Shown here piece by piece: positions 1 through 64,000 of a DNA stretch of 64,000 nucleotides. The DNA comes from an uncultured Alphaproteobacteria bacterium (GTDB lineage: Bacteria > Pseudomonadota > Alphaproteobacteria > HIMB59 > GCA-002718135), in the NCBI GenBank assembly GCA_902615745.1, contig CACMQB010000003.1:40041-104040 (forward strand), given 5' to 3'. The number at the start of each line of letters is the position of its first letter. Positions within the stretch are counted from its first letter, which is position 1. A program made the position numbers and the translations under genes. Under the pieces are notes generated by a model. The model worked only from the letters and a program-made list of their open reading frames with translations. It had not been told where the DNA came from and did no database searches.

Positions 1-1007
1 TATGTAAAGATATTGCGGAATTGAATAAAACAAAAAAAATTGTGATTGTGTGTTCTGGCGCTATTGCATTAGGTGCAAAAAGTATTTCAAATACAAAGTT
101 AAGAAAATTAGAAGATAAACAAGCAGCAGCTTCAGTTGGTCAAATTGAATTAGCCCATCAATGGCGAAATAAACTAGGAAAATACAAGATAGGTGTTTCT
201 CAAATTCTATTAACATTAGAAGATAGTGAAGAAAGGCGACGATATTTAAATGCTAGAAATACAATATCATCATTACAAAGCAAAAACATAATCCCAATCA
301 TTAATGAAAATGACACTGTTGCTACTGAGGAAATTCGCTATGGTGATAATGATAGACTTGCAGCACGAGTAGCACAGATGATTGAAGCTGATTTATTAAT
401 TTTATTAAGTGATATTGATGGGTTGTATCAAGGTAATCCAAAAAAAGATAAGGATGTCGAAAAAATTTCAGAGATATTTAAAATTGATAAAAAAATTGAA
501 GAACTTGGAAATTATCAATCTTCTGAGCTAGGTAGTGGAGGAATGGCCACAAAAATTTTAGCGGCAAAGATAAGTGCTGAAAACGGTTGTGCTACGATAA
601 TCACCAATAGTGATAAAAACAAACCAATTAGTGATATTAATAAAAAAAATTCAACAATTTTTTATCCCTTAACTTCTACAAACTCGTCCAAAAAGAAATG
701 GTTATTAAATCATTTAAAACCATCAGGATCCATTATTATTGATGCAGGAGCTAAAAATGCAATTTTAAAAAATAAAAGTCTTCTTCCTGCAGGTGTAATA
801 GATATCAAGGGAAGGTTCAAAAGAGGCGATGTAATATCTATCTTAGTTGAGAATGGTCAAAAGGTAGCAATAGGCATATCTGCTTATGATTTTAATGATG
901 CAAAAAAAATTATTGGAAAGAAAAGTAAAGAAATTTATAAAGTTTTAGGTTTCGAAGGAAGAGATGAAGTGGTACATAAAGATAATTTAGTTAAGCTTTC
1001 TACATGA
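1..1007 (+). CDS. proB: Glutamate 5-kinase (5'-truncated by the window edge)
   Basis: Motifs NENDTV, GDNDRLAA and GSGGMATK plus a C-terminal PUA domain (SLLPAGV). The frame is open back to base 3, so the true start lies upstream of the window. Confidence 0.96.
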   Translation, partial: CKDIAELNKTKKIVIVCSGAIALGAKSISNTKLRKLEDKQAAASVGQIELAHQWRNKLGKYKIGVSQILLTLEDSEERRRYLNARNTISSLQSKNIIPIINENDTVATEEIRYGDNDRLAARVAQMIEADLLILLSDIDGLYQGNPKKDKDVEKISEIFKIDKKIEELGNYQSSELGSGGMATKILAAKISAENGCATIITNSDKNKPISDINKKNSTIFYPLTSTNSSKKKWLLNHLKPSGSIIIDAGAKNAILKNKSLLPAGVIDIKGRFKRGDVISILVENGQKVAIGISAYDFNDAKKIIGKKSKEIYKVLGFEGRDEVVHKDNLVKLST

Positions 1008-2257
1008 GTATTGAAAATAATATTATTGAATTAGGCAAAAGAGCAAAATCTGCCTCTCTAAATATGAAAGTCTGTAGCAGTGATCAAAAAAATCTTGCTT
1101 TAAAAAAACTCACTAAAAATTTAGATAAAAATAGAAGTAAAATTCTTGAATCTAATAAAATAGATTTAGAAAATGGTGAAAAAAAATCTTTAGCTAAGCC
1201 TTTAATAAATAGACTTACATTAACTGAAAAATCTATTGATGGATTGATTACATCAATTGAAGATATAATCGAAATACCAGATCCAATTGGAATTACATTA
1301 GAAAAATGGGAAAGACCTAATGGTTTGCAGTTTCGTAAAATTTCAACACCACTTGGAGTATTAGGTGTGATTTATGAATCCAGACCGAACGTCACTGTTG
1401 ATGCGTCTTGTCTTTCTATAAAATCTGGCAATTGTATAATTTTAAGAGGTGGTAGTGATAGTTTTCATTCCTCTAAGGAATTGGTAAATAATATTACAAA
1501 TGCTTTCACAGAAGCTGGCCTCCCTGAACATTGTGTCCAAATGATTAATACACCTAAAAGAGAAGCGGTTGATCATTTGCTAAGCATGAGAGATTATGTT
1601 GACGTCATTATTCCTAGGGGTGGCAAAGGTTTGATTGAAAAAATTAATTCAGCAAGCAAAATACCCGTTATCAAACATTTAGATGGTATATGTCATGTGT
1701 ATGTAGATAAAGATGCTGATTTAAGTATTGCAGAAAAAGTAGTTTTTAATAGCAAAATGAGACGTCCTGAAATTTGTGGTGCTGCAGAAACACTTTTAAT
1801 TGATGAAAAAATTAAAGACGAAGCAATGAAAATTTTAAAACCTCTAAAAGAAGTAAATTGTGAAATTAGAGGTGATGAATATATTCAGTCTTTAGATAGT
1901 GATTTTAAAACGGCAAGTGAAGAAGATTGGTCATTAGAATATTTAGATAAAATTTTATCAGTAAAAATTGTTTCAGGAGTTGATGAAGCGGTTAAGCATA
2001 TAAATGATTATTCTTCTGGACATACGGAAAGTATAATTACAGAAAGTGAAAAAACCTTTGAAAAATTTTATAATAAGATTGACAGCGCAATAATACTTAA
2101 AAATGCATCTACACAATTTGCGGATGGCGGTGAATTTGGTTTTGGTGCTGAGATAGGAATCTCAACAGACAAAATACATGTGAGAGGACCAGTGGGAACA
2201 AAACATTTAACTACATTTAAATATGTAGTTAATGGTAATGGCCAGGAAAGACCTTAA
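1004..2257 (+). CDS. proA: Gamma-glutamyl phosphate reductase
   Basis: IYESRPNVT, ICGAAETLL and NASTQFADGGEFGFGAEIGIST motifs; ATGA overlap with proB. Confidence 0.97.
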   Translation: MSIENNIIELGKRAKSASLNMKVCSSDQKNLALKKLTKNLDKNRSKILESNKIDLENGEKKSLAKPLINRLTLTEKSIDGLITSIEDIIEIPDPIGITLEKWERPNGLQFRKISTPLGVLGVIYESRPNVTVDASCLSIKSGNCIILRGGSDSFHSSKELVNNITNAFTEAGLPEHCVQMINTPKREAVDHLLSMRDYVDVIIPRGGKGLIEKINSASKIPVIKHLDGICHVYVDKDADLSIAEKVVFNSKMRRPEICGAAETLLIDEKIKDEAMKILKPLKEVNCEIRGDEYIQSLDSDFKTASEEDWSLEYLDKILSVKIVSGVDEAVKHINDYSSGHTESIITESEKTFEKFYNKIDSAIILKNASTQFADGGEFGFGAEIGISTDKIHVRGPVGTKHLTTFKYVVNGNGQERP

Positions 2258-2836
2258 TTGAAAAAGATTGGACTTCTAGGAGGGTCTTTTGATCCACCAC
2301 ATCGAGGGCATCTATTTATTTCAAATGAAGCTAAAAAAGTATTACAGCTAGATGAAATTTGGTGGCTAGTTACACCTCAAAACCCCTTGAAGATTTCAAA
2401 GCCCGCAACATACGAAGAGAGATTACAAAATTGTAGACAAATTACAAAAAATTTTCCTATAAAAATATTAGAAGTAGAAAAAAAAATTAAATCTCAATAC
2501 TCTTATCAAACAATTAAATTTCTAATTCAATATTATAAAAATATTAAATTTGTTTGGTTAATGGGTGCAGACAATTTAGTTAATTTCCACGAATGGGAAA
2601 AATGGCAATCAATTTTTCATATTATCTCTATTGTTATTTTTAGAAGACATGGATATAATACGAGTGCTTTGAAAAGTGTTGCAGCAAAAAAATTTATTCA
2701 TCATAAATATATAGCTCAAGACATAGAACATGTTTCAAAAAAAATTCCTGCATGGACTTTGATTCAAAATAAAGAAATTAAAATTTCATCATCTGAAATT
2801 AGAAATCAAAGAAATAAATTAAGAGGCAAATATTAA
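2258..2836 (+). CDS. nadD: Nicotinate-nucleotide adenylyltransferase
   Basis: GGSFDPPHRGH (HxGH), WLMGADN and ISSSEIR motifs; canonical position after proA; TTG start. Confidence 0.93.
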   Translation: MKKIGLLGGSFDPPHRGHLFISNEAKKVLQLDEIWWLVTPQNPLKISKPATYEERLQNCRQITKNFPIKILEVEKKIKSQYSYQTIKFLIQYYKNIKFVWLMGADNLVNFHEWEKWQSIFHIISIVIFRRHGYNTSALKSVAAKKFIHHKYIAQDIEHVSKKIPAWTLIQNKEIKISSSEIRNQRNKLRGKY

Positions 2837-2849
2837 TAAAGTTACTTCA

Positions 2850-3185
2850 TTGACAGAAAATATTGTATCAATACTAAGTGATGCAAAAGCTGAAGATATA
2901 AAAATTATTGATTTATCTAATAAATCATCCGTTGCTGATGCCTTTGTAATTGCTACCTGTAGGTCAACTAGACATTCAGATGCTACAGCAGACGAAATAG
3001 TAAAAAAATTAAAAAAAGAAGGGATAAAGTGTCCAAATCCTGAAGGAAGACCTCAATGTGACTGGATAATTGTTGATGCAGGTGAGATTATTGTTCATTT
3101 GTTTCGACAAGAAATTAGAGAATTATATGCATTAGAAAAATTATGGGAAGTAAGCTTTGATTCTTCACAAACTAAACTAGCTTAA
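2850..3185 (+). CDS. rsfS: Ribosome silencing factor RsfS (iojap)
   Basis: DAKAEDI...EG...WIIVDAGEIIVHLF...RELYALEKLW; follows nadD; start codon uncertain. Confidence 0.93.
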   Translation: MTENIVSILSDAKAEDIKIIDLSNKSSVADAFVIATCRSTRHSDATADEIVKKLKKEGIKCPNPEGRPQCDWIIVDAGEIIVHLFRQEIRELYALEKLWEVSFDSSQTKLA

Positions 3186-3190
3186 AATAT

Positions 3191-4486
3191 ATGATAATTT
3201 CAAAAAATGTTTTTTTAAAAGTAATACTACTGCTCACCCTCATTACACTTCTTGCACCTAAAACATATGGATCTTCTTCAGATGAAGAAAAATATAAATA
3301 TTTAGATCTATTTGGACAAGTGTTTGACAGGGTAAGATCTTCCTATGTGGAAGAGGTTACGGATCAAGAATTAATTGAAAAAGCGATTGATGGAATGTTG
3401 TCAGGTTTAGATCCTCATTCTGGTTTTATGAATGAAGAAGTATTTCAAGAAATGCAAATGGATACAGAGGGTAAATTTGGTGGATTAGGTATTGAAATTA
3501 CTATGGAAGAAGGTTTTGTGAAAGTCATTGCTCCGATAGAAGATACGCCTGCATATGATGCTGGAGTTCTTGCAGGTGATTATATTATTCAAATAGACGA
3601 AACACCTGTTTTTGGTCTAACTCTAAATGAAGCTGTTGAATTAATGAGAGGCAAAAAAGGGGAGTCAATAGTAATTACTATTTCAAGAGCAAATACTGAA
3701 CCCTTTGAGATTGAAATTATCAGAGATTATATCAAAATTAGATCAGTTAAAAGTGAAGTGCTTAACAATATTGGATACTTAAGAATAACATCTTTTAATG
3801 AACAAACAGAAAGTGGTCTTCTAAATGCTATAAAAAAGATTGGACAAGAAAATAAAATAAAAGGTTATGTTTTAGATGTACGGTCAAACCCAGGCGGTCT
3901 TCTTACACAAGCAGTTAAGGTAACGGATATATTCTTGGCAAGAGGAGAAATTGTTTCAACAAGAGGTAGAGATAAAAAAGACATAAGAAGATATCGTGCA
4001 AAAAAATCTGATAGAACTAATGGAAAACCACTTGTTGTAATTATTGATGGTGGTTCTGCATCAGCTTCTGAAATTGTTGCAGGCGCACTTCAAGATCATA
4101 AAAGAGCAATCATTATAGGTACACAATCTTTTGGAAAGGGTTCAGTTCAAACAATAATTCCTTTTCAAGTTTCAAATAGTGATAATCTAACTGGTATAAG
4201 ATTAACTACCGCCAGATATTATACTCCTTCAGGTGAATCAATCCAAGGTAAGGGGATCGTACCAGATATAATCATTGAACAAGGAGAATTTGAATCTTTT
4301 GATTATAAAAGATTTTCTGAATCAGATCTAAAAGACTCTCTTGATAAAGATAATGAAGAAGATGTTGAAGAAAATGAAGATAATGAATTAAGTGAATTTG
4401 AAAAACGTTTAGAGATTGATTATCAACTTCGAAGAGCCTTTGATCTTGTGCAAGGTGTAAGTCTCTTTAATGAAACTCAAGAATAA
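3191..4486 (+). CDS. ctpA: S41 family C-terminal processing protease
   Basis: Signal peptide, PDZ domain (GLGIEI), DVRSNPGG, SASASEIVAGALQD and SFGKGSVQ motifs. Confidence 0.93.
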   Translation: MIISKNVFLKVILLLTLITLLAPKTYGSSSDEEKYKYLDLFGQVFDRVRSSYVEEVTDQELIEKAIDGMLSGLDPHSGFMNEEVFQEMQMDTEGKFGGLGIEITMEEGFVKVIAPIEDTPAYDAGVLAGDYIIQIDETPVFGLTLNEAVELMRGKKGESIVITISRANTEPFEIEIIRDYIKIRSVKSEVLNNIGYLRITSFNEQTESGLLNAIKKIGQENKIKGYVLDVRSNPGGLLTQAVKVTDIFLARGEIVSTRGRDKKDIRRYRAKKSDRTNGKPLVVIIDGGSASASEIVAGALQDHKRAIIIGTQSFGKGSVQTIIPFQVSNSDNLTGIRLTTARYYTPSGESIQGKGIVPDIIIEQGEFESFDYKRFSESDLKDSLDKDNEEDVEENEDNELSEFEKRLEIDYQLRRAFDLVQGVSLFNETQE

Positions 4487-4488
4487 TA

Positions 4489-4959
4489 ATGCAAAAAAAA
4501 TATAGAAAATGTGTGGGAATGATGATTCTCAATGCAAGAAATCAAATTTTAGTTGGTCGAAGATTAGATCATCCAAGTGGATATTGGCAAATGCCTCAAG
4601 GTGGTATCGATGAAAATGAAAATCCTGAAGAAGCAGTTTGGAGAGAAATGATGGAAGAGATTGGTACGAATAATGCATCTTTGATTAATTCATCACAAGA
4701 ATGGATCTCTTATGACATACCTACAGAAACACTCAATACATTACCTTGGGGTGATAAATACATAGGTCAAATTCAAAAGTGGTTTTTATTTCGTTTTACA
4801 GGAATTGATAAAGACATAAATGTAGGAACAGAAAATCCTGAGTTTAGTGAATGGAAATGGATGGACTATGATGAAATTAGCCAAAACGCAGTACCATTTA
4901 AAAGAAATGTTTATATAAAAATTCAAAAAGAATTTAGAAGTAATTTAGTTAAAGTTTAA
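4489..4959 (+). CDS. rppH: RNA pyrophosphohydrolase (Nudix)
   Basis: WQMPQGGID..E.PEEAVWREMMEEIG Nudix box, GQIQKWF, PEFSEWKW; typical position after ctpA. Confidence 0.92.
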   Translation: MQKKYRKCVGMMILNARNQILVGRRLDHPSGYWQMPQGGIDENENPEEAVWREMMEEIGTNNASLINSSQEWISYDIPTETLNTLPWGDKYIGQIQKWFLFRFTGIDKDINVGTENPEFSEWKWMDYDEISQNAVPFKRNVYIKIQKEFRSNLVKV

Positions 4960-4971
4960 TTTAGAAAGAAA

Positions 4972-5369
4972 TTAAATTTTATGGTAATAATTTACATTTA
5001 TTGCTTCTAATTTTGCTTTAGCTACAGATAGTTGCTCCTCTGATTCTTTACCTTCTTTATTTTCTAATTCTTGTATTTCTTTTTCAATTGATGTTTTTTC
5101 TAAAGAATTAACTTCAACAACACTTTCTGCAAGAACAATACATTTTTCGGGATTGATTTCTGCAAAACCACCAGAAACAAAAAAGGATTTAATTAAATTT
5201 TTATCTTCACTGTATACCATAACTCTTCCTGGTCTAAGAGAGGACATGACCTTACTATGTCCTGGTAAAATACCTAAGTCGCCATCTTTACCAGGGACAA
5301 TTATAGTACCAACTTCATCATTGAAGACAAGGTTTTCTGGAGAAACTAAATCAAAAGAAATTGTTGCCA

Positions 5370-5370
<1 letters not shown>
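4972..5370 (-). CDS. atpC: ATP synthase F1 epsilon subunit
   Basis: LVSPE, PGKDGDLGILPGH and VSGGFAEI motifs; last gene of the F1 operon. Confidence 0.96.
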
Positions 5371-7695
<2,325 letters not shown>

Positions 7696-7698
7696 AGA

Positions 7699-9234
7699 TT
7701 AGTTACTTGCAAACTTTCCAACCAAATCATCTAAGATTGATTTTAATTTATCATCATTATCTTTAGATAATTCTTTTTCATTGGCAATTGCATCTAATAA
7801 ATCACTATGCTTAGCTCTAATCTCATTTAAAACTTCTGTTTCAAACTTGACTACATCGCCTACTGCAACTTTATCAAGATATCCGCGTACACCTGCATAA
7901 ATAGATACAACTTGCTCTGAAACGGTTAGTGGTGAATATTGACCTTGTTTTAAAATTTCAACTAGTCTTGCACCACGATCAAGTAATTGTTTTGTAGAAG
8001 CATCTAAGTCTGATGCAAACTGTGCAAAAGCAGCCATTTCACGATATTGAGCTAATTCTAGTTTTACAGGACCAGCAATTTTTTTCATTGCTTTTGTTTG
8101 CGCAGCAGAACCAACACGACTTACTGAAAGACCAACGTTAATCGCAGGTCGAATACCAGCAAAGAATAGGTTGGTTTCCAAGAATATTTGTCCATCAGTA
8201 ATGGATATAACATTCGTTGGAATATAAGCAGATAAATCCCCTGCTTGAGTTTCAATAATTGGAAGGGCGGTCAAACTTCCACCACCATGTTCATCACTCA
8301 TTTTGGCAGCTCTTTCTAAAAGACGACTATGAATGTAAAATACATCTCCAGGATATGCTTCACGTCCAGGAGGTCTTCTTAATAAAAGAGACATCTGTCT
8401 GTAAGCAACAGCTTGCTTTGATAAATCATCATAAACAATTAATGCATGCATACCATTATCTCTAAAATATTCACCCATTGTACAACCAGTATAAGCAGAT
8501 AAAAATTGCAACGGTGCAGGCTCTGATGCAGTTGCAGATACAACAATTGTATATTCCATTGCGCCATTATCTTCTAGAGTTTTTACAATTTGAGCAACTG
8601 TTGATCTTTTCTGACCAATTGCAACATAGATGCAATATAACTTTTCTTTTTCATTGTCTGATTGATTTACAGATTTTTGATTTAAGATTGTATCAATAGC
8701 AACAGCAGTTTTACCTGTTTGTCTGTCACCAATTATTAATTCACGCTGTCCTCTTCCAACTGGAACAAGAGCATCTAGTGCTTTAATACCTGTCTGCATA
8801 GGTTCGGATACACTTTGTCGAGGAATAATACCTGGGGCTTTTAATTCAATTCTTCTCTTTTCAGAAGATTGAATAGGACCTTTACCATCAATAGGATTTC
8901 CTAAACCATCAACAACACGTCCTAACAATTCTTTTCCAACAGGAACGTCAACAATTTCTCCTGTACGTTTAACTGTGTCACCTTCTTTAATTCCAGTATC
9001 ATCACCGAAGATTGAAACACCAACGTTATCCATTTCAAGGTTGAGGGCCATACCTTTAATGCCGCCTGGGAATTCTACCATCTCTCCAGCTTGTACTTGA
9101 TCAAGACCATACACACGTGCAATTCCATCTCCAACACTTAGTACTGTCCCAACCTCAGCAACATCCGCTTTAGTTTCAAAATTAGCTATTTGGTCTTTAA
9201 TTACAGACGATATTTCTGCAGCTTTAATTTCCAT
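7699..9234 (-). CDS. atpA: ATP synthase F1 alpha subunit
   Basis: GDRQTGKT and [13 protein letters not shown] motifs. Confidence 0.99.
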
Positions 9235-9791
9235 TATGCCCCCTTCATTGCAATTTTAAGTTTATTAATTTTATTCGCTATAGATGTATCAATCATTTTG
9301 GAACCAACCTTAACAATTAAACCACCAATAATGTCTTCATCGACATCAAAATTTAAAGATAATTTTTCACCTAAAGATTTTTTAAGTTGATTTGTAATAT
9401 TATTTTTTTCATCATCAGATAATATGTTTGCTGATGTTATGTCAGCAGTAATATCACCTCTTTTTTCGGAGTTTATTTTTTTAAATTGTAAAATAATAGA
9501 AGCGATATTTGAAATTCTTTTATTGTTATCAAGAACTTTTAAAAAAGTTGTCGTAAGATTATGTAAATTTGCTTCAGAAAATAACTTTAATAAAATATTA
9601 AGTTTCTCATCTGAATTTATTAATGGACTTTTAATAACCTGTCTTAATTCTGAACTTTCTTTCAATGCTTTATTCACTAATTCAAAATCTTTTAGAATAT
9701 CATCAATGCATTTTTTTTCAGAAGCAAGATCATAGAGAGCAGCTCCGTACCTTTCCGATATAAGATCTCCAGATAATGTATTAGATGCCAT
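9234..9791 (-). CDS. atpH: ATP synthase F1 delta subunit
   Basis: RYGAALY at the N-terminus, [17 protein letters not shown] at the C-terminus; first gene of atpHAGDC. Confidence 0.96.
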
Positions 9792-9909
9792 AAATTAAGT
9801 TCATAAGAAGTTTAGAGATAGGCTATTAACACATCAGAAAAAGTAGGTAAACTGTCAGTTTGTGCGTCAAATGAGTTAAATCGAAGATATTTTTAAAATT
9901 GTGGGTAAA

Positions 9910-11865
9910 TTACATAAATGAGTAGGGATCGACATCAATAATTAACTTTACAGAAGAAGGTAATTTAGTCTTTTCGACAATTTTTTTTGTGAATTTATTC
10001 AGATTTTTTCTACTATTGCTCTTCAATAATATTCTGTATCGATATTGTCCTCTAAGCAAAGAAATTGGAGCTTCAACTGGACCAAGAATTTTAATATTTT
10101 CACTATTTTGATCTTGTTGAGCTAGTCTTGAAGCTTGTTTAAGAACTAAAGCTTTTGTATGACTAGAAAGAATTATTGAAGTCATAAAACCAAAAGGAGG
10201 AATATTAAAATTCTTTCTCTCTTCTAAAGCTTTTTCAATAAAAGCTTCTCTTTCTCGAAGTTGAATCGACTTAATTATTTCTTGATCTGGAAAATATGTT
10301 TGAAGAAAAACTTTACCAATTTTTTTTCCTCTACCAGCTCTTCCTCCAACTTGCTGAAGTAGGTTAAAAGTTTTTTCTATAGCTCTAGGATCACCGCCAA
10401 ATAAACCTGCGTCCGCATCAACTATTCCTACTAATGACAAATTTGGAAAATCATATCCTTTTGCCATAATTTGTGTAGCTACAATTATATCTATATTTTT
10501 GTTGTTTATATCAGTAATAAATTTTTTAATTTTGTTTGGTGTGTTCACGTTGTCACTAGACATGATGGAAATATTTTTACCAGGAAAGAATTCCTTTAGC
10601 TCTTCTGCAATTCTTTCAACACCAGGGCCAACAAATTTTATACTATCTTTTTCATTACATTGAGGACAATCTAAATTTAATTTTTTAATAGTTCCACATT
10701 GATGACATAAAAAAACTTTTTTCTGTTGATGCATAACCATCCATGATGAGCATTGATCACATTCATATCTGAACCCACAACTATTACACAAAGTTAATGG
10801 TGAGTATCCTCTGCGATTTAAAAAAATAAGAGTTTGTTCCTTATTATCTAAACACTGTGAAATAGAATCTATAATTGTTTGTGATATCCATTTATCTTTA
10901 TCAAGTTTATCTTTATTTAAATCAATTATAGAAATTTCAGGTAACGGAGTTCCGGAGAATTGTTTTGATAAATAGACTTGATCATATTTTTTAATTTTAA
11001 CATTATTTATTGTTTCTAAAGACGGCGTTGCTGAAGCTAATAATATAAAATTTTTTTCAATTTTAGCTCTTACAACTGCAAGATCTCTTGCTTGGTAACG
11101 TATATTGTCCTCTTGTTTATAACTAGAATCATGTTCTTCATCGACAACAATTATTCCTAAGTTTGTAAAAGGAAGAAACAAACTTGAACGAGCGCCGATA
11201 ACAATGACTGGATCTCCAGCAAAACATTTATGCCAAATTTTTTGCCTATTTTTTTTTGTAATTTTAGAATGCCACAAACACACTTCCATTCCAAAACGCT
11301 TCTTTACTCTTGTCTCTAATTGCGGTGTTAGGCTAATTTCTGGAACCATTATTAATATTTGTTTTTTTTCTTTTAAAAATTTATCTATTATTTCAAAATA
11401 TACTTCAGTTTTACCAGAGCCTGTTACACCTTCTAATAAAACAGGTTTATTTGATTTATTAAATGATTGGGTAATTTCTTTGAATGAATTTGCTTGCTCT
11501 TCACTCAAGGTCACTAAATAAGGTTTGGTGTTATTGAAACTATTTAATTTTTCTTTATCAAATTCCACTATATCATTATTAATAAGAAATAATTTTAATA
11601 CTGCTCCTAGTGGAGCTAAAGTATAACTTGCGATCCAATTTATAAAATCGATTGAAGAATTCTGAAAGATAAGATCATTACAAATTTTTGTAACCTCTTT
11701 AATTTCGTATCCAGGATTTTTAACATTCTTGTTCCAAATAATTCCAGCTTCTATTTTTTTTCCAAATGGAACTAAGACTACTTGACCAATTTCAAGTTGC
11801 TCATTTGTTGAAGAATAAGTGAAAACTTTGTCAAAAGGTCTTGTTACAACTACATCGTACAACAT
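9910..11865 (-). CDS. priA: Primosomal protein N' (replication-restart helicase)
   Basis: GVTGSGKT, DEEH, four CxxC pairs and QVGGRAGR. Start placed at the ATG at 11865 (MLYDVVV) rather than the ORF-track start at 11925. Confidence 0.95.
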   Translation of the reverse strand: MLYDVVVTRPFDKVFTYSSTNEQLEIGQVVLVPFGKKIEAGIIWNKNVKNPGYEIKEVTKICNDLIFQNSSIDFINWIASYTLAPLGAVLKLFLINNDIVEFDKEKLNSFNNTKPYLVTLSEEQANSFKEITQSFNKSNKPVLLEGVTGSGKTEVYFEIIDKFLKEKKQILIMVPEISLTPQLETRVKKRFGMEVCLWHSKITKKNRQKIWHKCFAGDPVIVIGARSSLFLPFTNLGIIVVDEEHDSSYKQEDNIRYQARDLAVVRAKIEKNFILLASATPSLETINNVKIKKYDQVYLSKQFSGTPLPEISIIDLNKDKLDKDKWISQTIIDSISQCLDNKEQTLIFLNRRGYSPLTLCNSCGFRYECDQCSSWMVMHQQKKVFLCHQCGTIKKLNLDCPQCNEKDSIKFVGPGVERIAEELKEFFPGKNISIMSSDNVNTPNKIKKFITDINNKNIDIIVATQIMAKGYDFPNLSLVGIVDADAGLFGGDPRAIEKTFNLLQQVGGRAGRGKKIGKVFLQTYFPDQEIIKSIQLREREAFIEKALEERKNFNIPPFGFMTSIILSSHTKALVLKQASRLAQQDQNSENIKILGPVEAPISLLRGQYRYRILLKSNSRKNLNKFTKKIVEKTKLPSSVKLIIDVDPYSFM

Positions 11866-11928
11866 TATATTTATGTATTTTTTATATGTTAACTTTCTAA
11901 ATAACTTGTATATGGTATACAACAAACA

Positions 11929-12588
11929 ATGAAATTTTTTATAGACACTGCCAATATACCTGAGATTGAAGAGTTAATGCCTAGTGGATTAATAGACGGT
12001 GTTACGACAAACCCATCTCTCATTGCAAAAAGTGGTAAAGATATGGGGGAAACAATTAAAACAATTTGTTCCATAGTATCTGGTCCAGTAAGTGCAGAAG
12101 TGACAGCAACGGAATATAATAAAATGCTTGAAGAGGGTGAGTACTTAGCATCATTAGCTAAGAATGTTGCTGTAAAAGTTCCTCTTACACCTGCTGGTCT
12201 TCAGACATGCAAAGCTCTTAGAGAAAAAGATATCATGGTAAATGTAACGTTGTGTTTTAGTGCTGCTCAAGCATTACTAGCCGCTAAAGTTGGAGCAACA
12301 TTTATTTCTCCTTTTGTGGGAAGATTAGATGACATTGGTGAAAAAGGAATGGATCTGATTTCAGACATAGTAATAATGTATGAAAATTATGGATTTGATA
12401 CGGAAATATTAGTTGCTTCGATAAGAAATACTCAACATCTTATTGATGCAGCTGTGATTGGTGCCCATGTTTCAACCCTACCACCTAAAGTTATTCACGA
12501 ATTATATAAACATCCTCTCACAGATAAAGGGCTGAAAGCATTTCTTGATGATTGGGCAAAAACAGGACAGCAAATCTTGCCAAAATAA
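11929..12588 (+). CDS. tal: Transaldolase (short Fsa/TalC family)
   Basis: [20 protein letters not shown] (Schiff-base Lys), NVTLCFS and SPFVGRLDD motifs. Confidence 0.92.
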
Positions 12589-12593
12589 TCGTA

Positions 12594-13256
12594 ATGGCGC
12601 ATGAAGATGAAATTAGTGAAAAACAAATAATAAATTTTTTAAAAAAAAATAAAAATTTTTTTATTAAAAATTCAGAATTAGTTAATGAACTAAATTTTCC
12701 AACCGTAGATAATAGTTCAGATAAGGTGGTTGATTTAGAGGCTTATAGATATAAAAAAATATCTCAACATAATATAGATCTACAAAATCAAATGACAAAA
12801 GTACTGCTAGCAGGAAAAAGCCATTTAAATGCTCAAAAAAGAATTCTTAAATCTACAATTAGAATTCTAAATGTAAAAAGTTTACAAAAATTAATAAGTT
12901 TAATTAAAAATGATCTTAAGACAATTCTAGGTTGTGATGAAATGAATTGTTTTGTTACAAATGAAAATATTAGAGCAGAAAATTTATCACAACTGGATAT
13001 TAAAATTGCAAATAGTTATTTTAAAAACAAAATGGTTACAAATTTAAATCAAAATCCTAAAGGTTTACTTTTATTTTTTCCTAATAAATCAGCAACGATA
13101 AAATCATATATTTTATTAAAAGTTAAATTTCGTGAAGATAGTCTAATATTAGCCATGGGATCAAAAGATAAAAATAAATTCACAGTTGATATGCAAACTG
13201 ATCTTGTTGAGTACTTAATTAAAATTATAGAAGTAAATTTGCTAAACATAAAATGA
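12594..13256 (+). CDS. DUF484 (YigA-like) family protein
   Basis: N-terminal FLKKNKNFF...VVDL pattern and the usual priA/tal-DUF484 synteny; divergent sequence; start moved to the ATG at 12594. Confidence 0.65.
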   Translation: MAHEDEISEKQIINFLKKNKNFFIKNSELVNELNFPTVDNSSDKVVDLEAYRYKKISQHNIDLQNQMTKVLLAGKSHLNAQKRILKSTIRILNVKSLQKLISLIKNDLKTILGCDEMNCFVTNENIRAENLSQLDIKIANSYFKNKMVTNLNQNPKGLLLFFPNKSATIKSYILLKVKFREDSLILAMGSKDKNKFTVDMQTDLVEYLIKIIEVNLLNIK

Positions 13257-14575
13257 AAATCTTGCTAATAATTTTATTTTTATTAGTTAATTCTCAGAAT
13301 TTATTTGCCAATCCTCAAATATGTGGCTGGATAATGGATGAACCATTTAAAGAATATCAAGAAGAGGCAAAAGATCAACATGCTGCATTTTATGTTGTAG
13401 TCAACGATGGTGAATGTGAATACGGAATGACTATTGGTGAAAATTCAGAAGAGAAAGCTAAAAAAGCAGCTTTTAAAGATTGTGAGAAATGGAGAAACGA
13501 AAATAATATTTTAGGTAAGTGTGAACCCTTTGCTGTTAACGACAAAATTATTTGGGAAAATATTGCCTTTGTTACAAATGATGAAGGAGAAAGAGAGTAT
13601 GACAATTCAGCCAATATGGTTGAATATGAATATAGAGTACCTGACTGGTATGGACAGGAAAAAATTATATTTCCTAAATATAAAGGAGTCCCTGATGATC
13701 TTCATAGTTTATTTATGGAAACCCTTGAATATTCCTACCTTGAGCTTGGTGAAAAACCCATTGCGGAAACTCATGTTATTATCTGGAATGAAAAGAAATC
13801 TAATCTAAAAAAAGTTGCTCAAAATTGGTGTGAAGTAAATCGTGGGGAAAATTTCAACGAAGAATGTTTAAAAGTAGGTGGTGGTGATAACAAAAAATGG
13901 TTCAAAGAATGTGTAGCGTCTGCCTATTTTTCACCAGAAACATTAAAAGGAAGTATTGAGGGTAATAAATGTTGGTGGAGGGGTTATAAGAATGAAGCGT
14001 GGAGTGTTGCAAAAATAGTAGCACATGAATATTTTCATGTTTATCAAAATATGAAAAAAATTTTTTTTGAAGATGAAAAACGTTTTGGTGTTGCCCAATA
14101 TAAATTTAATGATGATATGCCAATGTGGATTGAAGAAGGTGGGGCAGAATATTTTGGTTATTATATTATTGGAAAAAATAATTTAGCTGATTATAAAAAA
14201 ATTATGAAACAAACACTAAAATCCTTTCGCAAATGTGCAAAAAAAGGAATTAAACTCAAAGATGTAGAAAGAGAAGAAGATGCCATAAAACTACGCAGTA
14301 AATGTGATCAAGGCTTCGAATATGATGGTGGTATGTGGGCAACAGCGTACCTTGCTTCTTTAAGTGGATCTAATCAAAAAGTATTCTTTGATTTTTATGA
14401 AGATATTGCTGAAATCGAATTAGAAAAAAGAGAAGAAGGAGAAATCCACCAAGGATGGAGAGAATCTTTTAGGAAAAATTTTAATATGAGTTATGATGAT
14501 TTTCTCATAGAGTTTGAAATATTTATTGGTTTAAAATCAAAGGAACAATTAAAAATTCTAGATCAAATAAATTAA
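13253..14575 (+). CDS. Secreted zinc metallopeptidase-like protein (HExxH plus downstream Glu) with a Cys-containing N-terminal domain
   Basis: Signal peptide [19 protein letters not shown]; VAHEYFHVYQ and WIEEGGAEY motifs. Confidence 0.7.
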   Translation: MKILLIILFLLVNSQNLFANPQICGWIMDEPFKEYQEEAKDQHAAFYVVVNDGECEYGMTIGENSEEKAKKAAFKDCEKWRNENNILGKCEPFAVNDKIIWENIAFVTNDEGEREYDNSANMVEYEYRVPDWYGQEKIIFPKYKGVPDDLHSLFMETLEYSYLELGEKPIAETHVIIWNEKKSNLKKVAQNWCEVNRGENFNEECLKVGGGDNKKWFKECVASAYFSPETLKGSIEGNKCWWRGYKNEAWSVAKIVAHEYFHVYQNMKKIFFEDEKRFGVAQYKFNDDMPMWIEEGGAEYFGYYIIGKNNLADYKKIMKQTLKSFRKCAKKGIKLKDVEREEDAIKLRSKCDQGFEYDGGMWATAYLASLSGSNQKVFFDFYEDIAEIELEKREEGEIHQGWRESFRKNFNMSYDDFLIEFEIFIGLKSKEQLKILDQIN

Positions 14576-14592
14576 TACAAAAAGGAGCATAC

Positions 14593-14796
14593 ATGAAAGG
14601 TTATAGATTTATTACTGATGATGATACTGTTGATTTTTGTCAAAGAGTAACAGAAGCATTATCTAATGGTTGGAAATTACATGGGGAGCCAAAAATGACA
14701 TTTGATCATAAAAGAAAAGTTATGAGGTGTGGTCAAGCAGTTGTAAAACAGTCATCAAAAAAATATAAAAAAGGAATGGATCTAGCTAAAATTTAA
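14593..14796 (+). CDS. DUF1737 family small protein
   Basis: YRFIT..D...FC.RVTEALSNGWKLHG.P...CGQAVVK pattern; AGGAG SD upstream. Confidence 0.85.
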   Translation: MKGYRFITDDDTVDFCQRVTEALSNGWKLHGEPKMTFDHKRKVMRCGQAVVKQSSKKYKKGMDLAKI

Positions 14797-16190
14797 ATAT
14801 GTATGGCTCTGCCATCAACACTTAAAGCTGCTTCTTTTACCGCTTCACTAGTTGTTGGATGAGCATGACATACCCTAGCAATATCTTCTGCACTTCCACC
14901 AAATTCGATTGTGGTAACAATTTCAGCAATCAGTTGTCCAGCATCATGACCGATTATATGAGCACCTAAAATTTCATCTGTTTTTTTATCAACCAAAATT
15001 TTAACAAATCCCTCTGATGCAGAAGTGGTTAGGGCACGACCATTTGCCATAAAAGGAAATTTTCCAACCTTGAAGTCTTTCTTTTCTTGCTTGAGTTGTT
15101 CTTCTGTTTTACCTACAGATGCAATCTCTGGATTGGTATAAACAATCGCTGGTATAGCGTCATAGTTTATATGAGGTTTTTGACCATTTATAAATTCAAC
15201 ACAAGCAACTCCTTCTTCTTCAGCTTTGTGTGCTAGCATTGGTCCCGGTGCTACATCACCAATGGCGTAGATTCCTTCAACAGAAGTTTGAAAGTTATCT
15301 TTAATTTCAATAGATTTTTTTTCGGTTAATTTAATACCAATTTTTTCGAGACCCAGTCCCTCTGTGTTTGGTTTTCTTCCTACCGACATTAAAACTATTT
15401 CGTAGTTTTCTTTTATTTTCTTTTTATCTGATGTTTCCATTTCAACATCAACACCAGACTTACCAGATTTTGCAGAACTCACTTTATGCGATAATTTAAA
15501 TTCTAACCCTTGTTTAGTTAACATTTTCATAAACTCTTTAGCAATTTCACCATCCATAGTTGGAACAATTCTGTCAAGAGCTTCAACAACTGTTACCTTT
15601 GAACCTAATCTACTCCATACTGATCCCATCTCTAATCCAATATATCCACCACCAATAACTAGGAGTGATTTTGGTATTTTAGATAAAGAAAGAGCACCTG
15701 TTGAAGATACTATTTGTTTTTCATCAACAGGAATATTTGGTATCTCAATCGAAGATGATCCTGTTGCGATAATAAAATTTTTAGCACTAGCAGTAATTTC
15801 ATTTTTTCCATTTGTAATAGAAATAGTATTTTTATCTAAAAATGAAGCCACGCCAGGAATATGCGTGATTTTATTTTTCTTAAATAAAAAACCGATCCCT
15901 GTTGTAAGTTTTTTTACAATCTTAGTTTTGCGATCCATCAAAACATTTAGGTCTAAATCTATCTTTGATGTTTTTATGCCATGCTCTGCAGCATGATTTG
16001 AAATTTCAACAAATTTTTCAGATGAATTTAATAATGCTTTAGAAGGTATACATCCAATGTTCAAACAAGTTCCACCAAGTGATGGCTCTTTTTCTATACA
16101 AGCAACCTTCATTCCAAGTTGAGCTGCTCTGATTGCAGCTACATATCCGCCAGGTCCCGCACCAATTACTATTAAATCAAAATCTTCCAT
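14793..16190 (-). CDS. lpdA: Dihydrolipoamide dehydrogenase (E3)
   Basis: GAGPGGY, GGTCLNIGCIPSK and HAHPTTSE motifs. Confidence 0.98.
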   Translation of the reverse strand: MEDFDLIVIGAGPGGYVAAIRAAQLGMKVACIEKEPSLGGTCLNIGCIPSKALLNSSEKFVEISNHAAEHGIKTSKIDLDLNVLMDRKTKIVKKLTTGIGFLFKKNKITHIPGVASFLDKNTISITNGKNEITASAKNFIIATGSSSIEIPNIPVDEKQIVSSTGALSLSKIPKSLLVIGGGYIGLEMGSVWSRLGSKVTVVEALDRIVPTMDGEIAKEFMKMLTKQGLEFKLSHKVSSAKSGKSGVDVEMETSDKKKIKENYEIVLMSVGRKPNTEGLGLEKIGIKLTEKKSIEIKDNFQTSVEGIYAIGDVAPGPMLAHKAEEEGVACVEFINGQKPHINYDAIPAIVYTNPEIASVGKTEEQLKQEKKDFKVGKFPFMANGRALTTSASEGFVKILVDKKTDEILGAHIIGHDAGQLIAEIVTTIEFGGSAEDIARVCHAHPTTSEAVKEAALSVDGRAIHI

Positions 16191-16191
16191 T

Positions 16192-17373
16192 TTATATTCC
16201 TAATACTAATTCGGATGGATCCTCTAGAAGTTCTTTCACTTTCACTAAAAATCCAACACTTTCTTTTCCATCAATAATTCTATGATCATAACTTAATGCA
16301 ACATACATCATTGGCCTAATTACTATTTCATCATTTACAACTACTGCTCTTTTTTGAATATTATGCATCCCTAAAATTCCAGATTGAGGTCTATTGATTA
16401 TTGGGGTACTGAGCATTGATCCGTAAACGCCACCATTTGAAATTGTAAAAGTTCCACCAGTCAAATCGTCCATGGTCAGCGTTCCATCTTTGGTTTTTGT
16501 ACTAAGGTCAATAATTTTAGTTTCTATTTCTCCAAAACTCAATTGATCGGCGTCTTTAAGTATTGGTACGACTAATCCTTTTTCAGTTCCAACAGCTATA
16601 CCTATATCAAAATGATTTTTATAAATTATATTTTCATCTTTAATTTCGGCATTCACAGCTGGATACTCTTGCAAACTTTTTACTACCGCTTTTACAAAAA
16701 ATGACATGAAACCTAATTTGACCTCATACCGACTTTGAAATTCTTGGTTTTTTGATTTTCTAATTTCCATAACTTTGGACATGTCAATTTCATTGAAAGT
16801 AGTAAGTATGGCTGCTGTATTTTGAGCCTCCTTTAAACGTTTAGATATTGTCTGTCTGATTTTAGACATTTTAACAACTTCTTCTCTTTCACCTTTGTTA
16901 GTGGCTGTTTTATTTGAAGAAGAAAGATGAGAAACTACATCTTCTTTATTAATTCTTCCATCAGAACGGGATGAGGTGACATCTTCAAGTTTAATATTAT
17001 TTTCTTCAGCAATTTTTCTTGCAGATGGTGAAGATTTGGCAGGAGAAGATTTTGTTTCAACCTTAACTGCTTTTACTTCTTCTTTTATTTTTTCTTCTTT
17101 ATTTTCAGTTTTTTTAGGACTTGGTGTTTTGCCTTTTGATTCATCTAAGATTCCTAAAATACCACCAATTTCAACGTCAGTGCCTTCAGAAACTTTTATT
17201 TCTTTTAGAGAACCTGCATGAGGTGCTGGTACTTCAACTGTAATTTTGTCTGTCTCAATTTCAACTAAAGGTTCATCTGCTTCAAAATTATCGCCTATAT
17301 TCTTAAGCCATTTTGAAACAGTTGCTTCAGTAATTGACTCTCCAAGTGTTGGAACTATTAATTCAGTGCTCAT
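16192..17373 (-). CDS. sucB: 2-oxoglutarate dehydrogenase E2 (dihydrolipoyl succinyltransferase)
   Basis: Lipoyl ETDKI motif, E3-binding domain, SYDHRIIDG. Confidence 0.97.
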
Positions 17374-17404
17374 TAATTAAATGCTTAATAACATTTACGT
17401 CAAT

Positions 17405-20308
17405 TTATTCAATTGGCAGATTAGTCTTTAATTTTGTTGAAATACCTGCCCAAGATTTGATAATTTTGCTAATCGAATCTTCAGTTGCCATTTTTATAAT
17501 AGTTTCTTGGTTACTTAAGTGTCTTTCTAAAGAACCAGCGGCAGGAGACGCAGCTGGACTTCTACCAACATAGAATATTTTTTCTTGTTTAACTTTGGCT
17601 TCCTGCATAACACTTTCCAATCTACCTTTCACAAAACCCCAGGCACCCATATTTTTTGGCTCTTCTTGTGCCCAGATAATTTCAGCATCAGTATAATGTT
17701 TTAATTCATCTCTAAAGTTTTCATAAGGAAATGGATAAATCTGCTCCAATCTTATTATGGAGAGATTTTTAATTTTATTTTTTGCTATGTGATCTGCAAG
17801 TTCAAAATATATTTTACCAGAGCAAATGATTAATCTTTTATTTTTCCTTTTTTCTTTAACAGATAATTTATCAGTAAGAATTCTATGGAAGGTTGATCCA
17901 TTAATATAATCCTCAATATTAGAAACATTAGATTTATGTCTAAGTGTAGATTTTGGAGTAAATATAATTAGAGGTTTCCTAAAGTTTCTATGTAGTTGCC
18001 TTCTTAAAACATGAAAATAATTAGCAGGACTTGTGCAATTAACAATTTGCATATTATCTTCCGCACACATCTGTAAAAATCTTTCTAATCTTCCACTTGT
18101 ATGCTCAGGACCTTGACCCTCATGTCCGTGGGGAAGAAGCATCGTTAAACCAGACATTCTCAACCATTTTCTTTCTCCAGAACTAATGAATTGATCAATC
18201 ATAATTTGTGCGCCATTTGCAAAATCACCAAACTGCGCTTCCCATATAACAAGTGTCTTAGGATCAACTTGTGAATATCCATATTCAAAACCAAGAACAC
18301 CAAACTCAGATAAAAAACTATCTATAATTTCAAAGTAACCTTGTTTGTTTTGAAAGTGTCTTAATGGAACAAAACGATTTTCGTTTTCTTGATCGTATAG
18401 AACACCATGTCTATGACTAAATGTTCCTCTTCCAACATCCTGTCCAGATATTCGAACACCATATCCCTCATCAAGAAGTGTTGCTAAAGCTAAACTTTCA
18501 GAGGTTGCCCAATCAATACCTCTTCCGTTGATGACACTTGTTAATCGATCCCCATAAATTTTTTTTATTCTTCTATGAGCATTAAAATCTGCAGGTATTT
18601 CATGAATTTTTTTAGCAACGTTAATTAATGTTTTTTCTTTTACAGATGTTTTTCCTCTTCTTGCATCAAATGTTGCTGTAGATAAACCTGTCCAAGTTCC
18701 CTCTAACCAATCTACTTTATTTGGTTTATAATTTTTAGTTGATTCAAATTCTTTATCTAAAAAATTTTTAAAAGAATCTACAATGTCTCTAGATTCTTCT
18801 TCTGAAAGAGTATTATTCTCAATTAATTTTTTTTCATATTTTTTTCTTGTAGTAATTTGTTTTTTGATAGCCTTATACATTAGTGGCTGAGTAAAAGAAG
18901 GTTCATCAGCTTCGTTATGTCCTGATCTTCTATAGCAAAACATATCTACAACAACATCGACTTTAAATTTATTTCTAAATTCCGTTGCAAGTCTACAAAC
19001 ATGAACAACTGCTTCTGGGTCATCGCCATTAACATGAAATATTGGTGCCTGAACCATTTTTGCAATTTCAGTACAATAAGGTGCTGATCGTCCATATTGT
19101 GGCATAGTTGTAAAACCAATCTGATTGTTAATTACAAAATGAATGGTACCACCTGTTTTAAACCCTCTTAATTGTGACATAGCAAATGTTTCGGCCACAA
19201 CTCCTTGTCCAGCTATTGCTGCATCTCCATGAATTAATAAACCTATAACTTTATCTGTTGTTTTATCTTTAGCTAAAGTTTGTTTAGCTCTTACTTTTCC
19301 TGCCACAACTGGATTAACTGCTTCTAAATGTGATGGGTTAGAAGTGAGCGATAAATGAATTTTCTTTTTTTCAAATTCACGATCAGCAGAAACTCCTAAA
19401 TGATATTTTACATCACCCGAACCTAGTACCTCATTTGGATCATTTAAAGATCCTTGGAATTTTGATAATATTTTTTTGTAAGGCATTTCCAAAACACTTG
19501 ATAGAAGTGTTAGTCTCCCTCGATGAGCTGTTCCGATAATAATATCTTCAATTCCAGACAAACATGCCTGTTTAACAATTTGCTCTATCCCAGGTATCAT
19601 CGCTTCACCACCTTCGATACCGTATCTCTTTGTACCTAAAAACTTTTTATCTAAAAATTGCTCAAATAGTTCTGATTCAACTAATCTTTTATAGATTGCT
19701 TTTTTTCCCTCATTTGTAAAATTTGTTTTATTTCTTACTTCTTCAATTCTTTCTTGGACCCATTGTTTTTGATCAGCTTGTTGTATATGTAAAAATTCAA
19801 CACCAATTGAAGCAGAATAAGTTTCTTTTAATATTTTAATAATATTTTTTAATTTACCTTTTTCTAAACCCAAACTTCCATCAATGAATATTTCTTTTTC
19901 TAAATCTGATTCAATGAAACCATAGCTTTTATAATCTAATTCTTGAGGATACTCTCTTTCAGATATTCCTAAAGGATCAAGATCTGCAATTAAATGTCCA
20001 TTAATTCTAAAAGCTCTAATTAATCTTAATGCTCTAATTGAGTCTAAAGTTGATATTTTAAATTCCTCAGAATTATAATTCGCATTTGATTTTATGACCT
20101 TGGTTATGTAATTTTTATCTATTATACTTGACGGACGTTCTTTCCATTCTGGTCCTCCAAAATCTTTAAGAACAGAGTAATCATCTTCATTTAAATTATT
20201 AAAAAAATCTTTCCAAGTTGTATCCACACTTTCAGGGTCATTTCTAAATTTAGAATATAGTTCGGCTACATATGGAGCATTAGCACTATTTAAGAAAGTA
20301 TCATTCAT
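17405..20308 (-). CDS. sucA: 2-oxoglutarate dehydrogenase E1
   Basis: GDVKYHLG, NPSHLEAV, HGDAA and WEAQFGDF motifs. Confidence 0.98.
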   Translation of the reverse strand: MNDTFLNSANAPYVAELYSKFRNDPESVDTTWKDFFNNLNEDDYSVLKDFGGPEWKERPSSIIDKNYITKVIKSNANYNSEEFKISTLDSIRALRLIRAFRINGHLIADLDPLGISEREYPQELDYKSYGFIESDLEKEIFIDGSLGLEKGKLKNIIKILKETYSASIGVEFLHIQQADQKQWVQERIEEVRNKTNFTNEGKKAIYKRLVESELFEQFLDKKFLGTKRYGIEGGEAMIPGIEQIVKQACLSGIEDIIIGTAHRGRLTLLSSVLEMPYKKILSKFQGSLNDPNEVLGSGDVKYHLGVSADREFEKKKIHLSLTSNPSHLEAVNPVVAGKVRAKQTLAKDKTTDKVIGLLIHGDAAIAGQGVVAETFAMSQLRGFKTGGTIHFVINNQIGFTTMPQYGRSAPYCTEIAKMVQAPIFHVNGDDPEAVVHVCRLATEFRNKFKVDVVVDMFCYRRSGHNEADEPSFTQPLMYKAIKKQITTRKKYEKKLIENNTLSEEESRDIVDSFKNFLDKEFESTKNYKPNKVDWLEGTWTGLSTATFDARRGKTSVKEKTLINVAKKIHEIPADFNAHRRIKKIYGDRLTSVINGRGIDWATSESLALATLLDEGYGVRISGQDVGRGTFSHRHGVLYDQENENRFVPLRHFQNKQGYFEIIDSFLSEFGVLGFEYGYSQVDPKTLVIWEAQFGDFANGAQIMIDQFISSGERKWLRMSGLTMLLPHGHEGQGPEHTSGRLERFLQMCAEDNMQIVNCTSPANYFHVLRRQLHRNFRKPLIIFTPKSTLRHKSNVSNIEDYINGSTFHRILTDKLSVKEKRKNKRLIICSGKIYFELADHIAKNKIKNLSIIRLEQIYPFPYENFRDELKHYTDAEIIWAQEEPKNMGAWGFVKGRLESVMQEAKVKQEKIFYVGRSPAASPAAGSLERHLSNQETIIKMATEDSISKIIKSWAGISTKLKTNLPIE

Positions 20309-20359
20309 AGATTTCTATTAAACTAAAACCATTTCGCATAACAATCATACTAATGGAAA

Positions 20360-21244
20360 CTAATTATTCCCATTTTGCATTGCTAATTTCATAGTTTTTC
20401 CCAATGATGCCGGGGATTTTGACACCAAAACTCCAGCATTTTCTAAAGATTTAATTTTGGAATGTGCTGTACCTTTTGAGCCTGAAACGATAGCACCAGC
20501 ATGACCCATACGTTTTCCTTTAGGGGCCGATTGTCCAGCTATAAATGCTGAAACTGGTTTTTTTATTTTTGAATTTGAAATAAATTCTGCCGCATTTTCT
20601 TCCTCCTCGCCACCAATTTCACCTATCATTAATATTCCCTCGGTCTCATCGTCTTCTAAAAATAACTTTATACAATCTACAAAATCCATACCATGTATTG
20701 GGTCTCCACCAATACCAACACAAGTTGATTGACCTAATCCTACCTCTGTTGTTTGTGCAACAGCTTCATAAGTTAATGTTCCTGATCTACTCACTATACC
20801 TATTTTGCCTTTTTTATGGATGAAACCAGGCATGATACCAATCTTGCATTCGGAAGGTGTTATTAAACCTGGGCAGTTTGGCCCAATCAAATATGTTTTA
20901 TTGTTAATAATTCTTTTTTTTATATCAATCATATCTAAGACTGGAATACCTTCCGTAATGCATACAATTAATTCAATGTTTGCATCTAAAGCTTCGTGGA
21001 TTGCTTTAGCAGCAAACTTAGCAGGCACATAAATGACTGTTGCGTTTGCTTCAGTTTGTTTTACTGCATCAGCAACGGTATTAAACACCGGTAAATTTAA
21101 ATGGGTCTGCCCTCCTTTACCAGGCGTTACACCACCTACAAGGTTTGTACCATATGCTATAGCTTGTTCAGAATGATATGTTCCTTGTGAACCGGTAAAG
21201 CCTTGGCAAATAAGTCTTGTATTTTTATTAACTAAAATTGACAC
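20360..21244 (-). CDS. sucD: Succinyl-CoA synthetase alpha subunit
   Basis: QGFTG, GPNCPG and RMGHAGA (phospho-His) motifs. Confidence 0.98.
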
Positions 21245-22428
21245 TATTCTGACAACTCCACAGCTTTCTGAGCTGCATTTGAAAAATCATCAATTGAAAT
21301 TAATCCTAATGATGAATTATTTATAATGTCTCTTCCCTCTTTAGAATTTGTTCCTTGAAAACGTACAACAACAGGAAGTTTAAAATCTAATTCTTTAATT
21401 GCATCAATGATGCCATTAGCAATCATATCACAATGGATGATTCCTCCAAAAATATTTATGAAGACAGATTTCACATTTTTATCTGATTGAATAATCTTGA
21501 AAGCTTTAATGGCTCTTTCTTTATTTGCTGTACCACCTAAATCTAAAAAATTGGCTGGCTCCATTCCAAATTGTTTAATAATATCCATAGTTGCCATAGC
21601 TAGCCCAGCTCCGTTAACCATACAGCCTATTTTTCCATCTAGTTTAATGTAAACCATATCGTTTTCAGAAGCTTCAAGTTCTAAATCATTTTCTTCTGAA
21701 GTATCTTTTAATTTTTCAATGTCAGCCTGTCTATACAGAGCATTATCATCAATATTAATTTTAGCATCTAAAAGAATTAGTTTTTCATCTTTTGTCACAA
21801 CAAGAGGGTTAATTTCAATTAAAGAAGCATCTATTTCGACATAGGCCTTACATAAATTTGAAACAATTTCTTTAAATTGGTTAAACTCATTAATAGAAAA
21901 ATTTAATTTATTTTGAAGACTATCACTAATTGTAAAATCTTCTAAGTTATCAAAATAAACATATTGAATTCTTTCTGGTGTTTTCTCAGCTACATCTTCT
22001 ATGTCTACACCACCAGCATCAGAAACCATCATCATTAATTTTGATTGATTCCTATCAAGAAGAATACTTAAATAATATTCCCTATCAATTTCACATCCAG
22101 CTTCTAAATAAATTCTATTTACTAACTTTCCCTCATTACCTGTTTGTTTTGTAATCAATATGTTACCCATCATTCCTTTTGCAATTTTTTGTGCATCATC
22201 AATTGATTCTGTTATTTGTACTCCACCTTTTGTATTAAATGGTTTTAAAAATTTCCCTGCTCCTCTTCCTCCTGCATGTATCTGTGATTTGATAACCCAA
22301 GGTGGTCCTTTTATATTTTGTAAATCTTTTTCTAAATCATCAACATTTTCAATGTAACTTTTGCCTTCAAGTATAGGTAGATTGTACTTTCTTAGTAGAT
22401 CTTTAGCTTGGTATTCATGCAAATTCAT
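21244..22428 (-). CDS. sucC: Succinyl-CoA synthetase beta subunit
   Basis: [15 protein letters not shown] and [12 protein letters not shown] motifs. Confidence 0.97.
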
Positions 22429-22469
22429 TTTGATAAAAAGGTAATAGTTAGATTAGATGAAAAATACAA

Positions 22470-23432
<963 letters not shown>

Positions 23433-23450
23433 TTAAGTTTTATACTTTAA

Positions 23451-24239
23451 TTACAATTCTGTAACAATAGCCTTTTTAAGTCCAGCAATTTCTTTGGCTG
23501 GATTTAGACCTTTAGGACAAGACCTAGTACAATTCATTATTGAATGACATCTATAAAGTTTTAATGAATCATTTATTGCTTTTAATCTCTCTTTTCTTTC
23601 CGAGTCTCTAGAGTCACTTACCCATCTTGCTGCTTGTAAAAGGACTGCAGGTCCTAGATATTCATCTCCATTCCACCAATAACTTGGACAAGAAGTAGTG
23701 CAGCAAAAACATAAGACACATTCCCATTTACCATCTAGTTTTTCTCTATCTTTTGGTGATTGTTTTTTTTCGTCTCCTGAGTTTTCTTCTTCATTTGTTT
23801 TTTCACGCTGCAACCAAGGTTTAATGGAAGCCAGTTGCTCATAAGCCTTACTAAGATCTGGAACTAAATCTTTTACTACACGCATATGTGGAAGAGGGTA
23901 AATTTTTATTTCATTCTTAACATCAGACATACTTTTCAAACATGCTAATGTGTTAACACCATCAATATTCATAGCGCAGGAACCACAAACTCCTTCTCTG
24001 CAAGATCTTCTAAATGTTAAAGTTGGATCAATTTCGTTTTTTATTTTCATAAGTGCGTCTAATACCATTGGGCCACACTTTTCTTGATCTATCTCATAAT
24101 TATCTATCCTAGGATTTTTATCATCTTCGGGATCCCATCTGTAGATTGCAAGTTTCTTTGGATCGTTTGCAGGTTCTTTTAGTTGGTGAGTTTTCCCTTT
24201 AGTTATTTTTGAATTTGCAGGAAGTGTAAACTGAGCCAT
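23451..24239 (-). CDS. sdhB: Succinate dehydrogenase iron-sulfur subunit
   Basis: [22 protein letters not shown] and [12 protein letters not shown] motifs. Confidence 0.98.
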
Positions 24240-26032
24240 TAATAAACTCTTCTTTTAGGTGGTATTGGTTGAACATGATTAGTTAGAGTATTCATATGAA
24301 CACCTCTGGAACCCATACTCACATCTCCCTTATCGTTTAACCAGGCTAAAGAGTGAACTAACCAATTATTATCATCTCTTTCTTTATAATCTTCTCTTGC
24401 ATGTGCGCCTCTACTTTCAGTTCGATTTAACGCAGAATGAAGAGTAACTTTTGATTGTGCCATTAAATTGTGTAATTCTAAAGCTTCGACCAAGTCCGTA
24501 TTAAAGATTAATGATTTATCTTTAATATCTATGTCATCCATTGAGCTCTCAACTTTTGAATATTCTTCAATACCTTTTGATATGAGATCATGTGTTCTAA
24601 ATACTGCACATTTTTGCTGCATTATATGTTGCATGGAAGTACGTAGTTCTCCAGTTGTAGAGTTTCCTTTGCTGTTTCTAATCTTATCAAATCGCTCAAT
24701 AATATTATCTGTTTTTGATTTACTAATTTCAATTTTTTTTGAATTTGGTTTTACTTTTTCTTTACATGTTAGACTAGCTGCTTTGCCAAAAACAACAAGA
24801 TCGATTAATGAATTTGTGCCTAATCTATTTGCACCGTGCACAGAAACACATGCAGCCTCACCAACAGCCATTAAACCTTCACATACATTATCTGGATTTT
24901 CATTTGTTGGCCTTAAAACTTCTGTTCTATAATTTGTCGGTATACCACCCATATTATAATGAACTGTTGGAAGAACTGGTATTGGATCTTTAGTTAGATC
25001 AACTCCAGCAAATATTTTTGCAGTTTCTGAAATACCAGGTAATCTTTTATGTAATGTATCAGCATCAATGTGTTCAAGATGAAGTAGCACATGATCGGCA
25101 TTATCTCCACAGCCTCTATTTTCACTAATTTCAATAGTCATTGCTCGGCTTACTACATCCCTTGATGCTAGATCTTTTGCATTTGGAGCATATCTTTCCA
25201 TAAATCTTTCACCATCACTATTAGTTAAATATCCACCTTCTCCTCTTGCTCCCTCAGTGATTAACACTCCTGCACCGTAAACTCCTGTTGGATGGAACTG
25301 AATAAATTCCATATCAGAAAGAGGTAGATTTTGTCTTAAAGCCATTGCGCTACCGTCACCAGTACAAATGTGAGCACTCGTGGATGAGAAGTAAGCTCTT
25401 CCATATCCACCAGTCGCTAGAATTGTTTGATGAGATAAAAATCGATGGATTGATCCATCTTCTAAACACCATGTTACCACACCAATGCAATTACCTTGAT
25501 CATCAGAAATTAAATCTAAAACAAAATATTCAATATAAAATTCTACATTATTTTTAAGTGATTGCTGATAAAGTGTATGGAGTAAAGCATGTCCCGTTCT
25601 ATCAGCTGCTGCACAAGCTCTCATAGCAGGAGCTCCCTCGCCATTATTGGTTAAGTGTCCACCAAAAGGTCTTTGATAGATCTTGCCATCATCTGTTCTA
25701 CTAAAAGGCATGCCATATTCTTCAAGTTCAACTACTGCTTCAGGGGCTTTAGAACATAAGTATTCAATTGCATCTTGATCACCAAGCCAGTCGGAACCCT
25801 TAACTGTATCATACATGTGCCACTTCCAATTATCTTCACCCATATTACCTAGTGCTGCTCCAATTCCACCTTGTGCTGCAACAGTATGACTTCTTGTTGG
25901 AAACACTTTTGATATACAGGCTGTTTTTAATCCAGATTCAGCACATCCAAGCGTAGCTCTCAGACCTGACCCACCAGCTCCAACAACTACAACGTCATAA
26001 TGGTGATCAATAATTTTGTATGAATTAGTCAT
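24239..26032 (-). CDS. sdhA: Succinate dehydrogenase flavoprotein
   Basis: [10 protein letters not shown] (covalent FAD His), QFHPT and HGANRLG motifs. Confidence 0.99.
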
Positions 26033-26362
26033 TTAAAACACCATTCTCACTAAATTTACAGTAATTAAAATCATGATAAAATAAATAAGATAATTAATTG
26101 CTACTTTAATAAATTTGGCTGTCTTTTTCGATGTGACATAATCTTCAATAATTGTTTGCAGTCCTAATTTTGAATGTAGAAGCATAGATTGCATCATCAC
26201 AAAAAATAAGAATGCATTAACATAAGACTGAAAAAAAATTTCTATTTCAGAATAAGTCATCTTTGATAATGATATTGCAGAGTATATAAACCAAAACGTC
26301 AATGGTATTAAAATTGAAGCAGTAATTCTTTGGGTTAACCATTTAAAAGCATAATTTTTCAT
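26033..26362 (-). CDS. sdhD: Succinate dehydrogenase membrane anchor
   Basis: W..QRITA and H..LGLQTIIEDYV motifs; hydrophobic; between sdhC and sdhA. Confidence 0.93.
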   Translation of the reverse strand: MKNYAFKWLTQRITASILIPLTFWFIYSAISLSKMTYSEIEIFFQSYVNAFLFFVMMQSMLLHSKLGLQTIIEDYVTSKKTAKFIKVAINYLIYFIMILITVNLVRMVF

Positions 26363-26730
26363 GCGAAGTACCAGACAACTAAACTAGAAATTAAAGTTAA
26401 ACATATAACAGCATAACCCGATTTATATACTTGAGATAATTCCATTCCAATACCGAATGACCAATATAATTTTCTACATCCATTAAATAAATGGTAAAAA
26501 ATACCGACAGTCCAAATCATTAGAACTAGTTTAAACAAAATACTCTTAGAAAGAGTTTCAAAATAAATATAAAATTCGGGACCAAAACTAATTAAAAAAA
26601 ACCAAATTGAAATTAATAGTGCACCCACACTTAATCCTATTCCAGATATCCTATGAAAAATTGAAAATACTGCTGTAAGTACTCTTTTGTGAATAGATAG
26701 GTGAGGTGATAATGGTCTATTATCAGTCAT
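26359..26730 (-). CDS. sdhC: Succinate dehydrogenase cytochrome b556 subunit
   Basis: RPLSPHL, SIFHRISG and YHLFNG motifs. Start placed at the ATG at 26730 (MTDNRPLSPH); 26739 is also possible. Confidence 0.94.
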   Translation of the reverse strand: MTDNRPLSPHLSIHKRVLTAVFSIFHRISGIGLSVGALLISIWFFLISFGPEFYIYFETLSKSILFKLVLMIWTVGIFYHLFNGCRKLYWSFGIGMELSQVYKSGYAVICLTLISSLVVWYFA

Positions 26731-26899
26731 TTTTTTCATTTTTTTTATGTTCCATAAGTAAGTGTTTTTCTTCAAATTTCAAAATATTAATGGTTTAGTT
26801 ATTTTTTTCTTACTATCACGGAAGTTTGTAAAATGTTGATAAAAAGTGGCAAATTTTATCAAAATCATCCAAATTTAATGCCAAATTTAACTAAAAATC

Positions 26900-26928
26900 T
26901 TGAATTTTAAATAGATAGATATTACTCT
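26900..26928 (+). promoter_or_regulatory. Putative sigma70 promoter of the downstream structured RNA
   Basis: TTGAAT (26900-26905), 17-bp spacer, TACTCT (26923-26928); predicted +1 near 26934-26935, at the first base of the closing stem. Confidence 0.55.
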
Positions 26929-26934
26929 TAATAA

Positions 26935-27069
26935 GCCGGATAATACTCGTTTCTTAGCTTCGGAGGAACGCCAAGAATTTTAATTATCTTACCCGCCGTT
27001 TGATAATTAGTTGAGTTTCTTATTCTAGAGAAGTGTCTGCCAAGGTACAAACTAGTTTTAGAGTCCGGC
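26935..27069 (+). ncRNA. Unassigned structured non-coding RNA (~135 nt, multi-stem junction)
   Basis: Terminal GCCGGA/TCCGGC pairing, three internal hairpins, G-U pairs that form only on the + strand, locally raised GC, upstream promoter, no ORF in the track. Confidence 0.7.
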
Positions 27070-28059
27070 CTACTTTAAATTTTTATTAAAAAATTCTTCC
27101 ATCTTTTTAGAGTATACTTCTGGATATTTAAACATAGCATCTACATGATAAGAGTTTTCAACTAACCAAAACTCAGCATTAATTTTATTTTGATTTGTGT
27201 ATTCTTTAAAATAATTAAAGTGTCTTGTTAACATTCTTGTATCAGAGTCGCCATGAGTAAAAAAATAATATTGGTTCTTTGATAATTTTTTAGCTGGAGA
27301 TAATTCTCTTGGATCTGTTCCAGTTAAGATTCTTCCAGCTAAACTAACTACTGGCCCAAATTCTATAGCAAGACCATATCTTGCTATTTCATCTTTTAAA
27401 ATCATATTAAATTCAGCAAGTGAACTATCTGCCCACACTGCACGTATTTCCGGTTCTGCATGTGCTGCAAAAATAGAGGTGCTTGCACCAAGAGATATTC
27501 CATGTAATCCAATGCTATTAGACTTGAAACCAATTTTTTTTAAAAAATCAAATGCACCAAGAATATCATTATATGACTTTAAACCTAAATCATCATAACT
27601 ACTTACAGTATCACTTTGGCCGTAGTTTCTTAAATCTATCGTAAGAACATTAAATTTTTTATTAACTAAAAAACTTGCAATAAGATTTGCTTCAGACTTA
27701 CATTTACCATTCGGGCTTATACCGTGTGTTACAATTATAATTGGTCTATTTGGAAAATAATTAAACAGCCATCCATTAATCTTAATGTCTGGGTCACGAG
27801 ATTGAAAGTATACATCTTGCCATTCATCTAAATAATAGTCTTTAAAGTTAAAATTTTCTCTTACTTTTTGTCGTGCAAGAATAGAATATTCATGTGAGTC
27901 AACTGCTGTACTCCATGAATTAGGAAGAGATCCTTCGTGTAAACCACAAGTTGGATCTATTTTTAAAATTTGATAAGCAACATAAAAACCTGCAGTAAAA
28001 TAAACTACTGTTAATAAAACTACAGTGCTTACTAAAAATCTGATTATATATTTCATCAA
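27070..28059 (-). CDS. Membrane-anchored alpha/beta hydrolase
   Basis: N-terminal TM helix, THG, DLRNYGQS, GISLG nucleophile elbow, HGDSD and a C-terminal His. Confidence 0.85.
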   Translation of the reverse strand: MMKYIIRFLVSTVVLLTVVYFTAGFYVAYQILKIDPTCGLHEGSLPNSWSTAVDSHEYSILARQKVRENFNFKDYYLDEWQDVYFQSRDPDIKINGWLFNYFPNRPIIIVTHGISPNGKCKSEANLIASFLVNKKFNVLTIDLRNYGQSDTVSSYDDLGLKSYNDILGAFDFLKKIGFKSNSIGLHGISLGASTSIFAAHAEPEIRAVWADSSLAEFNMILKDEIARYGLAIEFGPVVSLAGRILTGTDPRELSPAKKLSKNQYYFFTHGDSDTRMLTRHFNYFKEYTNQNKINAEFWLVENSYHVDAMFKYPEVYSKKMEEFFNKNLK

Positions 28060-29090
28060 TCTGGTTTTACTATAGTCATTTCATATAATCTGCTAGCAGT
28101 TCTTTTAAATTCTTCTGCTAGAGTATTTATATTATTTAATGAATTTATAGGTTTTGACGCTAAAATTACTATTGAACAATTATTTTCATATAACATATCA
28201 ATTAATCCAATAAATCTCCTGCACGCATCTTTTTTCTGATTATCAAATTCAGGAACATTTTTTAAAAATACCAACTTAAATTTATCTGCAATATTTTTGT
28301 AATCTTCATTACCAAAATTTACTTCACAAAGATTTTCAAAATCTATCATCATTAGATTTGATGTGGATTTATCAAACTCTAGTTCACGACTTTTAGATTT
28401 TATTTTTACAGTTGTTAAATGGGATGGATCAACAAAGCGATTAAATAATTTTTCAAATTCATTTGACGTTTCAGTTGTTATAGGTGTGAAATATGTCTTT
28501 GATTGATTTAAGGTTTGTCGACGAAAATCAGTTTTAATACTAATATCATAAAGAAAAAAATTTTTTTTAATTAAATCAATAAATGGCAGAAAGTCATTTC
28601 TCTGCAAACCATCTTTATATAAATTATCTGGATGAAAATTTGACGACAGTAATACAAATATTTTATATTTAGAAAAATAATTAAATATTTTTTTTATTAT
28701 TAGTGCGTCAACAATATTAAAAATATGTAATTCATCAATAAATATTATTTTGTAATCTTTACTTAAATTTTTTACATAGTTTTCAATTGCAAGTTCTTTA
28801 TTTTCTGATTTTTTAACTTGTTCATGGATTTCATTCATTAAGTTATTAAAATGAATTTTTTTTCCAATCTTAGTATTTTGATAAAATAAATTTAATAAAA
28901 ATGTTTTTCCTGTTCCAACTTGACCATAAAGATAAATTCCTTCGAAAATTTTATCCTTAAAAAATAACTTTGTTTTACTAAAAGATGACCATACATTATC
29001 TGCTTGTTTTAAAAATTCAATTTGATCTTTATTTTTTTTAATAAAATTATTTTCAACAAAACTATTGTATTGATCAATAACATTAAACAT
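28056..29090 (-). CDS. zapE: AFG1/ZapE family ATPase
   Basis: GIYLYGQVGTGKT, FIDELH, SNFHPDNLYKDGLQR and FKRTASRLYEM motifs. Confidence 0.9.
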   Translation of the reverse strand: MFNVIDQYNSFVENNFIKKNKDQIEFLKQADNVWSSFSKTKLFFKDKIFEGIYLYGQVGTGKTFLLNLFYQNTKIGKKIHFNNLMNEIHEQVKKSENKELAIENYVKNLSKDYKIIFIDELHIFNIVDALIIKKIFNYFSKYKIFVLLSSNFHPDNLYKDGLQRNDFLPFIDLIKKNFFLYDISIKTDFRRQTLNQSKTYFTPITTETSNEFEKLFNRFVDPSHLTTVKIKSKSRELEFDKSTSNLMMIDFENLCEVNFGNEDYKNIADKFKLVFLKNVPEFDNQKKDACRRFIGLIDMLYENNCSIVILASKPINSLNNINTLAEEFKRTASRLYEMTIVKPD

Positions 29091-29230
29091 TATTTTTTAC
29101 CTAAGTACTGTTCAAGTTGTTTTAAAGTTTCTAGTTCACCGCTGCTGATGCTTCTATTTTCTTTTTTCTTTTTTAATCTTTTATATTCCTTGATTAGAAA
29201 ATTAAGACTCTCCATTATTTGTTTATTCAT
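29090..29230 (-). CDS. Small hypothetical protein (46 aa), absent from the ORF track
   Basis: MNKQIMESLNFLIKEYKRLKKKKENRSISSGELETLKQLEQYLGKK; ATGA overlap with the upstream MFS stop and TAATG overlap with the zapE start. Confidence 0.75.
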   Translation of the reverse strand: MNKQIMESLNFLIKEYKRLKKKKENRSISSGELETLKQLEQYLGKK

Positions 29231-30417
29231 GTTTTATAAATTATAGGTAAAATTGATGATACAACAATCATAATGGAGCTGATTAAAAATATAACTGATA
29301 TTCCATAACCCCAATCAATAATATAACCAAAAACTACAGGCGATAAGGCACTCGCGAAAACCCCTACTGCGTGCAGTAAAGCTTTAGCAGTTCCAATACT
29401 TTTCACTCCGTAAATTTCTGCCCAGAGTGATCCCATAAACGGTGCTGATAAACCTAAGTTAAATCCAAATAAAGACATGTAAAGCACGAATGACCAATAA
29501 TTATTAAAGAAAAAAAGAATGGTGATACAGAGTAACAAAGGTAATAGCACAAAAGGTATTGCTTTCTTTGTATTTATCTTATCTATTAAGGGTCCTCCTA
29601 TTAATAAACCTAAAATAGAAAATAATCCAAAATATATATAACCGTTCCCAAGCATTTCCATTGTCCATCCTTTAGCATCAAAAATATAAATCTGATGAAA
29701 CATTAGCCCAGTACCAATAAATGGAAAGGCTGCAGCTAATGGAAAATAAATGAAAAAAACTCGGTCTTTTAAAATTTCTGTAATGGTCCAACTTTTATGT
29801 GTTTTCTCATTATCAATATTTTTTTTAAGAGCAGCATCCCTGCTTTTTTGATTATGAAGAATAAAGTATATTATTGGTACTAAGATCAAAAGAGTCAAAG
29901 TTGTTAAAAACCAAAGAGTTTTAAAATTAAAGTATGAGTCCAAATTAACGATAATCTTTGGTAAAAACATTATACCTAACATTCCTCCAAGTGTTGCAAC
30001 AGATATTGCCTTACCTCTATCAATTAAAAAATATCTTGCCATTGAAGTTGAGCCGGCATGTGTCATAGCTCCCTGTCCAAAAAAACGTAATAAAAATAAA
30101 ATAAGAAAAAGATGAAAAATATTATTGAAAATAAAATAAAAACCAATGCAAGCAAAAGCTAAACCAAGAATAATACCTATGGAGTATAATCTTAAATCAA
30201 TTTTATCTATTAATTTAGCAAAGTTTATAAATAAAAATGAACTTACAAGCGTCGCTATAGCATAAACTAATCCAAACTCACCATCAGTTATTTTATATAG
30301 ATTTCGAATATCATCGTTAAATAATGCAATGTAAAAAGTCTGTCCAAAACTTGCAAAGAAGACCATGACAAATCCGTATACTAAGAGATTAGGATCATTT
30401 AAAAAAAATTTTTTCAT
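29227..30417 (-). CDS. MFS transporter
   Basis: About 12 hydrophobic segments; FGQTF, LLRFFGQG, RYF...RGKA and WAEIYG patterns. Confidence 0.88.
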   Translation of the reverse strand: MKKFFLNDPNLLVYGFVMVFFASFGQTFYIALFNDDIRNLYKITDGEFGLVYAIATLVSSFLFINFAKLIDKIDLRLYSIGIILGLAFACIGFYFIFNNIFHLFLILFLLRFFGQGAMTHAGSTSMARYFLIDRGKAISVATLGGMLGIMFLPKIIVNLDSYFNFKTLWFLTTLTLLILVPIIYFILHNQKSRDAALKKNIDNEKTHKSWTITEILKDRVFFIYFPLAAAFPFIGTGLMFHQIYIFDAKGWTMEMLGNGYIYFGLFSILGLLIGGPLIDKINTKKAIPFVLLPLLLCITILFFFNNYWSFVLYMSLFGFNLGLSAPFMGSLWAEIYGVKSIGTAKALLHAVGVFASALSPVVFGYIIDWGYGISVIFLISSIMIVVSSILPIIYKT

Positions 30418-30423
30418 TATAGT

Positions 30424-31095
30424 TTAAAGCAATTTTTTAATACTATTTAAAAGCTTTACCATTTTACTTTTATCTATTCTTCCTGTGTTAACATTTCGTG
30501 GGCTTGGATGATAACTACCAACTAAAATTTTCTTATCGGGTAAAATATTCATAGATCCGTGAGAAAAAATAAAATCTTTATTTCGTATTTCATATTGTTG
30601 CTTATAATAATTTACACAGGCGTCATGACCAATTTTACCAAGGGCAACAATGACTTTTATTTTTTTTAAGAAAGCAATTTCTTGATTAAAAAAATTAAAA
30701 CATGTTTTCAATTCTTGTGAAGTAGGTTTATCTTCTGGGGGTACACATTTAAGAGCAGTAGTTAAGTACATATTTTGAAGTTCCAAACCGTCACCTCTAT
30801 CTACTGAATCTGGTTGGTTTGCAAATCCAGTTTTATATAAACAGGAAAATAAAAAATCTGCAGATTTATCCCCTGTAAAAACTCGACCTGTTCTATTGCC
30901 TCCATGCGCTGCTGGCGCAAGACCTACCATTAATAATTTAGCTTTTTCATCTCCATAGCCAGTAATGGGCTTACCCCAATAACTTTGATCAATATATTGT
31001 TTTCTTTTTTCTTTAGCAATTTTTTCACGGAAGTTAACTAAGCGTTCACACTTTCTGCAATGAATAATGGATTTGTTTAAATTACTTAATGTCAT
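30424..31095 (-). CDS. Uracil-DNA glycosylase, family 5 (UdgB-like, Fe-S)
   Basis: CxxC near the N-terminus, GLAPAAHGGNRTGRVFTGD, KCVPP and YHPSPRN motifs. Confidence 0.9.
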   Translation of the reverse strand: MTLSNLNKSIIHCRKCERLVNFREKIAKEKRKQYIDQSYWGKPITGYGDEKAKLLMVGLAPAAHGGNRTGRVFTGDKSADFLFSCLYKTGFANQPDSVDRGDGLELQNMYLTTALKCVPPEDKPTSQELKTCFNFFNQEIAFLKKIKVIVALGKIGHDACVNYYKQQYEIRNKDFIFSHGSMNILPDKKILVGSYHPSPRNVNTGRIDKSKMVKLLNSIKKLL

Positions 31096-31125
31096 TTGGA
31101 AGATATATATTTATATTACAGCTCT

Positions 31126-31689
31126 GTGATTAATGAAAGAGCTAAAGCTATTCTAGAATTTTGTTTCATCAAAACTCCACTTGAACAGTGGTTTAAAAAA
31201 GATGATGAATTTGATAATATATTGAAAAGTCATTTTATGGATGATTACATTAAGGCTATTAATAATGAGTATGATAATTGGAGAAATGATGCTGAAGAAT
31301 GTGTAGCTTTGATTATATTACTTGATCAACTATCAAGAAATTTTTTCAGAAATAATTCAAAAGCTTATGACCAGGATACTAAGTGTGTTTTAATTGTTAA
31401 AGAAGCAATAAATAAAAGATATTTAGATAGCCTAGAAATTGATAAAATACATTTTTTATTACTGCCATTAATTCATAGTGAGGACATCATGGATCATGAA
31501 CTTGGTCATAAATTAGTCGATCAATATTTAAATAATCATCCAGAATATACTAATATAAAAAAAGCTTGGAATGATCATAGCGTGGCAATTAAAAAATTTG
31601 GAAGGTATCCGCATAGAAATAAAATACTAAATAGAAAATCAACAAATGAAGAAGAGTTATTTTTAACACAACCGAATAGTTCTTGGTAA
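31126..31689 (+). CDS. DUF924 family protein
   Basis: WFKKDDEFD, ALIILLDQLSRN, PLIHSED and FGRYPHRN motifs. GTG at 31126 preferred over TTG at 31096, which abuts the divergent gene. Confidence 0.85.
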   Translation: MINERAKAILEFCFIKTPLEQWFKKDDEFDNILKSHFMDDYIKAINNEYDNWRNDAEECVALIILLDQLSRNFFRNNSKAYDQDTKCVLIVKEAINKRYLDSLEIDKIHFLLLPLIHSEDIMDHELGHKLVDQYLNNHPEYTNIKKAWNDHSVAIKKFGRYPHRNKILNRKSTNEEELFLTQPNSSW

Positions 31690-31697
31690 ATTAAGAT

Positions 31698-32624
31698 ATG
31701 CTTTTAGAAAGAAATTTTTCAGATATTTTAAAACAACTTCAGTTTAAAAAAGGGAAAATTAAAGCAATTCTTGATACAGATACCTACAATGAAATTGATG
31801 ATCAATTTGCTTTAGTGCAAATGTTGTTTTCAAAAGAAAAAATTGAAGTGCAAAGTATAAATGCCGCTCCTTTTTCAATGAATAATCGTTCGGATAATCC
31901 AAAAAAGGGAATGGAGCTTAGTTATGATGAAATCTTTCGATTGTTAGAAAAAATAAATTTTAAAAAAAATAATTTTGTTTTTAAAGGATCAACAAAATAT
32001 GTAGGTTTTGAAAAAAAACCAATTAATTCGCCTGCAGCAGATAATATCATAGAAAGTGCTTTAAAATGTTCTGAGGAAGATCCTCTATACGTATTGGCTA
32101 TCGGCGCTATTTCAAATGTTGCCTCTGCTTTGTTAAAAGAGCCAGAAATTATAAAAAAAATTGTTGTAGTTTGGTTGGGAGGTAACGCGCTTTATTGGCC
32201 ACAAAATATGGAATTTAATCTAAAGCAAGATATTGGAGGTGCTCAAGTTTTATTTGATAGCGGCGTTTCTCTGGTTATGGTTCCTTGTAAGGGAGTAACT
32301 TCGCATCTTATTTCAACAGTTCCAGAAATAGAAAAATACATCGAACCTCATGGTGAAATCGGTAAATTTCTTGCAATGCGATTTAAAGAGTACAATAGTA
32401 TCCATAAAGGTTGGTCAAAAGAAATTTGGGATATGGCAGCTGTTGGTTATGTCTTAAACGAAGACTGGGCACCAACTAACACAATTCCATCTCCAATTCT
32501 TTTAGATGATATGAAGTGGGCTTCAGATAAAAATAGACACCCAATTAAAATTGTCTATGAAATAAAAAGAGATCCTATTCTAAAAGATTTCATTCAAAAA
32601 TTAGAAAATTTCAATAATAAATAA
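31698..32624 (+). CDS. Nucleoside hydrolase (IU-NH family)
   Basis: DTDTYNEIDDQFAL Asp-rich motif, AIGAISN, WLGG, EFN and IWD. Confidence 0.88.
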   Translation: MLLERNFSDILKQLQFKKGKIKAILDTDTYNEIDDQFALVQMLFSKEKIEVQSINAAPFSMNNRSDNPKKGMELSYDEIFRLLEKINFKKNNFVFKGSTKYVGFEKKPINSPAADNIIESALKCSEEDPLYVLAIGAISNVASALLKEPEIIKKIVVVWLGGNALYWPQNMEFNLKQDIGGAQVLFDSGVSLVMVPCKGVTSHLISTVPEIEKYIEPHGEIGKFLAMRFKEYNSIHKGWSKEIWDMAAVGYVLNEDWAPTNTIPSPILLDDMKWASDKNRHPIKIVYEIKRDPILKDFIQKLENFNNK

Positions 32625-32635
32625 TTATAATAAAT

Positions 32636-32710
32636 GGTCTCGTGGTGAAATGGATATCACACGTGTCTTCGGAACATGGATTTGGGGTTCGAGTCCCTAC
32701 GAGACCGCCA
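32636..32710 (+). tRNA. tRNA-Arg (anticodon UCG)
   Basis: Full cloverleaf: acceptor GGTCTCG/CGAGACC, D-loop with GGA (A20 Arg identity), anticodon loop CT-TCG-GA, T-loop TTCGAGT, encoded CCA; 75 nt. Confidence 0.96.
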
Positions 32711-32711
32711 A

Positions 32712-33755
32712 TTAAATATTTATTTTTTCTGAATACTTTGAAATTATTAACTCAGCAATTTGAACAGCATTAAGCGCTGCTCCTTTGCGCAAATTATCCG
32801 AGACCACCCATAAATTCAAACCATTATCTATTGATTGATCATTTCTAATTCTACTAATATACACTTTATCCTCTCCTGCAATTTCAACAGGAGTTACATA
32901 ACCCTCATCTTTTCGATGATCAATTACTGAAATACCTTCAGAGTTAGATAATATTTCGTTAGCTTCTTTTTCATCTAATGGTGAGTCAAACTCTATATTT
33001 ACAGCCTCTGAATGGCCAATAAATACAGCTGTTCTAACACAAGTTGCTGAAACATTAATTCCCTCGTCTAGAATTTTTTTTGTTTCATCAATCATTTTTT
33101 GCTCTTCTTCAGTATTACCATTTTCTAAAAAAGCTCCAATGTGTGGAATGGCATTAAAAGCAATTTGTTTTGTAAACTTTTCTTTTTTTAATTCTTGGTT
33201 TGCATAAACATTTTGAGTCTGATTAAACAATTCATCCATACCTGTTTTACCTGCTCCAGAAACAGCTTGATATGTTGATACAACAACTCTGTTTATAATT
33301 GCTTTTTCATGAAGTGGTTTTAATGCAACAACCATTTGTATAGTTGAACAGTTAGGATTTGAAATAATATTAGTTCTGTTTTCATCATCAAAAAATTCAT
33401 CAAGTGCACTAGCGTTTACCTCAGGAACGATTAAAGGAATATTTTGTTGCATTCGAAAATGAGAGGTATTGTCTATAACAATACATCCTGTTTTAGCTGC
33501 TTTTGGTGCATATTCTGCAGAAATTTTACCACCAGGTGAAAATAGACCAATGTGAGCTTTTGAAAAATCAAATTCTGATAAGTCTTCTACAACAATTTCT
33601 TTATCTTTAAACTCTACTTTTTTGCCTTTTGATTTTGATGATGCAAGTAAATATAAATTGTCTATTGGAAAATCCCTTTGCTCTAATATTTGAACTATTT
33701 CTGTTCCTACCGCACCTGTTGCTCCTGCTACTGCTATGTTATATTTTTGAGTCAT
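32712..33755 (-). CDS. asd: Aspartate-semialdehyde dehydrogenase
   Basis: GATGAVG, NPNCST, STYQAVSGAG and DNLRKGAALNAVQIAE motifs. Confidence 0.97.
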   Translation of the reverse strand: MTQKYNIAVAGATGAVGTEIVQILEQRDFPIDNLYLLASSKSKGKKVEFKDKEIVVEDLSEFDFSKAHIGLFSPGGKISAEYAPKAAKTGCIVIDNTSHFRMQQNIPLIVPEVNASALDEFFDDENRTNIISNPNCSTIQMVVALKPLHEKAIINRVVVSTYQAVSGAGKTGMDELFNQTQNVYANQELKKEKFTKQIAFNAIPHIGAFLENGNTEEEQKMIDETKKILDEGINVSATCVRTAVFIGHSEAVNIEFDSPLDEKEANEILSNSEGISVIDHRKDEGYVTPVEIAGEDKVYISRIRNDQSIDNGLNLWVVSDNLRKGAALNAVQIAELIISKYSEKINI

Positions 33756-34868
33756 TTAATTTCCAGATAGAATTTTTAATTCTTCAATAACAGCATTACC
33801 CATTTCTTGAGTTGAGATAATTTTTTCTGCTCCATCTTTTATATCAGCTGTTCTTAAACCTTTTAGTAATACATTCTGTACAGCTTTCTCAATCATTTGA
33901 CTATCTTCTTGCATATCAAAACTATATTTCAACATCATAGCAAAGCTCATGATCATTGCTAAAGGGTTTGCTTTAGATTGCCCAGCTATATCTGGCGCGC
34001 TACCATGAACGGGCTCATACATTGCTGCTCTAGTTCCATTTTCTTTAACTGGTCCAAGAGCTGCTGAAGGAAGCATTCCTAAAGATCCTGTTAGCATAGC
34101 TGCAGTATCACTTAAAAGATCGCCAAATAAATTATCTGTAAGTATAACATCAAATTGTTTTGGATAACGAACTAACTGCATTGCACAATTATCTGCAAGC
34201 ATGTGTTCCAGATTAACATCAGAATATTCCTTTTTATGTAAATCTGTTACGGTTTGTTTCCAAAATAAACCTGTTTCCATTACATTTGATTTTTCTACTG
34301 ATGTAACTTTATTATTACGCAACTTTGCTAGATCAAATGCTACTCGTGAAACTCTATTAACTTCTGATGTGGTATATAGTTGAGTATCAACTGCCTTACT
34401 TTCAGTCTCACTAATTTTTGATATACCTCTTGGTTGTCCAAAATATACACCACTTGTTAACTCTCTTATTATCAAAATATCTAATCCTTTAACAAGATCA
34501 GATTTTAAAGATGATGAATCTGAAAGAGCATCTAAAACAACTGCTGGCCTTAGATTAGCAAAGAGATCTAGGTCTTTTCTTAATCTTAATAAGGCTGCTT
34601 CAGGTCTTTTATCTCTTTCTACGTTATCCCATTTAGCGCCTCCCACAGCACCAAATAACACTGCATCACAATCCGTAGCTACTTGCATTGTTTCATCACT
34701 TATAGAATTACCTTCTTTATCGTATGCCGTACCACCAACTAATCTTTCAGAAATATCAAAAGATAAAGATTTAGTTTTTTCCATCCAATCAATGATCTTT
34801 AATACCTCAGCCATAACTTCATTGCCAATTCCATCACCAGGTAAAATTAAAATTTTTTTATTACTCAT
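33756..34868 (-). CDS. leuB: 3-isopropylmalate dehydrogenase
   Basis: [15 protein letters not shown] and [12 protein letters not shown] motifs. Confidence 0.97.
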
Positions 34869-34874
34869 TTTTGA

Positions 34875-35477
34875 CTACACTATCCAAGGTTGGATACTGT
34901 GTATTTTTTCTTCGTGAACATCAATTTTTTTATTTTTTTGGAGCGTCAAACCAATATCATCCAAACCCTCTAGCAAACATTTTTTTCTAAATGCATCAAT
35001 TTCAAATTCTATTGTTTTATCATTTTGATAAGTGATTTTTTGATTTTCTAAATCAACTGAAACATCATTTTTATTTTCTGCTTCGTTCATTAATATATCT
35101 ACCTTTTGTTGATCTAACTTAATTGGCAGTATTCCATTTTTAAAACAATTATTATAGAAAATATCTGCGAAGCTTGGTGCAATTATTGACTTAAAACCAA
35201 AATCTAAAAGTGACCATGGTGCATGCTCTCTACTTGATCCACAACCAAAATTTGCCCCAGCAATTAAAATTGTTGAAGTTTTATAAGGGTCCCAGTTAAG
35301 AACAAAATCATTCTTTATGTTACCTTGAATATCGTATCTTAATTCATGAAATAAGTTTTTTCCTAAACCAGATCTCTTTATTGTTTTCAAAAATTGTTTT
35401 GGAATAATCATATCGGTATCGACATTAATCATTGGTAGTGGTGCAGGGATACCAATTATTGTTTTAAATGATTCCAT
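34875..35477 (-). CDS. leuD: 3-isopropylmalate dehydratase small subunit
   Basis: NVDTDMIIP and NFGCGSSREHAPW motifs. Confidence 0.97.
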   Translation of the reverse strand: MESFKTIIGIPAPLPMINVDTDMIIPKQFLKTIKRSGLGKNLFHELRYDIQGNIKNDFVLNWDPYKTSTILIAGANFGCGSSREHAPWSLLDFGFKSIIAPSFADIFYNNCFKNGILPIKLDQQKVDILMNEAENKNDVSVDLENQKITYQNDKTIEFEIDAFRKKCLLEGLDDIGLTLQKNKKIDVHEEKIHSIQPWIV

Positions 35478-36881
35478 TTATAAATCCTCTGCTGTTGCAA
35501 AAGAACCTTTTATTGCAGAGGCAGCAGCTATTGCAGGACTAACAAGATGTGTTCTACCTTCTCTACCTTGTCTACCTTCAAAATTTCTATTTGATGTTGA
35601 TGCACATCTTTCTTGCGGTTTTAATTGATCTGGATTCATAGCTAAACACATGGAGCAACCTGGCTCTCTCCAATCAAATCCTGCTTCAATAAAAATTTTA
35701 TCTAAACCTTCTTCTTCAGCTTGTTTTTTTACTAGACCTGAACCAGGAACGATCATTGAGTCTACAGAAACTTTTTTACCCTCTACAACTTTGGCAACTT
35801 CTCTTAAATCCTCAATTCTTCCATTAGTGCATGAGCCAATAAATACTTTATCAATTTTAATTTTTTGTATTTCTTGTTTGGGTTCTAAACCCATATATTC
35901 AAGAGAACGTTCCATAGCCTTCTTTCTATTCGGATTACTCTCTTCTTGTGGGTTTGGTACTATACCATCTATAGCAACAACGTCTTGTGGGCTTGTGCCC
36001 CAAGTAATTTGTGGTGAAATATCTTCAGCATTAATTAAAATTTCTTCATCATATTTTGCGCCCTCATCAGATGGAAGAGATTTCCAAAATTCTACCGCTT
36101 TATTCCAATTATCTCCTGATGGAGCGTACGGTCTACCTTTAATATATTCAAAAGTTCTTTCGTCAGGAGCGATTAAACCAGCTCTAGCACCTGCTTCAAT
36201 ACTCATATTACAGATTGTCATTCTTCCCTCCATAGAAAGAGAGGAAATTGCATTACCAGCATATTCAATAACATAACCAGTTCCACCAGCCGTTCCTATT
36301 TTTCCTATGATATGAAGAATAATATCTTTTGCTGTAACACCTAAGTTTAACTTACCTTCAACAGAAATTCGCATATTCTTTGCAGGTTTTTGAATTAAGG
36401 TCTGAGTAGCTAATACATGCTCAACTTCACTTGTGCCGATACCAAAAGCTAATGCACCAAATGCTCCGTGTGTTGCTGTATGACTATCACCACAAACTAT
36501 TGTCATACCTGGCTGAGTAATGCCTTGTTCTGGTCCAACTATATGAACTATACCTTGTCTGCTATCTAATAATGGAAAAAGTGTAACATCAAAATCTTTG
36601 CAATTTTTTTCTAGTGTTTCAACCTGAATTCTACTTTCTTTATTCTCTATACCTTTAGATCTATCTGAGGTTGGAACATTGTGATCAGCTACAGCAAAAG
36701 TACTTTCAGGCCTTCTAACTTTACGATTATTATTTCTTAAACCTTCAAATGCTTGAGGGCTTGTAACTTCATGAACAAGGTGTCTATCAATATATATAAG
36801 ACAAGTTCCATCTTCTTGTCTATCAACAAGATGATGTTCCCAAATTTTATCAAAAAGAGTTTTAGGATTATTTATTGTCAT
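35478..36881 (-). CDS. leuC: 3-isopropylmalate dehydratase large subunit
   Basis: [25 protein letters not shown] and [12 protein letters not shown] motifs. Confidence 0.98.
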
Positions 36882-37473
36882 CCGATTTATTTTCGGCTGC
36901 TTTTTCCTCTTCTTTAGTAGATTCCTCTGCAGCTTCTGCTTTAGATTCTTCTGCTGGTTTGGCTTCTGCTTCTTCTGCTTTTGTCTCTGCTTGTTTTGCT
37001 TCTACCTCTTCAGCTTTTGGTTCCTCTGCAGCATTTGTATCTGTATCTGGAGTTTTTGTTTCTTCTACCGGAGGAGCTTCCTCTATATATTCATATTGAT
37101 CGGCTTCATCTCCCCTATCTTTATCTGCGATCCTTGCTTTCTTTCCAGATAATTCTCTTAGATAATATAGCTTAGCTCTTCTTACATCGCCTTTTCTAAC
37201 AACTTCAATTTTTTCTACTAATGGACTGAATAAAGGGAATACTCTTTCAACACCCTCTCCATGAGATATTTTTCTCACAGTAAAGTTAGAGTTTACTGAA
37301 TTATTTTTTCTTGCAATACAAATACCTTCAAACGCTTGAAGTCTCGACTTACTTCCCTCTGTAATTCTTACAGTAACTTTTAAAGTATCACCTGGACGAA
37401 AAGCAGGAACTCTTTTTTTTGAAGTTAACTTTTCAATCTGTTGTTTTTCAAATGTCTCTAATAAATTACTCAT
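36868..37473 (-). CDS. rplS: 50S ribosomal protein L19 with a long acidic C-terminal tail
   Basis: [22 protein letters not shown] and [10 protein letters not shown] motifs, followed by about 80 E/A/K-rich residues. Confidence 0.97.
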
Positions 37474-37474
37474 T

Positions 37475-38173
37475 TTATATTTCCTTTTTATAAAGATCTG
37501 GTCTTAATTCTTTAGTTTTTTCAACCGATTTTTCTTTTCTCCATTTACCAATTTTTTCATGATGACCTGATGTTAAAACATCTGGAACTTCATGTTTATT
37601 TCCCTGAATATCTTCCCAGGTTTGCGGTCTGGTATAATGAGGATATTCAAGAAGATTATTAGAAAAAGATTCTTCTAATAAACTTTGTGGCTGCCCTAAT
37701 ACTCCAGGAATGAGACGAATACAACCTTCAACTAACACCTGGGCAGCAATCTCACCACCAGATAGGACGTAATCACCGATACTTATTTCCTGAAAATCAA
37801 GAATTTCTATAGCTCTTTGGTCAACCCCTTCAAATCTACCGCATAAAATAAGCATTTCATCATGTTTTGATAGATTATTAAGTTTGGCTTGAGATAATTT
37901 CTGACCTGACGGTGTTAGAAAAATTTTGCAGTAATTATCGGTTTTGAAAGTGATTGAATTTAATGCTTTTTCAATCACATCTGGACGAATAACCATTCCA
38001 GGTCCTCCCCCAAAAGGTTCATCATCAACACTTCCTCTTTTGTCAATTCCAAAATTATGTAGATTGACTATCTCGAGAGAAAATTTTTTATTGTTTAATG
38101 CATTTCCGATTACAGAATATCCTAGTGAACCAGGGAACATCTCAGGATAACAAGTTAAAATTACTACTCTCAT
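37475..38173 (-). CDS. trmD: tRNA (guanine-37-N1) methyltransferase
   Basis: [32 protein letters not shown] and LEYPHYTRP motifs. ATG at 38173 chosen; TTG at 38182 is possible. Confidence 0.96.
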
Positions 38174-38174
38174 T

Positions 38175-38681
38175 TTAATCAAGAATACCAGGTATTGGAT
38201 CAGCTAAGATTTCTTTTTTATTAATATTAACTGATAAAATATTTGTTTTATCAAAAGGTATAAGAATAAGTTTGGTATTATATTTGACTTCTAATAAATC
38301 ACCTGCCCCAAAATTTTGAACACTTAAAACTTTTCCAATACTAGTATTGTCTTTCAAGAAAATCATGCATTCGATTAGATCGTTTATGTAAAACTCATTA
38401 TCTTTTGTTTTTGGAAAAAATTTCTTATTTGAAAAAATTTTTTGACCTTTAAGCTCTAAAACATCTTCTCTAGAAAAGTATTTTTCAACTTGAACAACAC
38501 ACTTATTATTTTTGAATAAAATATTTTTAAAATTCCAAGCAACTGAACCATCAAAATTATAATAGTTCTTTAAATTTTTAAAAACTTCAAACGAGGTAGT
38601 CATCATATTAACTTTTATTTCACCTTTTAATCCTACAGGAGATCCAAACTGACCAACAAGAATAATATCTTTATTACTCAA
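38175..38681 (-). CDS. rimM: 16S rRNA processing protein RimM
   Basis: GLKGEIKV, EFYINDLI, NFGAGDLLEV and IPF motifs; between rpsP and trmD. Confidence 0.93.
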   Translation of the reverse strand: MSNKDIILVGQFGSPVGLKGEIKVNMMTTSFEVFKNLKNYYNFDGSVAWNFKNILFKNNKCVVQVEKYFSREDVLELKGQKIFSNKKFFPKTKDNEFYINDLIECMIFLKDNTSIGKVLSVQNFGAGDLLEVKYNTKLILIPFDKTNILSVNINKKEILADPIPGILD

Positions 38682-38695
38682 AGCAAAAATTGATT

Positions 38696-39436
38696 TTATT
38701 CTTTTTTATCTTCTGCTTCTTCTGCTTTTGGTTCTTCAGCAGGTTGTGCATCTTCAGCTGGCTTAGCTTCTGCTTCTTCTGCTTTTGGTTCTTCAGCAGG
38801 TTGTGCATCTTCAGCTGGCTTAGCTTCTGCTTCTTCTGCTTTTGGTTCTTCAGCAGGTTGTGCATCTTCAGCTGGCTTAGCTTCTGCTTCTTCTGCTTTT
38901 GGTTCTTCAGCAGGTTGTGCATCTTCAGCTGGCTTAGCTTCTGCTTCTTCTGCTTTTGGTTCTTCAGCAGGTTGTGCATCTTCAGCTGGCTTAGCTTCTG
39001 CTTCTTCTGCTTTTGGTTCTTCAGCAGGTTGTGCATCTTCAGCTGGCTTAGCTTCTGCTTCTTCTGCTTTTGGTTCTTCTGCTGCAGCTTTCGCAGCTTC
39101 TTCTTTTTCTTTAGCAGCAGCCAAACGTTCCTGTGCTTTTTTCTTAGGTAGATGTTTTTTTGTTTTTTCAGTAATAACTGGTTTTTCCATCACACCAAGA
39201 TTACTAAGAAAAATAGAAATTCTATCTGATGGTTTTGCTCCTTTTGCAATCCATTCCTTAGCTTTGTCTAAATCCATTTTAACTCTATCAGCGCTATCCT
39301 TTGGAAGCATTGGGTTATAAGTTCCGATTTGATCTATAAATTTTCCATCTCTCGCTCTTCTAGAATCAGCAACTACTATTCTATAAAATGGTCTTTTCTT
39401 TGCACCACCTCTTGATAATCTTATTCTTACTGGCAT
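38696..39436 (-). CDS. rpsP: 30S ribosomal protein S16 with a tandem-repeat acidic tail
   Basis: [22 protein letters not shown] and GAKPSDR motifs; C-terminal 19-aa repeats. Confidence 0.97.
38710..39079 (-). repeat. Perfect 57-bp tandem repeat (6 full copies plus about half) encoding [19 protein letters not shown]
   Basis: Units start at + strand positions 38711, 38768, 38825, 38882, 38939, 38996 and 39053 (partial); the copies read identical. Confidence 0.97.
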
Positions 39437-39448
39437 TTTATTTCCCTT

Positions 39449-40813
39449 CTAATTTATGTTTGGAGGAAGATTTCCTTGTAATTTTTGCATTAAATCACTG
39501 GGAATTCCTCCTTTGCCCATTGATTTCATTCTCTTCATCATTTTTTGTGATTGGAGAAACTGTTTTAATAACCTGTTAACGTCTTGAACTTTTGTTCCAG
39601 ATCCTTTTGAAATTCTAATTTTACGTGAAGCCTTTATAATATCTGGATCAGCCCTTTCTTTTTTTGTCATTGAACTGATTATAGCTATTTGTTTATCAAT
39701 CATTGAATTAGAAATTTTATTTTCTGCCATTAACTTCTGTGCCTTTGAAACACCTGGCATCATAGAAAGTAAACCGGAGACTCCACCCATTTTACCCATT
39801 TGCTTTAATTGATTGGCAAAATCTTCAAGATCAAATTTTCCTTTAGCGATCTTTTTTGCCATATCTTCCATTTCTTCTTTATCAATATTTTCAGCAGCCT
39901 TTTCGACAAGCGATACAATATCTCCCATACCTAAAATTCTTTGTGCAATTCTTTCAGGATGGAAAGGTTCAAAATTTTCTACTTTTTCACCTAGTCCTAT
40001 AAATTTAATAGGAGAGTTTGTTATCGATTTAATTGATAGTGCTGCACCACCTCTGCTATCACCATCTATTCGAGTTAAAATTGATCCAGTAATATTTATT
40101 GCATCACTAAAACTTTTAGCTACATTTGCAGCATCTTGTCCTGTTAGAGCATCTGCTACTAATAATGTTTCGTCAGGTTTAAACTTATTTTCAATTTCTA
40201 TTAATTCACTCATTAACTTTTTATCTATAACTTGTCGTCCAGCAGTATCTAAAATAAGAATATCAAATAAATTTTTTTGAGCATAGTCTATGGAATCATC
40301 AACGATCTTACTGGCTGATGATAGATTGTGATTAAAGAAATCTGATCCGGTTTCTTCAGCTAATACTTTTAATTGTTCTTGTGCTGCTGGTCGATAAATG
40401 TCTGCTGATGCTAGTAAAATTTTTTTCTTTGAAGACTTCTTTAACAAATAGGAAAGTTTGGCAATTGATGTTGTTTTCCCAGATCCCTGTAATCCACAAA
40501 ACAATATTTTAGTTAATTGAGACGAAGATAAATTTAGAGATTTATTTTCTGATCCAAGAATTTTTACAAGCTCATCTTGCACAAGCTTTATGATCATTTG
40601 ATCTGGCTTAACAGATTTGAGAATTTCTTTTCCTAAAATGTTTGACTTGATGGAATTTATAAATTCTTTTACTACAACTAAGGAAACGTCTGCCTCTAAC
40701 AGAGCAATTCTAATTTCACGTAATGTAACTTCAAGATCTGTTTCTGATATAACAGCCTTACCCCGAATACTTTGAACAATTTTTTCAAATTTTGTGTTCA
40801 GTGTATCAAACAT
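39449..40813 (-). CDS. ffh: Signal recognition particle protein Ffh
   Basis: GLQGSGKTT, DTAGR, RILGMGD and a Met-rich M domain. ATG at 40813 (MFDTL) with a GGAG SD; the ORF-track extension reads through the RNA leader. Confidence 0.97.
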   Translation of the reverse strand: MFDTLNTKFEKIVQSIRGKAVISETDLEVTLREIRIALLEADVSLVVVKEFINSIKSNILGKEILKSVKPDQMIIKLVQDELVKILGSENKSLNLSSSQLTKILFCGLQGSGKTTSIAKLSYLLKKSSKKKILLASADIYRPAAQEQLKVLAEETGSDFFNHNLSSASKIVDDSIDYAQKNLFDILILDTAGRQVIDKKLMSELIEIENKFKPDETLLVADALTGQDAANVAKSFSDAINITGSILTRIDGDSRGGAALSIKSITNSPIKFIGLGEKVENFEPFHPERIAQRILGMGDIVSLVEKAAENIDKEEMEDMAKKIAKGKFDLEDFANQLKQMGKMGGVSGLLSMMPGVSKAQKLMAENKISNSMIDKQIAIISSMTKKERADPDIIKASRKIRISKGSGTKVQDVNRLLKQFLQSQKMMKRMKSMGKGGIPSDLMQKLQGNLPPNIN

Positions 40814-40915
40814 AAATCTCCAATAGCCTTTTAACTCCAGGGCACGAAACTCGTGGGCTAGAGTACCTATCACAATTGTAACAAGCTCAATTCGTTTACA
40901 AATATAGGATTTGTT
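40814..40915 (-). promoter_or_regulatory. Structured ffh 5' leader (probable alphaproteobacterial ffh RNA motif)
   Basis: On the - strand: CUCUAG-CC-CACGA-GUU-UCGUG-CC-CUGGAG hairpin just before the SD, plus CCUAU/AUAGG and UUGUAA/UUACAA stems. Promoter candidate TTGACT (40950-40945), 17 bp, TAGAGG (40927-40922). Confidence 0.7.
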
Positions 40916-41010
40916 GGTGTCCCTCTATTAGCTGAATAATTGAAAGTCAAGTATTCTTAAATTTCCCATATTTACTGAGATTTATCGATAAATTAGGTTA
41001 TAAAACAAAT

Positions 41011-41829
41011 ATGCAAAAAGTAGACTTTATAAAGATGCATGGACTTGGGAATGATTTTGTTATCATAGATAAAAGGTCTAACAATATCGCAATTACTGAA
41101 GATATTATTAAAAGACTCAGTGACAGAAGAACTGGGGCAGGGTGTGATCAATTAATCACAATTAATAATACAAGTAATCAAAGTGCTGATGCTGAAATTG
41201 AAATTTTTAATCCTGGTGGTGATAGAGCCGAAGCTTGTGGTAATGGAACACGCTGCGTGGCAAAAATACTATTTGATGAAGATTCAAATAAAGAAATTTT
41301 AAAAATTCAATCTGATGCAGGCATATTAGAATCAAAAAAAATAGATAACAATATAAGTGTCAATATGGGTTCAATAAAAAATACTTGGGATAAAATTCCT
41401 TTAAGTAAAGAAGTCGATACAATGAATATACCAATCTCAATTGATGGATATAGTAATGGAGTTGCTGTTAATGTAGGTAATCCACATGTAGTTTTTTTTG
41501 GAAAATCGATCAAAGATACAGATCTTAAAAGTATAGGTCCTATAATAGAAAATAATGAGCTCTTTCCAAAAAAAACTAATGTTGAAATAGTTGAAGTTAT
41601 TAATTCAAATTTAATTGAAATGAGGGTTTGGGAACGTGGAGTTGGAATCACGTTAGCTTGTGGTAGTGGTGCCTGTGCGGCTGTATATGCGGCGTGGAAA
41701 AAAGGATTGATTGAAAATAACGCCGAAGTGAAACTTGAAAAAGGTTCACTGCACATAAATATAATTAATAATGAATCTATTATGACAGGACCTGCAGAAA
41801 TAAGTTATCGGGGTAGTTTAGAAATATAA
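41011..41829 (+). CDS. dapF: Diaminopimelate epimerase
   Basis: KMHGLGNDF, ACGNGTRC, GNPH and ERGVGITLACGSGAC motifs. Confidence 0.97.
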   Translation: MQKVDFIKMHGLGNDFVIIDKRSNNIAITEDIIKRLSDRRTGAGCDQLITINNTSNQSADAEIEIFNPGGDRAEACGNGTRCVAKILFDEDSNKEILKIQSDAGILESKKIDNNISVNMGSIKNTWDKIPLSKEVDTMNIPISIDGYSNGVAVNVGNPHVVFFGKSIKDTDLKSIGPIIENNELFPKKTNVEIVEVINSNLIEMRVWERGVGITLACGSGACAAVYAAWKKGLIENNAEVKLEKGSLHINIINNESIMTGPAEISYRGSLEI

Positions 41830-41832
41830 TTT

Positions 41833-43092
41833 ATGAAAAATAAAAACTACGTAGTCAATCTAGGTTGTAGATTGAATATTTATGAAGGTGAAATTATTAA
41901 AAACCATCTTAAAACAAATAATTTAAATAATGTTACAGTCATAAACTCATGTGCAGTAACTGAAGAAGCTGAGAAAAAAGTTTCTTATGAAATTAGAAAG
42001 GCAAAAAAAAATTTTCCTAATAATAAAATAGTAGTTACAGGATGTGCGGCTCAAATCAATCCATTAAAATATAAAGATTTAAAAGAAGTAGACTCAGTAA
42101 TTGGGAACACAGAAAAATTAGAAACTTTAACATGGAAAAATATCGATCAGTCTAAAAATCTTAAAGTAGGAAATATATTAGAAGAAAGTAAAACAGTACC
42201 TAATTCAATTGAAAAATTTGAAGGAAAATCGAGAGCTTATATTGAAATACAACAAGGTTGTAACCATCGCTGTACTTTTTGTATTATTCCATTTGGCAGG
42301 GGCAATAATAGAAGTGTACCTGCTGGAGAGATAGTAAATAAAATAAAAAAAATTGTTAGCAATGGATATAATGAAGTAGTCTTAACAGGAGTAGATATAA
42401 CTGATTATGGAAAAGATCTTCCAGCAAAACCTACTTTTTCTAATTTAATTAAAAGAATTCTAAAATTAGTACCTGAATTAAGACAACTGCGTTTGTCTTC
42501 AATTGACTGCGCTGAAATAGATGAAGATTTTTGGGATGTTTTAAAGGACGAAAGATTGATGCCTCATTTTCATATAAGTTTACAAGCTGGAAACAATTTA
42601 ATTTTGAAAAGAATGAAAAGAAGACATTCAAGGGAAATGGCAATTAATTTTTGTAAGAAAGTTTTATCTATTAGGAAAGATGCAACATTTGGTGCTGATA
42701 TAATTGCCGGTTTTCCAACAGAAACAGAAACGATGTTTCAAGATTCAATTAAACTAGTTGATGAGTGTAATTTAACTCATCTTCATATTTTTCCTTATTC
42801 ACCAAGAGAAAACACTCCTGCATCTAGAATGCCTCAAGTTCAAAAAAATATTATCAAAGATAGAGCAAGAAGACTTAGAGAAAGAGGTATGGAAAAATTA
42901 AAACAACATTTAAAAAAAAATATTGGAAAGAAGGAACAAATTTTAATTGAAAGTAGAAAAGAAAATTTTTCACTTGGAAAAGATCAGCATTTTTTAAAAG
43001 TAAAACTTAAAGAAGGGTTTAAAGAGGGAAATATAATTTCCTGTATATACACAGGCGTAGAAAATGATACGTTATTAGCAAGAATAGCATGA
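41833..43092 (+). CDS. mtaB: tRNA methylthiotransferase MtaB (radical SAM)
   Basis: GCRLN..E, NSCAVT, VTGCAAQ and CNHRCTFC motifs; dapF-mtaB-ftsY synteny. Confidence 0.93.
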   Translation: MKNKNYVVNLGCRLNIYEGEIIKNHLKTNNLNNVTVINSCAVTEEAEKKVSYEIRKAKKNFPNNKIVVTGCAAQINPLKYKDLKEVDSVIGNTEKLETLTWKNIDQSKNLKVGNILEESKTVPNSIEKFEGKSRAYIEIQQGCNHRCTFCIIPFGRGNNRSVPAGEIVNKIKKIVSNGYNEVVLTGVDITDYGKDLPAKPTFSNLIKRILKLVPELRQLRLSSIDCAEIDEDFWDVLKDERLMPHFHISLQAGNNLILKRMKRRHSREMAINFCKKVLSIRKDATFGADIIAGFPTETETMFQDSIKLVDECNLTHLHIFPYSPRENTPASRMPQVQKNIIKDRARRLRERGMEKLKQHLKKNIGKKEQILIESRKENFSLGKDQHFLKVKLKEGFKEGNIISCIYTGVENDTLLARIA

Positions 43093-44009
43093 GTTTGTTC
43101 TCAATATTTAAAGATAAGTTAAGCAAAACCTCAAATATACTTTCTTTTAATATTGTAGAGATTTTAAAAAACAAAAAAATAGACGATTTAACTTTAGAAG
43201 AATTAGAAAATGTTCTTATTTCATCTGATATTAGTTTGGATGTTGTAAATCAGCTAATAGATTCTATAAAAAAAATAAAAATTTCAAATGATGATGGAAT
43301 AAAAAATGTACTAGAAATCTTAGCTCAAAATATAGAAAATATATTACTTCCAAGAGAACATGTTCTGATAAATGAAAAAAATGATGAAAAAAAAATATTA
43401 ATTTTTGTTGGGGTAAACGGAAGTGGAAAGACAACCACTATTGGTAAAATTGCAAATAAAATTTTATCAAATAAAAAAATTCTGATTGCGGCTTGTGATA
43501 CATTTAGGGCAGCAGCTGTTGAGCAGTTGGAAAATTGGGCGAAAAAAAACAATAATGGTTTTATTGCTGGAAAAAGTAATCAAGATCCAGCAAGCGTAGC
43601 GTATCAGGCAACTGAAGAATTTGGAAAAGAAAATTATGATTTTTTACTTATAGATACTGCTGGAAGATTATCAAATAATACTAATCTCATTAATCAGCTA
43701 ATTAAATTGAAGAATGTTATCTCAAAAGTTAATTCCTCTTTTAATATTGAAACTGTGTTAGTTTTAGATGGAACGAATGGTTCGAACATGATTAAGCAAG
43801 TGGAAATCTTTGGAAATGAACTTAATGTATCAAGCCTTATAATAACTAAATTGGATGGAACAGCAAAAGGAGGAGCATTAATTTCAATTGCAAATAAATT
43901 TGAAATCCCTATAAGTTATGTTGGTCTTGGAGAAAGTATTGAGGACCTTGTAACCTTTAATTCTCAAAACTTTGCTAGGTCTATTTTAAATCTAGAAGAA
44001 CAAAAATGA
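43089..44009 (+). CDS. ftsY: SRP receptor FtsY (short form, no acidic A domain)
   Basis: GVNGSGKTT, DTFRAAA, DTAGR and TKLDGTAKGG motifs. Confidence 0.96.
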   Translation: MSLFSIFKDKLSKTSNILSFNIVEILKNKKIDDLTLEELENVLISSDISLDVVNQLIDSIKKIKISNDDGIKNVLEILAQNIENILLPREHVLINEKNDEKKILIFVGVNGSGKTTTIGKIANKILSNKKILIAACDTFRAAAVEQLENWAKKNNNGFIAGKSNQDPASVAYQATEEFGKENYDFLLIDTAGRLSNNTNLINQLIKLKNVISKVNSSFNIETVLVLDGTNGSNMIKQVEIFGNELNVSSLIITKLDGTAKGGALISIANKFEIPISYVGLGESIEDLVTFNSQNFARSILNLEEQK

Positions 44010-44545
44010 AGTCAGTTTATAAATTATTAATTGATATAGGACCGCTTGCAGTATTCTTTATTTTTTATACAAGAAGTGGCCTTCAAGAGGCAATACTTCC
44101 TCTTATGATTGCAACTGTAATTTCAGTAATCATTTCATATATACTTGAGAAAAAAATACCAATTATGCCAACTCTTGGGGCTGCGATTGTATTAATATTT
44201 GGAGGTCTAACAATTTATTTTGACAATGAAATTTTTATTAAAATGAAACCAACAATAATAAATATGGTCTTCGCATTAATTTTATATGGAGGAGTGATTG
44301 TTAAAAAACCTCTTTTAAAGTATCTTTTAGGTGCTGCGCTTAAACTAGAAGAAGATGGATGGAAAATATTAACTCAAAGATGGATTGCTTTTTTTGTTGC
44401 ACTTGCTGTTTTAAATGAAATTGTTTGGAGAACACAAAGTACTGATGTTTGGGTAAATTTTAAAGTTTTTGGCATCTTGCCAATTACGTTTATTTTTACG
44501 ATGACACAATTCCCTTTAATTAAAAAATATCAAATTGAAGATTAA
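44006..44545 (+). CDS. ispZ: Inner membrane protein YciB/IspZ
   Basis: GPLAVFF, FGGLT, FIKMKPTI and WVNFKVFG motifs. Confidence 0.92.
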   Translation: MKSVYKLLIDIGPLAVFFIFYTRSGLQEAILPLMIATVISVIISYILEKKIPIMPTLGAAIVLIFGGLTIYFDNEIFIKMKPTIINMVFALILYGGVIVKKPLLKYLLGAALKLEEDGWKILTQRWIAFFVALAVLNEIVWRTQSTDVWVNFKVFGILPITFIFTMTQFPLIKKYQIED

Positions 44546-44546
44546 G

Positions 44547-45743
44547 TTAAAAATTGTTTTCTCTTAATGCTATAAATCCTGGTGATTTATTTCCCTCAAG
44601 CCACTCTAAAAATGCACCCCCAGCTGTAGATAAATATTTAAATCCATCATTGGCTTTAGCTTTTTTTATTGCTGCAAGTGTATCTCCTCCTCCTGCTAGA
44701 GCATCTAATTGAGATTTGCTTGAATAATTTTGTATAATATTTGCAACTGAAATTGTACTTTTATCAAATGGACTATACTCAAATGCGCCTAAAGGCCCAT
44801 TCCATAAAATTGATTTAGATTTTAATATTTCATCTGAGATTAGTCTAGTTGTTTGTTCACCAACGTCTAATATCATTTGGTCATTTGGAATATTATTGAT
44901 TGAATAAGTATTAACATTTACTCTATCTTTTATTGTTTTTGAGCAAACAGCATCAATTGGTAAAAGTATTTTGCAATTTTTTGATTCTGCTTTTTTTTGT
45001 ATCTTTTTTGATAGTTCAATAAAATCATTTTCTACCAGAGAAGAACCAACGTTAAAATTATTTGATAGCAAAAAGGTATTAGCCATTGCACCACCAATCA
45101 CTAAAGAGTCAAAAATTTCAACTAAATTTTCTAAAACTTTTATTTTTGTTGAAACCTTTGAGCCGCCTATAATGGCTAAATTTGGTTTATTTGAATTTTC
45201 TAAAAATTTATCTAAATTTTCAATTACTTTTGAGAAACTTAAACCAGCGTATGAAGGCAAGTATTTAGTAATACCTACTATAGATGCATGATTACGATGA
45301 GAGGCAGAAAACGCGTCGTTAATATATATGTCAAAACTAGAAGCTAATAATTTTGAAAAATTAAGATCATTTTTTTCTTCTTCAGCATTAAAACGAATAT
45401 TTTCTAATAGACAAATTTCACCCATGTCCATTTCAGCAATTTTTGTCTCAATTATTTTTTTCTCATAGTTAGCTAAAAAATGAATTGTGTTTAAATTTAA
45501 AAATTTTTTTAATTCTGAACATAAAAACTCAATGGAATATGTTTTATTAACTTTACCTTTAGGTCGGCCAAAATGAGCAATTAAGAATATCTTATTTTTG
45601 TTTTTAATTAGTTTTTCTAGTGTTGGCAAAATAGCATGAATTCTTGAATGATCTGTAATTGTCCCTTCCAAAACTGGTACGTTTAAATCAACTCGAACAA
45701 TTATTTTTTTATTTTTACAGTCTAGATCTCTTAATTCTTTCAT
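44547..45743 (-). CDS. pgk: Phosphoglycerate kinase
   Basis: RVDLNVP, HFGRPKG, WNGPLG, GGGDT and STAGGAFLE motifs. Confidence 0.96.
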   Translation of the reverse strand: MKELRDLDCKNKKIIVRVDLNVPVLEGTITDHSRIHAILPTLEKLIKNKNKIFLIAHFGRPKGKVNKTYSIEFLCSELKKFLNLNTIHFLANYEKKIIETKIAEMDMGEICLLENIRFNAEEEKNDLNFSKLLASSFDIYINDAFSASHRNHASIVGITKYLPSYAGLSFSKVIENLDKFLENSNKPNLAIIGGSKVSTKIKVLENLVEIFDSLVIGGAMANTFLLSNNFNVGSSLVENDFIELSKKIQKKAESKNCKILLPIDAVCSKTIKDRVNVNTYSINNIPNDQMILDVGEQTTRLISDEILKSKSILWNGPLGAFEYSPFDKSTISVANIIQNYSSKSQLDALAGGGDTLAAIKKAKANDGFKYLSTAGGAFLEWLEGNKSPGFIALRENNF

Positions 45744-45837
45744 TTCTATTCACATGTATATAAAAAAAATGCTAGAAATCATTGATTTTTTTTAAAAATT
45801 TGCAGTTTTATCTTTTTTAATACATATATTTAGTATA

Positions 45838-45852
45838 TTAAACCTTTTTTAA
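45838..45852. promoter_or_regulatory. Candidate CtrA box (TTAA-N7-TTAA) upstream of gcrA
   Basis: TTAA-ACCTTTT-TTAA about 30 bp before the gcrA start. The AT-rich background makes chance matches likely. Confidence 0.4.
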
Positions 45853-45881
45853 GCTACTAAATGTAGTAATGGAGTTTGATT

Positions 45882-46352
45882 ATGCCTTGGGATGATAATA
45901 ATGTAGCAAAACTTAGAGATTTATGGGACCAAGGTCTACCAACAGCTCAAATTGGAAAATTATTAGGTTTCACCAAAAACGCAGTGGTTGGAAAAGCTCA
46001 TAGAATTGGACTCGAGAGAAGACCATCACCTATAAGAAGAACAGCTGTTAAGCCTGATCGAAAAAAAGCTAGATCTCCAGTAATGCCAAAATTAAATTTT
46101 GAAAGCACCAAAGAACCAGAGATTGTCTCTACAGAACCTGCTGTTTTCCAACCGGTGGTTAAAAATATATTTACAGCTGCTCCAAAGAGAGGTTGTGAAT
46201 GGCCTGAAGGTCATCCCGATGAAGCTGACTTTCGTTTTTGTGGTAAAGATAGATTTGAAGATAAGCCTTATTGTTTAGATCATTGTGCTGTTGCATATGT
46301 TGTTCCTGAAAAAGAAGAAAACGAAAAGACAGAATTAAATAATACGATTTAA
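45882..46352 (+). CDS. gcrA: GcrA cell-cycle regulator
   Basis: W....LRDLW.QG....IG..LG.TKNAVVGKAHRIGL at the N-terminus; CEWP.G.P....F.FCG...PYC..H C-terminal domain; GGAG SD. Confidence 0.93.
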   Translation: MPWDDNNVAKLRDLWDQGLPTAQIGKLLGFTKNAVVGKAHRIGLERRPSPIRRTAVKPDRKKARSPVMPKLNFESTKEPEIVSTEPAVFQPVVKNIFTAAPKRGCEWPEGHPDEADFRFCGKDRFEDKPYCLDHCAVAYVVPEKEENEKTELNNTI

Positions 46353-46402
46353 TAATAATAAAAATTCTAGAAATAAAAATTCTTCCTGTTATCTAATAAA
46401 AT

Positions 46403-47656
46403 ATGAAAGATGAGAGAATTAATTCTGTATTTACTCCTATTCTGATTGGTGGAAGCTTAATTCTTCTAATAAGTTTTGCAATTCGTTCAACATTTGGCCT
46501 ATTTCAAATTCCTATTGCGTCTGATTTTTTATGGAACCGTTCAGAATTTTCTCTTGCTATTGCTATTCAAAATTTAGCTTGGGGTGTGGGCACTCCACTA
46601 TTTAGTGCTTTTGCCGAAAAATATGGCGATAGAAAAGCAATAGCGCTAGGCTTAATTCTTTATGCAATTGGAATTTTCATAAGTAGTACTGCTACAACTC
46701 CAGAGGCGCATCAAACTTTAAACCTATTAATTGGTTTTGGGATAGCTGGTAGTGGTTTTGGTCCAATTTTAGCAGTAGTTGGAAGAGCCACGTCTCCAGA
46801 AAAAAGATCTTTAGCACTAGGCATTACAACTGCTGCAGGATCAGCTGGACAAGTGGTTGGTCCACCACTTGCTTCTATTCTATTATCATTTTTACCTTGG
46901 TCTTCAGTGTTTGAAATCTTTTCAATTATATTATTAATAACACTGATTATTGTTCCAATTTTAAAAATAGAATTATCAAATACAAATATTAATAATGAAA
47001 ATGAAAAAATTACTAATGCTGTATTTGTTGCATTAAAAGATCCAACATACTCAATGTTGTTCTTTGGTTTTTTTTCTTGCGGCTTTCAGTTAGCATTTAT
47101 CACTGCACATTTTCCAGCATTTATTGTTGAATCTAGTAGTCCAATTATAGAAGGAAGTTTAATAAGTTTGGTTTGTAGCTCTGTTGAAGGTTTAGGGGCA
47201 TTATCTATGGCTCTTATAGGTTTGTTTAATATAATTGGTTGTTTGATTGCCGGCGCTTTAGGAAAGAGACATTATAAAAAATATCTTTTATCTTTAATTT
47301 ATACCGGAAGGACTGTTGCGGCAATTTTATTTATCTTACTACCTATTACACCAACATCTATTGCAATATTTTCAATAGTTATGGGTGCCTTATGGTTAGC
47401 AACAGTTCCTTTAACTTCAGGAATTATAGGCCATATTTATGGATTAAAATTTATGGGTACATTATATGGCATTGTATTTTTTTCTCATCAGCTAGGATCT
47501 TTTGTAGGTGTTTGGTTAGGTGGTCTATTTTATGATATCTATGGAAGTTATGGTATTGTATGGTGGGTTGGTATAGGAGTAGGTGCCTTTTCTGCAATAA
47601 TCCATTTACCAATTAGAGAAAAACCATTATCTAATACAAATATACAAACAGCATAA
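46403..47656 (+). CDS. MFS transporter
   Basis: About 12 TM segments; AIQNLAWG, GFFSCGFQLAFITAHFP and FFSHQLGSF motifs. Confidence 0.9.
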   Translation: MKDERINSVFTPILIGGSLILLISFAIRSTFGLFQIPIASDFLWNRSEFSLAIAIQNLAWGVGTPLFSAFAEKYGDRKAIALGLILYAIGIFISSTATTPEAHQTLNLLIGFGIAGSGFGPILAVVGRATSPEKRSLALGITTAAGSAGQVVGPPLASILLSFLPWSSVFEIFSIILLITLIIVPILKIELSNTNINNENEKITNAVFVALKDPTYSMLFFGFFSCGFQLAFITAHFPAFIVESSSPIIEGSLISLVCSSVEGLGALSMALIGLFNIIGCLIAGALGKRHYKKYLLSLIYTGRTVAAILFILLPITPTSIAIFSIVMGALWLATVPLTSGIIGHIYGLKFMGTLYGIVFFSHQLGSFVGVWLGGLFYDIYGSYGIVWWVGIGVGAFSAIIHLPIREKPLSNTNIQTA

Positions 47657-47660
47657 TTTT

Positions 47661-47783
47661 ATGGATGAAAAAAAAATTATACGAAACTTAATTATAGTAA
47701 TTTTTTTCTTAGTTATTATTTATTCATTAGCTAGAGTTGGTGTAGGTTTAGATCTTAGCTTTGGACCTTATTTGAAAGAATAG
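47661..47783 (+). CDS. Small single-TM membrane protein (40 aa), absent from the ORF track
   Basis: MDEKKIIRNLIIVIFFLVIIYSLARVGVGLDLSFGPYLKE; starts 4 nt after the MFS stop and fills the gap to the convergent gene. Confidence 0.65.
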   Translation: MDEKKIIRNLIIVIFFLVIIYSLARVGVGLDLSFGPYLKE

Positions 47784-47788
47784 TAGAA

Positions 47789-49027
47789 TTAGTTACACCA
47801 TTCTCCTTGTTTAAATATTGGCGTTACAGCTCCATTCTTATCAACACCGTCAACATCAATTTTACCTGAGCCAATCATCCAATCAATGTGTATCATACTT
47901 GAATTACCACCTCTTTGAGTGATTTCATCTTTTGATAAGTCTTTTTTTGATTTGAAACATTTTGAATAACATTGACCCAGAGCTATATGAGAAGCAGCAT
48001 TCTCGTCAAATAAAGTGTTATAGAAAGTTATTCCTAATTGCGAGATAGGTGAACTATTTGGAACTAAGGCTACTTCACCAAGTCTTCTTGAGCCCTCATC
48101 TGAATCGAGAACTTTTAATAAAACATCTTGTCCTTTAGAAGATTTTGCATCAACAATTTTACCTTCTTCAAAGCGAACATTAATATCTTCAATTAGTGTT
48201 CCTTGATACGATAGAGGTTTGGTTGAGCAAACTTCACCACTAACACGACTAGAATGAGGAGTAGTGAATACTTCTTCAGATGGGATATTTGGATTACAAA
48301 TAATACCATTTTGGGCTTTTGACGCGCCTCCCATCCACTCATGGTCGTCAGCAAGACCTACAGTTAAAGAAGTTCCAGGACCAGAGTATTTTAAAGAATG
48401 AAAATTTTTTGCATTTAGCCAATCTGTTTTATCTCTTAAATTTTTATTATGTTGGTCCCATTCAGCTACAGGATCATCATTGCTAACTCTAGAAGCATGA
48501 AATATTGCATCTCCTAATTTTTTAATTGCTTCGCTATCATCAAGATCTGGGAAGACTCTTTTTGCCCATGCTTTTCCTGGCCATGAAATTATATTCCAGT
48601 TAATTTTAAATTCAGTAATTCTTTCTCTAGCTGGTTTATATGCAACAGCATTAGCTTTATTTGCACGCGAAACTTTATCAGGATCAATTTCAGATAATAG
48701 CATGGGATCATCACCAGCAATAGCCATTCTGGCTGTATTGTTATCAAAAGCTTCACCCATCCCATTATAAAGCCAATTTGCTGCAACATTGAAAGATTCA
48801 TCATTTCCATATTTAAATCGAGATAATGTAATATCAGAATCATTGAAAAGTGGGGTCACAAGTCCGGCTCCTTCTTTGTAAGCATATTCAGCTATTTTTC
48901 TAACTAAAGGTAAAGATTCTAATGGTGCTGTTATTAAAAGGTTTTGACCTTTTTGAAGTGCGACTCCTCTTTTAATGGATAGATATGCAAGTTTATCAAG
49001 ATTTTTTGAATCTACTTCGTAAAACAT
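47789..49027 (-). CDS. Aminopeptidase, M29 (AmpS/AmpT) family
   Basis: NIPSEEVFT, LGEVALV, FDENAASHIALG and HIDWMIG motifs. Confidence 0.93.
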   Translation of the reverse strand: MFYEVDSKNLDKLAYLSIKRGVALQKGQNLLITAPLESLPLVRKIAEYAYKEGAGLVTPLFNDSDITLSRFKYGNDESFNVAANWLYNGMGEAFDNNTARMAIAGDDPMLLSEIDPDKVSRANKANAVAYKPARERITEFKINWNIISWPGKAWAKRVFPDLDDSEAIKKLGDAIFHASRVSNDDPVAEWDQHNKNLRDKTDWLNAKNFHSLKYSGPGTSLTVGLADDHEWMGGASKAQNGIICNPNIPSEEVFTTPHSSRVSGEVCSTKPLSYQGTLIEDINVRFEEGKIVDAKSSKGQDVLLKVLDSDEGSRRLGEVALVPNSSPISQLGITFYNTLFDENAASHIALGQCYSKCFKSKKDLSKDEITQRGGNSSMIHIDWMIGSGKIDVDGVDKNGAVTPIFKQGEWCN

Positions 49028-49070
49028 TAATATTATAATTAGTTTTTATATTCTAAAAAGTCTAGAGATT

Positions 49071-49099
49071 TTGACTTTAAAATTTATCTTTAATAATTT
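49071..49099 (+). promoter_or_regulatory. Putative sigma70 promoter for dxs-panB
   Basis: TTGACT (49071-49076), 17 bp, TAATTT (49094-49099). Confidence 0.35.
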
Positions 49100-49210
49100 T
49101 AGCGAAAGGAACTTAAATATTACAAATTCTTTTATAAAATCTTTCCACAAACTCTTGTTTTTTTCTAGATATAAAAATATCAAATCTAAGCAAAAATAGT
49201 AAAATAAGTT

Positions 49211-51127
49211 ATGGATTATGAACTTTTAGATAAAATTAATTTTCCATCTGACTTAAGAGAGTTTAAAAAAAAAGATCTAAAGCAAATCTCAGAAGAATTA
49301 AGAGCTAAAACAATTGAGACTGTTTCAAAAACTGGTGGTCATTTAGGTGCTGGGTTAGGAGTTGTTGAGTTAACTGTAGCAATTCATTATGTGTTTAATA
49401 CACCACATGATAAATTAATTTGGGACGTTGGACACCAAGCTTATCCTCACAAAATTATAACAGGTAGAAAAAAAAATATCGAGACGCTGAGAAAAAAAGA
49501 CGGTGTATATGGTTTTGTTAGAAGATCAGAAAGTGAATATGATCCATTTGGTACAGCCCATAGTTCAACAGCAGTTTCAGCAGGATTGGGAATTAAAGCT
49601 GCAAAAGATATAAATAAAGATAACTCAAAAGTTATATGTGTTGTTGGAGATGGTGCATTAAGTGCAGGTTTAGCTTTTGAAGGATTAAACAATGCAGGTG
49701 CACAAAAAAAAGGTTTAATTGTCATTTTAAACGATAACAAAATGTCAATAGACAAACCTGTTGGTGCGATGAGTACTTATCTAACTAGGTTACTATCATC
49801 TAAATCTTACTCAAGTTTGAGAAATATTATTAAAAAAATATCTAAAACCTTACCATCAAATCTATCAAAGACTCTTTATAGAACAGAAGAATATTCTAAA
49901 GGACTTATCACTGGTGGAACTCTATTTGAGGAATTGGGTTTTTATTATCTTGGCCCAATAGATGGTCACAATATAGACGATATGGTGTCAGTTCTAGAAA
50001 ATATAAGAGATAACAAATTTGATAAACCAGTTTTTCTTCATTGTATAACCAAAAAAGGCAAAGGATATAGTCCTGCAGAAAAATCAGAAGATAAATTTCA
50101 CGGAGTTGAAAAGTTTGATATTAACACTGGGAACTCAGTTAAAAAAACAAATTTAAAATCCTATTCAAATGTTTTTGGTGAAACATTATCAAAACTTGCC
50201 GAAAATGATGAAAAAATTGTAGCAATAACAGCCGCTATGATGTCTGGAACAGGATTAAAATTATTCCAACAAAATTTTGAAAAAAGATTTTTTGATGTGG
50301 GTATTGCTGAACAACATGCTGTTACAATGGCAGCTGGATTGGCGACAGAGGGTTTCAAACCTTTTGTTGCAATTTATTCAACTTTTTTGCAAAGAGCTTA
50401 CGATCAAATCGTACATGACGTGGCTATTCAAAAATTACCTGTTAGATTTGCAATTGATAGAGCAGGTTTAGTAGGATCAGATGGCCCTACTCATGCTGGT
50501 TCATTTGATATTACTTATTTAGCCACATTACCAAATTTTATAGTTATGGCGCCTAGCAACCAAAGAGAGTTATCTAGTATGATAGAGTTATCTTGTGAGA
50601 TTAATGACACACCATCTGCTTTTAGATTTCCAAGAGGAACAGGATCAGAAGAACTATTTAATAATCAACCTACAGATATCAGCATAGGTAAGGGATATAT
50701 TCTAATTGAAGGTAATGATGTTGCAATCTTAAATTTAGGAACCAGACTTGAAAAATGTATTGAAGCTAGTAAGTTTCTTAATCAAAATAATATTTATCCT
50801 ACTATTGCAGATGCAAGATTTGCAAAACCATTAGACACACAATTAATTGATGACTTATTAAATAATCATAAGTATATTTTAACTATAGAAGAAGGTTCTA
50901 TAGGTGGATTTTCATCTCATGTTTTACATTATGTCCATAATATAAGATCAAAAAAGGACAATATTGTGATAAAAAATTTAATTTTTCCAGATCGTTTTGT
51001 TGAACATATGACACCGGATGAGCAATATCAAGATATTAAAATGGATACGGAATCAATAATCAGAAAAATTAATAATTTTTATGAAAATAAAATTGTTGAT
51101 ATAAAGAATTTTAAATCAAAAGTTTAA
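49211..51127 (+). CDS. dxs: 1-deoxy-D-xylulose-5-phosphate synthase
   Basis: GGHLG, WDVGHQAY, GDGA...LNDN (TPP), IAEQHA and DRAGLVG.DGPTH motifs. Confidence 0.97.
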   Translation: MDYELLDKINFPSDLREFKKKDLKQISEELRAKTIETVSKTGGHLGAGLGVVELTVAIHYVFNTPHDKLIWDVGHQAYPHKIITGRKKNIETLRKKDGVYGFVRRSESEYDPFGTAHSSTAVSAGLGIKAAKDINKDNSKVICVVGDGALSAGLAFEGLNNAGAQKKGLIVILNDNKMSIDKPVGAMSTYLTRLLSSKSYSSLRNIIKKISKTLPSNLSKTLYRTEEYSKGLITGGTLFEELGFYYLGPIDGHNIDDMVSVLENIRDNKFDKPVFLHCITKKGKGYSPAEKSEDKFHGVEKFDINTGNSVKKTNLKSYSNVFGETLSKLAENDEKIVAITAAMMSGTGLKLFQQNFEKRFFDVGIAEQHAVTMAAGLATEGFKPFVAIYSTFLQRAYDQIVHDVAIQKLPVRFAIDRAGLVGSDGPTHAGSFDITYLATLPNFIVMAPSNQRELSSMIELSCEINDTPSAFRFPRGTGSEELFNNQPTDISIGKGYILIEGNDVAILNLGTRLEKCIEASKFLNQNNIYPTIADARFAKPLDTQLIDDLLNNHKYILTIEEGSIGGFSSHVLHYVHNIRSKKDNIVIKNLIFPDRFVEHMTPDEQYQDIKMDTESIIRKINNFYENKIVDIKNFKSKV

Positions 51128-51159
51128 TTCTTAATAAAAAGTTTTATTGAAATTTAAAA

Positions 51160-51945
51160 ATGAAGAAAATTAAAATTTTACACAAAAGATTTTCTAAACC
51201 GATAAGCTGTTTGACTGCATACTCTCCATCAATTGCAAATATTTTAGATGGAAAAATTGATTTAATACTAGTTGGAGATTCTATAGGTTCAACACTCTAT
51301 GGGATGAATAATACTCAAGGAGTTACTATGGATATGATGAAAAATCATGGAGCAGCTGTGAATAAAGCAATTAAGAAAAGCTTAAAAGTGTTAGATATGC
51401 CTTATAAAACATATGATAATAAAATTGATGCATATAAAAATGCTAAAATACTTTTAAATCACTGTAAACCTGATTTATTAAAGATAGAAATTAGTAAAAA
51501 AAAATTAGTTGTTTTAAAACACTTAGTAGATAAAAAAGTAAATGTTATTTCTCATATAGGAGTAACACCACAAAGTTATAAGAATTTTAATAAAATTAAA
51601 GTTTTAGGAAAAACTAATATAGAAAAACAAAATTTGTTAAAGTTAGCAAAAGATTCTGAAGCACTTGGAGCTAAAGCAGTATTGTTAGAGTGTGTTACAA
51701 CCGATACAGCTAAACTAATTACAGAAAGTATTTCGATACCTACAATAGGTATAGGTGCTTCAAAATATTGTGATGGTCAAGTTTTGGTATTTGATGATTT
51801 AATAAATCTAACTACAAATGATAAAAAACCAAAATTTGTAAAAAATTATTTTGATTTTAATAAAGTTGCAAGCAATGTAGTGAAGAAATATAATCGAGAA
51901 GTTAAGCTTAAAAAATTTCCTAGTACTAAATTTACTTACAATTAA
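51160..51945 (+). CDS. panB: Ketopantoate hydroxymethyltransferase
   Basis: LTAY, ILVGDS, DMP, HIGVTPQ and PTIGIGA...CDGQVLV motifs. Confidence 0.92.
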   Translation: MKKIKILHKRFSKPISCLTAYSPSIANILDGKIDLILVGDSIGSTLYGMNNTQGVTMDMMKNHGAAVNKAIKKSLKVLDMPYKTYDNKIDAYKNAKILLNHCKPDLLKIEISKKKLVVLKHLVDKKVNVISHIGVTPQSYKNFNKIKVLGKTNIEKQNLLKLAKDSEALGAKAVLLECVTTDTAKLITESISIPTIGIGASKYCDGQVLVFDDLINLTTNDKKPKFVKNYFDFNKVASNVVKKYNREVKLKKFPSTKFTYN

Positions 51946-52574
51946 TCTAAATCTATAAAACTGTTATTATTATCTAAAAACTTGATTAAACCAGAATTAA
52001 TTTGATACCACAAACCAACTACATTCAATTTATTTTCATTAATTAATTTTTCTATAAAATCATATTCACGTAAATTTTTAATTGATTGTTTTATATTTTC
52101 CTGTTCAAAAAAAGTTATTTTTTCAGTTTCTGAAAAATCATTAGGGATACTGTTGTAAGAATCTTGTAAACAACCTACCCATTTATTTATGTATTCAAAA
52201 TCATTAATATTTTCTTTATTTAATAATGTTTTGTAAGAATACTCAACTCCACCACAATTAGAATGGCCTAAAATAATTAAGTTTGGAATTTTTAGAACTT
52301 TTAATGCGTATTCTATAGCGGATAATGTTTGTATATTTTGATCCTTATCATCTTTGGAAGGTACTATATTAGCGATATTTCTATGTATAAAATAATCTCC
52401 AACACTTCCACCAAATATCGTATTTTCAAGAATTCGTGAATCACAACAAGTAACAATCATAGCAATAGGTTTTTGTGGAGTTTTAGAGGCTTGTTGGTAA
52501 ATTTCTTTATAATCTTCAAAGGTATTCTTTTTCCAGAATTGATATCTTTCAATTAAAAATTTTGGTATTTCCAT
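51942..52574 (-). CDS. Beta-class carbonic anhydrase
   Basis: CCDSR, RNIANIV and HSNCGG zinc motifs. Confidence 0.93.
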   Translation of the reverse strand: MEIPKFLIERYQFWKKNTFEDYKEIYQQASKTPQKPIAMIVTCCDSRILENTIFGGSVGDYFIHRNIANIVPSKDDKDQNIQTLSAIEYALKVLKIPNLIILGHSNCGGVEYSYKTLLNKENINDFEYINKWVGCLQDSYNSIPNDFSETEKITFFEQENIKQSIKNLREYDFIEKLINENKLNVVGLWYQINSGLIKFLDNNNSFIDLD

Positions 52575-52614
52575 AATATTATTATTTTTGAGTTTATTTA
52601 TATATCAAAATTAT

Positions 52615-53589
52615 ATGAAAAAGGAAATTAGTAGAAAATTCTGCGTGGCTCCAATGATGGGTTATACAACACCGTATGCTAGGAAACTTTATAGAATTTT
52701 ATCTAGTAATAGTTTTTTATTTAGTGAAATGATAGCAACAAAGTCACTTATTCATTCAAAGAGTAGAGAGAATATTATTGATAATGACTTTAATAATCCT
52801 GTTGCTCTTCAAGTAGGCGGTTCTGTAATAAACGAATTAACTAAATCTTCAAAAATAGCTATCGATTACAATTATGATGAAATTAATTTAAATGTTGGTT
52901 GTCCAAGCAAAGCAGTACAAAAAGGAAGTTTTGGTGCATGTCTTATGAGAGATAAAATTCTTGTTAGAAATTGTATTGAAGCTTTACAAAATGATAAGAT
53001 TGAAGCTACATTAAAATGCAGATTGGGATTAGGTAAAGAATTAAACTATGAATTCTTTGAAGAGTTTATCGATGAGATTTCAAAAACTGGAATTAAATTT
53101 ATTTATGTTCATGCTAGAAATGCAATTCTAAGTGGTATTAGTCCACAAGGTAATAGAACAATACCACCGCTTAATTATGATTTTGTAAAAAAGATTAAAA
53201 ATAAGTATCCCAATATAACATTTATCCTCAATGGAGGTATTGATAACCTTGATCAAGCAAAGAGTCTATTAAAGGAATTCGATGGAGTAATGCTTGGAAG
53301 ATTAATTAAGAATAATCCTTTTGTATTAAAAGAGGTTGATAAAATAATTTTTAAAGAAAAAGATAAATTAATTGATGAAACAATAATTAATAATTATTTT
53401 GAATATATAAAACCAAAATTAGGTTTTGAATCTATGTTTAGATTATTAAGTCCTCTACTTAATATCTTTTTTTCAGTTCCTCATAGTAAAACTTATAAGT
53501 CTAAAATTAACAACTATATGAAAGAACAAAAAATTAATTTAATTGAAGATTTATTGATAAAATTTGTTAGTGAGAAAAATCTAAGTTAA
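52615..53589 (+). CDS. dusA: tRNA-dihydrouridine synthase (DusA-like)
   Basis: VAPMM, EINLNVGCPS, GACLM, VHARNA and NGGI motifs; start moved to the ATG at 52615. Confidence 0.88.
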   Translation: MKKEISRKFCVAPMMGYTTPYARKLYRILSSNSFLFSEMIATKSLIHSKSRENIIDNDFNNPVALQVGGSVINELTKSSKIAIDYNYDEINLNVGCPSKAVQKGSFGACLMRDKILVRNCIEALQNDKIEATLKCRLGLGKELNYEFFEEFIDEISKTGIKFIYVHARNAILSGISPQGNRTIPPLNYDFVKKIKNKYPNITFILNGGIDNLDQAKSLLKEFDGVMLGRLIKNNPFVLKEVDKIIFKEKDKLIDETIINNYFEYIKPKLGFESMFRLLSPLLNIFFSVPHSKTYKSKINNYMKEQKINLIEDLLIKFVSEKNLS

Positions 53590-53594
53590 ATTTT

Positions 53595-54122
53595 TTAGTA
53601 AGGTATATGATAAGAAAAACTAAGAATTTCAACTCCAGGATTTTTATCACCTAAATTTGCATTTGAAATGTGGCTAAATGAAATACCAATTCTATTTTTA
53701 TTCTTTAATTCATAACTTACTTCAAATGAAGTTCTAAACTGCAGATCGTTTCCTAATTTTTTTCCAGAACCATTATCATAAATACCAGCTCCAAAACTTG
53801 GTGTAAAAAAAAATTTACTTTTATATCCTTCAAATAATTCACCAAGATTATCTTCAAAATAGACACCAGTTAAAAAATAAGAAGCAGAGTCGTTAGTATA
53901 TTCAACACCGAAAAAAGGTTTCAAGAAAAAAAAATTATCTTCTTCTGGTCCAATATCTAGTAATGATTTATCACTTCTGTATTCATACCTAAAATCTAAA
54001 GCTTGATTTTTTTCTGAACCATCAAATTTTACATCATATAAACCTAGTCCAAAAACATTTGAACCTTTGCCGGTTAAAGAGCTTGAAAAAAAAATAATTA
54101 TTATTGGAATTAAAATTCTCAT
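53595..54122 (-). CDS. PagL-like lipid A 3-O-deacylase / acyloxyacyl hydrolase (outer-membrane barrel)
   Basis: Signal peptide, alternating aromatic beta strands, HISNA....NPG motif, terminal aromatic residue. Confidence 0.85.
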   Translation of the reverse strand: MRILIPIIIIFFSSSLTGKGSNVFGLGLYDVKFDGSEKNQALDFRYEYRSDKSLLDIGPEEDNFFFLKPFFGVEYTNDSASYFLTGVYFEDNLGELFEGYKSKFFFTPSFGAGIYDNGSGKKLGNDLQFRTSFEVSYELKNKNRIGISFSHISNANLGDKNPGVEILSFSYHIPY

Positions 54123-54156
54123 CGTAATATTATATTATAATTATTTGATTAAGCTA

Positions 54157-55023
54157 TCAAATAAAAAATTCTCTATTTTGCTGAGATATATCTAATAAAG
54201 CTTTTTTTAATTTTTCTAGTGCTTTAGTTTCAATTTGTCTTACTCTTTCTTTGCTTATTTTTAATTGTTGCCCAAGTTCATCTAATGTAATGCTTCTCTC
54301 TCGAAACTTTCTAAGACGAATAATTGTTTTCTCTCTGTCATTTAAAGTATTAATTGCTTGGTTGATAAAATCTTTTTTTATATTTTTATCATTAAAATCT
54401 TCATATGTTTCTTCAGGATTTTGACGTTCGTCTGCTAGCAAACTCATCAGATCATTTTCTGTTTCGTTGTCGACTTTTTGATTTAGATGCACATCTCCAC
54501 CTGTAAGTCTTGATTCCATATTTTGCACTTCTAAAGATTTTACATTAAGCATATTAGAAACTTTGTTTATTTCTTCTTGACCCATATACTCCCTAGAAAC
54601 ACTATTAATTTGTTGTTTAATTTTTTTAAGATTAAAAAACAGAGCTTTTTGAGATGCAGTTGAGCCTGTTCTAACTACAGACCAGTTTTTTAAAATGTAA
54701 TCTTGTATAGACGCTCTTATCCACCAAGATGCATAGGTGGAAAGTCTAAAATCTTTGGAAGTATCAAATTTTTCGAGGGCATGCATTATACCAAGAACAC
54801 CCTCGTGAATAAGATCGTCTATTGGCAAACCATAGCTAGAGTATTTTCTGGCATAAGAAACTGCAAGTCGTAGATAAGAATTTAGAATTTTTTGAAGTGA
54901 TTTTGGAGTTTTATTATCTCTCCAATCATTAATAAGAAAAAATTCTTCATCTTTTTCAAGAATTGCTGCTTTTTTTGATAATTCTATAAGATTACTAGAA
55001 AAAAAATAATTTTTTGATGTCAT
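54157..55023 (-). CDS. rpoH: Sigma-32 family factor (RpoH2-like)
   Basis: FRLSTYASWWIRA, RpoH box QKALFFNLK and region 4 SKERVRQIE; located by carD/fdxA, as I recall for rhizobial rpoH2. Confidence 0.9.
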   Translation of the reverse strand: MTSKNYFFSSNLIELSKKAAILEKDEEFFLINDWRDNKTPKSLQKILNSYLRLAVSYARKYSSYGLPIDDLIHEGVLGIMHALEKFDTSKDFRLSTYASWWIRASIQDYILKNWSVVRTGSTASQKALFFNLKKIKQQINSVSREYMGQEEINKVSNMLNVKSLEVQNMESRLTGGDVHLNQKVDNETENDLMSLLADERQNPEETYEDFNDKNIKKDFINQAINTLNDREKTIIRLRKFRERSITLDELGQQLKISKERVRQIETKALEKLKKALLDISQQNREFFI

Positions 55024-55054
55024 ATATTATTATACGTAAAATTATTAGATTGGA

Positions 55055-55867
55055 TCAGTTATTTTCAAATAAATCTAAAATATCCCCATTTTCTGCGAAA
55101 ATTCCACATAGAATACTTTTATTTGATAATGGTTGTTTAAATAAAGTACAGACTACATTATTTTTTGATATTTCTAGTTGATTTGAATGTTCTGATTGAT
55201 ATCCCCTCACAATTCTTAAAAAAGTTTTATACGGTTTTTCTATTTTTGAAAAATTTTGAAAACCCCACCAAAAGCAATCATTTTGAGCTGATAGAGGTCT
55301 AGTGATATCAACACCCCTGTTAACAAATAATATTTTTTTTGTATGAGAATATGCAGCATGCTTTAAATTTAGAAAATATTGAGTATGACCTGGATTTTTT
55401 TGTAAAACTTTATTCAAATTAGAAGTCCATTTTGAAATATTAATTGTTCCAGATGAAGCTATGTGTTTTACTTCTTGTTCTGAAAATCCATATGATTCAA
55501 TTGTTTTATTTACTCCATGATCAAACATCCAGTCTATGATTTCATTAGGATTTGGGGCAAGTTGTAATTGTAACAATTTACTAAACATTTCTTCTTGAGC
55601 TCCTCTTAGAAAAATAATTGAATCAGGTTTAAGTTTAAATTTTGACATTAAATTAAATCTTAAATCAATAACACTATTTAATGTTTCCTTTGAATTATCG
55701 CCAAGACCTATTATATTTCCAAGAAAAATAAGTTTGTCGTCTGATTCAAAATTATTTAAAATAAATTTTTTTATTGAAGTAAAGGATTTTAAGTTTGAAT
55801 GAATTGAGCCTATAGCCCATATTTTGCTAAATTTTTTTAATTCTATAAAATTACTGCTGGTTTCCAA
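55055..55867 (-). CDS. Degenerate calcineurin-like metallophosphoesterase (probable pseudoenzyme)
   Basis: Motif spacing of PrpA-type phosphatases, but GSIHS, LGNIIG, RGAQE, FVNRG and VRGY replace GDIHG, GDxxDRG, GNHE, VHAG and HGH. Confidence 0.7.
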   Translation of the reverse strand: METSSNFIELKKFSKIWAIGSIHSNLKSFTSIKKFILNNFESDDKLIFLGNIIGLGDNSKETLNSVIDLRFNLMSKFKLKPDSIIFLRGAQEEMFSKLLQLQLAPNPNEIIDWMFDHGVNKTIESYGFSEQEVKHIASSGTINISKWTSNLNKVLQKNPGHTQYFLNLKHAAYSHTKKILFVNRGVDITRPLSAQNDCFWWGFQNFSKIEKPYKTFLRIVRGYQSEHSNQLEISKNNVVCTLFKQPLSNKSILCGIFAENGDILDLFENN

Positions 55868-55871
55868 AATA

Positions 55872-56375
55872 TTATTTATTATTCAATATTTGTTCTATTT
55901 TTTCTGTTGATTGAAAATAATCAGTTTTTTCAACCGCAGCAACTTCGCGAGCTAAACGCTCAATTGCAATTTGAAACATTTGTCTTTCACTATAAGATTG
56001 TTCCGCTTGACTACTTTTTCTAAACAAATCTCTTACAACTTCAGAAATTTTTATAGGGTCACCAGAAAAAATCTTTGTTTCATATTCTTGTGCTCTTCTA
56101 CTCCACATAATTCTTCTTATCTTTGGTTTAAGTTTTAAAGTTGAATAAACTTGTTCTATAATTTTTTTTGAGGAAATTTTTCTTAATCCAACTTCATTTT
56201 TTTTGTCAAGAGGTACTCTTATTATTAGTTTAGATTGCTCCATTTTTACAACATAAAAGCTCGTCTTAATATTTGATATTTCCATATTTTCAATTTTTGC
56301 AATCTCTCCAACACCATGCTTGGGATAAACTACAGTTTCACCTATTTTAAAATCAGAATTTTTTTTTGTTTTCAT
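55872..56375 (-). CDS. carD: CarD family transcriptional regulator
   Basis: VVYPKHGVG, MWSRRAQEYE.KI.SGD and EQSYSERQ motifs. Confidence 0.95.
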   Translation of the reverse strand: MKTKKNSDFKIGETVVYPKHGVGEIAKIENMEISNIKTSFYVVKMEQSKLIIRVPLDKKNEVGLRKISSKKIIEQVYSTLKLKPKIRRIMWSRRAQEYETKIFSGDPIKISEVVRDLFRKSSQAEQSYSERQMFQIAIERLAREVAAVEKTDYFQSTEKIEQILNNK

Positions 56376-56708
56376 TTATCTTCCTGGTTTTTCACTAAAA
56401 TGTTTATTAAATTTATCTTCAACATTTTGCCATTTTTCTGCATCAGAAGGTGGGTCTTTTTTTTCACTTATATTTGGCCATATTTCTGAATATTTTCTAT
56501 TAATTTCAGCCCACTTTTCTATTCCATCTTCTGTATCTGAGAAAATGGCATCAACTGGGCATTCTGGCTCACAAACGCCACAATCGATACACTCGTCTGG
56601 ATGGATTACAAGCATATTTTCACCCTCATAAAAACAATCTACTGGGCAGACTTCTACGCAGTCCATATGTTTACATTTTATACATTTTTCATCAACTATG
56701 TAGGTCAT
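56376..56708 (-). CDS. fdxA: 7Fe ferredoxin (FdxA type)
   Basis: [18 protein letters not shown] and [12 protein letters not shown] motifs. Confidence 0.95.
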
Positions 56709-56709
56709 A

Positions 56710-57159
56710 TTATTTAAGTATTTTATCTAGAGCTCTTTTCTTAGCATTTCCAGAACTCACGTCATTTATATACAGTAATCCAGCAAGTCTTCTAATCAAA
56801 TTTGACTCAAAATCATGTATTTCTCCATCAGATAATACAATTTCCCATAAAGCTTCAACAAGAAGCAATTTTTTATCTGCAGTGAAATTTTTATTAATAA
56901 ATGAGGTGTAGTGGTGAAGAGATTTAGAATTATTTTTATTCTTTATAGCTTCATCCAAAACCAAATTTACTTCATTTGGATCTTCTTCAAAAATATTTAT
57001 TAAACTTGATTTAATTTTATTTAATTCATTTTCATCAATTTGTCCGTCAGTATATGCTGCCTCAATCATCAATCCACATAATAATTCAAGATTTTTAGTA
57101 TCTCCTTTTTCTTCTATAGAACTTTGATTATTTAAAATATTTTTTAATAAATTTATCAA
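56710..57159 (-). CDS. TerB-like family protein
   Basis: [10 protein letters not shown]...E and LWEIVLSDG....[11 protein letters not shown] patterns. Confidence 0.85.
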
Positions 57160-57177
57160 TTTTTACCTATTATTCAT

Positions 57178-59727
57178 TTAAAGAAGTTTTTCTAAGACTG
57201 CAAAGGGAGAATTAGGGTCTTTTTTAGTTTCATTTATTTTAGTTTTTTTATTATTTATTTTTACTTTATTTTTTTTTGTAATTTTTTTAATTTCTTTTTT
57301 ATTATTTTTTAAAAAATATAACTTTTTTTTATCATATGTAGCTAAATAATCGTAACCACAAAAAACCATAATATCTTTAAGTTGATCACTATTACATCCA
57401 ATTGGGTTCATCAAATCAGAAGATTCCAAAAAAGGACCTTTTTTTATTTTTTGCCTTGCTAAGAAAAAAATTTTTTCAAATACATCAATTCTAAATACGA
57501 AACCTTTAATATTGATATAACCAATAGATTGCCAATAATTATCGGGCATTTTAATCTCTGATATAAATGATACTCTTCCATTTTGTGGTAATGGTAAAAA
57601 ATTATCTAATTCACTTTTGTAGAAAGTTTTCCATAAAATTGCACAAAACTCCAATGGTTTTTTTTTTAATAAATTTGGTATAAAAAAATATTTTGCTCCA
57701 ATCCTAATACCAAGTTTCGAAAGTTGAAGTTTACTCTCTTGTGAAATTGTTTTTAAGTTATATTTAAATGTTTCAACTGGATAGTTTCCAAAATTCTCTA
57801 AACAGTTAAAAACAATTCCTCTTATTTCTGAATTCATTTCTTCATCTAAGTTTTTTGTAAGAGGATGAATTGTATCATTTATTTCATTGTCTAACCATTT
57901 TTGAAGTTTTGCAGATATCAATAATTTATTTTCTGAAGATAAATATTCAGAATTTAAAGCTTCGGCAAAAGGTTTATAAATTGATCTACCTTTTTTTATT
58001 TTTCCAATTGCTTCTTCTCCCCAACAAATTAAAGTTTCATCTTTAATTTTAGATTTACTAATATCCTCAAATCTAATCGATTCTAATGGTGCATTCAAAA
58101 AATTATTTACTTTTTCATCAATCATTTTTCTTACAGATTTTTTTATATTACTAATCGAAAAAAGGGATTGTGAAAATATTTTTTTATCCTCAATAAGATC
58201 AAAACCCCTAATAATTCCATATTTTGTATTATCGAGATAAATTTTATTGTCATTTTTAATAAGAATATCTTCGACATCTTGAAATGTAGGTTTGCTAATG
58301 AAATATTTAGATGAGTAGTCTATAAATTTTTTTGTAAGACTTTCATGTAATTGATCTGATAGATTATTTTCTATTTGATGAGTTTTTTCTTTCCAAAAAT
58401 ATTTCTTTTTGAGCCAGTCATGATTATTAGAAATATATGTCCAGGTTCTTATTTGTGAAATTTTTATTGATAACTCAGGTATACCTCCGCCAAAGTTATC
58501 AAGTCTACTTACTTTTTTATCTATCCATTCTTCAGGTAGTTTGTAATTGTTTTCTATTAATGTAAGAAATATATCTTTTAAAAGTAATAAGTAATTATCA
58601 TTAAATAATTTTTCAAAATCTGGTATTTGGCAAATATCCCAAAGTAATTTTAAATTTAATTTTGATTCTAAATTATTTCTTATTTCTTTATCATCTATTA
58701 AAGAACGAAAATTAATTTCATCCAAAGCATTTTTTTTATGAATAAAATAACTTTGTATTGGATATTTTTTTAATGATGATAATAATAAATCAATAGAGTC
58801 AAAATTAAGATCGCTATTTCTCCAATAAATCTTTTGAATACTATCAAAGTTATGATTTTCTATTTGCTGTATTACCAATGGATCTAAATTACCAGCTTCT
58901 TTTGTATAACTGAAAGTTCCATTTTTTTTATATCTACCTGCTCTACCCGCTATTTGACCAATTTCGTTAGGAGCAAGATTTCGATTATATCTGCCATCAA
59001 ATTTTTCTAATGATGAAAAACTTACATGATTTATATTTAGATTCAAACCCATTCCAATAGCATCTGTAGCTACCAAGTAATCAACGTTTTTATTTTCATA
59101 TACCTCTACTTGAGCATTTCTAGTTCTTGGGCTAAGTGAGCCTAAAACAACTGCGGCTCCACCTTTGTGAGTTCTAATATTTTCAGCAATTTCATAAACT
59201 TTGTTTATATTGAATGCAATTATTGCAGATCTAGGCTCAAGTTTAGAAAAATTTTGCTTCCTTAAAAAAGTAAGTTGTGAAAATCTACTTTTTTTTTCGA
59301 TAGTAATATTAGGGTAAATTTTTTTTAATATATTTTCTATGTTTAAAGATCCTAAAAATATAGTTTGAAAATTACCTTTTTGATTTAAAATTCTATCTGT
59401 AAAAATATGACCTCTTTCATAATCAGCTGCAAGTTGGATTTCATCAATTATTAAACAATCTACAGAAATATTATTAGGCATTGACTCCACAGTACAAAAA
59501 AAGTATTTGGCTTCTTTAGGAATAATTTTCTCTTCACCAGTTATTAAAGCTACATTGCTAATCCCAACTCTTTTTACTGCTTTGTCATAATTCTCTCTAG
59601 CAAGTAATCTTAACGGAAAGCCGAATACTCCCGAAGAATATGTGAACAGTTTTTCAAACGCTGTATAAGTTTTTCCAGTATTAGTAGGCCCAAGTATTGC
59701 TAACAAATTTTCGTCTGCATTAGACAT
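57178..59727 (-). CDS. SUV3-like SF2 helicase (alphaproteobacterial MgpS type)
   Basis: GPTNTGKT, PLRLLARE, DEIQ, ATDAIGMGLN and QIAGRAGR motifs, plus the C-terminal DPNSPFAVL motif. Confidence 0.9.
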   Translation of the reverse strand: MSNADENLLAILGPTNTGKTYTAFEKLFTYSSGVFGFPLRLLARENYDKAVKRVGISNVALITGEEKIIPKEAKYFFCTVESMPNNISVDCLIIDEIQLAADYERGHIFTDRILNQKGNFQTIFLGSLNIENILKKIYPNITIEKKSRFSQLTFLRKQNFSKLEPRSAIIAFNINKVYEIAENIRTHKGGAAVVLGSLSPRTRNAQVEVYENKNVDYLVATDAIGMGLNLNINHVSFSSLEKFDGRYNRNLAPNEIGQIAGRAGRYKKNGTFSYTKEAGNLDPLVIQQIENHNFDSIQKIYWRNSDLNFDSIDLLLSSLKKYPIQSYFIHKKNALDEINFRSLIDDKEIRNNLESKLNLKLLWDICQIPDFEKLFNDNYLLLLKDIFLTLIENNYKLPEEWIDKKVSRLDNFGGGIPELSIKISQIRTWTYISNNHDWLKKKYFWKEKTHQIENNLSDQLHESLTKKFIDYSSKYFISKPTFQDVEDILIKNDNKIYLDNTKYGIIRGFDLIEDKKIFSQSLFSISNIKKSVRKMIDEKVNNFLNAPLESIRFEDISKSKIKDETLICWGEEAIGKIKKGRSIYKPFAEALNSEYLSSENKLLISAKLQKWLDNEINDTIHPLTKNLDEEMNSEIRGIVFNCLENFGNYPVETFKYNLKTISQESKLQLSKLGIRIGAKYFFIPNLLKKKPLEFCAILWKTFYKSELDNFLPLPQNGRVSFISEIKMPDNYWQSIGYINIKGFVFRIDVFEKIFFLARQKIKKGPFLESSDLMNPIGCNSDQLKDIMVFCGYDYLATYDKKKLYFLKNNKKEIKKITKKNKVKINNKKTKINETKKDPNSPFAVLEKLL

Positions 59728-59731
59728 CAAA

Positions 59732-62374
59732 TTATGCAGCTTCTGATATTATTTCATTTAAAACGTAATTTAAAATTCCTCCTGCTTTATAATATTCAAG
59801 TTCTTTATTAGTATCAATTCTACACTTTAAATGTATTTTTTTAGTCTCTTTAGAATAAATTTCACAATTAAGAATAGCTCCTGGTTTTATTTTAGACAAA
59901 CCAAGAATAGAGATGATTTCTTCACCCAAAATATTAAGATTTTTTTTGTTTTCATTATTAATAAATTCAAGAGGTAAAACTCCCATTCCTATTAAATTTG
60001 ATCTATGAATTCTCTCAAAACTTTCAGCAATTACTGCCCTAACACCTAAAAGTCTTGTTCCTTTAGCTGCCCAATCCCTAGAAGAACCAGTGCCATATTC
60101 TTTACCTGCTACTATAACTGTATCAATATTATTCTTAATATATTCTTGAGCCGCATCATATATTGACATTTGTTTATTTGAAATAAAAGATTTTGTGTAG
60201 CCTCCTTCCACATTATTTAGAATCTGGTTTTTAATTCTTATGTTAGCAAATGTACCACGCATCATAATTTCGTGATTACCCCGTCTGGATCCGTACGAAT
60301 TGAAATTTCTAGAATTAATTTGTCTATCTGTTAAATAAACACCAGCTGGACTATCTTCCTTAATGCTTCCAGCTGGTGAAATATGGTCTGTTGTTACACT
60401 GTCACCTAGTAGAGCTAATATTCTCGCTTTTTTTATATCTTTTAACTCAAATTTATTTTGTGTATCAAAAAAAGGAGGATGTTTTATATAAGTACTAGTA
60501 TCGCTCCAATCATATGTAGTATCTTTGGAATTGTTAATTGACTTCCAATTATGATCACCTTTGTAAATTTCTTTATATCTGTCTTTAAACATTTCTGGTG
60601 TCAAACATAAACTTAGTGTTTGATTAATTTCTTTATTTGTTGGCCATAAGTCTTTTAAAAATATCTCTTTTCCAAATTTAGATTTACCTAAAGAGTCAGT
60701 TGTAAGATTAATATTAATATTACCTGCAATTGCATAAGCAATAACAAGGGGTGGTGAAGCTAAAAAATTAGCTTTCACTTCTTGGTGAACTCTACCCTCA
60801 AAGTTTCTATTTCCAGATAAAACCGAACAAACTGTCAAATTATTTTTTTTAATTTCATTAGATACCCATTCATCTAAAGGACCAGAATTGCCAATACAAG
60901 TTGTACATCCGTAGCCAACAGTATTGAAGCCAAGCTTATTTAAATAAGTAGATAGATCAGCTTTATCTAGATAATCACTAACAACTTTACTACCTGGTGC
61001 TAAACTTGTTTTAACCCAAGGCTTAACTTCTAAGCCCAAATTAATTGCCTTTTTAGCAACCAAGCCAGCAGCAATCATTACATTTGGATTTGAAGTATTT
61101 GTACAACTAGTAACTGCAGCTATTACAATATCACCTGTATTTAACTTATTTTTAGTTTTATTTGAACTATTATCTATCTTACTAAATTCAATTGGAACCT
61201 CTTTCAAAAGAATTTTATCTTGTGGTCTTTTTGGTCCAGCTAAACTTGGTTCAATTGAATTTAATTCTAATAATATTTTGTCTGAATATTCAGGTGCATA
61301 ATTTGCATCTGCCCATAGAGTTTGCTTTTTTGAATATTGTTCAACAATATTTAGATGATCATTATCTTTGCCAGTTAACTTAAGATAATCAATAGTTTCT
61401 TCATCAGTCGGAAAAAAACCACAAGTTGCTCCATACTCTGGAGCCATATTTGAAATTGTAGCTCTGTCAGCTAATGATAAACTTTTTAAACCTGTTCCAT
61501 AAAATTCTACAAACTTTCCAACCACTCCTTTGTCTCTAAGAATTTTAGTTATAGATAAAACTAGATCAGTTGCAGTAATTCCCTCATTCAATGATCCTTT
61601 TAATTCAAAACCAATAACGTCTGGAATATTCATAGAAATTGCTTGACCTAGCATTGCAGCCTCTGCTTCTATGCCTCCAACTCCCCATCCTAAAACAGAG
61701 AGTGAATTAACCATAGTTGTGTGACTATCAGTTCCTACTACTGAATCTGGAAATAAATAGTTTTGATTTTCAATTTGTTTAATCCATATTGTTTTAGCAA
61801 TATTTTCTAGATTTACTTGATGACAAATTCCAGCTCCTGGAGGCACGAGATAAAAGTTATCAAACGAACTTTGTCCCCATTTTAGAAATTCGTATCTTTC
61901 TTTATTTCTATCAAATTCTTTTTTTACATTTTCTTTCAAAGCATTTTTATCTTTATAATTATCAACCATAACGGAATGGTCTATAACTAGATCTACTCTA
62001 GAAAGTGGGTTTATTTTTTTTGGCTCAATTCCTTTTAATTTTAATGCATTTCGCATTGCTGCAAGATCAGCTACAGCTGGGACACCTGTAAAGTCCTGCA
62101 TTAAAACACGTGTTGGGAAAAAAGCTATTTCAATTTTTTCATCTTTTTTATTTTTTTCTTTTAAGTAAGGGATCAAATTAGAAATCATCTCTTTACTAAT
62201 ATTCTCTCCATCTTCATTCCTAAGAAGATTTTCAATTATTATTTTAATTGATATTGGAATTTTATTAAGATCAATATCAAAGTATTCTGCTAATTTATTC
62301 AAATCAAAATATTTAAAATTTTGATTATTTATTTCAATTATATTTTCAGTATTAAAAGAATTTATATTTTTCAT
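59732..62374 (-). CDS. acnA: Aconitate hydratase A
   Basis: QDFTGVP, DHS, GTDSHT, TSCTN, GCTTCIGNSG and SGNRNFEGR motifs; start placed at the ATG at 62374. Confidence 0.97.
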   Translation of the reverse strand: MKNINSFNTENIIEINNQNFKYFDLNKLAEYFDIDLNKIPISIKIIIENLLRNEDGENISKEMISNLIPYLKEKNKKDEKIEIAFFPTRVLMQDFTGVPAVADLAAMRNALKLKGIEPKKINPLSRVDLVIDHSVMVDNYKDKNALKENVKKEFDRNKERYEFLKWGQSSFDNFYLVPPGAGICHQVNLENIAKTIWIKQIENQNYLFPDSVVGTDSHTTMVNSLSVLGWGVGGIEAEAAMLGQAISMNIPDVIGFELKGSLNEGITATDLVLSITKILRDKGVVGKFVEFYGTGLKSLSLADRATISNMAPEYGATCGFFPTDEETIDYLKLTGKDNDHLNIVEQYSKKQTLWADANYAPEYSDKILLELNSIEPSLAGPKRPQDKILLKEVPIEFSKIDNSSNKTKNKLNTGDIVIAAVTSCTNTSNPNVMIAAGLVAKKAINLGLEVKPWVKTSLAPGSKVVSDYLDKADLSTYLNKLGFNTVGYGCTTCIGNSGPLDEWVSNEIKKNNLTVCSVLSGNRNFEGRVHQEVKANFLASPPLVIAYAIAGNININLTTDSLGKSKFGKEIFLKDLWPTNKEINQTLSLCLTPEMFKDRYKEIYKGDHNWKSINNSKDTTYDWSDTSTYIKHPPFFDTQNKFELKDIKKARILALLGDSVTTDHISPAGSIKEDSPAGVYLTDRQINSRNFNSYGSRRGNHEIMMRGTFANIRIKNQILNNVEGGYTKSFISNKQMSIYDAAQEYIKNNIDTVIVAGKEYGTGSSRDWAAKGTRLLGVRAVIAESFERIHRSNLIGMGVLPLEFINNENKKNLNILGEEIISILGLSKIKPGAILNCEIYSKETKKIHLKCRIDTNKELEYYKAGGILNYVLNEIISEAA

Positions 62375-62605
62375 GCTAAATTGATTAATAATTATAATAT
62401 TTAAATAGTATGAAGATAAATTTTTGTATAGCAAAATGTTTATTTATTATAAGTTTTCTGCCAAAAATATAAAATTAAGTTCCTAATTTTTTTTGTTAAT
62501 TTTTAAAAAGAAATAATACGAAACTTAAATCAAATTAATTTTTAAATATTGGTATATTGTTGACTTTAACCGTAAGTTTTGGGAATAAATGCATAGCCTT
62601 TTATA

Positions 62606-62668
62606 ATTATCGCTTAGGCGATGATGGAGGGAGGTTCCTCCGGGGTAACAAAATACAAGGAGTATTTT
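62606..62668 (+). promoter_or_regulatory. Structured 5' leader of the poly-lysine protein gene
   Basis: Hairpins ATTATCGC-TTAG-GCGATGAT (62606-62625), GGAGG-GAGGTT-CCTCC (62626-62641) and AAAATAC-AAGGA-GTATTTT (62650-62668); the last one contains the SD. Confidence 0.65.
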
Positions 62669-62845
62669 ATGGCTAAGAAGAAAAAGAAAGCTGCTCCAAA
62701 GAAAAAGAAAAAAGCAGCTCCTAAGAAAAAGAAAAAAGCAGCTCCTAAAAAGAAAAAGAAAAAAGCTGCGCCTAAGAAAAAGAAAAAAGCAGCTCCTAAA
62801 AAGAAAAAGAAAAAAGCTGCTAAAAAGAAGAAAAAGAGAAGATAG
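62669..62845 (+). CDS. 58-aa lysine-rich, histone H1-like/protamine-like protein, MA(K5-6AAP)n...RR
   Basis: AAGGAG SD, synonymous variation between repeat units, downstream terminator; 37 Lys, 2 Arg and no acidic residue. Confidence 0.85.
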   Translation: MAKKKKKAAPKKKKKAAPKKKKKAAPKKKKKKAAPKKKKKAAPKKKKKKAAKKKKKRR

Positions 62846-62912
62846 TAATATCTCAAATTTTCAAGAAAACTTTAATTTAAAGTTTTCTTTTTCTTATCTT
62901 TTTCAAAAAGAT

Positions 62913-62938
62913 AAAACGGGGTTCTGCCCCGTTTTTTT
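62913..62938 (+). terminator. Rho-independent terminator
   Basis: AAAACGGGG-TTCTG-CCCCG followed by T7. Confidence 0.85.
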
Positions 62939-62973
62939 ATTGTTTTAAATCAAAAAGTAATTAGATCTTAATT

Positions 62974-63579
62974 ATGATAATTGTTAAAGATTTAACAGTG
63001 GAAAGATTAGATAAAAAAATATTTGAAAATATCAATCTGTCTCTTGCATCTGGAAACATAACTATTTTAAAGGGTAAAAATGGTTCTGGTAAAACTACAT
63101 TTTTAAAAACAATATTAAATTTAATAGCGCCATCATTTGGATCAATATATTGGAAAGGAAAATTATTAAGAACAAATTTATACGACTTTTATAATAACGT
63201 TACATATATTGCTGATAAAACAACTAGCTTAACAAAATTAAGTGTCAAAGATAATATTAATATTTGGAGAAAAATTTTTTTATCGAATATTAATGATTCT
63301 CAAATTGAAGTTGCTTTAAAAACTTTAAAATTAGAAAACTATTTGAATCAAAAAGTTACAACTTTATCTTTAGGAGAAACTAAAAAATTAGAATTATTAA
63401 GATTAATAATAGAAAACAAAAAAATTTGGGTCCTTGATGAACCTTTATCAAGTTTAGACGATGATTCAATTGAATTAATTAAACAAACTTTTGAAGATCA
63501 TTGTGCTAAAGAAGGGTCAATAATTTTTAGCTCACATCAGAATCCTGGGATCTATGTAACAGAAGAAATTCATCTATAA
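62974..63579 (+). CDS. ccmA: Heme export ABC ATPase CcmA
   Basis: GKNGSGKTT, LSLGE signature, WVLDEP and SSH motifs; acnA/ccmA divergent synteny. Confidence 0.9.
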   Translation: MIIVKDLTVERLDKKIFENINLSLASGNITILKGKNGSGKTTFLKTILNLIAPSFGSIYWKGKLLRTNLYDFYNNVTYIADKTTSLTKLSVKDNINIWRKIFLSNINDSQIEVALKTLKLENYLNQKVTTLSLGETKKLELLRLIIENKKIWVLDEPLSSLDDDSIELIKQTFEDHCAKEGSIIFSSHQNPGIYVTEEIHL

Positions 63580-63582
63580 AAA

Positions 63583-64000
63583 ATGAAATTTTTAAAAAAA
63601 ATAATTTTTTTCTATTACAGAGAATACAAATTAAATCTTAGTGGTATTCAAGATATTTTAACCAATATTATTTTCTTTTTTGTATCGATTTTCATATTCA
63701 TTTTTTCTATTGGCCCAGATAAGGAAACAATTTCTTTCATAGGAGTGGGTATCATATGGACATTATTATTACTAAGTTCAACATTATCTTTAAGGAAATT
63801 TTATCAAGAAGACTTTGAAAATGGAAATTTATTTATTATGCATTTAAATGGATTTAGCTTTGGTTTTATTGCTATTTTGAAAACATTTTCACATTTTTTA
63901 TTTGTGCAGGTACCTTTTCTATTATCAATACCGATTGCATGCATCTTACTAAATATTGCTAATGATAAACTCTTCTACTTATTTGCTAGTTTTAGCATAG
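63583..64000 (+). CDS. ccmB: Heme exporter permease CcmB (3'-truncated by the window edge)
   Basis: Own translation: MKFLKKIIFFYYREYKL...FSIGPD...GIIWTLLLLSSTLSL.KFYQEDFENG; follows ccmA. Confidence 0.85.
   Translation, partial: MKFLKKIIFFYYREYKLNLSGIQDILTNIIFFFVSIFIFIFSIGPDKETISFIGVGIIWTLLLLSSTLSLRKFYQEDFENGNLFIMHLNGFSFGFIAILKTFSHFLFVQVPFLLSIPIACILLNIANDKLFYLFASFSI

What the first reader, a model, noticed from the sequence alone, without database searches (positions are those of the whole stretch)
26900..27069. Stand-alone ~135-nt multi-stem RNA gene of unknown family, divergent from sdhC
In a window with almost no intergenic DNA, this stretch is retained and is locally GC-rich. Seen directly: a closing stem GCCGGA (26935-26940)/TCCGGC (27064-27069), alternatively extended by ACTC/GAGT; hairpin CGUUUCU-UAGCUUCGG-AGGAACG (26948-26970); a long arm with UAAUUAUC/GAUAAUUA around the loop UUACCCGCCGUUU, extendable by AAGAA/UUCUU (26973-27021); and an arm CUAG-AGAA-GUGUCU-GCCA-AGGUAC-AAA-CUAG with a purine-rich internal loop. 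Three G-U pairs favour the + strand. A TTGAAT-17-TACTCT promoter puts +1 at the first stem base. The 3' end abuts the stop of the convergent hydrolase, as the tRNA abuts asd. No same-strand gene follows, so it is unlikely to be a riboswitch. I could not match it to tRNA, 5S, SRP, RNase P, tmRNA or 6S. The exposed CCCGCC loop could be a pairing seed (inference). This is my best candidate for a new RNA class.
Basis: partly seen in the sequence, partly recalled or inferred. Interest (0 to 1): 0.85.

Follow-up and report, generated by a model that had tools for sequence, protein, structure and literature searches.

The report
Small RNA aimed at a MarR regulator
This is a real, previously uncatalogued 135-base regulatory RNA gene of one family of abundant marine bacteria, and its most conserved arm is a perfect 16-base antisense match to the start of a MarR-type regulator gene elsewhere in the genome.

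Summary
Window 26935-27069 (+) is a single-copy structured RNA gene with no Rfam match. A covariance model finds it in 59 of 78 genomes of the window's family. It finds none in 71 genomes of the sister family, and a refined model finds none in 150 other alphaproteobacterial families. All 53 distinct copies carry a + strand TTGAAT/TTGAAA -35 box 35-37 nt before G1. Five helices are supported: 92.8% of cells pair, 11 pairs show compensatory changes, and G-U cells outnumber A-C cells 173 to 2, which fixes the strand.

New here: nt 93-108 (AGAGAAGUGUCUGCCA, window 27027-27042) are perfectly complementary to +2..+17 of a MarR-family gene on another contig. This is the longest complementary match in the genome. 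The site AUGGCAGA(C/U)ACUUCUCU is found in 62 of 78 family genomes and 0 of 71 sister-family genomes. The two genera whose RNA variant lacks this arm also lack the site.

Best reading: a trans-acting antisense sRNA that blocks translation of the MarR mRNA. No Hfq was found. Two weaker candidate sites lie in cell-division genes, the ftsZ ribosome-binding site and the rsmH coding region. It is a new family of a known kind. Strand and transcript ends were not shown by RNA data.

The parts
26900..26905 (+). -35 box TTGAAT of the RNA's promoter
   Evidence: All 53 of 53 distinct homologues carry TTGAAT (44), TTGAAA (8) or TTGTAA (1) 35-37 nt before G1, while the spacer sequence varies.
26923..26928 (+). 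-10 box TACTCT, of the form TAnnnT, 17 nt after the -35 box
   Evidence: TAnnnT at 17-nt spacing occurs in 50 of 53 copies. It is a weak match to TATAAT and was not listed by the consensus scan.
26935..27069 (+). the 135-nt RNA gene
   Evidence: CM R1 matches over the full length at 167.2 bits. Structure counts are and the strand test.
26935..26941 (+). P1 5' strand (nt 1-7), pairs with 27063-27069
   Evidence: The five pairs counted (nt 1-5 with 131-135) are 100% paired. Three of the five show compensatory changes: C-G to U-A in 16 copies and GCUGA/UCAGC in one genus.
27063..27069 (+). P1 3' strand (nt 129-135). A U-rich tail follows in about half of the lineages.
   Evidence: At least 7 T in the 10 nt after the stem in 26 of 53 copies. 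The window's own tail is CUACUUUAAA and overlaps the hydrolase stop codon.
26946..26948 (+). P2 5' strand CUC (nt 12-14), proposed partner of GAG at 27013-27015
   Evidence: 100% of cells pair. The only changes are C to U and A to G, both giving U-G pairs.
26950..26977 (+). P3 region (nt 16-43) with the invariant GCUUCGGAGGAACGCC. Nt 28-39 are complementary to a 12-nt site in rsmH.
26981..27009 (+). P4 hairpin (nt 47-75) with the invariant loop CCGCC (26993-26997)
   Evidence: 7 of 12 pairs have compensatory changes. The loop plus flank CCGCCGUUU is complementary to AAACGGCGG in the ftsZ ribosome-binding site.
27025..27055 (+). P5 arm (nt 91-121): CUAG / internal loop / GUGUCU-GCCA-AGGUAC / CUAG
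   Evidence: 99-100% of cells pair, and every change on one side gives a G-U pair. The hairpin on its own is weak at -4.2 kcal/mol.
27027..27042 (+). anti-MarR seed AGAGAAGUGUCUGCCA (nt 93-108)
   Evidence: It is a 16-nt perfect complement to G000:C1:56580-56595, which is +2..+17 of a MarR-family gene. This is the longest complementary match in the genome and the top of 1440 start regions. The duplex energy is -28.8 kcal/mol. 37 of 53 copies are identical, 14 carry G-U-compatible changes, 1 has a 1-nt loop deletion and 1 has a mismatch.

Best explanation
Window 26935-27069 (+) encodes a ~135-nt trans-acting antisense small RNA, transcribed from its own sigma-70-type promoter divergently from sdhCDA. 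It folds into a closing stem (P1), a short helix (P2) that encloses two hairpins (P3, P4), and a third hairpin (P5).

The GCCA loop, the 5' strand and the internal loop of the weak P5 hairpin form a 16-nt seed. This seed pairs with nucleotides +2 to +17 of the mRNA of a MarR-family transcription regulator encoded on another contig (G000:C1:56579-57040). That mRNA has a short leader with no obvious Shine-Dalgarno sequence. A duplex over the start codon and the first five codons would keep the 30S subunit off and repress synthesis of the regulator. It might also affect the lysyl-tRNA synthetase gene, whose start overlaps the MarR stop.

Shown: the RNA structure, the strand, promoter conservation, the complementarity, and the co-occurrence of seed and site.

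Inferred: that the RNA is made as a discrete species, that the two RNAs pair in the cell, and that the outcome is repression.
For: (1) Real RNA on the + strand.
- 53 distinct homologues give 92.8% paired cells, 11 pairs with compensatory changes, and 0 of 500 shuffles as high.
- G-U cells number 173 against 2 A-C cells.
- A TTGAAT-type -35 box is present in 53 of 53 copies and TAnnnT in 50 of 53, at fixed distance from G1, with variable spacers.

(2) One copy per genome (one fragmented assembly also had a partial second hit), same place (hydrolase / RNA / sdhC), in 59 of 78 family genomes and 6 of 8 genera of that family sampled (context).

(3) Target.
- The 16-nt perfect complement at the MarR start is the longest complementary match in the 1.48-Mb genome; the next ones are AT-rich 12-15-mers against variable parts of the RNA.
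- It ranks first of 1440 start regions.
- By my arithmetic from 28.8% GC, such a match is expected about 0.02 times by chance.

(4) Co-conservation.
- The exact site AUGGCAGAYACUUCUCU occurs once per genome, at the MarR start, in 62 of 78 family genomes and 0 of 71 sister-family genomes. The reversed-pattern control gave 0.
- In five other genera the protein is only 44-49% identical, yet the 17 nt are unchanged.
- Third codon positions of codons 2-5 agree in 120 of 124 cells, against 288 of 372 for codons 7-18.

(5) Natural knock-outs. The two genera (G070, G131) whose RNA at the same locus lacks P5 have MarR genes with unrelated N-termini and no site.

(6) Changes that do occur keep the duplex.
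- RNA A98G is seen in 13 of 53 copies and A93G in 1.
- Target C+9U is seen in 7 genomes. All give G-U pairs.

(7) The duplex at -28.8 kcal/mol far outweighs the P5 hairpin at -4.2 kcal/mol.
Against: - No direct transcript evidence. Contigs of four RNA-labelled runs from four studies cover the element, but they begin 37-85 nt upstream of the predicted +1 and run 72-377 nt into the hydrolase gene, at depths like the neighbours. They show neither a discrete 135-nt species nor the strand.
- The single-sequence fold is not better than shuffles on the + strand (z -1.34) and is better on the minus strand (z -3.25).
- The window's own -10 box (TACTCT) is weak, no canonical terminator was found, and the window's own 3' tail is not U-rich.
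- One copy (G077) has a C-A mismatch in the duplex.
- Three genomes have a MarR hit but no exact site and were not examined.
- G127 has the site but no RNA was found; it is 80% complete.
- Seed and site are nearly invariant, so there is no true double-sided covariation between them. The contrast between genera with and without P5 rests on two genera that may be one event.
- P3 and P4 are even more widely conserved than P5 and are not explained by the MarR target.
- No Hfq was found, though the genome is 88.5% complete.
Confidence: 0.75

Rival explanations
1. The functional molecule is the minus strand: a structured 3' UTR of the hydrolase mRNA or a far-upstream leader of sdhCDA. In that case it carries the same 16-17-nt word as the MarR 5' end (UUGGCAGACACUUCUCU against AUGGCAGACACUUCUCU) as a shared binding site for one trans-acting factor.
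For: The hydrolase, the element and sdhC all lie so that a minus-strand read-through transcript would contain the element. The minus strand folds better in a single sequence, z -3.25. The RNA-library contigs join the element to the hydrolase 3' end and extend upstream of the + strand promoter.
Against: 173 G-U cells against 2 A-C cells means the conserved helices exist only on the + strand. The two invariant G-U pairs of P5 would be A-C on the minus strand. The conserved promoter geometry reads on the + strand. U-rich tails follow P1 on the + strand in 26 of 53 copies, and no terminator-like feature was seen on the minus strand.
Confidence: 0.07
2. The conserved P1/P3/P4 core is a ligand- or protein-binding domain. 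One version is an orphan riboswitch-like sensor whose P1 plus U-tract decides whether transcription runs on as antisense RNA into the convergent hydrolase gene. In this reading the MarR complementarity is secondary.
For: The invariant blocks of about 20 nt in junctions and loops are longer than a seed needs. P1 is followed directly by a U-run in many lineages. The hydrolase was not found in 4 of 4 genomes that lack the canonical RNA. The contigs run from the element into the hydrolase gene. P3 and P4 survive in the two genera that lost P5.
Against: There is no match to any riboswitch family. In G070 and G131 the variant RNA faces a different convergent gene, so the link to the hydrolase is not kept. 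Nothing here identifies a ligand. This reading does not explain the 16-nt match or its co-loss with P5.
Confidence: 0.08
3. It is a very divergent 6S RNA, that is, an RNA polymerase-binding open-promoter mimic.
For: 6S (RF00013) was not detected at E<=10 in the window's genome or in 5 further genomes of the order that are 92-99% complete, so the slot is unfilled. The RNA has paired 5' and 3' ends.
Against: No RF00013 match at the locus even at E<=10. The RNA is 135 nt with two three-way junctions and only about 24 bp along its longest axis, not a ~180-nt rod with a central bubble. It is absent from the sister family, which also lacks a detectable 6S. The 16-nt antisense match is not a 6S feature.
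Confidence: 0.02
4. The shared 16-17-bp word is a DNA operator for one transcription factor, present both at the MarR start and upstream of sdhC. The RNA structure would be incidental.
For: The same word occurs at two loci in every genome that has it.
Against: The word is not palindromic, whereas the MarR promoter carries its own conserved palindrome TTTGTATACAAA twice. The word lies inside a helix with G-U-only variation. A DNA site would not explain the promoter, P1 or the compensatory changes.
Confidence: 0.03

Closest known systems
Trans-encoded base-pairing sRNAs that occlude the start codon region (the 'five-codon window' rule; recalled from the literature, not from a call)
   Same: It has its own promoter, a conserved seed, pairing from +2 to +17 of the target, and seed and site are conserved together.
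   Different: The seed is unusually long for a trans-encoded sRNA, at 16 nt perfect. It is buried in a weak hairpin of a five-helix RNA. No Hfq was found in the genome. There is no separate terminator hairpin.
Staphylococcus aureus RNAIII acting on rot mRNA (recalled)
   Same: It is a multi-hairpin regulatory RNA whose hairpin loops start the pairing with the translation initiation region of a winged-helix regulator. The MarR here also matches Pfam Staph_reg_Sar_Rot at E 4.2e-06.
   Different: There is no sequence or family relation. RNAIII is about 514 nt, encodes a peptide and uses C-rich loops against the Shine-Dalgarno sequence. Here the match covers the coding start.
DicF (RF00039), the E. 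coli prophage sRNA that blocks ftsZ translation (function recalled)
   Same: It is analogous only to the weaker candidate site: the loop CCGCCG(UUU) is complementary to the ftsZ ribosome-binding site AAACGGCGG.
   Different: No Rfam match. It is chromosomal and lineage-wide, not prophage-borne. The ftsZ match of 9 nt is near chance level on its own.
6S RNA (RF00013)
   Same: It is a small stable-looking RNA with paired ends, and no other 6S was detected in the order.
   Different: The architecture and length do not fit, and there is no model match.

Membership tests
Any Rfam 15 family | Covariance-model match at or near the gathering score | tested here: not met
   One search found only a tRNA at 32636-32707 in the whole window. 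One search, run on 26700-27200 at E<=10, gave 7 matches of 9.9-17.2 bits against gathering scores of 45-167, none credible.
6S RNA | RF00013 match | tested here: not met
   no match at the locus or anywhere in the genome at E<=10.
6S RNA | A rod of about 180 nt with a large central bubble flanked by long helices | tested here: not met
   the RNA is 135 nt with a branched fold of five supported helices.
6S RNA | Binds sigma-70 holoenzyme and templates product RNA | not testable with these tools
   Needs biochemistry.
Riboswitch / cis leader | A same-strand gene or expression platform downstream | tested here: not met
   The next gene is convergent in the window and in the distant genera examined.
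Riboswitch / cis leader | Specific ligand binding | not testable with these tools
   No ligand is suggested by any search.
Trans-acting base-pairing sRNA | An independent promoter directly upstream | tested here: met
   -35 box in 53 of 53 copies and TAnnnT in 50 of 53, at fixed distance from G1. This is a sequence prediction only.
Trans-acting base-pairing sRNA | A defined 3' end or terminator | tested here: inconclusive
   P1 is followed by at least 7 T in 10 nt in 26 of 53 copies. No canonical terminator is present in the window copy.
Trans-acting base-pairing sRNA | A conserved seed complementary to a target translation initiation region | tested here: met
   16 nt perfect against +2..+17 of the MarR gene. 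The match is kept in 31 of 31 start regions read from six genera.
Trans-acting base-pairing sRNA | Seed and site gained or lost together | tested here: met
   The site is in 62 of 78 family genomes and 0 of 71 sister-family genomes. The RNA is in 59 of 78 and 0 of 71. The two genera with a P5-less RNA have no site.
Trans-acting base-pairing sRNA | A discrete transcript and a measured effect on the target | tested here: inconclusive
   RNA-library contigs cover the element but show no strand, ends or level. Regulation cannot be tested here.
Hfq-dependent sRNA | Hfq encoded in the genome | tested here: not met
   no PF17209 match in the genome, which is 88.5% complete.
CsrB/RsmY-type protein sponge | CsrA encoded, and many GGA loops | tested here: not met
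   no PF02599 match.

The most novel reading that the evidence does not exclude
The RNA is a modular, Hfq-independent regulator with three separate conserved seeds.

- An ancestral core is present in all eight genera of the family sampled. Its P3 (GGAGGAACGCC) would pair with an invariant GC-rich 15-mer near the 3' end of rsmH, just upstream of ftsL-ftsI.
- Its P4 loop (CCGCCG) would pair with the invariant ftsZ ribosome-binding site ACGGCGGAG.
- A later-acquired arm, P5, would silence a MarR regulator.

The RNA would thus tie cell division to a transcriptional programme in a streamlined, very abundant marine lineage.
Probability: 0.2. Interest if true: 0.75.

Novelty: new member of a known kind. 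Interest (0 to 1): 0.55.

Why it matters
Streamlined marine bacteria are thought to carry very few regulators, and for this uncultured alphaproteobacterial family I found no regulatory RNA described. Here is a family-wide RNA with a concrete, testable target, a MarR-type regulator. A natural experiment supports it: genera that lost the arm also lost the site. It is a ready-made case for a heterologous reporter test with compensatory mutations, and a marker for reading metatranscriptomes of this group. If the two candidate sites in cell-division genes also prove real, the RNA would be a rare example of a three-seed regulator of division that works without Hfq.

Tried and rejected
- **Known families.** SRP RNA, tmRNA and RNase P RNA were each found elsewhere in the genome, so the element is none of these. 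6S was not found in six genomes of the order, which neither helps nor hurts.
- **Coding.** Indels between the invariant blocks are not multiples of three, and the stems covary. I rejected a small protein on either strand.
- **CsrA sponge or Hfq sRNA.** Neither protein family was found in the genome.
- **Wider distribution.**
  - Of the 80 loci listed I gave 34 to the model: all 29 whose titles were not marine alphaproteobacteria, plus 5 others. 7 matched, all with marine-type titles. The other 27, including Streptomyces, Kitasatospora and rhizobia, are chance hits.
  - No match was found in 150 other alphaproteobacterial families.
- **Expression.**
  - 20 runs hold at least half of the sampled words, and 12 of them are on record as RNA.
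  - Laying contigs of 4 runs gave pieces 26879-27202, 26891-27141, 26898-27227 and 26850-27446.
  - These show no strand, ends or relative level. No contig covered about 26770-26850 in any of the four runs, which proves nothing.
  - I draw no conclusion on transcription from this.
- **Naive duplex scan of GGCGG sites**. ftsZ was not outstanding at -17.2 kcal/mol, and most hits lie inside genes.
- **Whole-RNA duplexfold ranking**. Apart from the top hit it gave implausible long-loop duplexes, and ftsZ ranked 379 of 1440.
- **Chance estimates for the weaker sites.** By my arithmetic the 12-nt rsmH match is expected about once by chance genome-wide, and the 9-nt ftsZ match about 1.7 times within ribosome-binding regions. 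Both are offered only as candidates.
- **Extra pairing upstream of the MarR start.** A second stretch, UACAAAC with GUUUGUA, appears in the window lineage. The RNA side varies in other lineages, so I dropped it.
- **MarR operator search.** The palindrome was not found near the RNA gene.
- **Weak blast matches.** The one at G000:C5:85093 lies in an rpoB-like coding region and is chance. The one at G019:C1 was not examined.
- **Dropped rows.** One truncated copy (L179) was dropped before the 53-sequence alignment. For L075 the ends given by the model were wrong: the true closing stem lies 24 nt further out, and the copy was re-cut.

Full report
**What is in the window.**
- GCCGGA is at 26935-26940 and UCCGGC at 27064-27069.
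- TTGAAT is at 26900-26905, followed by 17 nt and TACTCT at 26923-26928.

The flanking ORFs are all on the minus strand:
- sdhC (26359-26775), sdhD and sdhA on one side;
- an alpha/beta hydrolase (27070-28059), ZapE and an MFS transporter on the other.

A + strand RNA is therefore divergent from sdhC and convergent with the hydrolase. The genome has 28.8% GC. It carries an alphaproteobacterial two-piece tmRNA at 222 bits, plus SRP RNA and RNase P RNA elsewhere.

**Known families.**
Rfam 15 at gathering thresholds finds only a tRNA in the whole window. At E<=10 on 26700-27200 there are 7 matches of 9.9-17.2 bits, all far below their cut-offs. 6S RNA was not found in this genome or in five others of the order.

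**Homologues and distribution.**
- BLAST found the stretch in 21 of 60 relatives.
- A covariance model built from 17 copies found one full-length match per genome (one fragmented assembly also gave a partial second hit) in 60 of 150 genomes of the order: 59 of 78 in the window's family, in six of its eight genera sampled, and 0 of 71 in the sister family.
- A refined model found nothing in 150 other families of the class.
Its credible hits were all uncultured marine alphaproteobacterial genomes by title.
- In every genome examined the element sits between the hydrolase stop and sdhC.

**Structure and strand.**
From all loci I extracted 53 distinct copies; one truncated copy was dropped. With a structure of 39 pairs, one search gives:
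- 92.8% of 2054 cells paired, against 34-43% when partners are slid by 1-3 columns;
- 11 pairs with changes on both sides;
- none of 500 shuffles reaching any of the five measures.

Support by helix:
- P1 covaries: C-G to U-A in 16 copies and GCUGA/UCAGC in one genus.
- P4 has 7 covarying pairs and closes on an invariant five-base loop, CCGCC.
- P2, P3 and P5 vary only through G-U pairs.

Across all cells there are 173 G-U pairs and 2 A-C pairs. These helices therefore exist on the + strand only.

The fold of nt 14-43 is not settled.

Against this, the single-sequence energy is unremarkable on the + strand (z -1.34) and better on the minus strand (z -3.25).

**Promoter and 3' end.**
- All 53 copies have TTGAAT (44), TTGAAA (8) or TTGTAA (1) 35-37 nt before G1.
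- 50 of 53 have TAnnnT after a 17-nt spacer whose sequence is free.
- After P1, 26 of 53 copies have at least 7 T in 10 nt.
- The window's own tail is not U-rich and overlaps the hydrolase stop.
- The consensus scan lists no terminator and does not list this promoter, because its -10 box is weak.

**The target.**
I ranked all 1440 start regions of the genome by duplex energy with the RNA. One stood far ahead. An exact search confirmed it. Nt 93-108, AGAGAAGUGUCUGCCA, are perfectly complementary to G000:C1:56580-56595. This 16-nt match is the longest in the genome apart from the gene itself. The next ones are AT-rich 12-15-mers against variable parts of the RNA.

The site is +2..+17 of a 153-residue MarR-family protein. 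Its gene follows a ferredoxin gene, and its stop overlaps the start of a class I lysyl-tRNA synthetase gene.

By my arithmetic from base composition the match carries about 34 bits against a search space of about 28 bits, or roughly 0.02 expected by chance.

**Co-conservation.**
- The MarR homologue occurs in 67 of 78 family genomes and 0 of 71 sister-family genomes.
- The exact word ATGGCAGAYACTTCTCT occurs once per genome, at the MarR start, in 62 of 78 and 0 of 71. The reversed control gave none.
- In the 31 start regions I read, the word is unchanged (27) or has C+9 to U (4). This holds although the proteins of the other five genera are only 44-49% identical and the sequence from +18 onward takes 26 distinct forms.
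- Variation on either side keeps the duplex: RNA A98G in 13 of 53 copies, A93G in 1, and target C+9U. All give G-U pairs. One RNA copy has a mismatch.

**Natural loss.**
Two genera of the family gave no full model match. At the same place next to sdhC, each has a related RNA with a conserved promoter, a closing stem CCAGGAA/UUCCUGG plus a U-run, the block UUCUGGGAGGAAUG, and a hairpin with a CCGCCG loop. Neither has the P5 arm. Their MarR genes start MNSNN... and MEKIH... and have no site. The N-terminal peptide is therefore dispensable for the protein, and the site goes with the arm.

**Mechanism.**
The P5 hairpin is weak (-4.2 kcal/mol, with two invariant G-U pairs), while the intermolecular duplex is strong (-28.8 kcal/mol). 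The GCCA loop faces UGGC of the start codon region and could start the pairing.

The MarR mRNA appears to have a short leader without a Shine-Dalgarno sequence. It lies downstream of a promoter that overlaps two copies of the palindrome TTTGTATACAAA. A duplex over +2..+17 should therefore block initiation. That is an inference from established knowledge of such sRNAs, which I recall rather than cite.

No Hfq or CsrA gene was found.

**Weaker leads.**

*ftsZ.*
- CCGCCGUUU of P4 is complementary to AAACGGCGG in the ftsZ ribosome-binding site. That is the only other copy of the 9-mer in the genome.
- ACGGCGGAG is present in 28 of 28 family genomes read, including those with the variant RNA. The 4 sister-family genomes read have UUGCGGGG instead.

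*rsmH.*
- GGAGGAACGCCA of P3 is complementary to 12 nt inside rsmH, about 140 nt before ftsL.
- The 15-mer GGCGTTCCTCCCGCC is exact in 62 of 79 family genomes, across all eight genera.
- Its synonymous sites do not vary, although flanking codons do.

Each match is near chance level in a single genome, and both partners are invariant. I rate them as candidates only.

**Expression data.**
Twelve RNA-labelled runs hold most of the stretch. Contigs of four runs cover the element but begin 37-85 nt before the predicted +1 and continue into the hydrolase gene. They give no strand or ends. This neither confirms nor excludes a discrete + strand RNA. It is the main gap in the case.

**Literature.**
Five searches found no description of this RNA. 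They covered HIMB59 or AEGEAN-169 with RNA terms, four sequence words, and MarR. For PMC5069720 I read only passages found by term search, and it does not mention the RNA. Supplements were closed.

**Verdict.**
This is a genuine new sRNA family of a known kind, with a well-supported target. Confidence in the antisense-to-MarR reading is 0.75.

Noticed in passing
G000:C1:56550-56576 (outside the window); the same place in L244-L275: The MarR promoter carries two copies of the palindrome TTTGTATACAAA (the second often reads GTTTGTATAAAA) between a TTGACA/TTTACA -35 box and the start codon. They are conserved in all eight genera, including the two that lack the sRNA site. This is probably the regulator's own operator.
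   Followed up: partly
G000:C1:142455-142469 (rsmH coding region); L276-L289: A GC-rich 15-mer, GGCGTTCCTCCCGCC, is invariant at synonymous sites across eight genera of a 29% GC lineage, while flanking codons vary. It suggests an RNA-level constraint inside rsmH, just upstream of ftsL.
   Followed up: partly
L290-L293 (sister-family genomes G114, G130, G137, G152): Near-copies of that 15-mer (GGCATTCCTCCCGCC and variants) sit in sequence with stops in the one frame I translated. They are flanked by inverted repeats (AGAGAGCGGGC...CCCGCCTCTCT), as in a non-coding hairpin with an anti-Shine-Dalgarno-like loop.
   Followed up: no
G000:C1:157090-157130 and L213-L243: Upstream of ftsZ there is a conserved TTGACG followed by a hairpin ACGAUUUCG...AAAUCGU. 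Its loop varies and it shows G-U changes across genera.
   Followed up: no
window 26836-26862: An inverted repeat, TTGATAAAA-N9-TTTTATCAA, lies between sdhC and the RNA's promoter. It is conserved only among close relatives.
   Followed up: no
L210 1470-1608 (G036, sister family): Next to sdhC, where the RNA gene would be, there is a TTGAAT promoter-like box and a GC-richer leader (GGUCGAGAACCGGAAC...CACCCCGCAUGAGA) running into a + strand gene. It has no Rfam match at E<=0.1.
   Followed up: no
whole genomes G000, G036, G037, G060, G061, G070: No 6S RNA (RF00013) match at E<=10 in any of six genomes of the order, which are 88-99% complete.
   Followed up: partly
G000:C1:57033-57040: The class I lysyl-tRNA synthetase gene starts 8 nt before the MarR stop codon, so the two are probably co-translated. 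pyrD follows.
   Followed up: no
window 27070-28059 and genomes G036, G037, G070, G131: The membrane-anchored alpha/beta hydrolase next to the RNA was not found in 4 of 4 genomes that lack the canonical RNA.
   Followed up: partly
window 32636-32707: A tRNA gene on the + strand, 56.5 bits. It is the only Rfam match in the window.
   Followed up: no

Follow-up and report, generated by a model that had tools for sequence, protein, structure and literature searches.

The window analysed here, a stretch of 64,000 nucleotides from an uncultured marine alphaproteobacterium of the order HIMB59 in which positions are counted from the first letter, contains a real, conserved, stand-alone and strongly transcribed coding gene for a protein of 58 residues, two-thirds of which are lysine. 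On balance, this polylysine protein is probably a polycation that coats polyanions without specificity, in the manner of a histone H1 tail or of Hc2, with the nucleoid as its likeliest target.

The ORF occupies positions 62669..62845 of the + strand including the TAG stop, with the ATG at 62669-62671 and the TAG at 62843-62845 (58 codons, ATG + 57), and its translation, MAKKKKKAAPKKKKKAAPKKKKKAAPKKKKKKAAPKKKKKAAPKKKKKKAAKKKKKRR, corresponds to the layout MAK5(AAPK5-6)5AAK5RR. The composition (K37 A13 P5 R2 M1) comprises 39 basic and no acidic residues, in agreement with an earlier sequence-only reading of this DNA, which had described a protein of 58 residues with 39 basic ones, no acidic ones and only M, A, K, P and R. 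A mass of 6613.5 Da is predicted (6482.4 Da once Met1 is removed), the pI is 12, and the product is modelled as an intrinsically disordered polycation carrying a charge of about +39. A Shine-Dalgarno (SD) sequence, AAGGAG, lies at 62657-62662, 6 nt 5' of the ATG at 62669, and the strong SD that had been noted from the letters is thus present. A longer frame of 74 residues starting from the ATG at 62621 was rejected: it is only the translated leader, the extension is not conserved, and in three relatives a stop codon abuts the ATG of the shorter frame. A scan for basic ORFs found only this one of the kind in the source genome, which has 1.48 Mb, a completeness of 88.5% and a G+C content of 28.8%.

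The survey of relatives came out in favour of the sequence-only reading on the conservation of the frame. An intact polylysine frame was found in 44 of the 44 related genomes read (one locus per genome), which belong to two families, and all 44 loci have an ATGGC start, an SD, a C-terminus rich in K and R, and a stop. The SD is AAGGAG in the own genus and TAAGGAGG in the sister family. The length of the ORF ranges from 47 to 144 aa among these genomes (47, 55-59, 73, 74 and 81 aa in the own genus, 117-144 aa in the sister family), and every change of length is in frame. Among the ten copies of 58 aa there are 12 variable columns, 11 of them at codon position 3, and the single replacement is P/T.

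A DNA search matched 36 of 41 related genomes, and the strict protein pattern KKAAPKKK...AAPKKK was found in 92 of the 186 species genomes (two families) that make up the order, many of those lacking a match being only 50-80% complete, while a reversed-pattern control gave 0. Assembly breaks add to the misses, because in three assemblies a contig has its first letter no more than about 120 nt from the lysine repeat (G075:C3:52, G076:C12:117 and G077:C15:118, loci L045, L048 and L049). Short-read assemblies apparently break at the gene, and an apparent absence from an incomplete genome is unreliable. One genome of the genus matches the pattern twice, the second time (KKAAPKKKAAPKKK, G069:C16:24029-24070) on another contig than the usual locus, which is on C13.

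The codons of the ORF are arranged in a peculiar way. AAG accounts for 16 of the 37 lysine codons, as compared with 12.6% genome-wide (730 long ORFs), and the longest run of A has 6 letters. When codons were drawn at the genome frequencies, the longest run averaged 17.4 letters, was never shorter than 9, and in none of 100,000 trials had 6 or fewer; when the observed codons were kept and only their places were shuffled, the mean was 13.6, again with 0 of 100,000 trials at 6 or below. In all 44 copies the AAG share is 0.40-0.69 and the longest A run 5-9. Long A runs also slip during replication and transcription. Selection opposes long, slippage-prone A runs at this locus, and the frame must be kept, as in a translated gene. 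Iterated AAA codons lead to less protein output via ribosome sliding, according to the available part of the report PMC4363877. We infer that the polylysine ORF is translated, and its codon arrangement would then be a natural example of how long lysine runs are encoded while poly(A) slippage is avoided.

The same data bear on the reading that the + strand is non-coding here, an A-rich tandem repeat or an ncRNA, or that the real gene is an F-rich ORF on the minus strand (62614-62856), which we regard as scarcely credible. The antisense frame of 80 aa is indeed open, the RNA contigs described below are strandless, and the excess of changes at position 3 is no proof of strand, because the sense and antisense frames share their wobble positions, so that this excess fits both. 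Against this, the ATG and the SD are found on the + strand in 44 of 44 genomes. Of 42 loci, 22 offer the antisense frame no start codon ahead of the repeats, and in the other 20 the 20 nt 5' of its TTG, GTG or ATG contain nothing resembling an SD. Moreover, silent CCA/CCT changes in the sense frame amount to Phe/Leu changes on the other strand, and the promoter, the SD and the T run of the terminator are all + oriented.

Upstream of the gene, a conserved promoter region extends over 62556..62607 (+), which contains the invariant block ATTGTTGACTTT..CGTAAGTTTTGGGAA and scored 10/12 in a promoter scan. Its candidate hexamers are TTGACT at 62561-62566, which goes with the invariant block, and TTGGGA at 62579-62584, the latter followed after a 17-nt spacer by TATAAT at 62602-62607. 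The 120 nt upstream have a mean identity of 87% over 31 distinct sequences, in all of which the block is invariant, and it is unique in the genome; TGTTGACTT recurs 5' of the sister-family copies.

The 5' leader (62608..62668, +) contains hairpin 1 at 62608-62623, hairpin 2 at 62626-62641 (GGAGGG/UCCUCC) and the SD at 62657-62662. Its fold of -21.8 kcal/mol (z -3.4 vs shuffles) consists of two hairpins and places the SD in a loop. The structured leader proposed earlier therefore stood as far as folding is concerned, the sequence folding better than its shuffles, but support from covariation was weak: among 31 sequences 95.2% of cells pair, with a compensatory change in 1 of 19 pairs (2 sequences), the majority of the pairs being invariant; in helix 2, 4 of 6 pairs never vary and zero compensatory changes were seen, and 6 of the 31 have a broken helix 3.

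Downstream of the stop, two A+U-rich hairpins of genus-conserved sequence lie in the 3'UTR at 62863-62889 and 62894-62914 (+), followed by an intrinsic terminator at 62913..62942 (+), in which a hairpin with the stem ACGGGG/CCCCGU (62913-62935) precedes a T run (62936-62942), as the sequence-only reading had it. The segment 62840-62945 folds with -29.7 kcal/mol (z -6.3), and terminator-like sites in the region number 2, as compared with 0.2 expected from shuffles. The terminator is kept in all the loci displayed, loop changes being present, and RNA contigs stop at 62917-62923. In the sister-family loci L018-L020, about 30-60 nt past the stop of the K-rich frame, the terminator loop is TATAAT (GCGGGT-TATAAT-CACCCGC), and the T run reaches right up to the ATG of ccmA; one might speculate on a promoter inside the terminator or on a leaderless ccmA.

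The gene lies, in the position claimed for it, between the aconitase gene acnA (59732-62434, -) upstream and the + strand genes for an ABC ATPase (62974-63579, Pfam ABC_tran) and for CcmB (Pfam CcmB), which starts at 63583 and runs off the window at 64000. The name ccmA for the ATPase is plausible, as CcmB comes next. On the other side of acnA, positions 57178-59730 (-) encode a protein of 850 aa with a Suv3-type DEXQ helicase domain (PF22527, 96 bits) and Helicase_C. In the sister family the K-rich gene is located between a Suv3-like helicase gene, the homologue of the 850-aa one and directly upstream of it, and ccmA-ccmB. The conserved partner is accordingly the downstream ccmAB, because the sister family has ccmA-ccmB but no acnA. 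It is plausible that the polylysine gene forms its own transcription unit, from which read-through into ccmAB is possible, and its expression may be controlled.

Hairpins and a terminator directly 5' of ccmA, in an order kept in two families, could also belong to a regulatory ORF, a leader or attenuator rich in lysine codons that governs read-through into ccmAB. Some likeness to known leaders was seen in Rfam, namely to the L20 leader with 24.1 bits (cut-off 58.7) and to the Phe leader with 20.4 (55), but the 23 matches at E up to 10 were all under their gathering scores, the best having 29.9 bits vs 54. This reading is most improbable on several counts. The downstream genes, ccmA and ccmB, export haem and are unrelated to lysine; frames of 47-144 aa with conserved repeats and C-terminus are far beyond the size of classical leader peptides; and 17 nt separate the stop from the first 3' hairpin, with no segment in the folds that could act as antiterminator by complementarity to the terminator arm. 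In addition, the placement of AAG codons favours efficient translation over stalling.

The high expression that had been predicted was supported by marine RNA. In 20 RNA runs, about one-tenth of the sampled words from a 3-kb stretch around the gene were present (word shares 0.07-0.12, values uninformative on habitat). Contigs were mapped from four marine metatranscriptome runs of four studies, and in these the summed contig depth was 117-1953 over 62616-62716 and 817-5358 over 62717-62817, as compared with 0-93 in the flanking bins; the bins over 62212-62615 had zero contig cover in all four. Since the repeat part can draw contigs of other organisms, the contigs that cross a junction were relied on. 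Two of them span leader and CDS (62620-62703, with 1 other letter and a depth of 87.9; 62634-62713, with 0 other letters and a depth of 431.2), and three span CDS and 3'UTR (62801-62917, 62825-62920 and 62819-62923, depths 11-33). Near-identical acnA or ccmA contigs from the same runs (188 nt with 0 other letters, 157 with 1, 151 with 0, 214 with 2) had depths of 2-6.5, a comparison in which the leader is near-invariant in the genus and its contigs may pool many species, while those of the neighbours are species-specific. DNA carry-over is an unlikely source, because the depth across leader and CDS is 88-431 vs 2-6.5 for the neighbours. Junction contigs deeper than the neighbours were obtained in 4 of 4 runs; the contigs are strandless and without true ends, their level is rough, and their limits are not equated with the start or end of transcription.

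Database searches with the 58-aa protein gave no family. Pfam-A (hmmscan, 0 families at E up to 10), NCBIfam and a PDB sequence search (E up to 10) had no match, and in a phmmer search vs 5.8 billion proteins none of 8000 candidates scored reached E 0.001; the composition correction of HMMER penalises such a sequence, so that these profile negatives are weak evidence and do not speak for uniqueness. AlphaFold, run on the single sequence, gave a pTM of 0.27 and one C-terminal helix only, which together with the lack of Pfam, NCBIfam and PDB matches agrees with the claim that there is no folded domain. An exact look-up of eight forms (of 58, 74 and 73 aa, the antisense 80 aa and four relatives) in a collection of 15 billion proteins found all of them absent, but the ESM Atlas contains the 58-aa sequence letter for letter. 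The expectation that gene callers would miss the gene consequently holds for the former resource and fails for the latter. The nearest ESM Atlas clusters are 'hypothetical proteins' of 50-79 aa without Pfam families; in the nearest cluster with any Pfam family (score 0.87), 17% of the members carry HC2, which is a lead only.

A literature search found no description of such a protein for SAR11, Pelagibacter or related bacteria, and no study of tail-only K/A/P mini-proteins. The available portions of PMC5069720 contained no earlier mention of the gene in the main text, nor of ccmA in the supplement, and none of the gene was found in PMC2704228.

As regards known systems, the likeness to H1 tails, Hc2 and AlgP that the sequence-only reading had put forward stood in composition and style of repeat, while homology is not demonstrable. 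The eukaryotic H1 C-terminal domain, the tail-only H1 of kinetoplastids and the protamines are disordered and neutralise the charge of DNA in a non-specific way. The polylysine protein resembles them in K/A/P composition and predicted disorder, with a charge density near that of the protamines; in contrast, it has no winged-helix globular domain, takes its charge from lysine and not from arginine, and is bacterial. No linker histone H1/H5 winged helix (PF00538) was recognised by Pfam or PDB matches or as a compact modelled fold, nor is an HU/IHF fold (PF00216) joined to the tail, the ATG being preceded by in-frame stops or by an unconserved leader.

Hc2 (HctB, PF07382) is likewise a stand-alone, unfolded protein of short lysine-rich repeats whose number varies between strains, and the polylysine protein shares with it the wholly repetitive, lysine-rich make-up, the lack of a folded domain and the variable number of repeats (47-144 aa). 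However, Hc2 is a chlamydial protein of 165-237 aa with pentamer repeats, whereas the HIMB59-order protein has 58 aa, 67% of them basic, a unit of 8-9 residues (K5-6AAP) and a free-living marine alphaproteobacterium as host; the Hc2 profile was not matched in Pfam-A at E up to 10, which for such a sequence is weak evidence. Hc2 binds DNA, as stated in the accessible part of PMC2848022.

The KPAA domains of Pseudomonas AlgP and PhaF also consist of Lys/Ala/Pro repeats and are predicted to be disordered and H1-tail-like. There the KPAA part, with 1 Lys per 4 residues, is a tail on a folded or coiled N-terminal domain, while the polylysine protein has no other domain and 5-6 lysines per unit; the AlgP/PhaF layout, in which KPAA comes after an N-terminal helical or phasin domain, is absent from it, all 58 residues being repeat. 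From the available portions of PMC9239181 and PMC11894788, the KPAA-repeat tails of AlgP and PhaF bind DNA.

By analogy with these proteins, the polylysine protein would be a tail-only nucleoid protein of the H1, Hc2 or protamine kind. After removal of the Met, its K5-6 blocks would bind the phosphate backbone of nucleic acids without sequence specificity, and the AAP spacers would serve as flexible turns, like the (S/T)PKK and KPAA motifs of H1 tails and of AlgP/PhaF. In a very small cell, many copies might then offset the charge of the AT-rich chromosome and compact or bridge it. DNA is probably the ligand, in preference to RNA or polyphosphate, and nucleoid compaction the outcome, yet two HU/IHF-family (PF00216) genes are already there, on other contigs, and no vacancy for a nucleoid protein is evident. 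DNA is also not the sole candidate ligand, because PhaF repeats bind RNA, AlgP is found on polyphosphate granules, and the genome has ppk1.

A role directed at RNA or the ribosome, as an rRNA or mRNA binder, translation activator, RNA chaperone, ribosome-condensing protein or extra ribosomal protein, is less probable, and we would rather not expect it. In its favour, the KPAA repeats of PhaF activate translation and bind RNA 5' of SD sites, in so far as PMC12818456 was available; a high RNA level would suit a ribosome-associated protein, and the motif is fused elsewhere to trigger factor, to an S1-like protein and to Obg. On the other hand, the sequence has nothing that would give RNA specificity and no match to a ribosomal-protein family, and a variation of the repeats over 47-144 aa would be unusual at a fixed ribosomal site.

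With still lower probability, the partner could be polyphosphate, whose granules the protein would coat or tether as AlgP does, or with which it would form polyphosphate-protein coacervates. AlgP localises to polyphosphate granules and its KPAA domain is needed for granule spacing, as given in the accessible parts of PMC9239181 and PMC11894788, and a gene for Ppk1 of 704 aa is present in the genome. This ppk1 gene is, however, on another contig and shows no linkage to the polylysine gene; moreover, the protein lacks an N-terminal domain like that of AlgP, its 58 aa being all repeat, and the RNA samples are of ordinary seawater, for which a connection with starvation is not known.

Returning to the coating polycation with the nucleoid as target, a more far-reaching version may be proposed tentatively, although we doubt that it will hold: in this group of very small, streamlined marine bacteria the main counter-ion of the chromosome would be a ribosomally made oligolysine (a 'bacterial protamine'), expressed far above the level of housekeeping genes from codons arranged for translatable lysine runs, with dose and repeat number setting the compaction, and partly replacing polyamines. 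A nitrogen-expensive, lysine-rich protein that is kept in a streamlined oligotroph would imply a strong need for it. If the peptide is as abundant as the RNA suggests, it would be an overlooked main polyanion-binding component of an abundant group of marine bacterioplankton. Trypsin would shred the peptide, profile searches find nothing and assemblies sometimes break at the gene. It may also serve as a chemically synthesisable model of H1-tail-like compaction.

Proteins of this general type are found far beyond the order. Of 401 genomes sampled from the class, 8 contain the strict pattern, 4 of them outside the order; in these other alphaproteobacteria (L055-L058) KKAAPKKK forms a short tail at the C-terminus of trigger factor (3) or topoisomerase I (1). 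A scan of 185,579 species genomes (one each) gave at least 120 stretches, of which 80 loci were sorted: 22 are short closed frames (<=110 codons) encoding K/A/P-only proteins, 9 are longer ambiguous frames, 21 are tails or regions of larger proteins (SWIB-domain proteins, topoisomerase I, trigger factor, HU, S1-like and others), and 28 run off the locus. Four of the 22 short closed frames belong to the own lineage and 18 lie outside it; the latter, under a conservative rule, have 20-107 aa, are K/A/P-only and start with MA(T/K)KK. Their hosts are Chitinophagaceae and other Bacteroidota, Acidobacteriota (Solibacteraceae), Saccharibacteria, Thermodesulfobacteriota, a gammaproteobacterium, Planctomycetota and archaea.

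Tail-only K/A/P mini-proteins, alike though not demonstrably of common descent, are thus widespread, in many phyla. Those outside the lineage have blocks of K2-4 and by eye about half of their residues basic, with K5-6 blocks in none displayed, and the densest version among the loci sorted is that of the own genus (67% basic, K5-6 blocks). Should the far-reaching version with oligolysine as main counter-ion be true, such mini-proteins would form a general, overlooked layer of bacterial chromatin.

Three minor observations were made in the course of these scans. At L070, L072, L089, L104 and L115 (Bacteroidota, Ignavibacteria, Zixibacteria), N-terminal K/A/P repeats are followed by a C-terminal domain, which looks SWIB/MDM2-like by the motif ...PRTEAVKKIWAYIKANKLQD.... 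Outside the window, the scan of the source genome for basic ORFs also gave an ORF of 42 aa (MEIKKKVKKRNPYAQDLKLPKYKQRIVRNKKTYTRKGKKKVI; G000:C4:4168, +), presumably resembling ArfA-type peptides (alternative ribosome-rescue factor). A second ORF outside the window, of 27 aa with 59% K/R (MGYPKKHRGRRKRGSKYRRNKKRQKKK; G000:C1:48843, -), could be due to chance or encode a small ribosome-associated protein.
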